Assembly: GCA_964016885.1 (NCBI GenBank)
Contig: OZ024743.1
Span: 288,238,001-288,302,000, forward strand
DNA from: Eledone cirrhosa
Lineage: Eukaryota
Direction: 5' to 3'
DNA length: 64,000 nucleotides
Below are positions 1 to 64,000 of the stretch, piece after piece. The number at the start of each line of letters is the position of its first letter. The first letter of the stretch is position 1. The position numbers and the translations under genes were made by a program. A model generated the notes under the pieces. That model was not told the DNA's origin and searched no databases. It was given only the letters and a program-made list of their open reading frames with translations.

Positions 1-32
1 AAAAAATCTATATATTATTAAAAAGAATATAT

Positions 33-187
<155 letters not shown>

Positions 188-804
188 CAATAAAAGATTT
201 TTTATGTTTAAGATGTAGGAAATTTTCTAAACTTATGGAAGTTCATATATTTTTCGGAGAAATCGGAGAAAAATCGTTTCTATGTAATAGCAATACAGCG
301 TGAAGGGAATTAAGTTATTTTACTTATATTAAATGTTACAAATGTTAAGATAATAAAAGAAAGTTAAGATTATAAAAACCTTATATTATTTAATAGTAAG
401 TTATAATTTTATAAATTTTATATATCTCTTAAATCCACCTAGTATATAGTTGTGACTGTTATAATATAAGTTTGTTTAGCATAAACCTTAAGAAACCCTT
501 TATAACAGAGTGTATTCGAATTGCATATATATATAGAGATATAGACCCATACATATATACAACCCATACACAGATACATACACATATATATACACATATA
601 GGTAGACATACATCATATATATATATATAATATATAATATAAAATAAAAACAAGTTATAATTTTAAAAGGATTATAATTTTAAGAGGAATTACAATTTGG
701 AAATATATTCATATAATTTTAAGCAATATAACTTTAAAACAATATAATTTAAAAAAATATTTTAAGATATAATTTTAGATATAAATATTTTAAGATATAA
801 TCAT

Positions 805-960
805 AGGCCAGGATTACCTAAGAAATATCAAAAATAATATTGAAAACTTGGAGAAAACGGAAAAAATTCTAGTCAAGTCAGATAAAACCAATAATCTTTC
901 CGGAATAGAAAAGGACATCTATAACGATCTTATATTAAAGGAATTAAGGAAGAAATACAA
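805..960 (+). mobile_element. Penelope-like element (Naiad-like) RT N-terminal fragment
   Basis: Manual translation gives KILVKSDKTNNLSGIEKDIYNDLILKELRKKYK, matching the PLE DK(G/T) motif region upstream of the RT core. Confidence 0.6.
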
Positions 961-1007
961 AATACACAATTAGGTATAAAATTAAAGTTAGAAGAAATGC
1001 GTACACA

Positions 1008-1727
1008 AAATCATATATATCTGTGACTTTGTTTGGTGTGTGTATATGTAAATCTTTATATTTAATAATGTCCCATTAGGTTGAGATGCAATTTGGGCAA
1101 TATTGGGCTGCGCTTTCTAGCAACCAGCCCACTCGCCGTAAGCAACCAATCACATTCTTTCTGACTTGACCACTGCCACGTCACGATTCTTAGCCATTTT
1201 GAATTTGTTTCTGGCGGGGATCACTTTAGAAAATTACTTGTCCTATGAGTTTGTTTCCTGGCGTGTTCGAAGCTCGAGATTTTATCCTTAATAGGATATC
1301 TCAAAATGCGAACGAAATCCGAGGGTAGAGATATAATCCTGGTAAGTGTGTACGCATTTCTTCTAACTTTAATTTTATACCTAATTGTGTATGGTTGACG
1401 GTATATTTAGTCGATTTCCACGTGCTGTTGAAATGTTGGGTACATATTCTATGGCGGTCGGCCGCGAAGAGATTGGTGTCATTTATTTATCTAATATTTC
1501 TTCATAGGTGCTTTTAATCTTATAGCCTGGTCTAATTGATTTTTTATGTGGTTCATTATGCTAATTGGGAGAGGAAATGGTGTATATATATTATCAAATG
1601 ATTCTTTGGACATACTTTATAGTATATTACTCTGATTATTTAATTTATTAATTCATCATTGAGCCACATTGTGAATGGTTGCAAAAACATATATATCTGT
1701 GACTGTTTACTTTGTGTATATGTAAAT

Positions 1728-1735
<8 letters not shown>
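1008..1735 (-). mobile_element. ~680-bp dispersed repeat with ~50-bp terminal direct repeat, probably pLTR-like; homologous to 58860-59705
   Basis: 1008-1062 is repeated at 1684-1735; shares blocks such as AAATTAAAGTTAGAAGAAATGCG and GCTAGAAAGCGCAGCC with 59100-59460 in the opposite orientation; flanked by (TA)n. Confidence 0.55.
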
Positions 1736-1771
<36 letters not shown>

Positions 1772-1849
1772 CTTTGTTTGATAACACTAATAACTTTGAT
1801 AGAAGATTTCGGGCAGAGTTGGCCTTGGTCATATGTAACTTAATAGCAC

Positions 1850-2270
1850 CACATGGTGAAGTTTTTCACAATATGTGATCACAATCTATCCATATTTTGG
1901 ACATCTTGGCCCACACTAGTAATGAGTTGTTGTTCTTTTTTTGAGAGACATATCTCGGTTTAGGGGGATTATCCAAGATTTCCTGAAAGAATTTGTGCAA
2001 GAAACGTTTAAATATTATCGGACCTGTGTCTGTCTTGTTATATTTCGGTATGATATTAAATAGATGGGGCCAGTTTAGGTGAAGTAGTTGTGCCGTATCT
2101 TTGCTCTGAGGAGCGATTTTGACTTGTGAAATGGGGAGCAAGCCGTGGGTAAATTTTTAAGGTGATACCAACAACATTTGGGCAATATTCATGGAATATT
2201 TTTCACATCAGACAGATCCTGAACTCTTTCGTCTATACGACACCTTTTCATTTTAATGCATACAAGTATT
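1850..2270 (-). mobile_element. Degenerate 3' end of a CR1/L2-group LINE ORF2
   Basis: ORF 1866-2141 reads PHLFNIIPK...FKRFLHKFFQEILDNPPKPRY...NNSLL, resembling the C-terminal 'LFNxLP...FKxxLDxFL..IPDxP...NSL' signature. Confidence 0.5.
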
Positions 2271-2318
2271 CCATACATACAGACTCATCCATATATCCAT
2301 GGACTTATATGTGTATTC

Positions 2319-2478
2319 GTATGTATGTATGTATGTATGTATGTATGTATGTATGTATGTATGTATGTATGTATGTATGTATGTATGTATGCATGAACGT
2401 ATGTATGCATGTATGTATGTATGTATGTATGTATGTATGTATGTATGCATGTATGTATGTAAGTGTGTATGTATGTAC
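2319..2478. repeat. (TATG)n microsatellite
   Basis: Directly visible. Confidence 0.95.
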
Positions 2479-2551
2479 ACATTGTTTGTAAGGAACTAAA
2501 TATTTCATAGTGTGGAAAATGAAATATATATATACATATATTTATTTATTT

Positions 2552-2685
2552 ATTAAAATAACAGATTAAAGTTTAAGCAAAGAATCGCTGCTTTCACCCT
2601 TAAAGGGATCTTCTGAAACTCAGAAGATCCCATTAAGGATGAAAGCAGCAATTCTTTGCTTAAACTTTAATCTATTATTTTAATA
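2552..2685. repeat. Imperfect foldback palindrome (~65-bp arms), same family as 52385-52990
   Basis: ATTAAAATAACAGATTAAAGTTTAAGCAAAGAATCGCTGCTTTCACCCTTAAAGGGATCTTCTGA followed by its reverse complement. Confidence 0.9.
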
Positions 2686-3305
2686 AATATTTGCTCTACT
2701 GTTTTTATATATATTTATGGAACCCTCTTCGGGTTTTAGTCTTCACATTCTTTATTATTACTATATATATATATATACATTTAGATTTTGTATGTATATA
2801 TATATATATATATATATGCGCATACGCATATACACACCGATCCACGCACACACAGACATATATATAGTCGTGTGGCGTTACTAGCTTCATTTACATGCTC
2901 GTTCAAACGACAGGCATATGTACGTTAATGCTAAACCACGTTTGTCCAAGAGAGCATAAGTGACTCATTATGTCATTGGCTTTCATAACCCGTGACTCTC
3001 TCATTAGCGGCGCTAAAAAGAACAAATTAGTGTTGCAAAATTATCGATACATATCAAACACAGCAAACATAATTAACAAATATAATGAACACAAATTATA
3101 ACTAACACGAATAAGAATGAGCAAAAATTATAATAAATAACAAAATATTTATGATTTGCAAAAACGATTATAATTATTCTCGCTCGTACTAAGTTTGGCT
3201 AATTTAGCTAAATTTTGTCACAAGTCTTTCGACTCCAAGTTAACGTAACATATTTTCCTGCATTACGTTTCGTTTCAGTTGAATGTTATCGTTTCTTTTA
3301 ACTCA

Positions 3306-4594
<1,289 letters not shown>

Positions 4595-4719
4595 TGTGAC
4601 CTGCTTGTCAAAAGAAATACAGAAGCCGTGACGCCATATTGGAGAAAAGAATAATATTTTATTGCAGTATACATATCTTTAATGAAGATTTTGTATTTAT
4701 ATTAAAGTACATGCACCCG

Positions 4720-5060
4720 CTCTCTATCGTGTTTGATTCGAATTATGAATGACCACACAAAGTATGCTGTTAGGAATATAGTAATCAAGATATTCAAAGA
4801 GTTGGAGCGAAAAATCCCTGTATATATGAATATCAATATAGTTAATTTCTTAGATATAACTTTAGCTGTAATGAGAATAAATACTGCCCATAGAATATAC
4901 GAGAAACTGTATATTAATCCAAATTCCAACTATCTTCCTATAGTCCTTAAAAGCTTAGTTAATGATATTAGTAACCACATACAACCCTTGTCTTTCGGTG
5001 TGGAATAATTTAATTGTGCCGCCAATTACTAAAAAGTCATTTTAATGACATTGGCTTAAA
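4720..5060 (+). mobile_element. Penelope-like element (Naiad-like) RT C-terminal/thumb fragment
   Basis: ORF 4733-5008 reads IKIFKEL...VNFLDITL...LYINPNSNYLPIVLKSLVNDISNHIQPLS, matching 'VNFLDVTL...YINxxSNHPPxI...ISxLS'. Confidence 0.7.
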
Positions 5061-5513
5061 AGGTAGAATATATGTTATATAGAGAACCAATGTTAATGCA
5101 TATAACTTAAAAAAATAGGAATCTGTATATTGTATTGTATAATCACTTGTATAGTTTAAATGTGCATTCATGTATATGGTGCATAGATGAATGTATGTCG
5201 GTATGTATATATGCATGGATACGGTATGTATATATGTATGGATACGGTATGTATATATGTATGCATGTTTGTTGTATGCATGTATATTATGTATGTACGA
5301 ATGTATGCGTGTATATTATGTATGTATGTATGTCTATGTGAGTATGAATGTATGTATGTAACTACGTATGTATGTATCTATGTATGTATATATCATAAAA
5401 GTCAACGGCCCTCCAAAAGTGTGTAAATATGTATATACACATGCACATGTGTGTGTATATGTATATGTGTATATGCATGGGTGCATGTGTGTATATATGC
5501 ACAGGGATATAGA

Positions 5514-5850
5514 AATAGTAGGGCTGGACACCCGATTGCGTGGTTAAACCACTGGGAGTGAAGGACTCCTAGCCTTTGTCAGGGCATTCTTCTAGGAGAA
5601 GGCAACTCAGGAAACTGGGATAACTCCGATATAAAACCTGCGGCTCAGTAGTTACCTATGATGTTGATCTTTTCTTCTTTTCGGGTTATAGCTACTGTTG
5701 CTCAGAAAGTGGGATTGGCTCAGTGCACAGTCTTTCCTCATTTTAAAAAATATCTTCACGCACAGGCATTGCGGGATAGAATTAATTAATAATAATTAAT
5801 AATGGTATATCGTGTAATGGCCATACTCGATAACGAGAGGACAGCCATCA
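5514..5850 (+). mobile_element. RTE-derived bipartite non-autonomous retroelement, family A
   Basis: RTE-type 5'UTR motif CTAGGAGAAGGCAACTC, a 3' stem-loop TGGCCATACTCGATAACGAG...GCCA and a TATG-like tail; second copy at 55899-56155. Confidence 0.6.
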
Positions 5851-6141
5851 TATATCTATGTATATATGTATCTATCTATGAATGTATGTATCTAGTGAAA
5901 TGCGTCTGCTCGCATCAACACACGAAGTTGAAAAAAGAGTGTATTCAGGTACTGACGTCAGAAGGTGACGTCAGAAATAAGGGCAGTTAATTGACTGCCT
6001 CCAAACTCAAAGCTAGGTGGCGTGATCTTCTACATATGTATGAATGAAAGTATGCATCTATGTATGTATCTATGTATATATGAATGTATGTGGTTGAGTC
6101 TAATCGCTTTTTTGCCAATTTTGTCAATGCTCTAAAATAAT

Positions 6142-6325
6142 TGTTTCTACTTTTGGCACAAGGACAGCAATTATCCAAGTGTATTACTGGTATTTTATTT
6201 TATCGCTCCGTAAGGATGAAAGGCAAAGTTAACCTCGGCGGGATTTGAACTCAGAGTGGCAAGGGCCGTAGCTCTATGCGTCAAAGCATGGTGTCCGACC
6301 CTCTACCGATGTTGACAATCCACCG
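6142..6325 (-). mobile_element. tRNA-derived SINE with ~17-bp TSD
   Basis: Pol III box B GAGTTCAAATCCC, body GCCTTTCATCCTTACGG...GATAAAATAAA, tail GTAGAAACAA; TSD CAATGCTCTAAAATAAT at 6125-6141 and 6326-6342. Confidence 0.9.
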
Positions 6326-6344
6326 CAATGCTCTAAAATAATAT

Positions 6345-8120
6345 TAACTGTAACATGTCTATATAACTGTAACATGTCTATATAATTGTAACATGTATAT
6401 ATAACAGTAACATGTCTATATAACAGTAACATGTCTATATAATTGTAACATGTCTATATAACAGTAACATGTCTATATAACAGTAACATGTCTATATAAC
6501 AGTAACATGTCTATATAACAGTAACATGTCTATATAACATGTCTATATAACAGTAACATGTCTATATAACAGTAACATGTCTATATAACAGTAACATGTC
6601 TATATAACTGTAACATGTATATATAACAGTAACATGTCTATATAACAGTAACATGTCTATATAACTGTAACATGTCCATATAACTGTAACATGTCTATAT
6701 AACAGTAACATGCCTATATAACTGTAATATGTCTATATAACAGTAACATGTCTATATAACAGTAACATGTCTATATAACTGTAACATGTCTATATAACAG
6801 TAACATGTCTATATAACAGTAACATGTCTATATAAGTGTAACATGTCTATATAACAGTAACATGTCTATATAACAGTAACATGTCTATATAACAGTAACA
6901 TGTCTATATAACAGTAACATGTCTATATAACATGTCTATATAACAGTAACATGTCTATATAACAGTAACATGTCTATATAACAGTAACATGTCTATATAA
7001 CTGTAACATGTATATATAACAGTAACATGTCTATATAACAGTAACATGTCTATATAACTGTAACATGTCCATATAACTGTAACATGTCTATATAACAGTA
7101 ACATGCCTATATAACTGTAATATGTCTATATAACAGTAACATGTCTATATAACAGTAACATGTCTATATAACTGTAACATGTCTATATAACAGTAACATG
7201 TCTATATAACAGTAACATGTCTATATAACTGTAAAATGTCTATATAACAGTAACATGTCTATATAACAGTAACATGTCTATATAACAGTAACATGTCTTT
7301 ATAACTATAACCTGTCTATATGACTGTAACTTGTCTTTATAACTGTAACATGTATATATAACTGTAACATGTCTATATAACTATAACATGTCTATATAAC
7401 AGTAATATGTCTATATATCTGTAACATGCCTATATAACTGTACCACGTCTATATAACTGTAACATGTCTATATAACAGTAACATGTCTATATAACTGTAA
7501 CATATTTATATAACTGTAACATGTCTATATAAGTGTAACATGTCTATATAACTGTAACATGTCTATATAAAAGTAACATGTCTGAATAACTGTAACATGT
7601 CTATATAACTGTAACATGTCTATATAACTGTAACATGTCTATATAATTATAACATGTCTATATAACAGCAATATGTCTATATAACTGTAACATGCCTATA
7701 TAACTGTAACACGTCTATATAACTGTAACATGTCTATATAACAGTAACATGTCTATATAACTGTAACATATTTATGTAACTGTAACATGTCTATATAAGT
7801 GTAACATGTCTATATGACTGTAACATGTCTATATAAAAGTAACATGTCTGAATAACTGTAACATGTCTATATAACTGTAACATGTCTATATAACTGTAAC
7901 ATGTCTATATAACTATAACATGTCTATATAACAGTAATATGTCTATATAAGTGTAACATGCCTATATAACTGTAACACGTCTATATAACTGTAACATGTC
8001 TATATAACAGTAACATGTCTATATAACTGTAACATATTTATATAACTGTAACATGTCTATATAAGTGTAACATGTCTATATAACTGTAACGTGTCTATAT
8101 AAAAGTAACATGTCTGAATA
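6345..8120. repeat. 19-bp minisatellite (AAC[A/T]GTAACATGTCTATAT), ~93 units, with higher-order repeats
   Basis: Directly visible; variant units recur at 393-bp and 266-bp spacings. Confidence 0.95.
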
Positions 8121-8149
8121 ACAAATGGGGCTGGAAGAAATAAGAGACA

Positions 8150-9740
8150 AACGACAAGAGTAATAACGGAAGTAGCAAGAACAATAACTTAAAGAACAAC
8201 AGCAACAGCAACACAGGGGCAAAAATAACAATATTAACAACCACAACAGCCGCAATAACACCAGCAACAAAAAACAAAATATAAAAAAAACAATATCAAC
8301 AACTTTAACACCAACATCTACAACAACAGCAGCAAAAATAACACCAACAACTACAACAACAACAGAATAAAAAATAACAGCAACAACTACAACAACAACA
8401 GCATAAAAAATAACACCAACAACTACAACAACAACAGCATAAAAAATAACACTAACAATTACAACAACAGCAGCAAAAATAACACCAACAATTACAACAA
8501 CAACAGCATCAAAAATAACACGAACAATTACAACAACAACATCGTCAAAAATAACGCCAACAATTACAACAACAGCATCAAAAATAACACCAACAACTAC
8601 AACAAGAACAGCAGCAGCAAAAATAACACCAACTACAACAACTACAACAGCAGCAAAAATAACAGCAACAATTACAACAACAAGCGCAGCAAAAATAACA
8701 CCAACAACTACAACCAGAACAGCAGCAAAAATAACACCAACAACTACAACAACAATAATGATATCAAGAACAACAACAACAACAACAACATCATCAAAAA
8801 TAACAACACCAACAACTACAACAACCACAGCAGCAAAAATAATGATATCCAGAACAACAACAACAACAACAACAGCAGCAGCAAAAATAACAACACGAAC
8901 AACTACAACCACAACAGCAGCAAAAATAACAACACCAACAACTACAACATCAACAACATCAACAGCAGCAAAAATAACAACATCAACAACTACAACAACA
9001 ACAGCAGCAACAATAATGATATCCAGAACAACAACAACAACAACAACAGCAGCAAAAATAACAACACCAACAACTACAACAACAACAGCAGCAACAATAA
9101 TGATATCCAGAACAACAACAACAACAACAGCAGCAAAAATAACAAAACCAACAACTACAACAACAACAGCAGCAACAATAATGATATCAAGAACAGCAAC
9201 AACAACAACAGCAGCAAAAATAACAACACCAACAACTACAACAACAACAACAGCAGCAGCAAAAATAACACCAACAACTACAACAACTACAACAGCAGCA
9301 AAAATAACAACACCAACACTACAACAACAACAGCAGCAAAAATAACAACACCAACAACTACAACAACAACAGCAGCAACAATAATGATATCAAGAACAAC
9401 AACAACAACAACAGCAGCAAAAATAACAACATCAACAACTACAACATCAACAGCAGCAAAAATAACAACATCAACAACTACAACAACAAAAGCAGCAACA
9501 ATAATGATATCAAGAAGAAGAACAACAACAGAAGCAAATATAACAATAACAACAACAACATTTACAACTGCAATATCAACAACAGCAAAAATAACAGTAT
9601 CAACATCGACAGTAACAACCACAGCAGCAGCAAAAATAACAAAATCAATAACAACAACAACAACAACAGCAACAACAGCAACAACAGCAGCAACAATATG
9701 AGCAATGAAAATAACACTATCAAGAAGAACAACAATATAA
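8150..9740. repeat. (ACA)-derived compound minisatellite (ACAGCAGCAAAAATAACA..., ACAATAATGATATCCAGA... modules)
   Basis: Trinucleotide-phased repeat that produces low-complexity Thr/Val ORFs. Confidence 0.9.
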
Positions 9741-9916
9741 CTAGCATTAATAAAACAAATTTGAAATGCCAATGTGTTCGACTTAAACGAATTTAATTTT
9801 ATGTGTAAAATATTGCAGGCGTCCATTAAGATTTCTCATTTTATGGTTGTGATAACTGTGGTGTTGGTTGTATTGATGGGTCCTTGTGATTGATTAGTTG
9901 AAGATAGTATTATTAG

Positions 9917-10102
9917 TAGATTGGCAGTATCGGTAGAGGGTCGGACGCCATGCTTTGACGCATAGAGTTACGGCCCTTGCCATTCTGAGTTCATATCCCG
10001 CCGAGTTTAACTTTGCCTTTCATCCTTACGGGGTCGATAAAATAAAGTACCAGTAATGCATTGAGCAATTGCTGGCCTTGTGCCAAAAGTAGAAACAATT
10101 AT
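9917..10102 (+). mobile_element. tRNA-derived SINE
   Basis: Box A TGGCAGTATCGG, box B GAGTTCATATCCC, and the same body and tail as the 6142 copy. Confidence 0.9.
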
Positions 10103-10384
10103 TATTGGTGATGTGGGATATGTTGGTGGTAGTGTGTTGATGATGTTGTTGTTGTTGGTATTTGTGGGCATAGTGATGTACGTGGTGTTGGCGTTGGTGA
10201 AGGCGAGGATGGTGGTGGCAGTCTGTTGTTGTTAGTGTTGTTGCCGGTGATGATAGTGGTGTCGTCGTGTGTTTACTGCTGGTGGTCTTTACAGGGATGT
10301 TGGTATTAATGGTGGTTATTTGATAATGGTGGTGATGAGAATGTTATTATTGGTGTTAAGGTTTAGCACCCGGTAAGGGGATCA

Positions 10385-10700
10385 AATACATTCCAGCCAT
10401 GACCATCTAGTTTCTATTCAGTCATTGGGTATTCCGATACAACATCATGCTACGTACTATTTTTCAGGTGGTAGAGTTAAGAGAAATTTGGCTGCTATTT
10501 CTAGCAGGTTGTCCAGCCACATAGGTATTCACTCCATGATGTTGCTATTATTATTGTTTAGCATCAGGTCAGTCTTGATCGTGAAGACCTATGATCAAAA
10601 AGCCTCTCAGCTGTGACCGATCCAGCGTATCGTTTGTAGGATGGTTGTGTGATCTTTAGCTGGTATTTATAGCAGGTTGATTATCTACATATAGGCACCT
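10385..10700 (+). repeat. Dispersed repeat fragments (TTCCAGCCATGACCATC...TTTGGCTGCTATTTCTAGCAGGTTG); related pieces at ~12320-12370 and ~29130-29250
   Basis: Recurrent motif within the window. Confidence 0.5.
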
Positions 10701-10759
10701 TCGTCAATTCAAGAAACTTTATTATGGCATTGGTCGCAATATTATAGTTGTTGTTGATG

Positions 10760-11290
10760 GTGGTGATGATGTTGGTAGTAATGATGGAGGTTTGGTTATA
10801 ATGATGGTGTTTGTGATGGTAGTGGTGATTGGGGTGATGGTGGTGTTGGTAGTAGTGGTGGTGGTGATGTTGTTGGTGGTAATGATGGAGGTTTGGTTAT
10901 AATGATGGTGTTTGTGATGGTAGTGGTGATTGGGGTGATGGTGGTGTTGGTAGTAGTGGTGGTGGTGATGATGTTGGTAGTAATGATGGAGGTTTGGTTA
11001 TAATGATGGTGTTTGTGATGGTAGTGGTGATTGGGGTGGTGGTGGTGTTTGTAGTAGTGGTGGTGGTGATGTTGTTGGTGGTAATGATGGAGGTTTGGTT
11101 ATAATGATGGTGTTTGTGATGGTAGTGGTGATTGGGGTGGTGGTGTTTGTAGTAGTGGTGGTGGTGATGTTGTTGGTGGTAATGATGGAGGTTTGGTTAT
11201 AATGATGGTGTTTGTGATGGTAGTGGTGATTGGGGTGATGGTGGTGTTGGTAGTAGTGGTGGTGGTGATGTTGTTGGTGGTAATGATATG
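10760..11290. repeat. ~100-102-bp GGT/GAT-rich tandem repeat, ~5 copies
   Basis: TAATGATGGAGGTTTGGTTATAATGATGGTGTTTGTGATGGTAGTGGTGATTGGGG recurs at ~10779, 10880, 10981, 11082 and 11180. Confidence 0.9.
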
Positions 11291-12739
11291 TTTGTAATGG
11301 TGATGCTTTTGATGGTTATGTTGATGGTGGTTGTGATGGTGGTGGTGTTCGTAATAGTGATGGTGATGATAATGATATTGTTTGTGATGGTGATGGTGTG
11401 GTGCTGATGGATTGATGATATTCTTGACGTTGGCCGTCGTTTTGTTTAGTTTCAAGATAGGGCTATCGTAAAGTTATCGTAAAGCCTCCACATTTTGACA
11501 ACCATTTCGTTCAGGAATAGTTCTCCTCGGACTACATTATTCAATGTATGCTTTCCTTTTTCAAGGCGATAGACCATGATGATGGACACAGCCCTTTCCT
11601 CCAGACAAATCAGTAAAAAAAAAATTAAATTGGTAGTCGTGGCTGGTGATGTTGTTTAGTGAGGTAAATGGGGAAAACATTATTTTATCGACCCTGAAAG
11701 GATCAATGGCAATGTTGACTCGAGTGGGATGTGAACTCAGAGCGAATAATGCCGGAACAAATACCACAAATCTCTTTTATGAAGATGTTTGCAACTGTTA
11801 TTAAAGGTGCCTGTGATAGGGTTTGCAATGTTACTTATGTTGATACCACTTACTGATTGCTGGAGCATAATTGTGTTCCAGCCGGCGAAAAGCTGGTAAA
11901 GTCCAGACTAGAATTAACATGTAGACCTCAAAGCTGATAATAGGTGAAAGCCAGTTGTAAAATGTTGGTCCACCAAGCTAGTAAAAGGCCCAGGCCAGAA
12001 GAAAATGTAGGCCATGAAAGTGTGTAGTTAGCTCAAAGCGTGATCCTATATTTAAGCTGTCATATGATCAAACACAGAAAATTACTGTCAGAGGGGTTTG
12101 TGTGTAGGATAAAATATCTTTTCATATTTGTATCATCTCTTTGCACTCAGAGTTCAAATCTGACCAAGGTCATTCTAGCTCTTTAGCATTTCGGCGTCGA
12201 TAAACAAAGTACCAGTCCATGGAATTTGACTAACGTGATTGTTAGAACATGAAATTTGGTAGATTGTTAGAACATGAAATTTGCCTAAAGTGTTTTTCTT
12301 TTTCACCAATACTACAGGATGAGACTTAAGAGAAATGTGACTGCTATTTCTAGTTATCAGTTTGAAGCCTCCCTCGTCACGTCGCTGATGGCTATGTGTT
12401 TGTTTCTGGCGTTCAAGAGATAGAGAGAATAGAAAGATAGAAAGAGAAAAGGAGAGTAAATGAAATAATTAAGACATCCTCATACATGACAATTAAAGAA
12501 ATAATTAAACTAATTACATGGTGGTTGTTGTTTTCTTCATTAATTTTATTCATTTTATTTTCTGCTTCATTTAACTGAAAGAGGAATAAATTCCCAGACA
12601 TACAAACGACATCATCAACAACAACAGCACTATAGGTAAAGCTTACGAGAACAAAAGCTAACCATACCACACTGAGAAGCCTCCCCAACAATAGTTTTCA
12701 ATATCATTGTTAACAACAACTATCAAAGCACCAAACAGC

Positions 12740-12777
<38 letters not shown>

Positions 12778-14021
12778 GAGCATTATTAGAAATCACTGCA
12801 ACAACAAGCAGCATATTAATTCTCATCACCATCACACATTTCCCTCCCAGTGACAGCAATCATCATTACAACGACAATTATTGTAACAACAACAATAATA
12901 ACAACAGACCCCCACCTCGACACCAAACCGTTTTATTGCAATTAAAATATTATAAATACAATAATCAAAATTACAATCACATCCACGCCTATCATAACGA
13001 AAGTAATAACAACTACAACAATAACAATAAATACATCAACAAGAACGAGTTCTAGAACAACAATAACAATAACATCGCCCCCCCCCCCCCCCCCCAAAAA
13101 AAAATACCTTGAGGAACAACAGCATTAGCAACAATAACAATAACATCAACAACAATATCAACAACAACGATACGTCGACATGGAGGGAATGATTGAGAAC
13201 AATGAATATATCAGATTTATTGAATTTAAATTAAAGGTAAAATTGAAGAAAAACGAGTGTAATGTAAAAACAATTTACAAACGTAGAATATATACATGAA
13301 ATGTAAACCTAATATACAGGATTAGATAGACATAATATATAAACATAATATATAAACATGAGGTATAGACATAAATTGGTAAGATAAAATCTATACATAA
13401 AATATATACATAACATACCCATAACATGAACATAAAATAAATATGAAACCTAAGCATGATACAAGATGAAATTCTGATAATAAAATATACAAATACAATA
13501 CAAAATGAAATTCTGATAATAAAATATAAGCGTAAAATATAATACATAATGTAAAGATAAGATATGAATATAACAAAATATAAACACGATACATGAAGAA
13601 AACATAGAGATGTAAAATATAAAGAAAATCAGATGAAGATATATAATAACGATAAAATATAATCATAAAATATAAACATTAATACTAAGTTAAATGAAAT
13701 AATTAAATATAAATATAACACAGAATATAAACGTAAAATAGAAACAATGTATAGAAATAACACACAAATATATACAAAATAAACATACAGACATAATATA
13801 CAAACATAACATGCACATGAACATAATTAACATAGCCATATAAACGATACAATAAGAATATAAGAAATATAACATAAACAAATACAAAACGTAAAAATAT
13901 ATTTTAAAATAGGTAAAAATTGAACGAAAAAACAAGAAAAAAATGAACGACTGGAAATATAATTTTTCTCTCGATAGAGAAGGGGATGGGTGGGTGGGAG
14001 AGAAAATTAATATTTACAATA

Positions 14022-14022
<1 letters not shown>

Positions 14023-14086
<64 letters not shown>

Positions 14087-14088
14087 AC

Positions 14089-14150
<62 letters not shown>
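14023..14150. repeat. (GTA)n microsatellite
   Basis: Directly visible. Confidence 0.95.
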
Positions 14151-17100
14151 CAGGAGCAGCATCAATAATAATAGTAATAGAAATTATAACAAACATCAAT
14201 AATTATAATAATGATTATGGTGATGATGATGAGGATGATGAAGATGATGAAAATAATAACAATAAATAATAATTACAATAATGATTTCATTCATATCAAT
14301 TTTTTAAATTCTTTATTTTATTATATTTTAAATTTAATTCATCATCATCATCATCATCATCATTATTATTATATTATTATTATTATTATTATTATTCATT
14401 ACTATTGTTATTATTATTATTAATATCAACAACAATATACAATATATAATATAAAATAACCTATACAGAAATAGCAGTAAAGAAATCAAATGTGAGCCGT
14501 TATATCATTTCTCTATAGAGTTAAAATTAAATTACAAAACACACATTCACACAGAAACACATCTATATATACGCATATATAACAAAAAAGTCTTCTTGTA
14601 ATCAAACAATTTAAAATCCCATATCACAAAAATCGGAGTCAATAAAAATGCAAAACAATTTTGTCACTATTTTTTAAAAAATTTATTTTAATTATTTATT
14701 TTAATTCAAATTCTAATATCTTAATTATATTAATTAATATTTCGTATGTTTGTAAATGATGTTAAAATGAGATTTTCAAAATTTAATATCTGTTTTATTT
14801 ATTTATTTTTTTTTTTTTTAGAGTAGATACGCCCCTTTTCTTCCGAAGGTGTAAAATGGTGAAGGACAACATTGAAATCTAAAAATAAAATAATAGGAAT
14901 ACTTTTTTATTCAGGAGGAATTTAAGCGCGTGTGAACTATAAATACACAATCACTTTTTTGAAGCGTTCAGAGGTTAAATATAATATTGTGTTTCGTTGT
15001 ATTTGTTTAGCTATAGTTTAACCTCGACGTATTACACCCTTGATCAATCATGGATGGATATATTTCTCTAGGCATCTAGAATCATGCTATGAAAAACCTG
15101 GGAGGTTGGAATGACAATTTAGACGTACAGTGGGAATGACTGCAATCAGTCGATAGAAGTTTGTACATTTCGTGTCTGTCTGACAGACATACGAACGTAT
15201 AAAGACATCAAGGTTGTAGTTAGACAGAGTATGCATTAAGGCAGTACTCACTGTTCTCAATGTGCAAAGCCTAGAGCAATTTATTAACGAATTAGTCAAA
15301 TTGACATTGACGAGTGTTGAAAATGGCAATGATAATAGTATAGAAAGGATTTAACAAACGAGTAACGATAGAGAAAATTAGTATACAGTGGATACCAGTG
15401 AGTACATTTGAAGGAGTGATTAGAAAGGGTAAACAAACGACAGGAATGGCCGTCGTCAGAAGCAAGACATGTGCGCTTAATACGAAGGAACGAAAGCCAT
15501 CGATGTTCTCTGGTGACAGAGACACAAGGTGACGAAATCCATTATTCGGAATTTATCGCACAATAACAAACGATTGTTATTCGATTTACAGCATTACAAC
15601 AGAGACAGTAGTAGATTTTATTGCCGGGATTTAGGAACACATGCTAGACCACGTCGATCCGGTCTTGGCAGATGTGTATCCCCACATACAGCTTACTTGA
15701 AAAATACCCACTTGTACGAGTCGGCGAATGTTAGTACGGATGAAGAAGGACATGAGCAAGAAGGAATTTATTGATAATGTTGTATTCATGATAGTGCTGA
15801 ACGTATAAGTTTAGATTGGTTTTGGTCGAGGTACTAGCAAAGTGCTTGTCGCTTTGGGGGGCAAGTGTCCATACTTGTACAAACCAGTGAAATCTTTCTG
15901 CGACAACCTCTGTCACATAGTGAGCAATGTGATAAACATACTTTCAATTGGGATCTGAAAAATTTGCAACATTCAAATGTTTTGTATAGAGTCATCCATT
16001 TCTACTCAGCTGCTGACCTTAGATAGACGGGTTTTATCATTTTTTTTCAGAATGGGAAATCTTTCATCATGAGTTTCCTATATAGTTAATAATCAAATAC
16101 TCCATAATTTTAGGCTAATTAAATGGGACTTTTATGCAGTTACTTGACCTGGTGTAAATAGAAACCAACATACTACAAAACTACATCCTACTGACGTCAA
16201 ATTTCTGGAAGGAAAGTGTTTCAGAAGCTCGTTGTATATATGAGTGTGTGTGTTTATACCTATGCAACTTAACAATACGACAAAGGAGATCAATAAAATA
16301 ATTATCAGTCATGAAATGAATTAAGTACTGGGACTGATATATTATAGTAAATACTTTCCAGGACGTACCTCAGTATGGACACAATCTAATAACTGAAATC
16401 AATAAAAAATATTTACTCTACCTTTATATAATTATATACTTGTTAGCAAATAACCACGAAAGAAGTTGTATTTACGTTAGGGATAAAACAATAATGTTAT
16501 GTTGGAACAAAACAATATGTTTTGGGCACCATAAGAAAAACAAAGAAAAAAGAACAATTAGGAAAATGTTATTAAATCCGATTGAACACATCCACCACAT
16601 AACCAGATAACGACAAAATGAGATATTAAATCCATTTTTGCTGTCACCTTATACCGAAGAATCTCTAGACACAAATTTATAAGTTTTCTTTTTTACTAAT
16701 TAGTTTTTTTTAGCTTTTTTAGCTTCACCTGATGTCTAGATAGTGGTATTGAACACGGGCGAATGATTAAGTTCACAAGCCAAATATCTAGGACTAAATT
16801 GTCCAATGTGTATGGTGTGATTTGTAGGACATTTGGCCACAGGTTTTAGTAGATCGATTGAGTGACCACGTAGTGTTTCCCTCGTGTGGTAAGTGTTGTA
16901 GTGTGAATGGTTTTGCATTTTCAACTGACTCTCCGAAGAGTAAATGTAAAAATTGCAAATTAAATCTCAGTGATATAAGAAGCCTGAGACATGAGTCACT
17001 CAGCGAAATAATGTGACGCATCATGTACACTTGCTATTCTCTAACAGACAAATTATCATGAAACATAGATTGGGAATGCACCAGTAGGTTGCTTTACCAT

Positions 17101-18119
17101 GCAATAGAAATTCTCATCACACCTGTACTGTCATTTCCCCACCTATCCTCATACATAGACACCGTCTGTCCAAGTCTACGTTTCGATTTAATATTTATAA
17201 ATGCAGTTCTTTGGGCTATTCTTTGCTTTATACTAAATTAATTAAATGTTGAAATTCAGATGAATTGTCGAGGAAAGACACAAAGAGACCTCGTCTTATT
17301 TATTCCCCTGTGAAATTAAAAAGAGGTTAATTGGTAATTTTAAATGGAAAACATACAAACATACATACATAAATACATACATAAATACATATATATATAT
17401 ACATATATATCTACGTGCATACAAACTTACGCATATACATACATATCTACGTGCATAAAAACATACGCACATACATACATAATTATACACATATAAAAAC
17501 ATATACTTACATAGGTACATACATAAATACATACATACTTACATAGGTACGCACTTAGGTACATACATATATACATACAAACACAAATACATATTATTTA
17601 TACACGATTATACATACATACATGCCAAAATATAAATATATACAAGTACACACACACACACACATATATATATACATATATATTACGCACATATATAAAT
17701 ACATACACACAGACATACATACGTATTACATACATACATAAACACATTCACATATACATATGCATACATAAATACATAAACATACCTATTACATACACAT
17801 ATGCACAGCTGTATAAAAAAAAACATTAATATACGCCCACATACATAGATACATAAAAACACACATACATATATAAATACGTACATACATACATACATAC
17901 ATACATACAAGCAATCATAAATATAAACATATATACATATATAGATAATTACATACATACTCAAAATTAAGAAAATGTGAGAAGCATAGATATATTAGAA
18001 ATGCAAATGGATTCTTCATCGGTTTCGTCGAGGTACGTTTTATGTATTCGATCGAATGAACTACGATGTCAGTCAGATATAATGTATTCTGTAGAGACGT
18101 GTAACCTTATCGTAATTCA

Positions 18120-18340
18120 CAATCAGAATTAGCGTGATAGTGTGTGGCAAAGCTGGCCATTTGAATTACATCTACAATCAATCTTACGGGCTTCCACACA
18201 GTTTCCATCTATCAAATTGTAATCACAAGGCGTCAATCGACTAGAGGTTATGATAAAAGACATTAGCTCAGTATTCCACGCAATCGGAATGAATTCGCTG
18301 AACTCGTGATTGGAAAGCAAAGTTTTAACCACTCATCTTC
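18120..18340 (-). mobile_element. Degenerate second tRNA-derived SINE family
   Basis: Minus strand GAGTGGTTAAAACTTTGCTTTCCAATCACG...GCCTTGTGATT...GATGGAAACTGTGTGGAAGCCCGT, with a tRNA-like head. Confidence 0.5.
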
Positions 18341-18354
18341 ATACATACATGCAT

Positions 18355-18444
<90 letters not shown>

Positions 18445-19188
18445 ACACACACACACACATACTCATATATATATATATATACACACCCAAACCTGTTTCC
18501 AGCCTCTCTCTTTATATATATATATACGAAACCACAATTAATGTCAGGTATCCAAGACATTAGGTGGAGATTTCATGTTAATTTATTTACAAATGACACA
18601 TGCAGAATTATTTCTGGACTTATTTTAATTTATAAAAATGTAACTGCCTTCAAACTATTTCGTATTTATCATGTTGAGATGTTTTCTTAGTGTTATTGAT
18701 TCCTGATTACACAACGGATAATAACGGTTAACTGGTCATGAATCTTTGTCATTGAAATTTATATTTCCAATTTTCAATTTCTCGGCTCAACAAGTTTATG
18801 ATCAGAATCCAATTTGATTAAAGCGATGGTTCCCAACCGTTTTTGTGTCATCACATGGAGACCTTTCTACCCCCAACGAGTATAGTAAATATTTATACGC
18901 ATAAATTCGAGATGAGCAGATATTTTCAGGCAATTTTCTGGACAATACAAAGTATATCCCTAAAAAAGGCAGTTTATGAACCAGTAAAAATCCGTGACCA
19001 ATTTTTAACTCTTACAAACCAATACAAATGCACAATTTGGTCATTAGGAGATTCTTTATTGAAAGTAGTGTAAAATGTAGAAATATAAAATGCCATTTTT
19101 TTAATATATCATCAGAACCTAGCGAAAAGGATGGCTGAGAACAAACGGTCGACTGCCGCATCTATATTCTAAATTTTAGCTATGTGCT

Positions 19189-19541
19189 AATAATTGTTTC
19201 TACTTTTGGCACAAGGCCACAAATTATCCCAGTACGTAATAATTGTTTCTACTTTTGGCACAAGGCCAGCAATTACCCAGTTCAATACTGGTACTTTATT
19301 TTATCTACCCTGTAAGGATGAAAGGCAAAGTTAACCTTGGCGGGATTTGAACTCAGATCGTAAAGGGACGTAACTATGCTGGAAAGCATGACGTCCGACC
19401 TTCTACTGATACTGCCAATTCCCCGCCCTATCCCAGTACGTAATAATGAAAGGTGAACTTAACGCCGGCGGGATTTGAACTCAGGGACATAACTCTATGC
19501 TGTAAAGCATGGCGTCCGATCCTCTACCGATACTGCCAATC
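19189..19541 (-). mobile_element. Nested SINE-in-SINE (inner copy 19244-19428 with 19-bp TSD)
   Basis: TSD TATCCCAGTACGTAATAAT at 19225-19243 and 19429-19447; halves of the outer SINE lie on either side. Confidence 0.85.
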
Positions 19542-19743
19542 CAAATAATGTAGTTGAAACACATGTAGACATAAATAAAATTATTTGAAGTACATCTTGG
19601 TTGTCAATTATTTGAAAATATTTTATGCTCTGTATTCTTCCATAAATTGTTAATACATTGAACTTTTTGGCATTTCGCAAGAAACCGATTTCATGTTTGT
19701 GTAAGATTGTACATATATACATACACACATTCATATATGTATG

Positions 19744-19862
<119 letters not shown>

Positions 19863-20504
19863 ATGTGTGTGTGTGTTCGTGAATATTCTGCAAACTCATA
19901 TATATGTTACATGACATTACACTTCTTATTTTATCTTTACTTTCCGACTATAGGCCAGATTCGTTAAAAAAATACATAAAGAAAAAACAAAGGAAAATCT
20001 CATTCCCTTTCCAACGCGTGACCGATGTAATTGTAAGAATTGACCAATTCAACAACACAACATCTAGCTGACAATATAACTTTTATTAACTATAAGAAAA
20101 TGAAAATGTATTTGTATTTCTAACATGGCCGGATTAAGTTAATCTAGGGCCTGGACCACTACAGGCCTGGTGCCATCTTCCTACACAAAAATTGATCTCA
20201 GAGCGTAAAAAGACAAAAAAAAACAACAAAAAAAACAACGCAAATACTTGACCGATGCTCTGACGATTCCTACAAGTTTTCGCCCTTTCAGCTCCCTGAT
20301 AATAAACAAACCGAAGGCAATAAATAGACGTATAAGGAAAAAAAAAATAAATAAAATAAAAGTACATAAATATGCCAAAAATAATAATTTTCAAAATTCA
20401 AACTAAAATTAATGTCGTTGTAGATGTGAATATTAAGAATGCAATTGTTGTTATTCTTGCTGGTGTAGTTGCCCTTTTCACTATTGTTTAGTATACTAGT
20501 CACA

Positions 20505-20665
20505 TCCGTAGAGAGTCGGATGCCATGCTTTACGGCCCTTGCCATTCTGAGTTCAAATACCGCCGAGGTTATCTTTGCCTTTCATCCTTACGGGGTCGAT
20601 AAAATAAAGCACCAGTAATGCACTGGGTAATTGCTGGCCTTGTGCCTAAAGTAGAAACAATTATT
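20505..20665 (+). mobile_element. tRNA-derived SINE (5'-truncated)
   Basis: Same family consensus with box B and GTAGAAACAATTATT tail. Confidence 0.9.
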
Positions 20666-22013
20666 TTTTTACTGCTGCTTTTATTATTTGTATTGGGTCT
20701 AACACCCACTTCCACCACAATATTAAATTGTCGAAATCTTACTGTGGATATCCGGTTTAGAATAGGTAAACCGTATCCATATATGCTGTGAAATACGAAT
20801 ATATATATATATATATATGTGAAATACGTTTGGCACCAGGAAATGCATCCAACCGTAAAACATTGTCTCATAAAAATCATCATGAAGAGTATAACGCCGG
20901 TCATGGAGCCCACGAGGCTAACCCCTGCAATTGTAGGAAAATGGCTTTAAAACGCTTGTTATATATAATAAAAGCCATATAAGATAAACGCATATCAATT
21001 AATAAAAACACATACAGAAACCACATAGAAAACACACAAAATCATACAAAAATCTATGCGATATTTTAAAGTTTGTAATAAGGGTAAGGAAATGAAGTGC
21101 TTATGATCCCTTTTGGAGGATCTTGTGTATGAGAGGAGTAAGGTATTCTAAAACCGGAGACCTGACCTAAATGCTTGCAATAGAAAGAACAACGCAAATA
21201 GCTCCAAAATTACAGGAGTGGGTGATAAACCGGGCGGCAGATTTAGTCTAACAAGGAAGAAACCCACTGTGGAATTTCAAATCAGAAAACAATTAGCCAA
21301 AAAAAATACCGCAAGGCATTTCATTTGCCTCTCAAGCCTTTCCTCCAATATTTATCCCCCGCCTTAGATTAGCATTTTATTTTATAGATCCAGAAAGAAT
21401 GACAGGCAAAGCTGACAGCAAAGAGATTGAACTCAAAGCGAACAGAGACAGAACAAACTAAGTAAGGAAATTTTGAATCAACGCTCTAGAGATCTCTGAA
21501 AGTTTAACAGTCATAAACCCAGACAATGGAAAGGAGCGGCGTTGCGCAGCATTTTCAGCGATTAACGATATCACGCTGTAGTAGAGGCGTAGAACTAGAT
21601 GTATACGGCGAGGGTTAGGCTGTTGGAATAAAGATCAACCTCAGCATGAGACTTATAGTTTATTAACTGGTACAGAAACAAGGAAAATTGACCTCAGGGG
21701 TCTTTAAGTTTAGAACGTAGAAAACCGTAACAAATAGCGCTAGGCAATTTTACTTACGCTCTAACAAAAGTATGGATTTACCCCCTAAATGTAAAATAAG
21801 TAAATAAGCAGCATCTTCCCTCTTCAGGAAGAAAAATATCTTAACGTTTCGGATGTCAATGAATCGTCTAAAAGTAAATAATGGACAGAGGAAATGCTTT
21901 AGATAATAGAAAAGAATAAAGACGAAAGAAAATAAGAAATACAGAGAGAAACAATTCCTATTAATTGCTATATATATATATAAACACACATTCTAATTAT
22001 ATACATATACATG

Positions 22014-22051
<38 letters not shown>

Positions 22052-22060
22052 TATATATAT

Positions 22061-23744
22061 CGCCTTAGAGTCGAACAAAGAACTATCTTCATCTTACAGA
22101 CCCACACTCCCCCCGGCCTGAACACCCCACCCTTATTCCTTTAGCCTTCGACCGCCCCCCTCCCCCCACACTTATCCCTCACTAACACCACTAACACACC
22201 CCTCCTTTTCACCGCCCACCCCACAACTAACAATACTAACACCTCCACTCCACTCCTCATCCGACCACCCTTCCCCAACTAACATACTAACATCCCTCCC
22301 TTCTTCTCCTCCTCCCCCTCCTTATCACACGCACACACCCACCGGCACATATATACACGCGCTCACACTAAACACACACCCTACTACCACCACTAACCCT
22401 CACCCCCACACCTCTCACCCCACACCTCCATCCCACCCCTCCGCAACTAACCTCACTAACACCCGCTGACCCCAAGCACACGAACACACGCACCCACTTA
22501 CACCACCCACCCCACACGCAACTAACATCACTAACACCCCCAACCCCACGCACACGTACCACACACCCTCGTACACCACCAACTCTACACACCCTACCAC
22601 CACTAACCCCCACTCACACCTGCATTCAACCCCTCCCCAGCTCCCGTATACTAACACCCACTAACACCCCTTCATCAAACTACACATACACCAGTACACC
22701 ACACTCCCTCCATAGAATTACACACACCCTTCTCTCCCCGCTCCACCCACACCCTCGCTCCACACTCACTCATCCCACTAACACCTCTACTAATACACAC
22801 ACACACACCCTCCTCACTCCAACTTTCACACCTACCCATCCTCGCCCCTTTACCATTCCATCGACTGCTGCTATGCCCTGACCACCTCCCAGCACAAACA
22901 GACACACAGCACTCCCACTGCTTGACCACTTCCTGTTGCGCGCGCACCCCACATCTCTCCTCTTCCGACCATCGCTTCATGGAATACTCGTACGGAGAAC
23001 TTGACCAGCACATAATCCACTAAACATCATCGGATTTTACCAACTTTTCAACCATCCTCTTACGGAATCACCTATATAACTCACCCACACACACACCCCA
23101 AAAACATTTTTTTGTCCACACGCCACCTACACCCACAACACGCTTAAACCCCACACACTCGTGCTTTCCACCACATATTTACACCCTCAGCCTCCTGATT
23201 CCTCTCCCCCCACCCCTCTATCCACACACGCACAGACACTCCGACCCCCCACACACACACACCTCTTCCTGAACATGCAACTCCGTTCTTCCCCCAACAC
23301 TTACTTTCACATACACACACATACACACACACGTACACCTACACACACACCACCTTCAGCCTACCCGCTCGGACACCCCGTCTCCCTCTCCCCACTCCAC
23401 CCGCCACCACCCCTACACACCCCACACCCTTCCACCACCTGTTTTACCCCCCTTTTAATTTCAGTTTATTTTCATCATGCTTTTATATTTAAATTTATTT
23501 CATTCCTTGTATTTTGATCATGCTTTATTTTTATTTTTATTTTTATTTTTAATTTCATTCGCACCGTTTCCTTTCGCTATATGTCTCTCCACCACTCCCC
23601 TTCACACCCTTTGAACTCTGTTCCCACACACTTCTCACCCGAGGAAGGGCTTATGCCCGAAACGTCGTTCCCCACCAACAGAGCGTGAAATTAATAAACA
23701 TTCGTTGTACTGCCTCTCTGTTTTGTTCCTGTTCAAATTTTTCC

Positions 23745-23748
<4 letters not shown>
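22061..23748 (+). mobile_element. Penelope-like element 3' fragment: GIY-YIG C-terminus, long C/A-rich 3'UTR and hammerhead-like end
   Basis: 22061-22123 translates to RLRVEQRTIFILQTHTPPGLN (PLE 'RExxxIxxLxTxxPxGLN' end); CCGAGGA-A-GGGC-TTAT-GCCC-GAAAC-GTC at 23639-23666; both ends lie in (TA)n. Confidence 0.7.
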
Positions 23749-23779
<31 letters not shown>

Positions 23780-23781
<2 letters not shown>

Positions 23782-24010
23782 ATGTGTGTATGTAAAAGGT
23801 AAACAGAAATAACAGCACAATCGGTACAGTATATGGAAGGAACATATTAGGTTAACGCTTGAAATAGAAGGCAGGGGGTCTTAATGTTTCGGACGCTAGT
23901 CCGTCATCGTAGGAAAGAATGAGCAATTAGAAAGATTGAAGGGACGGGCAGGATGGAATCGGAAAAAGTGTTTTCAAATAAAAATAACAAGTCCATTCAT
24001 GTTGCCATCT
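23780..24010 (-). mobile_element. PLE-like 3' end with degenerate hammerhead; partial copy at 39778-39830
   Basis: Minus strand ACGATGA-C-GGAC-TAGC-GTCC-GAAAC; the terminal 50 bp is repeated in inverted orientation at 39778. Confidence 0.5.
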
Positions 24011-24160
24011 AATATGTATATGTAGATCACGCATGTAAACTCACATATCTGAGATGTCGAAGATCACACCCTATTTGATCGATATTGAAACAAATGTAAT
24101 ATGCAAATACAATTTCTATACAAGCTGCAAATCTGACTTCAATTATTTTCACTACACGCA

Positions 24161-24260
<100 letters not shown>

Positions 24261-24546
24261 ACAGATAACAGTATATAGAGAAGAAAACACGAAAGGATAT
24301 GTTTTCAATTACAAGGAGTAGAGAACCACTAAAGTGAAAAGCATAAAGTCTACGAAAAGTGTGGAAAACACATAATTAAAAAGGTAAATTAAAATGTACA
24401 GACCCACCTTCATAACTATAAAACACCTGGACAAACTCTAAGAAGAGAATGTTTCGCCATAAACAGTGTCGGTACCATAATCTCTGAGGGCTCATCGGCA
24501 GGTGTAAAGTCGATATGGTCTACATTTCTAAAGTGACTTTAGACAA

Positions 24547-24611
<65 letters not shown>

Positions 24612-24616
<5 letters not shown>

Positions 24617-25334
24617 AAATACAATATGTTGAAAAGGAAACACACTAGAGAGAGGTAGTGTGCCATCAATAAAACAGGGAAAACCACCAGTGTATGGAAT
24701 CTATAATCTATGGAAGGCAGGGTAGACACACAATAATTAAAGATATAAATTAAAATGTATATACGCACCTCTATAACGATATAACACACGCGTACAGATC
24801 CAAAGAGATCTGTTTCGCCAGGAAGTTGTTGACTGAAATGGCGAAACAGCGCATATAAGACAAATACATTCCAGGCAACTCTAAGAGATTATAAAGCGAC
24901 CGTCCAGCTACAGGCGGCAGAGAGAAGTCACAGCGTGTTTAGGGCAGGGAACCAGTGGTATCTGAGGGACGAGCTACTAGAAAGGGCAGCCCCAAAACCA
25001 CTCAACCACTCAACCACTCTCTGCCGCGTGTAGCTGGATGGTCGCTTTAGATTCTCTTAGAGTTCTCTGGAATGTATAGTCCTGCACACTCTGATGACCC
25101 ATAGGCTATTCCATTTCAGTCAACAACTTCCTGGCGAAACAGATCTCTTTGGATTCGTACGCGTGTGTTATATAGTTATAGAGGTGCGTATATACATTTT
25201 AATTTATATTTTTAATTATTGTGTGTCTACCCTGCCTTCCATAGATTATAGATTCCATACACTGGTGGTTTTCTCTGTTTTATTGATGGCGCACTATCTC
25301 TCTCTAGTCTGTTACCTTTTCAACATATTGTATA

Positions 25335-25335
<1 letters not shown>
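24612..25335. repeat. Large (TA)n-flanked inverted repeat (outer arms ~225 bp, inner arms ~60 bp), PLE-like
   Basis: 24612-24838 is the reverse complement of 25110-25335; 24862-24925 is the reverse complement of 25017-25078; CTGATGA...GGCGAAAC hammerhead-like core at 25091-25140. Confidence 0.85.
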
Positions 25336-25371
<36 letters not shown>

Positions 25372-25501
25372 GTGAGGTTTTTTTACAAAATGAAAAATAA
25401 CCGAGGTGTCCTACGCGAGTGAAAGTATAAAGAAAAAAGGATGAAATCGAAAATGCAACTGGAGTCTTACTTTAAAAAAAATATATATATTTATTTGGTT
25501 C

Positions 25502-25537
25502 CTTTACCGGTTTCGCAGTTCTTCTGCTTTTCAAAAG
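25502..25537 (-). ncRNA. Minimal type I hammerhead ribozyme motif (U3-A8 variant)
   Basis: CTT-TTGAAAA-GCAG-AAGAA-CTGC-GAAA-CCGG-TA-AAG: stems I and II pair, stem III is the palindrome CCGG, GUA cleavage site. Confidence 0.65.
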
Positions 25538-25621
25538 TAGAGTTGAGATGGAGGGTCTGTGGTTTTTCTCACATCAGATGTGAGAACAACCACAGACACA
25601 CACACACACAGACACACACAG

Positions 25622-26268
<647 letters not shown>

Positions 26269-26468
26269 NNNNNNNNNNNNNNNNNNNNNNNNNNNNNNNN
26301 NNNNNNNNNNNNNNNNNNNNNNNNNNNNNNNNNNNNNNNNNNNNNNNNNNNNNNNNNNNNNNNNNNNNNNNNNNNNNNNNNNNNNNNNNNNNNNNNNNNN
26401 NNNNNNNNNNNNNNNNNNNNNNNNNNNNNNNNNNNNNNNNNNNNNNNNNNNNNNNNNNNNNNNNNNNN
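26269..26468. other. Assembly gap (200 N)
   Basis: Run of n. Confidence 1.
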
Positions 26469-26522
26469 GACGGTCAAAAATAATACAGATACAATATAGA
26501 CACAAACACATATATATAGTTT

Positions 26523-26564
26523 ATCATAAATCTTTCGTTGCACATCTGCAACATCGTCAGTGGT
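26523..26564 (-). ncRNA. Minimal type I hammerhead motif in a PLE pLTR (paralog at ~60275-60318)
   Basis: CA-CTGACGA-T-GTTGCA-GATG-TGCAAC-GAAA-GATT-TA-TG. Confidence 0.65.
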
Positions 26565-26846
26565 GTTATATTTTCCTCCTGTTGTGTTGTATGTCTACGC
26601 CATTTTTTTTTTTTTTACGACGGCTTAATACGGGATGTTTGTTTACAAACACACCGAGCATTATAATAAATGTTCGGTGAATCCATACGTACATATATAT
26701 ATATGTGTGCATGTATGTATATATATATACATAATACTGTACGTCTGTATACATATATGTATGTACGTGTTGATACTTATATATATATATATAGTTAATT
26801 GATTTCATAGTACAAAAGAAAGGGCACTCGTTTGTAGACATAGGGG

Positions 26847-26990
<144 letters not shown>

Positions 26991-27023
26991 CATATAAATA
27001 TATATATGTAAATATATATATAT

Positions 27024-27545
27024 AATTTCTGCCTGACCAACAACCGCTTTGCATAATCAGCTCCTGATTATTTACTAGATTTCTATAAGAATATAACATC
27101 AATGATCTCGGTAGATAGGAGGGGTAGTTGGCCTTGATAAGCTTCAACCAAAGCGAAACAAGACTTGTCGGCTTATCTCCTCTGTTTGCTGAGATCAAAG
27201 TAAGTGAATTTGTCACTACTTTAAAACAATAGCTTACGGTCTTCAAAATGCTTTTAATTAAGCATAAAGTGTATTGCAAAATACATTATATATACATCCA
27301 TATATATATTGCTATTTCAGAGCTCCAATTCTAATTTTTAATTTCTGCCTGACCAACAACCGCTCTGCATAATCAGCTCCTGATTATTTACTAGATTTCT
27401 ATAAGAATATAACATCAATGATCTCGGTAGACAGGAGGGGTAGTTGGCCTTGATAATGCTTTTAATTAAGCATAAAGTGTATTGCAAAATACATTATATA
27501 TACATCCATATATATATTGCTATTTCAGAGCTCCAATTCTAATAT
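27024..27545 (+). repeat. Tandem duplication of a pLTR-like unit (27024-27333; second copy 27339-27545 has a ~108-bp deletion)
   Basis: Direct sequence identity between the two copies. Confidence 0.85.
27131..27172 (+). ncRNA. Type I hammerhead ribozyme motif (U3-A8 variant) with all stems intact
   Basis: GCC-TTGATAA-GCTT-CAACCA-AAGC-GAAA-CAAG-A-CTTG-TC-GGC: stem I GCC/GGC, stem II GCTT/AAGC, stem III CAAG/CTTG, GUC site. Confidence 0.75.
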
Positions 27546-27595
27546 ATATATATATATATATATATAAGAAAGGGCTCTCGTTTTGTAAACATAGG

Positions 27596-27636
<41 letters not shown>

Positions 27637-27847
27637 CCCTATGTATACAACACGAGTGCCCTTTTTTTGTACTATGAAATCAATTAACTATATATATATT
27701 AATATGTTATACTGACATTAGAGTTAACAGAGTACATTCTTCTCGTGCAATATTTCATCTTGCTTTGCATTTTACTGAAATAATAAATTCCCTGGACGTT
27801 AGATGAGGTTAAAGGTATCTAATAATTACTACAGTTTCGATGCCATG

Positions 27848-27883
<36 letters not shown>

Positions 27884-28351
27884 GTATGTACATACATACC
27901 TTACATAGATATACACAAACACAAATATATATGTATATAAATACATAAATGTCTCTCTCTATGTATATATGTGTGTTTTTGCGTGTACACATTTTGCGCA
28001 CACATACACACGCACGCACATACCCACCCACACACACAGATACACACACACAAACACATATATATATATATCGTAATTGTGTCCACATTCTATTTATCTG
28101 TGACAAAATTAATATATTTATGTGTGGGTGTGTATGTTGTTTCATTTAAGACACCCATAACACACGTTCAGATACGAGTACATAAACACACTCACACATG
28201 CACACACACACACACTCATATCGAAGGGAGAGTTTTGTTAGTGTATGCATAACCTATATACTTATTAAATATGCCTACAAATATCTGCACAAAATATATA
28301 TTTGAATTGTAACTTCCTATAGAAGCATATATTTATGTTTACATTTAAGCC

Positions 28352-28394
<43 letters not shown>

Positions 28395-29944
28395 GCGCAC
28401 ATATATATCCATCTCTCACTCTCTCTCTCTGTCTCTCTCTCCCTCTCTCTTCATATGTGTACAAAGTGTAATAATCGATAGCTTCAAACGCCGTAGCTCG
28501 ACTGGAGCAGGTGGCGCCATCAGGCGATCTACTGTTTATCGAATTCATGTGACATATGTAATAAAATTTTAAAGATTTAGTTATGTGATTACACAGGAGG
28601 CTGAATAAATTGGACTTGTAGGCTTGAATTCCACTAAATTATTAAGCAGTGATATAATTGAATACGGCGACAGCGGTAGCTGAACAGATAACGTTATGTA
28701 CGATGAAGTTTTTGAGTATAGAGACGATAAGACCGTTAGAGTAACGGACAATCAGCCGAGCACTAGTTGGTTTTGATTCCTATCCTTCCCTTCCCGCTAC
28801 ATATACACACAGTTTGTTCTCAGCATTGCAAAGTGTGCATAGCGGACATATTTAATTTCGATATTGCCACTCTCTTTATTTCTAAACAAATACCATAGAG
28901 CAGTAAACAATCTAGAGCTGTATGGCAGTGGCGGCAGCATTATCAAACTGAAGACTGTTTCATTCGTTAACTTGCAGTGTTGATGCTTTACATCAACCCC
29001 ACAGTCCCACGGAACAGCTCTTCTTATAAATCCGACAGATCTAAATTAAAAGCTATGTTGATGTTTAGCAAGAAATACAATTTCCAAGGAGCGACTTTGG
29101 TTATATATTCGACACATATAACATAGAATGTTCCGGCTATGACCATCCTGTCGTTTTGTATAGCACGTGTCACACTGTTCAAATGATATTGTTTTATTCA
29201 TAAGAGGATAATTTGTGAAATAGGAAAGATATTTGGTTGATAATTTGATCAGGCTTAATTGTATATTTTATATATTATGGCGGTGATTGTGTTGATACTG
29301 GAGGTGTTGGAGTGGAATGAAATATAGCTTTATTTTCATGTTTGTTAATGTATTAATTTTTAAATAAAGCTTGTGTAATGCATGCTACGGTTTTTGAACG
29401 ATTATTTTTTACGTTCGTTTATATATGATGGCTTGACAGGGGCGAATCTATGGAAGATGGAGGTGGGAGTAGAGATAAAGGTGACAACTTGTCATTATAA
29501 AATATAAATTCCTACTTGTAGATGTCTGGGGTGAGTGAGAGGGGATTGACACAACAGCAGATGGTTCATGAATATCAACAATCTTAACAACCTATAACCA
29601 TGAAGGCTTTATTCTTAAAAACCTTGTTATTCAGGGGCGTTTCCGTCAATACACCCCAGTTTTAACACCTGCTACACATGTGGGAAACTAGCCTTCGATT
29701 AGTCTTTAAATGACAACACTCAAGTAATATAGCCCTATTCCAAAATATATAGATTTCTCGTTTGCTGGACTGCCTGCTTCACACTGGGTAATTTTACTAC
29801 CCATTGCATAGTCAATAACCATTAACCAAAATCACACATTACTAGTTCCAGAATACTTGATTCCCCTGGTCTCGCTAGCTTAGCGGCAGTACATTGGGTT
29901 TCTACACTATAAGTAGTAATACCACAGAATCATTAAGAGGTAAA

Positions 29945-30150
29945 ACAATTCCTTCTTGCCTTTTCAAGATTTGTATATTTTACAACTCTCATACATGTCC
30001 TTGCGGCAATTAGAATTTGAAACATATTTGAAATATATCTCCTTGGCCTTGCGTATGTCAGAAACTGTTTACATTTCAACATCACACTTTTTACAAACAT
30101 TCGCCTCCGAAGCAATAGCATCTAACTTCCTAATAAATATATTCCCGTTT
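29945..30150 (-). mobile_element. pogo/Tigger-like transposase N-terminal (HTH) remnant
   Basis: Minus-strand pieces IRKLDAIAS...TVSDIRKAKE...KYTNLEKA resemble the CENP-B/pogo 'STVSDIRKNKE...KYxxLExA' pattern. Confidence 0.5.
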
Positions 30151-30880
30151 CTGATTCACAGTATAAAATGCAAATCCGAGAGATGCTTAATCATTGAACT
30201 AACAACTAAAATAGCAGGGTGACATAGGTTATTGTCATAGTGTACTCAGCGGTAATGTGTTCCTGGTGGAACTATTGCTAAAAAATAAAGACATAAACCC
30301 TGGGTTCTTGAGTCCTCTATTGACACATACATTGCCTGGAGTTCGTTTGCATCTAAAGTACACATGAATAGGAAAGCCCTGCTATTAGTATCTAGCACAG
30401 CATTTTAGCTCATCTTCATACGGTGTTTAGTATTCTTTGGTTCGATTCCTGGTTTCAGTCATTAGACTAAATATATTATATCTATTCAAATCTTAGCTAT
30501 TCTATATATAATAATAATTACATGAATGTTACCAGAATCATTTAAAAGCCCAATTAGAATTAATTATGCAATGAAGTTAATGACAATTATTCTTTGCGTT
30601 CATCCAGTAAGTATGAGCGATAAGTCCGGAAATGTTTTGATCGTATTCTGACCTCATTAGCGGGGCATAACCTTCACCGTACTTGCCGAAGTAGCAACGG
30701 TACTTTCACTAATTTAATATAATAGACTGCATATTGGTCGTCGTAGAAACTCACACACTGTCTTTCAAGCATACATACGCTCATACATACACAGACACAG
30801 ACAGAAACACACACACACCGAAAATATATATTCGTGATTGATTATGTATGAGTGCGTATGGCTGTTTGTGTGGGTATACA

Positions 30881-30925
<45 letters not shown>

Positions 30926-30945
30926 AGAGAGAGAGAGAGAGGGGG

Positions 30946-30978
<33 letters not shown>

Positions 30979-31818
30979 GGGAGAGAGAGATTTTTAAATT
31001 GAATGTCTGTATGTTTCTGTGCGGGAGAGTGCAACTGAGATAGACAAGGGGTAGAAGGGATGTACGTGCTAGAATAAACGTTTTTGTGTTAAATAAATGA
31101 TTGATTTGCTTTGATAGAAATAGACAGGCTAGACTATAGATAGAATATTGAATGTGTTGCTGTGTGTACTACACACACATACAAATATACATATATACAC
31201 AGAAATTCGCTTACATAGACACAAACACACGCATATATTGTGTGTTGGGTGTTTGTGTGAGTTGGAGATAATTGTGGACAATGTGTGACTGTGTACGTTT
31301 TGTGAGCTTCAATAAATAAATAGCTTTAAACCGGGACAATTAATAGAGAAGGTTTGTATGTGTCTGTATGTGTGTGAGAGATTCTGACTAAATATCGCTG
31401 TGTGTGTGAAATAATATGTCTGTATGTGTGTGTGTATGTGTGTGTGTGATGTATTGCGATTGTCTGTATATATGACGGATTGTGGCTGTATGTGTACATG
31501 TCTGATTTAGTGTGAGTGTGACTATATATGCTTCGGCGTGTGTACTTGTGATGTATTGTCAATTTATGTGTGAGACATTCTCACTATATATCTATATATG
31601 AGGTATTGTGAGAGAATGTGTGTATGTAAAAGGTGGCGTGACATTATGGTGCATGTGTATAAATATGTAATGCATATTTGATATTGATAACTAGTTTTAT
31701 GTGTTTCGGTTCTATCAATAAAACTGATTAGCGAAGATAATTAGGAACCTTCCATTTATCCATTCGCATATCCATCCGACCAACCATCCTTCTACACACA
31801 CACACACACACACACACA

Positions 31819-31913
<95 letters not shown>

Positions 31914-32394
31914 TCGCCTAATGCTGTCCCTAGGGAATTGAAAAACTTTCAAGTATTTACATTCGTTTACAATGAGACAAGTTCTGGGACAAATAATCAA
32001 CAATGTAAATGCCTCCATAATCATTCAAGAAAACAGATATTCGCTCTATTCTACAATAATGACGGATTGAAATTGGCGATGAGGAAAATGATGTTGATAA
32101 TGACAAAAATGAGGAGTAAATCCCTATATATTCTGCACGCATTTTCTTTGTACGGTCTGCGCATACTATGTACTGTAATACCATGAACGCCCATTATGTG
32201 GCATTGCCTGAAGATTCCATACCTGGATTGATCCATGTTCTCAACGTAACATCTCTGTAGACACATACAACTGGGCGCACCCTTTCATGTATAGCACACT
32301 GTGTATCTCTATGTGCCGTTATATATATATTTGTAATATTTTTAATATATTTTATATTTTATATTTTTTATATTTTTTATGTATATGTATATAA

Positions 32395-32588
<194 letters not shown>

Positions 32589-32745
32589 TATATATTACAC
32601 AAAGAGAAGTGTGTTACACAGTGAGATGTGTGTAAAGAATTATTATACTTGCATTTGAGCTCAGAAGGAAATTCTCTATTCTTCTTTGAGCTAATACTAT
32701 TATTATTATTACAGTGGAATGCGGAATACTCTTAATTCCGATCTT

Positions 32746-32828
<83 letters not shown>

Positions 32829-33371
32829 ATGTATTTTTTATATGTGTACATGTATGACCCATTGTGCATCATTATATGACTTTGTGTGTATATTCTGTTT
32901 ATGTATGTATATATATATTTTATGCGTGCGTGGGTGTGTATGGGAATATGCGCATATTTGTAAGAGTGTATATGGGACAGTGTGTATGTGTGTGTGTGTG
33001 TACAAGCACCCCTGTAGGGAAAGGGCTTGTTTGTGTGTGTATATATATATATGCGTGTTTGCGAGCGAGTGTGTATCTGTGCGTGTATATATGGGTACGT
33101 GTGTGTATGAGTGTGAGCGTGGGTGGAGGGGGAGGGGGGTCTATGTATATGTCTGTACGTGTTTGTGTGTACGTGTATATATATACGCGTATGCATGTGT
33201 ATGAGCATGTGTGTGTGCGTGTTGATGTATATAGGCCTGTGGGCATGTGTCTATGTATGTACGTGCCTCTCTGGATGAATGTATACGTACGTTTATATGT
33301 TTATGTTTATATGTTTTCCTTAATGTGTGGGTATAGCAGGAGTCTATGCGTACGACTGTCGTTATCTATGT

Positions 33372-33436
<65 letters not shown>

Positions 33437-33624
33437 TGCGCGCGTGCATGTGTGAACACAGCTGTAATTCATTGAAGTGTAGCAGACATGGGACAGCGGA
33501 CTGGTACTTGTGGTCAGAATTATGATGACGTAGACAACCACCGGCCAATCACTGGACGCGCGAAGAGGATGAAGTTTTTGATGTTACTGGCCCAGAGGGT
33601 CAGATAACCCAGTGAGAGATTATG

Positions 33625-33775
33625 CTCCGAAACCATTAGACGTGTCCGTCGAACATGCGGATCCAGAATCAGACAGATCCACACAATGATCGCGTCTCGA
33701 GCTGTCCGCCGGCGAAACAATTGTAACACACAATAAATTGAGTTCAGATGGATGCATCACTGATTTTTCGTTTAT
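33625..33775 (+). repeat. Dispersed repeat ending in (TA)n, second copy at 40831-40980; PLE-end-like (GGCGAAACAATTGTA)
   Basis: Near-identical 150-bp copies carrying the 3' half of a hammerhead core. Confidence 0.7.
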
Positions 33776-33944
33776 ATATATATATATATATATTTATATG
33801 TATGTGGGTTATATATGTGTGTGAGTGTGTATGTGTTTGCAAATAAATACGTGTGAGGATGTATTTGTATATATATATATATATTATTTATTATGCCTAA
33901 TTGATGAGTCTTGTTACTCTGGAGTTTCACAGGATCACCAGGCG

Positions 33945-34860
33945 TATATTGGCTCCTTTATAGTATGTGTTGTCCTGTACCATGTTGGTGTAATGCTTAC
34001 TGTCCATAATGACAACAGAGCCTCCTTTGTCGGCTTCTTTTATGATAACGTTTTTGTCCTGTTTCAGATCGTTTAAACACTCTCAGCGTTGCCTAGTTAA
34101 GTTGGATTTGTTTGTGGCTTTTCAAGTGTATCAACTGGGATATTCGAGATATAATCACAAAATCCATCAAGGGCTTCATTTCTGCCTTTTAGGGGTTAAT
34201 ATTATTTTTTGTTTCTAATTAGTGATTCATCGTTGTCTTCATTTTCGAAAGATTCTTCCAGCAGAAGTCCGAAATATCTTCTTAATTTCTGGTATATTTT
34301 GTTTTTGAGGAGTGGGTGTAAAATGTAGTCCTTTACTTAGAATGTCTATTTGTATGGGTATTAGCGAGTTTTGTAAGAGATTGATTATTTTTGGTTTCCC
34401 ATCAGATCCCCTATTTCTGGTTTCTCTCTCAAAAATGGTCGTTAGGATAGGGTTTATCTATATTATTCCTACTATTTTTTTATATTGTGTATATCCATAT
34501 TGTACATATCATTCTGTTCCTTATGTATTGACTATGATTCAGTTTGAAATTATTTCTGTAATTCTGATAATAGGGTCCGTTCTCTCTGATGTTTAGATTT
34601 CTGTTTGTTGTTCTGTCATTATATGTATTTCTTTCGTGGCAATTTCTTTATAGGTGATTCTGGTTTCGTCTGGAATTATTTTTATATATCTGGCTTTGTA
34701 GTAAGTTGTTTCCCCTTGATTATTGTGTTCAAATAGTGGTGGTTGTCTTAGAAATTCATTGGTTCGCATTTTGTCAAATTTTCAGTCTGGATTTAGTCCA
34801 TACTGGAATTTTCTGTGTTGATAGGATGGATATACACACACATAAAACTAAACTTACATA
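33945..34860 (-). mobile_element. Penelope-like element ORF N-terminal fragment
   Basis: Minus strand gives KNVIIKEADKGGSVVIMDSKHY (DKG motif) and, upstream, LSKGLHFTPTPQKQNIPEIKKDISDFC-like sequence. Confidence 0.7.
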
Positions 34861-35197
34861 TCTTACTAAAAGACAAGAAAGTGGAAAACGTTTTACAAAA
34901 GCACCCAATCATGAAAAGTAAACGACAACCAAAATCGCTAAAAAAGGACTAACGAATGAAAAACTGGAAACCATTTCTAACGAAGTAAAAAGATGCAATC
35001 GACCTCACTGCGAACTATGCAACTATAAACATTTTCCGAAAGAATGTAACGAACATTTTTTCGAAAGGGCTGAATATGCTTTTGAAACAGCTGAAACCGG
35101 TAAAAGTAAACAAAAATATATAAATATCTATCAAATTACTTGGCAGAGGATTACAGAAACCTTCTAAAATAATCAAAATGTCAGTCATCGAATTTTC

Positions 35198-35267
<70 letters not shown>

Positions 35268-35277
35268 TATATATATA

Positions 35278-35470
35278 TAATTGTTTCTACTTTTGGCACA
35301 AGGCCAGCAAATTACCCAGTGCATTACTGGTACTTTATTTTATCGACCCCGTAAGGTTGAAAGGCAAAGTTAACCTCGGCGGGATTTGAACTCAGAATGG
35401 AAAGGGGTGTAACTCTATGCGTCAAAGCATGGCGTCCGACCCTCTACTGATACTGCCAATCCACCGCCCT
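35278..35470 (-). mobile_element. tRNA-derived SINE, full length
   Basis: Full family consensus from GGGCGGTGGATTGGCAGTATC to GTAGAAACAATT. Confidence 0.9.
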
Positions 35471-35689
35471 TATATATATAATAGTAATATATAAGGGAGC
35501 AAAGAATCAGTGTTGTATCATATACATATTTAATTACATATTACATATGTTTCACTGTCCATAGAAGTTTCTTTTTGGACGCAAGTCTACGTGTGAAAAC
35601 ACATGTCTAAGGAGCTTTCGATTCCAGAGTCAAGAACTAGCATAATAGATCGTTCCTTGAGCTGATCGGCAGTGAAACATATGTAATAT

Positions 35690-35803
35690 GTGCATTAGAC
35701 TCCAGCGGGATTACATTGAAGGAGAAAACTCTTGGTGTGAAGTTTGGGTTGAAATAAATCTTTTGTGACATCAGTCCTGGAACATTTCTGACCCACCACG
35801 TAT
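35690..35803 (-). mobile_element. mariner-type terminal fragment
   Basis: TACGTGGTGGGTCAGAAATGTTCCAGGACTG resembles mariner TIR starts; no partner TIR seen. Confidence 0.35.
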
Positions 35804-36244
35804 ATATACGTGTATATATATATATGCATGTGTGTGCGTAGGCGTATGTGTGTGCGTGTACGTGTGCGTGTGTGTGTATGTGTGTATGTATGTGTTTGTT
35901 TATGTGCATGTGGGTGATTGCATATTCGTTAGAACGTCGGATAGACGGCTTTGCGGTATTCGTTCCGGCTTTCTTAATTCTGAGTTCAAATTCTGCCAGG
36001 CTCAGTATTGCATTTCATTTTTCTGAGGTCGAATAAAAAAGTACCAGTCCAGTTCTGGAACCAATTAATTCTCAGTTCTGTATCTCTTTCTCACTTCCTC
36101 TCTATCATTCCGTTTTGTACTCTGTAAGATTTCGGATGTGTTCAGACCAAGAGAGGGGATGAGCTACGCCCAAGACATGCAATATATCACTACGGTGCCC
36201 CAGCAGCTCAATCGGCGATATGGTACCAATGACATCGTAACATA

Positions 36245-36385
36245 TTTTTCCAGCTTAGAGAACTGTAGCAACGTAAAATAAGTGTCTTGCTCAACGATAC
36301 AATGTGTTGGCCAGTCCAGGAATCGAACACACAACCTCACGATTGCGAATCCAATGTTTTAACAACTAAGCCGCACGCATTCACA
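36245..36385 (-). mobile_element. Degenerate tRNA-derived SINE (third type)
   Basis: GGCTTAGTTGTTAA (box A), GTTCGATTCCTGG (box B), TTGAGCAAGACACTT. Confidence 0.55.
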
Positions 36386-36557
36386 TCCCCGCGCACATAA
36401 TCTGACAATATAAATTGTTTCAGTTATGATATTTTTGGAGATTTGAAGATTTTTCCTGTTCTTATATTTTTCTATAAATTATTCAGTTTTTCTGGATACG
36501 GGAGTAAGTGATATTAAGGGTTTCATATCATCATATAGAGACATATTTCCATATATT

Positions 36558-36862
36558 AATAATTGTTACTACTTTTGACATAAGGCCAGCAATTATCCCA
36601 GTGCATTACTGGTACTTTATTTTATCTCACCCCGTAAGGTTGAAAGGAAAAGTTAACCTCTAGCAGATTTTTTACAATTGTTTTTATCTTTTCCTGTGAA
36701 ATATACAAAAAACAAACAAAATGTCATCATACCTTTTATGTTCATGAGTTAAAAATCCCTTGCTTTTCATCTTTACAGATTCGATAAAATAAAGCACTAT
36801 TAACGAGCTGTGGTCAATTTAATTGAAATTACTGGCCTGATGCCAAAAGTAGAAACAATTAT
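36558..36862. mobile_element. Two partial SINE 3' halves in opposite orientation (36558-36670 minus; ~36750-36862 plus)
   Basis: Family body and tail motifs. Confidence 0.7.
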
Positions 36863-37738
36863 TTAAGGGCTCTGATCGAGCGTGAAATTTGTAATATTCA
36901 CACACACACACAAACACTCACTCACACAAACACATACACGCGCGCTTTCACTCACATATACACACACTCGCACATACACACACATTTACACAGATAAACA
37001 CATGAAAGAACAGATCCACTGAAACACATTTTCAATAGACTTGTATTTATCTACTTTAACGGCTTCCTTCAATATATAATTCTCTCTCTCTCTACATACA
37101 CACACACACTCACACACACCCATACACTCACACCCACCCATATATATATAACAGGAATAAGGATAAAATGAGAGATAGAATCACGGAGAGAGAGGGAGGG
37201 CGGCGGGCGAAACAAGCGACAAAGAATCTGGATTAACTGCAAACAACCAAGATCGTTAACATTGCAAGTCTCTCCTTCACTTTTTCTAAAGAAAATTCAA
37301 TTAGTTTTACATGGTGGAAACTGAAGAAAAATGAAGTAGTGAATTTTCTTATTCTGTTTCCAAATATTTCTCTTAGTATATTTTTAAATACGTCGAGGGC
37401 TGAAATTCGAGGACCCAGCTGTTGTTTTTTCATGAAAACGGTGAATGTTGAAATTATCCATTGATACTGTTGAGAATTATGATTGAATTCTAACTGATCA
37501 CAACGCCACCAGATATTTGAGATATTCCAGTGTTTCTGCACACAAACACGAATAATGAAACACACACATAATCACATAGTGACAGACACACACACATACA
37601 CACACCTATCCTCACGTCCATAAGTGCATATATGTAAACTCATGTGAATATAATCCGACACAAACTCCCATTCATGAACATCTATATATGTGTGTTTATA
37701 TAAATATACACATTTACATACTTACATACACAAGCCCG

Positions 37739-37803
<65 letters not shown>

Positions 37804-38029
37804 TATTTAGTGATGGATATGTACTTATAACACATGTATAATATATATTTGTATATACGTATATGCGTGTAAATCTTCATTTCTACACAAGGTCCAGGTA
37901 TCCTATAAGGCTAGTATTATTCAAAAGACAAAGATTCTCCAATTCCGACAATCACATTATTTGTATTCCCTAGCAGATCCTACATTATATTTTGTTTCGA
38001 TCAATAAATCGTGCGATTTCAAAGCGTTT

Positions 38030-38220
38030 TATATACCCGTATATGGTCTACGGCAATGTTCCCTCAATATCCTCAAGAGATTCTACGCCAAACCAAAATG
38101 TTCTGAGAGAACTGAGGTTGGAAACAAGGAGTTTTTCAACATTCTAAGGACCTTCAACATCACTAAGAACGTATGCGAAAATGTAGCATTGGATTATATG
38201 TGTTGAAGAAAGCCTGCCAG
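38030..38220 (+). mobile_element. Highly degenerate RTE ORF C-terminal remnant
   Basis: ILKRFYAK...FNITKNVCENVALD resembles 'LPKxxFYGEL...FNIxxxxWExxAxD'. Confidence 0.35.
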
Positions 38221-38304
38221 CCATTGCGCTACCCAGCGCAGGACGATGTAAGACTAAGTAAGATGGCTGATGACTGAGTCTGATTTTGGCATAGAAACAA
38301 CAGG

Positions 38305-38471
<167 letters not shown>

Positions 38472-39180
38472 GTGAATGTGCGTTCGATTATACACCGCCG
38501 TATATTGAATCATATATCTATGTATACGGATGTATATTACACCCCCACGCATTCTCTCCCTCTCACTCTCTCTCGCTCTCTCTCTCTCTCTCACGCACAC
38601 ATACACACAAACATACACACACACATTCACTCGCAGAAAAGCACAAACCCATATATCCATGTATATCCATATATATATATATATACACACACCAACTGTG
38701 TTTCAGTGAGCTTGCATGATATTCTATGAAGCAAGTTAAGATAATTATGGTGACAACTTGGAGATGAATGAAAGAAGAAAAGAAGAAGAATGAAAGACAT
38801 TGATAAAAAGTGAAAGAGATGCAGACAGAGCGAGATACAGTGAGAAAGAGAGGCAGGGGGAGCGGGAGACAGTGAGAAATATAGATATAGTCAAGGTGAA
38901 ATTGCAACAAATAAATATCACAACAATAAAAACAGTAAGGGGATATAAAAACCATGTGTAGAAGATAGAGAAAAGAGAATGATAATTTGCGAGAATATAG
39001 TATGAACGGCGTGGTAGCGTGAGGAATGGAAGAGCTATCGTTGAAACGGTGCAAGTTAAACGATAAAGAATCTCCAAGGACTAGAGGTGTGAGTGATAGA
39101 GGAAAAGATAGAATGAGAGAGAATTATACAATGAGAGAGATGGCAAGTGATTGACTCTGTGAATATATATACACACACAT

Positions 39181-39212
<32 letters not shown>

Positions 39213-39826
39213 GTGTGTCTGTATGTGTGTGTGTCAATGTATGTATATGTTTATGTGTCTGTATGTGTGTGTATTTAACTATGTAACTATCTATGAATCT
39301 AAGCATCTATATATGAAAATATTGACTAAAGAAGATACACATGCTTCTTCTTTCCTTTATATATATATATATTCATACAATCATACACATACACACCTAC
39401 CCACACACACAGAAATACACACCCACACTCACATACACACATAGATTTATTACACTAACTAAGGTATCATTTAGTTACGATTGCTTCTTTGGCTGCCGAT
39501 TTCAGACTTTCCTGTGACAGGCTCCATATCCTCACCCTAATAGTTGACAATACATAGTGGAATCAGTATAAGCCGTGGAATGGGGGCCACTTCAAGAAAG
39601 TTTTTAAAGAAGCAGCTAAATAAACATTGTTAGCGTAAGTATCTTTATACCACAACATGCCCCACGTATTGAGTGCTTTCACGAATTCGGGTATCCTTTA
39701 CCAAAGTACACTACAGCATACACACATACGCACGAACCCTCACCTCTACTCACATTATATGTATATATATATATATATTCCTTCCATATACTGTACCGAT
39801 TGTGTTGTTATTTCTGTTTACCTTTT

Positions 39827-39899
<73 letters not shown>

Positions 39900-40490
39900 A
39901 ACCAGAGGTATATGATTTTTAAAGCGGGGAAATACCAATGAAAGTTGGAAGATCACTGATGAAGGACTAATTTTATTCATATGTAACGCATGTGCAACCA
40001 CGCAACACTCCATTTTTCTTATATTTATATTTTTTCCTCAGCTGCGATTGTCGGTTTCTTTCTTACTGCTTCCCATCTCTCTGTAGTTGTGTGTGTTTAA
40101 AAAGCAGATTAAGTGAGAGGGACTACAGAAAGCGAGAAATAATTCTATGAGGTGCAAATAGTGATGAAAACGATAGAAAACATTTTTTATAGCTCACATG
40201 TTCTGTTATTCTTTTATTTGTTCCAGTATACCATTGTGCCCAAGCTGGGGCATTAACGTCAAAAATTGTCGTTCACCATTTGATCCCAGAACTTATGAAA
40301 TCCGGATATTTGTGTTATCGTTCTCAATTTCTCGCATCACGGAATTTCGGAACATATTCAACACACCATAATTGACTGTACAAGCAAAAAAAACAAACAG
40401 ATTCTGACGTTCACGTATAGAGACACTCAAGCACATACATAGATACACACGCATATAAAACACACAAACAGACATATCCCCCCCGCCACT

Positions 40491-40538
<48 letters not shown>

Positions 40539-40587
40539 CATATACATATATAAGTAAGTATGTTTTGAAACAGTGAGCGAGTTTGAA

Positions 40588-40817
40588 ATTAGAAAATATA
40601 TAGCTTTCACCGTATTTTTGACTAAAGGAATTTTAGCTTGATAACGGGGTTTAGAACCCTCAGATAAATGGAAAAAGATGAGTATTGACGTACATGAGTA
40701 TTGACTCCCATGTACGTCAATACTCATCTTTTTCCATTTATCTGAGGGTTCTAAACCCCGTTATCAAGCTAAAATTCCTTTAGTCAAAAATACGGTGAAA
40801 GCTATATATTTTCTAAT
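40588..40817. repeat. Perfect foldback palindrome, ~110-bp arms, ~11-bp spacer
   Basis: ATTAGAAAATATATAGCTTTCACCG...GACGTACATG followed by its exact reverse complement. Confidence 0.95.
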
Positions 40818-40989
40818 ATACATATATATATTATGCTCCGAAATCATTAGACGTGTCCGTCGAATCTGCGGGTCCAGAATCAGACAGATCCACACAATGA
40901 TCGCGTCTCCAGCTGTCCGCCGGCGAAACAATTATAACACAAAATAAATTGAGTTCAAATGCATCACTGATTTTCCGTTTTCTATTCTA

Positions 40990-41045
<56 letters not shown>

Positions 41046-41554
41046 ATTATACATACACACTGGAATTGAGAATATGATATACCCATCACCTCATTTTGTG
41101 ATACATATATTTCAAGCGTTCATTTCATTCATTCATTCATTCATTCATTCATTCATTCATTCTTCTTCTTCTTCTTCTTCTTCTTCTTCTTCTTCTTCTT
41201 CTTCTTCTTCTTCTTCTTCTTTCTTTCTTTCTTTCCTTCTTTTGTCTTTCTTGTATTTTCTTTCCTTCTTTACTTTACCAAATATATTTCCATTCCTCCT
41301 TCCTTCATATTTCTCCCTCTGTATACATAATTTCCCTTTACTTCTAATCTTCTTTTTCTTTTAATGCTCTTATTGTATATTTTATCTGCCCATTGCTGTA
41401 CCAAGAAGACGAGATATCGGAATTAAAGGTATTTAAACAATGTTATTCCTTCTGATATTGTTTTCAACGATTGTAAAACTGAATAAAGAAACTAAATAGA
41501 AAGAGAACAAGAAACTAAATAAAAAGCAGAAAAATAACATGTAAAATATATGTA

Positions 41555-41618
<64 letters not shown>

Positions 41619-41693
41619 ATGTAACACCTCCACTTTGTTCTTATTAGATATGGATATATGAATATATATATATGTATGTATATATTATGTATG

Positions 41694-44600
41694 TTCTTCT
41701 GATTTTATAATTTCACAAATTTTTTCCCAATAGAGAGAGAGTCGGTTTCTAACATAGACACAAGTCTCTCTCACTGGAATTTACACATCAACTAAGTAGA
41801 TTATGTATGCATGCATGTGTAGATATGGATGTTATTGTATGTGTGGATGTGGATGTTTTGAGTTGTATGTGTGCATGTGTATATGCTTTGTATCTGTACA
41901 TGTATATATGCAGTTATTAGATGCAATATTTTTGGAATGTTTTACATATTTTTACTGTTTCATTAATGGATTGTACTTGTAATTTCCTAACTAGTTGTGT
42001 TCTTTCTGTTCCTGTGAAGCCTAGCTTCTCAAGATTTGTATTGAGGCAGTTACTAACATACCCCAGTGCCTCAATAATCACAGGCATAAATCTGAAAGTG
42101 TAATCAGGGTGGAGTATCTGCAGATTTCTCATCAGTTCTGCATAAATATTCTCCTTTTCGCTAATCTTTGATATTATATTGGCATCTGCTGGGCAGCTAA
42201 TTTCCACTACTGTGCATGCTTTCTTATCCTTGTCCCATATCATAATATCTGGTCTGTTATGCCTGCATTTCATTTGGGTTTTTACTGGAACATTCCACCT
42301 GTACTCTTTCATATTATGTACATGGATGTCTTCCACATTGCTGTAGCTTTTAATGTGTTTATTATCCCGGCTATCTTTTTTACGAACTGCATTGTACAGT
42401 GTTTTGGCCACTACATCATGCATCATAGGTAGATAGTACCGCGATGACATCTTTGGACAGCTTCTGATGACATGGGTGATATATTCGATGTTAGTTCTGC
42501 AGAGTCTGCACTTGTTATCACATCTAGGTGTTTTGCCTATCTCTTTTGTGATTCCCTATCTCTTTTGTGAATCAGGTATTTCGTGTTAATTACCTGTCCT
42601 TGGATTGCAAAAGCGTATCCTTCAAAGTGGGAGCCAATATAGCGGTTGTTGGTCCAAGATAGACTACTTTCCTTATCTATATTACTCTCACTCTGGAGCT
42701 TCCTGGCAACATATCCATGCATGATTTTTTTGCTGATAAGCATGCAGTTTTTCATCCATGGATTCACTGTGATACTGCTGAGCGACTTCCCTGGATGTGA
42801 GTTTTTGATTATCACACAGGGAATATCTCTCGAGAAGTTCCTTCCCAACTCTCATGATCTTATCATGCAGATAGACTTGCTCGAGAGACGGGCTCCTACG
42901 CTTCGAGGTTCGTAGATGTTGTCGTAGGCATATGATGCGACATTCAAATGCTGTCTGGACTGATGTTAGGCCTCTGCCTCCCTGCTTACGTTTCAAATAA
43001 AGGCGGTCTATGTCTCTGTTGATGTGGAAGTTTCCGGTGTTGTTTAGTACTTTTCGAGTTCCAACATCAACTGCTCGGATTTCGTCTATCGTCCAATTGA
43101 GTATTCCAAACGTTGGTGTTAGGACAGGCACAGCAAACACATTGTGAGCCACTGTTTTGCTTTGTGCAGAGAGTTCCGATGACGAAATCTTTCTTATGCG
43201 GGTGTAGTATTCCCTGGTTACGCGTTCCTTATTACAGATACCATTAAGGGATATGTTCTCATCTATCCCCAGGTATCTGTAGCAGTCCTCATCAGATATC
43301 GGTGAAACAGTTAGGCCATTGATGACAATGTTGCTAGATTGGGTTGTTGTTTTTCCCCGCTTTACAGTCATATATGAGCATTTATTTTGGCCAAACTCCA
43401 TTCGTATATCCTTTGAGAACGTTGTAACCAGGCCAAGATTTTTCTTCATCCCATCCATGTTCTTGGCATAAAGTTTCAGATCGTCCACAAAGAAGTTATG
43501 GGTTAGGTTCGTATTTTTGTCCTCCTGTGAGTCAATGATGTATCCTTCACATTTCTTCAGCAGAAAGGACAAGGGGTTTAATGACAAGATGAATAATATC
43601 ACAGAGGGAGTGTCTAGCTGAAATATATCCCTGCGATATTTTATTTTATAAGTGAAAATAGAGTCCTCCCTCTCTGTCTTTAACTTTAGGATAGTAGCCC
43701 AGAAGAAGACAGCTTCTCTATGGCTCTGATAATAATGTCAGGGGATTTAGCAAGTTGGAGGGCCTCTATCATCCAAGAATGGAGAGCAGAATCGAAAGCT
43801 TTCCTGTAGTCCAGCCAGACTGTAGCCATATTCCTCCTAAGTTGTCGCACCTCCGACATCGGAGTTTTGTCGGTTAGGAGTTGTTCAGCACATCCCCAAA
43901 CCTTTTTCTTTCCAGCTTCTTATTCATCTGTGATGATGTTATTATTTTCACAGTGATCTTGGAGGAATAGGTTCAGGCAGGCTGTATACATCTTATATAT
44001 CAGGTTCTGGCATGCAATGGGTCGGTAGTTTTTTGCCAAGTGGATGTCTTTGTTCTTGGGGACCAGTAATGTTTGTGCTAATGTCAACCATTCTGGTATA
44101 AGTGTATCTCCCTTAAGAACTTGTTGGTAGAGGTCAGTAAGATACCTCCAATAGAATATCAGTTTTTTGTACCAGTAGCCGACAATCATGTCTTTTCCTG
44201 GTGTTTTCTTATCTTGGAGTTTTCCTAGCATAGTCTCAAGGGTACCCTCACTTATTTAGTATGTTTTTTTTGTAGTGTAGGAGCAATAGTTCTTTCGGAT
44301 TTCTTTTAGCCACACTGCATCTTGGTTGAAATTCTTCTTTTCACCCAATATTTTGCTCAAAAAGGAATCTATGTCTTTCTGGGATGGGGCCTCAGTGACA
44401 CTTATTATTTTGTTCTTCATATCTTTATAGACTGATGTTTGGTTTCGTCTGAATCTTTTATTAAGCACTTTTCTCTCATCTACCTTCTTCAGGTATCGGC
44501 GTTTTTCGCTAACCGCTCTCAATTCTTGTTTAAGGGTGATCAGCTTATAGTGAAAAGTTCTGGTTCTACTGTTACCAAACATCGTCTCTATTTTATTTTT

Positions 44601-45850
44601 CACTCTTTGTTGGTGAGGAGTGAGGTTTTTTTGTGTTTGTTTGCATGGAAGGAACATTGTCACATATTCTATGGTTTTTCGTAGGTCAGCAATTTTTTTT
44701 TCTATTTTAGTTATATATGATGATATGTTTGGTGGTGTTTTGTTCTTGTTAATATCTCTGCTATCACCAAGATAATGCTTCACTGTCGTTGCTAAGGCAT
44801 ATAAACAGGCGTTGATTTGCCAAAATGTTGGGGTTTTTATCCGTCGTAAATATTCATCCCCTATTTCGTCAATAACACGTAATATTTCATTATTTGTTTT
44901 TATTGTTTTTCTTTATTAAATATTGTCGTTTTAATACGTTCAGCAAGAGAGATTTCTTTTAGCCACACTGCATCTTGGTTGAAATTCTTCTTTTCACCCC
45001 ATATTTCTCTCTGGAAGGTTTTGTTGAGGGAAATTTTCAATTGTTTATACGTTTGATTATTATCATTATCGATAGTATTTTCCACAACAGTCGAGGTAGA
45101 CTCGGATGGTACACGTGGTGTCAAATTTCTTCGATTATTATTATTATCGATAGTGTTTTCCCCAGCATTCGATGTAGACTTAGATGGTACAGGTGGTGTC
45201 AAGTTTCTTACAGGCATAGTTGCTTCAAGGCACTGTTCGACCTGGCTGCTAGGAAGTCTAGTAGCATGGCGACCTGTAGCACGTGTTGTTGATCCCATGT
45301 TTGTTGTGGGGGACTTACAATTAATAATATTTATCTTATTTTTACGTTCAACAAACGTCGCTTGTTGGCGTAATTGTTTCGCTGTGAAATAATTTAGCTC
45401 TGGATGCATTTCGTCCCAGTGTAGCTTCCTTCTGTTCATATAACCAATGGAGGGATTGTTTTTTGCCATTTTATAACATTTAAATAAATCATCATTAAGT
45501 ACGCAACTCCAAGAGAAATGCGATTTATAATTTCGGTTTCTTCTGTAGCTACAACTGAATAAAGTTTGTTTACCTTTCTTGTTGTTTGTCTTCGATACTT
45601 CCTTAATTGTGTTGTTGATGTTGTGTTCAGCCATGCTGTTTGTAGCAAATCCTTGTAAAATGGATTATGTATTTAGTCGGATATCTCTACCAATTCAAAT
45701 AAAAGGTGTCTTCAGAAGATATAGTTAGAAGAATAACCAGTTATTCAACATGACTGTAGTTGTGGCATTACTGTCGGAGATAGTATTCATCTTAAATTTA
45801 ATAAATAGTCTCCCACGCCAAAATATGCGACTGATCGCGTTGACTGTGAT
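41694..45850 (-). mobile_element. Near full-length R4/Dong-clade non-LTR retrotransposon (RT, CCHC knuckle, restriction-like endonuclease), disrupted by stops and frameshifts
   Basis: ORF pieces: Myb-like N-terminus (WSCVLNDDLFKCY...GYMNRRKLHW), NYRPIACQN, WLDYRKAFDS, HNFFVDDLKLYA, YRYLGI, RLYLKRKQGGRGL, CRLC...THVIRSC, HNRPDIMIWDK...VVEISCP (PD-(D/E)xK); both ends abut CATA repeats. Confidence 0.9.
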
Positions 45851-45940
45851 GTATGTATGTATGTATGTATGTATGTATGTATGTATGTATGTATGTATGT
45901 ATGTATGTATGTATGTATGTATGTATGTATGTATGTACAC

Positions 45941-46350
45941 ATTCTAGGAGAAGGAAATGTACATGTATGTACACATTCTAGGAGAAGGAAAACTCTGGTA
46001 TAACACCTGCAACTCTGATGGTATCCAATGATGTTGACTTGTTCTTCTTTTTGGTAAATATCATCTTGGTTAAGAGAGTGGGACTGGCTTTGTGCAGTGC
46101 CTTTGCTCACTATAAAAGCTTCACGGCACAGGCATTGCTTTATATCTGGAGATCTCTCTGCACTTGTCGTCACATGGTACCATGGGCCCAGCACTATGTG
46201 TCAATAATTGTCACAAGTGTAGTGTTTGTACCAGAGTTTTCAAGTCGCTGGCTGTACTAAAAAGTCACACTCGTTCAGCGCATCGGTAGGGGTTCTCCTA
46301 CATGGATATAAAGTAGTGGCCGTACTCGAAAACGAGTTGGCAGCCACCAT
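45941..46350 (+). mobile_element. RTE-derived bipartite non-autonomous element, family B (5'-truncated copy of 55284-55890)
   Basis: Near-identical to 55515-55890; (TATG)n tail. Confidence 0.75.
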
Positions 46351-47134
46351 GTACACATGACTGTGATGTATGTATGTACATATGTATGTATGTACACATG
46401 ACTGTGATGTATGTATGTATGTATGTATGTACATATGTATGTATATGTGTGTATGTATGTATATGTGTGTATGTATATATGTATGTACGCATGTATGTAT
46501 GCATATGTGTGTATGTATGTGTGTGTATGTTTGTAAACAATAGACTCTCAGGTGATTTGTAATGTCGAATTCCTGTAGCAAAACATTTTAAAAGTTTAGC
46601 ATGCTCACGTCCCATAGGTAAAAACCGATGTTTTTAATGGCTAAGATGGAGTATCTGTATATAAAGATGTTCATATTTTTAATGTAGGCTTTGATTTACA
46701 TACTTTATTCAAATATCTTTTGTTTTGGTAGTAATGATATACGAAGAATGAAAGAGTATATATGAACCGTAAGCCGTTGAAATGTCATATATTTGTTATT
46801 TGTTTATACGATAAACATTAAATATATAAGAAAACTTCTCAATACAAACGGCTAAATCTCTTTACCTCTATGTAATTGTAGCATCCATGTTATCTGCTCT
46901 CCCAACGGCATATGTCTTTCTAAAGCATTAATGTATCATGTTACAAATTATATTGCAAAAAAAAGTAAAAGCAAAACATCATATAAAACTTAGTGAAAAT
47001 CATTTAAAGAATGAATCTCCACCATATCTTCCAATTACAATAGTTAGAGAGACGTTAATATTCAGTTCTTTTATCAATCTAGACTGAAATATGCGAGAAT
47101 TTTTCTCCGCCGCCATGTTGGCTCAAAACTAGCA

Positions 47135-47830
47135 TAATTCCAATTCCAAAGGAAGGTAATCTTTCATCACCGAAAATCTACCGTGGAATCTCATTAATGT
47201 ATATTGCTGTTAAAGTGTACAACAAGATTATTCTAAACCATGTTATACCTTTGATTGACCAATTTTTCGCACCAACCAGAATGGTTTTAGACGTGGAAGG
47301 TCCACTCTTTCACAGATTCTAGCACTAAGAAGGATTATTGAGGAGATCAGAAAATCAAACAGAGAAATGGATCTCGTTTTCGTTGATTTCAAAAAGGCTT
47401 TTGACAGCATAAATAGAGATACTCTTTGAAATACTCCCACTGTATGGCACACGTTCCAGGAGTGTGGAAATGATCAAAGTCCTTTATGAGAACACTAGTG
47501 CCACAATTATCTCACCTGACAGCACAATCGACTTCTTTGAAATCTTTGCAGGAGTGTTACAAGGTGACACACTTGCTCCATTCCTAGTTGTCATTGTTTT
47601 AGTTTTCGAAATAAGAACGTCATTGGACACACTCTATGATAAAGGTATTACCATCAAACCTCGAAAAAGTTCCTGGCTCGCTTCAACTCAGCTCACAGAT
47701 CTCAACTTTGCTGACGACATTTCTCTTCTAGCAGACTGTATGGAGAATGCCGAACATCTCCTTTTTTTCGCTTCAAGAAGCAGCTGCTCTCATCGAATTT
47801 TAACTTTATGAAGACAACACGGAAATCATC
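47135..47830 (+). mobile_element. RTE-clade LINE RT fragment (pseudogenised)
   Basis: YRGISLM...QNGFRRGRSTLSQILALRRIIE...FVDFKKAFDSI...GVLQGDTLAPFL...DLNFADDISLL. Confidence 0.9.
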
Positions 47831-48008
47831 TCTAACTCTTCATCTGAATTCATCCTCAAAGCTCAAGAAGATGGCAGTGCTATCAAAAAGTACCACGGAT
47901 CCTGGATCATGTATTCTGGGAAGGACATACCACCAGAAAAGACCAAGCATGATCAGCTTGCAACATGTCAGACCGTATTTGGCTCTCCAATCTTCCTAAC
48001 ACCTCCAA

Positions 48009-48210
48009 CACGAGGGTTTACTGAAAAGTTCATAGGCTGACTATTAAGGATTGATACTAGAGTTGTGAAATCCTGCCTACATTAATTTCAAATCTTCTTG
48101 TTAATAACTGCATTGCTTCCTTCCACGGACTATGAAGAAAAATAAGCCTCATTTGTTTATTACATGGAAGTATCTTGGTCATCCTATGAACTTTTCATCC
48201 GTTCTTCGTG
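48009..48210. mobile_element. mariner-type MITE
   Basis: Imperfect ~33-bp TIRs CACGAGGGTTTACTGAAAAGTTCATAGGCTGAC and GTCATCCTATGAACTTTTCATCCGTTCTTCGTG. Confidence 0.7.
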
Positions 48211-48308
48211 TGTATATATATATATGTATATATATATATATAAATGTAAGTATACACATTTATGTATCAGCTGTGCTAGGGCGAGAAATAAAATTCCAAT
48301 TTTATATA

Positions 48309-48436
<128 letters not shown>

Positions 48437-48449
48437 TATATAAAATTGG

Positions 48450-48485
<36 letters not shown>

Positions 48486-48555
48486 GTAGGTCCCGGGTTG
48501 AGTCGGGGATAACCACAGTAAGTAAGGTACTCAATACATGGCAGAGCAAAATTTT

Positions 48556-48680
48556 TTTATTTTATAGAAGGAGCTTCTACAGGACTAGTACTGTTTCATT
48601 CAGATGAAATCTTCAGGAAGCTTCCTGAAGATTTCATCTGAATGAAACAGTACTAGTCCTGTAGAAGCTCCTTCTATAAA

Positions 48681-48685
<5 letters not shown>
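48556..48685. repeat. Perfect 130-bp palindrome (no spacer) carrying a hammerhead motif on each strand
   Basis: Centre AAG|CTT at 48620/48621. Confidence 0.95.
48619..48669 (+). ncRNA. Type I hammerhead ribozyme motif (mirror copy 48572-48622 on the minus strand)
   Basis: AGCTTC-CTGAAGA-TTTCATCTGAAT-GAAA-CAG-TACTAGTC-CTG-TA-GAAGCT; 6-bp stem I, GUA site, U-U mismatch at the base of stem II. Confidence 0.7.
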
Positions 48686-48775
<90 letters not shown>

Positions 48776-48989
48776 CATAAATACATCAATACATACATAC
48801 ACACATGCATATCACCAACATCCATGCAATAAACCACATCTCCGCCATAACACCCACCAGCACTACCATGGCCACTGCTGCCAACTCTACCATTACCTCC
48901 AGGTTGAAACTCATACACAGTTATACTTTCTTCATCCTTCGAACACCATCACCAAAAATCACAACTGCAGCAGCAGCAGCAGCACCATA

Positions 48990-50142
48990 AACAATACCGC
49001 CACCACCACCACCATCATCACCACCATCATCATTACCACTATCATCATCATCACCAGCACCATCATCATCATCATCATCACCACCACCTCCACCATCACC
49101 ACCACCACTACCACCACTATCACCACTTCCACCACCACTACTACTACCACCACCACCATCACTACCATCACCACCACCATCACCACAACCACCACCACCG
49201 CCACCACCACTACCACCACTATCACCACTTCCACCACCACTACTACCACCACCACCACCATCACTACCATCACCACCACCATCACCACAACCACCACCAC
49301 CACCACCACCACTACCACCACTATCACCACTTCCACCACCACTACTACCACCACCACCATCACTACCATCACCACCACCACCACTACTACCACCACCACC
49401 ACCATCACTACCATCACCACCACCACCACCACAACCACCACCACCACCACCAACACTACCACCACTATCACCACTTCCACCACCACTACTACCACCACCA
49501 CCACCATCACTACCATCACCACCACCACCACCACCACCACTACCACCACCACCACCACCACTACCACCACTATCACCACTTCCACCACCACTACCACCAC
49601 CACCATCACTACCATCACCATCACCACCACCACCACCACCACCACTACCACCACTATCACCACTTCCACCACCACTACTACCACCACCACCACCATCACT
49701 ACCACCACCACCACCACCATCACCACCACCACCACCACCACCACCACTACCACCACTATCACCACTTCCACCACCACTACTACCACCACCACCACCATCA
49801 CTACCATCACCACCACCACCACCACCACCACCACCACCACCACCACCACCACCACCACCACCACCACCACCACTACCACCACTATCACCACTACCACCAC
49901 CACTACTACCACCACCACCACCATCACTACCATCGCTACCACCATCACCACCACCACCATCACCACCACCACCACCACCACCACCACCACCACCACCACC
50001 ACCACCACCACAACCACAATCACTACCATCACCTCCACCACCACCCCAAACACCACCACCAACATCACCTCCATCACCACCGCCGTCGCCACCACCACCA
50101 CCACCACCACCACCACCACAACCTCCACCTCCACCTCCACCA
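48990..50142. repeat. (ACC)n-derived compound repeat
   Basis: ACC/ACT/ATC triplets with recurring ACTATCACCACTTCC modules. Confidence 0.95.
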
Positions 50143-50489
50143 TCAATGCTCAAACTAACACCTTTTATTGTATTCACATCCACTCCCACAATTCTTTCCT
50201 CCCCCCCTCCTTCCCATCACACATGTATGCCAAAGCAGTTCCAGCCACTCACCCGCCCCCGCCGCCCACTCTAAAACGTCTGTTGTTGCCTTTTGTTATT
50301 TAATTTTCCACCTTATACCCAACTGTAATATTTCACTCGACCTTCCCCGCCTACTGAAATGGCTGTCTCCCGCCTATATGGAGTCTTTATATATATACGT
50401 ATGTATGTATGTATGTATGTATGTATGTATGTATGTATGTATGTATGTATGTATGTATGTATGTATGTATGTGTGTGTATGTATGTATG

Positions 50490-50523
<34 letters not shown>

Positions 50524-50689
50524 TGTATGTATGTATGCATTCATGTATGTATGTATGTATGCATGTATGTATGTATGTAAATATATATATATAAATAAAC
50601 ATATATATATATAACTTATCCTTTATATATATATATATACATATAAATATATATATATATATACGTTTGTATATATATATATATATATA

Positions 50690-50753
<64 letters not shown>

Positions 50754-51343
50754 TATATAATTTATTTATTTTTTTCTTTTTGCGTTATATATTTATTTAT
50801 TTATTTACAATTTATTTATTGCCATTTTGTCACCACTTAATTGTTCTTTTTTGAACCGTGTATAATTATTATTGAGGGGCAAGAAGTTTGTAGAATGGGC
50901 AGACAGCATAGAGCGACATATACAATGCCTTGCTTGCGCTATATAGTTACAGACCTTTAAAGTCTGGATTCAAAGCCCACCGCAATCGAATTAGCCTTTC
51001 ATCTTTCTGGAGTCGATTAAATATATACCAGTTTTGTTTATATAGTCCACTTTCACCCTACGCTAAACAATTGTATGATGTTCCTCTGAGAAAACTTTCT
51101 TTTTACTCTGCTTCCCCCTATCAGTTGAGAGACTAGCGTCTGAAACACTGCTAACTGACTGATATTGAATGTGTTGTTATCTAGTGATGGGCGTTCATTT
51201 ATATATATGTATGTATATGTATATGTATATGTATATATATATATGAGAAAGATATCGATTTTCCAAAAACAATATAAAAAATTGGAAACATAGGAGGAGA
51301 AGTTAAAACAGCTCAAAATACAGTAAGTTATCATAATAAACAG

Positions 51344-51526
51344 GGCGGTGGATTGGCAGTATCAGTAAAGGGTCGTACGCCATGCTTTCCAGCATAGTCA
51401 CGTCCCTTTACGATCTGAGTTCAAATCCCGCCGAGGTTGACTTTGCCTTTCATCCTTACGGGGTCGATAAAATAAAGTACCAGTAATACACTGGGTAATT
51501 TCTGGCCTTGTGCCTAAAGTAGAAAC
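51344..51526 (+). mobile_element. tRNA-derived SINE with 18-bp TSD
   Basis: TSD AGTTATCATAATAAACAG at 51326-51343 and 51527-51544. Confidence 0.9.
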
Positions 51527-51686
51527 AGTTATCATAATAAACAGTACAAAAGGCTACGATTAATACTTCTTGGAAATATTTTTTTTCAAATAAGCATGTG
51601 TACAAAATCCTGTTAGGTTAAAAATAATAATTACGCATGAAGCAAATTGTTAAAGTAATTACCAAATACGTTTTTACATTAAATAT

Positions 51687-51731
51687 TGATTTACGAACGT
51701 TTCGTCCCCTTATTGGGCCTTATCAAAATCA
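51687..51731 (-). ncRNA. Type I hammerhead motif (U3-A8 variant)
   Basis: TGATT-TTGATAA-GGCCC-AATAAG-GGGAC-GAAA-CGTTCG-TA-AATCA; 5-bp stem I, one mismatch in stem II. Confidence 0.6.
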
Positions 51732-51822
51732 GTTATTTAAGAGTAAAAGTCTCATTATAAGCCTCACCAAACCGCTCAGCTGCCAGTAGTCAGAGAATTT
51801 GTTTACTCACACACACACACAC

Positions 51823-51872
<50 letters not shown>

Positions 51873-51957
51873 GAGGTTATATTTAATTTGTTGGGATACA
51901 AGCTCAAAAATATTTTTATAACTGATATAAAGCACTCAACAAATTATTGGAGTAAAT

Positions 51958-52260
51958 ATACAATATATTAACAAATGGAAACTATATTTATAATACCATA
52001 TTTATTTTATTATACATATTTCAAGGGCCATCAAGGCAAACTATGGTGCGCTTTCATGAGATAAAATACAATACAGATTAGTTTTATAAATAAATATTGA
52101 CATACCCTGAAAAAACGGTATGTCAATATTTATTTATAAAACTAATCTGTATTGTATTTTATCTGATGAAAGCGCAACATAATTTGCCACGGTGGCTCTT
52201 TAAATATGTAAAATAAAATAAATATGGTTTTATAAAAATAGTTTCCATTTGTTAATATAT

Positions 52261-52266
<6 letters not shown>
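51958..52266. repeat. Imperfect foldback, ~150-bp arms, 10-bp spacer
   Basis: ...AATATTGACATACC-CTGAAAAAAC-GGTATGTCAATATT... Confidence 0.9.
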
Positions 52267-52297
<31 letters not shown>

Positions 52298-52384
52298 ATA
52301 ATAAATTTGAAGACTAAAATCCAAAGAGGGCTCGATAAGGATAAATATATATCAGATATATAAGAACCGTAGAACAAATATTTA

Positions 52385-52990
52385 TTAAAATAACAGATTA
52401 AAGTTTAAGCAAAGAATCGCTGCTTTCACCCTAAACGGGATCTTCTGAAACTAAAAAAGTCAATCTGTGAACGCAGAAGTAAATATTTCAAAAAACGTTG
52501 CAACCGAAGGAAGACAGGAAGACGATTCTTTGGTTCGTGGAAACGTTCCCTGGTAAAGAACGGAAAAAACGAAGATAATACGTCATTATTTGGAGCGGTG
52601 AAAACAATTACACGCAAAGACAAAACCACGTTTATGGTATAAATAAAGTCGTAGACTAATATTCTATTAGATGGTTCATCGAGACGTCTCCATGAACCAT
52701 CTAAAAGAATATTAGTCTACGACTTTATTTATACCATAAACGTGGTTTTGTCTTTGTGTGTAATTGTTTTCACCGCTCCAAATAATGACGTATTATCTTC
52801 GTTTTTTTCCGTTCTTTACCAGGGAACGTTTCCACGAACCAAAGTATCGTCTTCCTGTCTTCCTTCGGTTGCAACGTTTTTCGAAATATTTACTTCTGCG
52901 TTCACAGATTGACTTTTTTAGTTTCAGAAGATGCCGTTAAGGGTGAAAGCAGCTATTCTTTGCTTAAACTTTAATCTGTTATTTTAATAT
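52385..52990. repeat. Foldback palindrome, ~295-bp arms, (TA)n-flanked
   Basis: Arms are nearly identical; centre CGAGACGTCTCC; termini match those of 2552-2685. Confidence 0.95.
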
Positions 52991-53235
52991 ATATATATAT
53001 ATATATATATAGTAATAATAAATGTGAAGACTAATATCTGAAAAGGGCTCGATAGCTATTATATATATATTAAAAAATATATATATATATAAATAAAAAC
53101 CCGTAGAAGGGTGAAAGCACCGATTCTTTCCTTAAACTTTAATCTGTACATATAATATGTGTGTGTGTGTACACATATGTATATGTATATATATATATAC
53201 ATAAACATATGTATATATATATATGTACATATATG

Positions 53236-53284
<49 letters not shown>

Positions 53285-53303
53285 CACACACACACACACA
53301 CAC

Positions 53304-53334
<31 letters not shown>

Positions 53335-53898
53335 AGTAGCTCGGGACCATGTTTACGAGTGATGGAAAGCAGGAGGTAGAATTATATGCAAGAATGATAT
53401 AGTTGGTGCAGCATTCGGTAACCAGAAGTGTAAAAGCCAAGCTCGCTATATTCAACTCGGTATTCGTGTCTGCGCTTACCTAAGGTCATGAATCTTGGGT
53501 AATGACCGAAAGTATACAATCACCAATAAAAGCCGCCGAAACGTGGGCCCCTCCGAAATTTCTTTGGAGAATCATTACTAGTCGCTCCAGGTAGAGCTGC
53601 TTCTTCTCGGAATTGAGAAATTACAGATCCGATACTATGGGCATGTGGTTAGAATGTCTCAGAAAAAAATCGCTGGACAGATGTTACGGGTAAAATAAAC
53701 TGGCAGCTGATACAGGGATAGACTCCGAACAAGATGGTTGGATTAGATCCATAAGCTTGGCTGGTCTCGCTTGGGGATACTTCCAGATCAGTTGGTTGCT
53801 TCTGACAGGACACGCTGGAAGGAGTGTTTGAGGACTGTGACTCAAGATCCTCCTAGGAATAAGGGGGCAAAGAAGAAGAAGAAAAAGAAGAAAAAAGA
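53335..53898 (+). mobile_element. RTE (Expander/Rex3-like) LINE 3' fragment
   Basis: LGTMFTSDGKQE...KAKLAIFNSVFVSALT*GHESWVMTE...YYGHVVRM; (AAG)n tail. Confidence 0.75.
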
Positions 53899-53939
<41 letters not shown>

Positions 53940-53943
53940 TTTA

Positions 53944-54009
<66 letters not shown>

Positions 54010-54034
54010 TATACATATATACATATATATATGT

Positions 54035-54090
<56 letters not shown>

Positions 54091-54379
54091 CTGCGTGTGT
54101 ATTTATAAACACACAAATATATTCATATATTCAACAATGAAGTGTTTATTTTTTCACTGTAAATAATGTTACACATATGTAAGAAGTAAAAAGTATAAAC
54201 AAATAAGTAAAATATTCGAGAGAATTAAAAACAGAGACTTCTTTTTACACGGCAGCGAGTTGGCACCTTCTACTACAATTCTGTTTACATATAATTGTAC
54301 ATTACTAGAACGCGTGTCAACTTGACATTTGAAATATTAGTTTGATGTTCGCTGTAATAGTAATTGTTTTGCTTTCTTA

Positions 54380-54524
54380 TACAAAGTGTTCAGAAAATCA
54401 TTATAGCGATATATCTATTTATAAATTTCAAATATTTTCAAGACTTACGAATAAACTTAGATTATGACAGTGAAATACAAATATACTTATATAAGTGACG
54501 CAAAAGCTTTCTGAATACTCTGTA
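54380..54524. mobile_element. Possible Tc1/mariner MITE
   Basis: TACAAAGTGTTCAGAAA and TTTCTGAATACTCTGTA form imperfect TIRs. Confidence 0.4.
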
Positions 54525-55283
54525 TGGAAATGTCGAAAATGTAATTTTACCGTTTTTTTCTCTTTGTGCTGTTCCAGTATTAGAGCTCTGGCCATATCGG
54601 AGCACCACCATTTCTATTGATACATTTTCCATACCCCCCCCCCCCTTTTGGATTACCTTTGAAAATTGATGAATGCTACACATATGGGTATTTTTTGTCA
54701 TGAAGTAGGCTAATTTGTGATTTATCAGGTAGTAGAATGCCCATCTGCTTCTTGGAAACATCTTTACCGACTCCATATCTCTCAAGTTTTATGCTAAGAT
54801 ATTGAGAGGTTGTGGACCTTTGTACTCCCAGATATTGCAATATCTGGTTCTATCTATATATCGAGCTGATGAGATCTTATTCACTATCTAGTGATGTCTT
54901 TAAAGTATTCTCAGTAAGTAATGCGAGACGTGAAGGGTTGAAACTTTGTCACAGTAAAGAGTATTTACAGCATATTCTACCTATTAATCTAGATATAATT
55001 GCGAGTCACCAATTAAATCATTTTCATTGTAGAATATAGCCATGATAAAAAATGTTTAAAATATAGAAGATATATTACTTATATATTCATCTAGGATCGT
55101 TTGATAGAACTCCTTCATAAAACTATTGACTGATATATTAATCTGGATTTCTGCAGCGTACTAATGAGGGTTCTAAATGACCCAGGCCTCTATGTATGTA
55201 TGTATGTATGCATGTATGTATGTATGTATGTATGTATGTATGTATGTATGCATGTATGTATGTATGTATGTGTGTATGTATGT

Positions 55284-55890
55284 CAGGTCACCAGTTGGTG
55301 CTACTGGTAACATGTATCCCAGTACAACCTGTCTCATAGTCGGGTCGTTGGTGACTAAACTGGCAACCCCACCAAGGTTTCTTGGTGAGGAGGGTGACTT
55401 TGGACATCCTGCAGGACTAAAAACAAAACCTGTCAAAGGGAAAGGAGCTCTTAAAAGTCAATGGCCATCCAAAATCACCGGGAGAGATGACCCCTTAGCC
55501 TTTGTCAAGGCAGAATTCTAGGAGAAGGAAAACTCTGATATAACACCTGCAACTCTGATGGTATCCAATGATGTTGACTTGTTCTTCTTTTTGGTAAATA
55601 TCATCTTGGTTAAGAGAGTGGGACTGGCTTTGTGCAGTGCCTTTGCTTACTATAAAAGCTTCACGGCACATGCATTGCTTTATATCTGGAGATCTCTCTG
55701 CACTTGTCGTCACATGGTACCAAGGGCCCAGCACTATGTGTCAATAATTGTCACAAGTGTAGTGTTTGTACCAGAGTTTTCAAGTCGCTGGCTGGACTAA
55801 AAAGTCACACTCGTTCAGCGCATCGGTAGGAGTTCTCCTACATGGATATAAAGTAGTGGCCGTACTAGAAAACGAGTTGGCAGCCACCAT
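55284..55890 (+). mobile_element. RTE-derived bipartite non-autonomous element, family B (longer copy)
   Basis: RTE-like 5'UTR motif CTAGGAGAAGGAAAACTC, 3' TGGCCGTACTAGAAAACGAGTTGGCAGCCACCA followed by TATG; embedded in (TATG)n. Confidence 0.7.
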
Positions 55891-55898
55891 GTATGTAT

Positions 55899-56155
55899 GC
55901 ATTCTTCTAGGAGAAGGCAACTCAGGAAACTGGGATAACTCCGACATAAAACCTGCGACTCAGTAGTTACCGATGATGTTGGTCTTTTCTTCTTTTCAGG
56001 TTATAGCTACTGTCGCTCAGAGAGTGGGATTAGCTCTGTGCACAGTCTTTCCTCACTTTAGGAAAAACCCCTCACGCACAGGCATTGCACGATAGAATTA
56101 ATTAATAATTATTAATAATGGTGTATCGTTCCAATGGCCATACTCGATACTGAAG
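55899..56155 (+). mobile_element. RTE-derived family A copy (5'-truncated), directly downstream of family B
   Basis: Highly similar to 5584-5835; (TATG)n tail. Confidence 0.7.
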
Positions 56156-57346
56156 TCTGTATGTATGTATGTAAGTATGTATGTATGTATGTATGTATGT
56201 ATGTATGTATGTATGTATGTATGTATGTGTGTGTGTACGTAGTATTATGTATGTATATACGTATGTATGAATGTATTATGTATGTGCGTATTTGTGTGTG
56301 ACCTTTGAACGTGAGAGAGAGAAATAAATTATCCCTCAAATTTGAAGACATACACTTCGTTTATATATGTTCAAATCTAGAAAAAAGCAAGGAAGAGAGA
56401 TACATTTTCTACATCAGTCATGCCAAATTGTTTGGAAAAGATTTCCGCGATGCAATAATGAGAGGTTCTTATTTAGACTTAGTGAAAGCGACAGTTATTG
56501 CTCAATCTTTCTAGATCTGCTCCAATAAGCTTATGCGACTTATTAAATTCTCTTCATAAATTGGTAGACTAGAATGGTCAGTTCATGTACAAATAAAGGG
56601 TGAGATTAAGAATTGAAAATTCTCAGCGGAAATATTGGACCGACAACTGGTAATCTTCGATAATATGTTCAGTCATCAGGATTACCTGGTTTGTTCATAT
56701 TGAGATAGTTAATTCTTTACTCTATACACAAACATATACACCGACATATATATGAGTGTATGCAAGTGGTGAATCGAATTGGTCGTTAGAATGTATGACA
56801 AAATACCTGGCAATATATATTCTGACACACTTCACTCTGATTTCAAACTCCTTCGAGAACAACTTTGCCGTACATAATTTCGGTGTCGATAAAATAAAGT
56901 ACCTAGCCAAGATGGAGGATTGGCAGAATTATTAGACCTTGTAAGGATGCGGTATATTGCCGTATTTATATCATCCCTTTGAGATCTAAGTACAAATCCA
57001 GGTATAACCTACTTGTTATTATGTTATCTAGTTTGACAGTGTCACATGGGCCTTGGGTGCCGTTACGAGCGTAATCTCTATTCCAAGCATTCGAACCACA
57101 TCATTCGTCTAAGAATACTTTCCTCCCCCCCCCCCCCCCCCCCATGAAGCTAGAAAGCTTGTGCGAACTACCATTTCATCCCTGACCAAAGCAGAAAAGA
57201 GGTATGTACTCCTAGCTGTGTCGTGTGTATATTTACCTAAATAAACACACAATATTTTAATATATTTTTCTTTGACCACTGGTTTTTAACACGGGGTTCT
57301 GGTAGAAACGAGAACAATAGGAACAATGTTAGTAACAATTTGAAGG

Positions 57347-57399
<53 letters not shown>

Positions 57400-57851
57400 C
57401 TGATGATGACGATGGCGATAAGGATGGTAACGACAGTGAGGATGGTGATAATAATGGTCATGATGATGATAAGGACGAAAAAAGAGCTAGAAAATGATGA
57501 AGGTGGAGGAGGAAGACGGAAGATGTAGAAGCTGTTGTTGCTGTTATTGATGATGATGGTGATGATGATTATGATGATGATCATGATAATGACGACGATA
57601 ACGATGCTGATGATGGACTAGAAGACGAAGTAGAAGAAGAGATAAAAGGGAAACAAGAGAGGACAGTAGTGTAAAAGGCGAAGATATCCTATATTCTTAC
57701 TAGTCAGTATTTAACCTTTTATACTATATTTGTCTGTGTGTGTCTCTATGACTTGGAAGAAAACAGGAGGGCACGGCGACCGTTATAACGCTCTGCGCAT
57801 TAATATTTCATGCCGGAATGTTTGAAAGTACGTCAATATATATATATACAT

Positions 57852-57980
<129 letters not shown>

Positions 57981-58461
57981 TAAATCGCACCCCAGATTAA
58001 ACTGTCACTATGCCATTTACGGATGACTTATCTTTCACCAGATTGCTTCGCGATGACACCTCAGCTTCAGGCGGTTTAGTTGAGAAAGGTTGTTTAGCTT
58101 CTTGGATTCTTTCACACAATTCTTTTTACCGTCTACTATACTCCTTCTACTTGGACATACTAATCTCGTTGGACATTCACACACACATAGAGCGTACTTT
58201 TCAGACGTGTGAGACAGATAGAGAACCCAAGATAGATATAGCTATACATGTTATTAGAATATGGTATTTATGTATGAATTGGGTGGAAATATTTTTGAAA
58301 TTATTTTATCTGCCTCTAACCATTTAAAAATATTCTCGCTTTCTAAAAGTCCCTAGAAACATGAAAGCAGAGTCCCTTAGCTTAATGTCTAAAATTAATA
58401 TATCTGCGGTTGTAATCTGGTGCGTTATGGTGCACCTTGTACCTTACCACACTTCTTTCGT

Positions 58462-58520
<59 letters not shown>

Positions 58521-58525
<5 letters not shown>

Positions 58526-58836
58526 AAACAAGATGGCGTAGGACAGAACAAAGGAGAGGCACAAAACAAAGAAAAGAATCCCCAGTCACTGAAGAGGTCA
58601 CAGAATGTGTGTCGAAAGAACTCTGACAATAAATTAACAACCGTCCGGTTATGGAACCAACCAACTGGAAATTTATAAATTCTTAAATTTATGAATTTAA
58701 TTTATAATATATTGGAGTGAAAGTAACTGGTGCGTGTGTTTCTTATTGGCAACATGACCCTCCCAAAGCATAACAATATCGGTTTCAACACACGTTTTCA
58801 GATAAAGAATCTTGCTAAACAAATTCAGAAACGAAA
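58521..58836 (+). mobile_element. PLE pLTR copy (family of 25738-26268) in (TA)n
   Basis: Aligns to 26053-26268. Confidence 0.8.
58585..58627 (+). ncRNA. Minimal type I hammerhead ribozyme motif
   Basis: GTCA-CTGAAGA-G-GTCACA-GAA-TGTGTGTC-GAAA-GAAC-TC-TGAC; the paralog at 26114-26156 has a perfect GTCAC/GTGAC stem II. Confidence 0.7.
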
Positions 58837-58859
58837 TATATATATATATATATATATAT

Positions 58860-59698
58860 ATATCATAAATCATGTCTTTAGAATCATCAGATATTAAGAT
58901 ACATACCATTTCTTCTTCTAATTAGCATAATTAACCATATACAAAATCAAATCTAGCAAGCTTTAAGAATAAATTTTCTTATGGGGAAATCTCTGACAAA
59001 CAATCGATCGTAGCCTCTTCGCGGCAGCCCCGTTCCATTATTTATCGAACATTTCGACAGCATGCAGACTTCGACCAAATATACCATCAACCACACACAA
59101 TTAGTAGTAAAATTAAACTTAGAAGAAATGCGCACATACCGTAATTATATCCCTACCATGGTTTCTTCCTTATTTAGGACATCCAAATAATATGAATTTC
59201 CAGAGTTAGTTTCATCAGGGGATAAACTCAAAATCAGACATTTAGTTTTTCAATCCGATTCCGCCAAATTTAGATTAAAAAATGGCTAAAAATCGCTATG
59301 TAGCTGTGTTCCAGCCAGAGAGAAAGAGTGTGATTGATGCTTACGGTGGGTAGGCTTTCTGCTAGAAAGCGCAGCCATATATCGCCAAATTTAATCTCAA
59401 CCAATTGGGAGATTATTAAATATAAAGGTTATCATATACATAAAATTAAAGATATATATACGTTGCAACTGTTCACTTTTAAGCTCTATGAAGAATTAAT
59501 AAATTAAAATCAAAAAATCAGAGCATTATATCATAAATCATGTCTTTAGAATCATCAGATATTATGCTAATTAGAAGAAGAAATGGTATGTATCTTAATA
59601 TCTGATGATTCTAAAGACATGATTTATGATATAATGCTCTGATTTTTTGATTTTAATTTATTAATTCTTCATAGAGCTTAAAAGTGAACAGTTGCAAC

Positions 59699-59705
<7 letters not shown>
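58860..59705 (+). mobile_element. Permuted tandem copy plus inverted head of the 1008-1735 family; foldback at 59455-59705
   Basis: 58860-58896 is repeated at 59528-59564; arms 59455-59564 and 59596-59705 are perfect inverted repeats; the spacer is the reverse complement of 58897-58927. Confidence 0.75.
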
Positions 59706-59740
<35 letters not shown>

Positions 59741-60159
59741 AATGAATAATAACAGGTAGACATCATAAAAAGGTAGTTTATTCCGTGTGCTTACAAGTGT
59801 TTCCACGGTGGTGCTGCAGCCTAGTTCCGCTACGTGCAAATTCACAAGTATTTGCAGAACTCGAATATCCAATGCTGTGACCACTGTTTCCTCAGAGCAG
59901 AATGGTAAATATACAATGTAAAAACCCTTAAGTGGGGTTGTTGGGGAAGATAGAGTGGAACAGGAAGAGAGAAAAGTAGGGAAGAAGGAGAGAGAAGGAA
60001 AGATATGCAGGGGTTGGAGAAGTAGGAGAGAGTGGCTTGTGGATATCTTAATCAAAATGTTATATATATATATATATATATAGTTATACTTGAGGAGAGT
60101 CATATTGTTGTAATAATATTGCCAGAATTAATAAAAGAACACACTCACTGTTTGGTTGG

Positions 60160-60720
60160 TTTTCGCCTCTGTATCTTTTATATCAGTTAATTCATTCGGT
60201 CCTCAATATTTACCATTGACTGACCAACGGTAAAAAATACAGATATAATATAGACACAAACACATATATGTAGTCTAACAAAGTTCTTTCTTTTCACATC
60301 TGCAACATCATCAGTGGTGCTATTATGTTCCTCCTGTTGTATTGTATGTCTACGCCATCTTTATTTAATCTGTTTATTTATTTATTTATTTATTTATTTT
60401 TGTCTTCTTCTCTGCGCATGCGTTTGCGTGTGTGTATAGTATTTGATGTGTATTCGTGTTTGGGTGACTGTGTTTTGGTTATTGTATTCTATCTTAGTTT
60501 ACTAGTGTGTGTTTATATGTGTTTTTTGTTATTGTGCTTGTGTTTATTTATTTATTTATATTAGGTCAGTATTGTTTGTTTGTGTGTTGTTGTTGTTCCA
60601 TTCATTTTTTTCTGTTTAGCTTTGGCCTTCTAAGTTCTATTTCACTGGCCTATCTGCTGGGTCATTTCTATGTTTAGATATTATTTTAATTTCTATGATA
60701 TTATTTTAATTTCTCTTAGT
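60160..60720 (-). mobile_element. PLE 3' end (endonuclease C-terminus and pLTR with decayed hammerhead)
   Basis: Minus strand EIKIISKHRND...ELRRPKLNRKNEW; pLTR homologous to 26469-26605. Confidence 0.7.
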
Positions 60721-61014
60721 TTACCGGTCTACTATTTGTCTAATCTTATTTCTAGCTATGGTGAACTGTGCCTCTGTCTCATCATCTATTTGTTGTGGTA
60801 TACAAACCCTTTTATTAAAGGGTAACCTCGTAGGATAAATATTACCCATCTTATAAGTTATGTCAGCTGGATTGAAGAATAGTTTCTCTAAGGGGTTGTC
60901 ATTATATCTATCGTCATAGTTGTGTGTGTTGCTATTATTGTTATTATGGTGGTTGTTGTTGTTCCTATCATTAACATTATTATTATTGTTATGATTGCTA
61001 GATGTATTGCGAAT

Positions 61015-62286
61015 TAGAACCTCTGGCAAAGTATTTATTCTGATACGATTAAACACCAAGTCCAAAATGTTGGCACTCTTATTAGGGAGTTCCTGTATGG
61101 TGATGATGCATATTTTGTGGCTCACACAGTAGAGGACATAGTTGATATTGGACACCTTTACCAATGGATGCACTGTATTTGGGCTAAATATTAGTCTAAA
61201 AAGACTAAGCTCATGTACACTCCACCAGTTGGGAAAGTATATGTGGTGTCAGACGTTTTCGTGAAAGGTGGACAGCTTTGTGTATCTCGGAAGTACACTT
61301 AGTAGAGATGGTACCCTCGATGCAGAAATAGATCACCGGATTGCGAAAGCAAGTATAACCTTCGGGAAGCTTGAGAAGTGAGTCTGGTCAAATCGGGCCA
61401 TCACGAAAAACACAAAGCTCTCTGTGTAGGAGGCCTGTGTACTTACATCCCTGATATATGGATGCGAAACTTGGACAACTTACAGGCATCATATCAAGCA
61501 GCTGGAAATATTTCATCAGGATTGTTTACGACGCATCCAGAACATCAAGTGGTTCTCTTACATATCTGATGCTGTGGTACTTGAGAAAGCGGACAGCACC
61601 AGTATTGAGAGGAGGATTATTATGAATCAAATGCGATGGACTGGTCATGTGGTAAAGATGGAGGATGGAAAGCTGCCTAAACAACTGTTTTGTGGGGAGC
61701 TGACCAGAGGAAGAAGGCTACAACATAAACCAAAGAAGTGGTTTAAGGATGTCTTAAAAGACAATCGTAAAGCTCTGAAGATTGATATAGAGAACTGTGA
61801 GAGACTGGCTGAAAGCCGTACATAATGGAGAAAGATGATTAAATATGGATGTGATGTCTTTGAGAAAAAGCGAGTGGAGCATGCTGTTCTGAAGCGTTCA
61901 CTTCGTAAGCGGGACTCAAGTGCAATTCCATCAAAATTTCAGCAAGATTTGAAGTGCAATGTATGTGGCCAATTTCTCTAACATGAGCTGGTTTTCTTAA
62001 CCAGGGAGAAATCGAGCTAACTGTCAGATGGTTCTATTCCCATACACTCCACGGAATATTTGCAGTGAGTGTGGCTTAATTTTCAAGTGGATGGACTGAC
62101 CAAACATGGTAAAATGCATGAAAACACACTCCAGTCGGTATTGGCAGGAGACATACAGTTGAAGTGTCACATCTGAGAACGTATCTTCAAAACAAAAGAG
62201 GGTCTGAAAAGTCACCTGCATGCACATGACCGTGAAATGTTCAGTGAAGGGATGGCACTCTTCTGACAAAAAGCATAAATCAACAT
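61015..62286 (+). mobile_element. RTE-BovB-like LINE 3' half with C-terminal zinc-finger-like motifs and (TATG)n tail
   Basis: REFLYGDDA, FGLNISLKKT, YLGSTLS, LIYGCETWT, MRWTGHVVKM...LPKQLFCGEL; CNVC, CSEC and CHI* motifs with downstream H residues; tail at 62286-62375. Confidence 0.9.
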
Positions 62287-62559
62287 GTATGTATGTATGT
62301 ATGTATGTATGTATGTATGTATGTATGTATGTATGTATGTATGTATGTATGTATGTATGTATGTATGTATGTATGCATATTTATATGTGCCTATGTGTTC
62401 GTGTGTTTATAAACGTATCTGGTTATAAATTCATTACGATTTGTAGCCCTTTAAATATAAATGGATATGTGGGTAAAGACGCATATACTTAAAGAGATGG
62501 CTTGTAGTGAAAAAAGGGAGACAAAAATACTTAGAGAGAAAGAGAGAGAGAGAGAGAGG

Positions 62560-62613
<54 letters not shown>

Positions 62614-62756
62614 ATAAGAGAGAAACAGAAAGAGTGGAAAGGAAAAGGAGATGAGGGAGAGTGTGTACAACCCAAACTAAAAGAGAATCTCACCCAAAAT
62701 AAATTTTTTAATGGTGGAACGTTGAATTATATTTCGAAAACAAAATAGGTTCATAA

Positions 62757-62887
<131 letters not shown>

Positions 62888-63021
62888 CAAAACAAAACAA
62901 TTGAAATCTACAAAATGAAAGTACAAAAAAGCATGGTGATAAAGAATATTATGTTCGAGTCTCCCTGGACTATGGATATATGGCTATTTAGGTAATTAGA
63001 TGGATAATTGGCTATAAACAT

Positions 63022-63052
<31 letters not shown>

Positions 63053-63489
63053 CATTCATACAGAGAGAGATTGATAGATAGCTATATAGATAGAGAGATA
63101 TATAGACACATGTATATAGATAGATGGATATATTACAAAGAGTTGTTATGTAGTAGCAGTACATAGTACATACATGTATAAATGATAGGTCCCGAGGAGA
63201 TTAGAAAAATGGGAAATAAGCGAGAAATTGCCTCAGATTATCTCTAAATGAGATTTTGGTATTAGATAGTTTTAATGTTCACTTTGGCACGAGAAAGCGG
63301 CGTAGATAAGTCTGCCAGAATAGAAGTAAAGGCAATTGCGAAGGAATTTATTCCCTCAAGTAAGAAGTAACATATTTATTTATTTATATCTCTGGCTATT
63401 TATTTATTTACCTATTCATTTCTTTCTGTACATCGAAGTAGATCAAAAGAAAGTGAAATTATATAATAAATAAATAAGAAACATCAATA

Positions 63490-64000
63490 ATAATTGTTTC
63501 AACTTTTGGCACAAGGCCAGCAATTATCCCAGTGCATTACTGGTGCTTTATTTTATCGACCCGGTAAGGGTAAAAGGCAAATTTATCTCCGGTGGGATTT
63601 GAACTCACACCGTAAAGGGCCGTAACTCTATGCTGCAAATCATGGTGTCGGACGCGCTACCGATACTGATTCCTGTAGGCACAAGGCCAACAATTTGTGG
63701 GGGAGGGAAAAGTCGATTAAATCGATCTTAGTGCATTACTGATACTTTAATTTATCGACCCCGAAAGGTTGAAAGACAGAGCTAACCACGGTGAAATTTG
63801 AACTCAGAAGGTAAAGGGGCGTAACTATATGCCGAAAGCGTGTTGTTCGATACTAACAACTCTCCCACTTTATTTTATCGCTCCCGTAATAATGAAAGGC
63901 AAACTGAATAATGGTTTCTGATTCAGGCACAAGGCCAACAATTTTGGGGAGGGGAAGGAGAAAGTCGATTAAATCGAACTAAGAGTATTAGTGGTACTTT
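63490..64000 (-). mobile_element. Cluster of three tandem SINE copies (two subfamilies)
   Basis: 63490-63670 fits the family consensus; 63676-63850 and 63915-64000 carry an extra GGGGAGGG...AAGTCGATTAAATCGA segment. Confidence 0.8.

What the first reader, a model, noticed from the sequence alone, without database searches (positions are those of the whole stretch)
27131..27172. Hammerheads with compensated U3-A8 core in three unrelated repeats
Seen: the cores read UUGAUAA (27134; 51720, minus) and UUGAAAA (25528, minus) instead of CUGANGA, each with paired stems I-III and a GUC or GUA site. Established: C3-G8 is a Watson-Crick tertiary pair, and U3-A8 is a tolerated but uncommon natural variant. 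Inference: a double compensatory change in three dissimilar sequence contexts points to selection for activity. Standard CUGANGA searches would miss this class.
Basis: partly seen in the sequence, partly recalled or inferred. Interest (0 to 1): 0.75.

Follow-up and report, generated by a model that had tools for sequence, protein, structure and literature searches.

The report
Swapped-core hammerheads in three Penelope-type repeats
Three different repeat families in this animal genome carry a hammerhead RNA motif, predicted to cut itself, whose usual C-G core pair is U-A, a variant already in print; one family's tree shows it likely switched once from C-G and then kept the pair, while a sister of another family spread with a further change that likely weakens the motif.

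Summary
All three U3-A8 cores are real (0.03 expected by chance) and each is the majority state of a dispersed repeat family. Site 1 lies in a 316-bp tandem retrozyme-type unit. Site 2 lies in a foldback repeat homologous to the 3' end of a young Neptune-type Penelope-like element (PLE). Site 3 lies in an older repeat with no partner found. Mismatched cores are rare: 27 of 3,022 in lineage 1, and 88 C3-A8 against 23,793 U3-A8 in lineage 2. Lineage 1 has C3-G8 sister subfamilies; a tree needs one switch (100/99) and the stems covary, so selection on source elements is likely there. Independent origin is not shown for sites 2 and 3. About 45% of lineage 2, the ORF-bearing part, has C13 in place of A13, which argues against uniform selection for cleavage. 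U3-A8 is published (Perreault 2011; about 1,300 in Schistosoma PLEs, Cervera 2014), and this scan noted it at least ten times on other DNA, including this lineage's switch. Cleavage is untested. New member of a known kind.

The parts
27025..27341 (+). Family 1: one full 316-317-bp non-coding tandem unit (retrozyme type), after a TA microsatellite
27103..27197 (+). Type I hammerhead, site 1, with long bulged stem I; core UUGAUAA 27134-27140, stem II 27141-27154, near-palindromic stem III 27158-27168, predicted cut after C27169
   Evidence: (Rfam HH9 25.3 bits, E 1.3e-4, below the gathering score of 52)
27341..27543 (+). Second family-1 unit with about 109 bases deleted from stem II onward; keeps only the 5' core strand (27450-27456) and ends in (TA)n, so this locus has one whole hammerhead
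25323..25597 (-). Family 2: one arm of a foldback repeat centred on the hairpin 25555-25597, ending in (TA)n; homologous to the 3' UTR of a Neptune-type PLE
25502..25537 (-). Minimal type I hammerhead, site 2; core UUGAAAA 25534-25528, 3-bp stem I, palindromic stem III ACCGGU, predicted cut after A25505
51529..51806 (-). Family 3, 5' part of an older dispersed repeat (copies 83-91% alike over the stretch searched)
51687..51731 (-). Type I hammerhead, site 3; core UUGAUAA 51726-51720, private G51718 mismatch in stem II, predicted cut after A51692; stem I extends further out
51197..51343 (-). Family 3, 3' part ending in (TA)n, separated from the 5' part by an inserted repeat of about 186 bases

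Best explanation
The three sites are U3-A8 type I hammerhead motifs carried by three non-coding repeat families that were likely pasted into TA microsatellites by Penelope-like retrotransposon enzymes, and the motifs are predicted to cut their RNA, likely in pairs. Shown: the motifs, the family-wide U3-A8 state, the rarity of mismatched cores, the fixed paired 3' ends and inversions of family 1, and the homology of family 2 to the 3' end of an RT-GIY-YIG element. Shown on a tree, with the direction resting on the root: lineage 1 changed once from C3-G8 to U3-A8 in place, then kept that pair through several subfamilies whose stems changed in compensated steps. Inferred: A8 keeps the Watson-Crick pair that positions its 2'-OH, so cleavage survives; tandem family-1 RNA is cut to 316-nt monomers, perhaps circularised, and copied back by a PLE protein; selection acted on the few source elements and not on the genomic copies, which decay. 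For families 2 and 3 the U3-A8 state is inherited from a source whose history is not resolved.
For: Descriptor and shuffles. Family states: 48 of 51 aligned family-1 places, 31 of 32 family-3 rows, 23,793 U3-A8 against 88 C3-A8 and 0 C3-G8 in lineage 2. Lineage 1: 3,022 matches, 13 U3-G8, 14 C3-A8. C3-G8 sisters: 32 of 37 and 37 of 38 places and one array. Tree with positions 3, 7, 8 masked: one change, 100/99. 99.3% of 306 cells paired, 14 of 22 pairs with two-sided changes, slid controls 27-46%. Family-1 arm ends: 14 of 36 at unit position 285 and 18 of 36 at 311-313, nearly all followed by (AT)n, as for the PLE tail (PMC8557442; PMC11167929). Sister motif downstream of the ORF in 28 of 30 loci; RVT_1 and GIY-YIG hits. 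U3-A8 active in vitro per PMC3088659.
Against: No cleavage or expression data. The monomer hammerhead fold is 5-10 kcal/mol above the MFE at all three sites. No ORF-bearing partner was found for family 1, family 2 proper or family 3. The ORF-bearing sister 2b has C13 and a stem I of three U-A pairs, yet is young (96-99% alike) and makes up 45 of the first 100 lineage-2 matches (my hand count). In a purified PLE, hammerhead mutants did not reduce insertion (PMC11167929), and minimal PLE hammerheads cleaved weakly in vitro (PMC4209133). Exact patterns and top-scoring hits favour young copies. The root rests on one distant array (L123); the bootstrap had not fully settled.
Confidence: 0.8

Rival explanations
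1. The motifs are largely inactive passengers. PLE copying does not need cleavage, so U3-A8 was fixed by drift and AT-biased mutation in a few source elements and then amplified.
For: Family 2b spread with C13 and a weak stem I. Both changes are transitions towards A/U. Hammerhead mutants still inserted in vitro (PMC11167929). Naiad PLEs thrive without canonical hammerheads (PMC8557442).
Against: Across 14 chosen lineage-1 rows U4, G5, A6, A9, G12, A13, A14, A15.1 and U16.1 never change while mean column identity is 75%, and all 4 stem II pairs show two-sided changes. No mismatched subfamily amplified in lineage 1.
Confidence: 0.15
2. The three U3-A8 cores come from one ancestral U3-A8 hammerhead, inherited or swapped between repeats as a module.
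For: Sites 2 and 3 share a U-rich stem I, UUGA(A/U)AAG and A17; no C3-G8 sister was found for either.
Against: Early U3-A8 members of lineage 1 keep the stems I, II and III of their C3-G8 sister, so that switch was by point changes in place. No DNA similarity links the three repeats. A common origin of sites 2 and 3 alone is not excluded.
Confidence: 0.05
3. The three matches are chance hits in AT-rich DNA.
For: The window is about 34% GC and full of microsatellites; Rfam gives no hit at gathering score.
Against: 0.03 expected per window; thousands of copies with covarying stems.
Confidence: 0.01

Closest known systems
U3-A8 minimal hammerheads of Cercyon PLEs in Schistosoma mansoni (Cervera and de la Pena 2014, PMC4209133; parts 1-2 of 4 read)
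   Same: U3-A8 core, type I, short or palindromic stem III, mostly solo and inverted copies, tie to PLE ends; about 1,300 hits reported there.
   Different: Here stem II is 4-5 bp and lacks the extra base after A9; the linked element has a Neptune-type linker; copy number is over 26,000 exact motifs; a C3-G8 ancestor is traceable for lineage 1.
Metazoan non-LTR retrozymes (Cervera and de la Pena 2020, PMC7229834, part 2 and passages read; Li et al. bioRxiv 10.64898/2026.07.22.740005, part 1 and passages read)
   Same: Family 1 is a 316-bp non-coding tandem unit with one type I hammerhead per unit and a stable predicted circular fold (z -6.6).
   Different: Core is U3-A8; I found no such core in the main text of PMC7229834 (figures and supplements not seen). 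Circular RNA is not shown here.
Natural U3-A8 hammerheads of Perreault et al. 2011 (PMC3088659, section 8 read)
   Same: Same covariation; the paper says such ribozymes were already shown active in vitro.
   Different: There a rare variant ('several examples'); here a whole-family state in about a fifth of sampled type I motifs.
Rfam Hammerhead_HH9 (RF02275)
   Same: Site 1 aligns over the whole model with a similar 4-bp stem II and C-A-rich loop II.
   Different: 25.3 bits against a gathering score of 52; site 3 only E 0.11; site 2 no hammerhead match.

Membership tests
Type I hammerhead ribozyme | Core bases in order (N3-UGA-N-N8-A, GAAA, UH) | tested here: met
   All three sites. Sister family 2b fails at A13.
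Type I hammerhead ribozyme | Watson-Crick pair between positions 3 and 8 | tested here: met
   U-A at all three; U-A 9 and C-G 5 of 14 rows in lineage 1.
Type I hammerhead ribozyme | Stems I-III supported by covariation | tested here: met
   Lineage 1 only: 14 of 22 pairs with two-sided changes. Not counted for families 2 and 3; site 3 copy has a stem II mismatch.
Type I hammerhead ribozyme | Stem I to loop II tertiary contact | tested here: inconclusive
   Site 1 has a bulged stem I and HH9-like loop II; site 2 has no long stem I.
Type I hammerhead ribozyme | Self-cleavage after H17 | not testable with these tools
   Needs an in vitro assay.
PLE pseudo-LTR hammerhead | Palindromic stem III allowing dimers | tested here: met
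   Self-duplex energies -8.7, -8.3, -4.6 kcal/mol.
PLE pseudo-LTR hammerhead | Lies downstream of an RT plus GIY-YIG ORF | tested here: inconclusive
   Met for sister 2b (28 of 30 loci; 74% over 123 bases to family 2). No ORF partner found for families 1, 2 proper or 3.
PLE-mobilised insertion | Inverted 5' copy, 30-40-bp tail at one end, microsatellite target | tested here: met
   Family 1. Families 2 and 3 show inverted arms and (TA)n ends.
Non-LTR retrozyme (family 1) | Tandem 150-450-bp non-coding units with one type I hammerhead each | tested here: met
   316-320-bp units in arrays, no ORF inside.
Non-LTR retrozyme (family 1) | Expressed as linear and circular monomer RNA | not testable with these tools
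   Needs RNA data from this organism.

The most novel reading that the evidence does not exclude
Lineage 1 is a conserved two-state switch whose evolution can be replayed: the monomer hides the core strand (positions 2.1-5) by pairing it with the 5' half of stem III, and that off-helix was kept through the core swap (C3-G, then U3.G, then U3-A at 15.4; U2.1-A, U.G, C-G at 15.5), so cutting would need a dimer or the PLE protein. Meanwhile a young, ORF-bearing Neptune-type family spread to roughly ten thousand copies with a U3-A8 plus C13 motif, showing either that cleavage is dispensable for the autonomous element or that C13 is tolerated.
Probability: 0.3. Interest if true: 0.55.

Novelty: new member of a known kind. 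Interest (0 to 1): 0.32.

Why it matters
The variant itself is known, so the headline claim is not new. What the genome adds is a natural series for an open question, whether PLE and retrozyme hammerheads need to cut: sister subfamilies with C3-G8 and U3-A8 in matched stems, and an ORF-bearing family with C13. It also shows that C3-G8-only descriptors undercount type I hammerheads here by about a fifth.

Tried and rejected
Whole-window Rfam scan: the 150 listed of 267 matches were microsatellite hits, almost all to miRNA models. RNA runs: no RNA holder listed. Autonomous partner of family 1: PLE ORFs near copies (L191-L195) lacked a family-1 3' end, and 5 widely spaced lineage-1 pairs held tandem units or unrelated inserts; rejected as neighbours or targets. 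Family 2 proper: 3 widely spaced pairs showed no Neptune-type ORF. Family 3: shared upstream DNA ran into microsatellite with no ORF. A first, stricter descriptor (16 C3-G8, 8 U3-A8, 3 other) missed A10.1-U11.1 families and was replaced. An amplified intermediate in lineage 1 was sought and not found; L291 (U3-G8) and L301 (C3-A8) branch near the switch but can be back-mutated single copies. U3-G8 was not counted in lineage 2. Primary papers on 3/8 mutants, PLE hammerhead dimers and A13 were not held, so kinetic claims rest on passages in PMC3088659, PMC6765202 and PMC11167929. Contigs of runs X5 and X6 did not cover the core.

Full report
Observation. A type I descriptor open to all 16 combinations at positions 3 and 8 finds these 3 sites and no others in the window; 300 shuffles of dinucleotide tokens in 200-base blocks give 0.03 U3-A8 hits per window. 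Site 3 has a private stem II mismatch, site 2 has a 3-bp stem I, and all three have short self-complementary stems III. Site 1 matches Rfam HH9 at E 1.3e-4 but below its gathering score; site 3 matches at E 0.11 and site 2 not at all.

The repeats. The window lies in a 3.0-Gb genome. Site 1 is in a 316-bp unit found in tandem arrays and inverted pairs. Of 36 arm ends in 30 loci, 14 stop at unit position 285 and 18 at 311-313, nearly all followed by (AT)n. That matches the one-sided tail and inverted 5' copy described for PLE insertions (PMC8557442, passages) and the two internal RT start sites of a purified PLE (PMC11167929, passages). The window's second unit has lost the 3' part of the motif. 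Site 2 is one arm of a foldback repeat. It is 74% identical over 123 bases to the 3' UTR of a family I call 2b, whose motif follows an ORF in 28 of 30 loci; that ORF hits RVT_1 and GIY-YIG and has the CX4CX2C linker that PMC8557442 gives for Neptune (label from motifs, no tree). Site 3 is in an older repeat ending in (TA)n, with no partner found.

Family states are U3-A8: 48 of 51 aligned places for family 1 (2 G3-A8, 1 other) and 31 of 32 rows for family 3; these are top-scoring copies. Genome-wide exact patterns are less biased at positions 3 and 8. Lineage 1: 3,022 matches, of which 13 U3-G8 and 14 C3-A8; of the first 100 listed 97 are U3-A8, 1 C3-G8, 2 C3-A8. This pattern leaves out the two sisters with A10.1-U11.1. 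The mismatched copies are scattered over the stems of different subfamilies, so they look like single mutations in dead copies. Lineage 2: 23,793 U3-A8, 88 C3-A8 and 0 C3-G8. Family 3: 14 U3-A8 and 1 C3-A8 of 15, with N7 as U, C or A. In 100 evenly placed 10-kb stretches the descriptor gives 30 C3-G8 (14 loci, 12 from one array), 8 U3-A8 (6 loci), 1 C3-A8 and 0 U3-G8, against 1.65 hits of all classes in shuffles. So the variant is common here.

History of the swap. BLAST of the whole family-1 unit found diverged relatives in the even sample. Two are subfamilies with C3-G8 majorities (32 of 37 and 37 of 38 places), one is a C3-G8 array (L123). Trees on individual copies with the trait columns masked need one change: 32 rows, 90/96 (subsampled to at most 7 per class plus odd cores from 101 copies), and 57 rows, 100/99. 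Rooted on L123, U3-A8 is nested inside C3-G8 and its earliest members keep their sister's stems, so the change was by point mutation in place. On 14 rows that I chose, one or two per subfamily, 99.3% of 306 cells pair, 14 of 22 pairs change on both sides, and slid controls give 27-46%; nine core positions never change while mean identity is 75%. This is the real evidence for selection, and it concerns source elements. In contigs of two coded organisms (runs X1, X4) no other letter was listed at 27134 or 27139, while a two-sided change appears in stem III (27161, 27165).

Against the reading. Only one switch is documented; sites 2 and 3 have no C3-G8 sister in my searches. Copy-level mismatch rates near 0.4% are expected for young copies with no selection, and family-3 copies lose the C11.1-G12 CpG in 10 of 32 rows. 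Family 2b has G12-C13-A14 in 28 of 28 motifs next to the ORF and in 45 of the first 100 lineage-2 matches (hand count), with a weak stem I, yet its ORF copies are 96-99% alike. That A13 is normally invariant is recalled; a search for hammerhead with A13C found 0 papers. The monomer hammerhead fold lies above the MFE at all three sites and in 5 of 5 relatives (0.5-9.5 kcal/mol).

Mechanism. Shown steps are the motifs, family states, tree and insertion anatomy. Inferred: the U3-A8 pair holds residue 8 as C3-G8 does (covariation known and active in vitro per PMC3088659, section 8; single 3/8 mutants dead and a double mutant partly rescued in a PLE hammerhead, PMC11167929). Palindromic stems III favour double hammerheads (PMC4209133; PMC6765202, passages). 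Family-1 RNA would be cut to monomers with a stable circular fold (z -6.6 against 100 shuffles) and copied by a PLE protein. In lineage 1 the predicted monomer fold pairs the core strand with the 5' half of stem III; position 3 pairs with 15.4 in 13 of 13 rows (C-G 4, U.G 6, U-A 3) and 2.1 with 15.5 in 13 of 13. All these changes are transitions and few in number, so this off-state is a suggestion only.

Novelty. U3-A8 was reported in nature in 2011 and in PLE hammerheads in 2014, where a new descriptor retrieved about 1,300 hits. Searches for the term returned only these two papers; figures and supplements, which I did not see, may hold more. This scan holds 10 findings with my search words in at least 4 genomes, several on this same lineage and its switch; none matched family 2 by sequence or the word A13C. 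Verdict: real, a new member of a known kind, interest 0.32.

Noticed in passing
L261:1219-3324 (-) and its 3' UTR; L095; Young Neptune-type PLE family (open frames of 784 aa in many copies) whose U3-A8 hammerhead has C13 in place of A13 family-wide and a stem I of three U-A pairs.
   Followed up: partly
window 26118 (+) and 58589 (+): Two worn C3-G8 hammerheads of one family; the first lies downstream of a GIY-YIG ORF end at 25744-25911 and has U4 changed to C.
   Followed up: partly
alignment A1 (lineage 1): Alternative helix between the core strand and the 5' half of stem III stays paired through the core swap.
   Followed up: partly
L228, L231, L123: Two lineage-1 subfamilies have A10.1-U11.1 instead of the usual G-C, with C3-G8.
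   Followed up: partly
window 25555-25597; L032-L060: Most family-2 copies are foldbacks centred on the same hairpin, which suggests self-primed second-strand synthesis at that point.
   Followed up: no
L194, downstream of the ORF ending at 4639 (-): Hammerhead-like motif with a stem II extended by roughly 100 bases in the 3' UTR of another PLE type.
   Followed up: no
L141, about 325 bases past a GIY-YIG ORF end at 2449 (-): A further UUGAGAA (U3-A8) core with a good stem II but no clear stem I.
   Followed up: no
window 51343-51529: A common repeat of about 186 bases inserted into the family-3 copy, with a short duplicated flank.
   Followed up: no
window 41920-45664 (-): Broken reverse transcriptase element; RVT_1 hit at 42691-43737, E 2.2e-6.
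   Followed up: no
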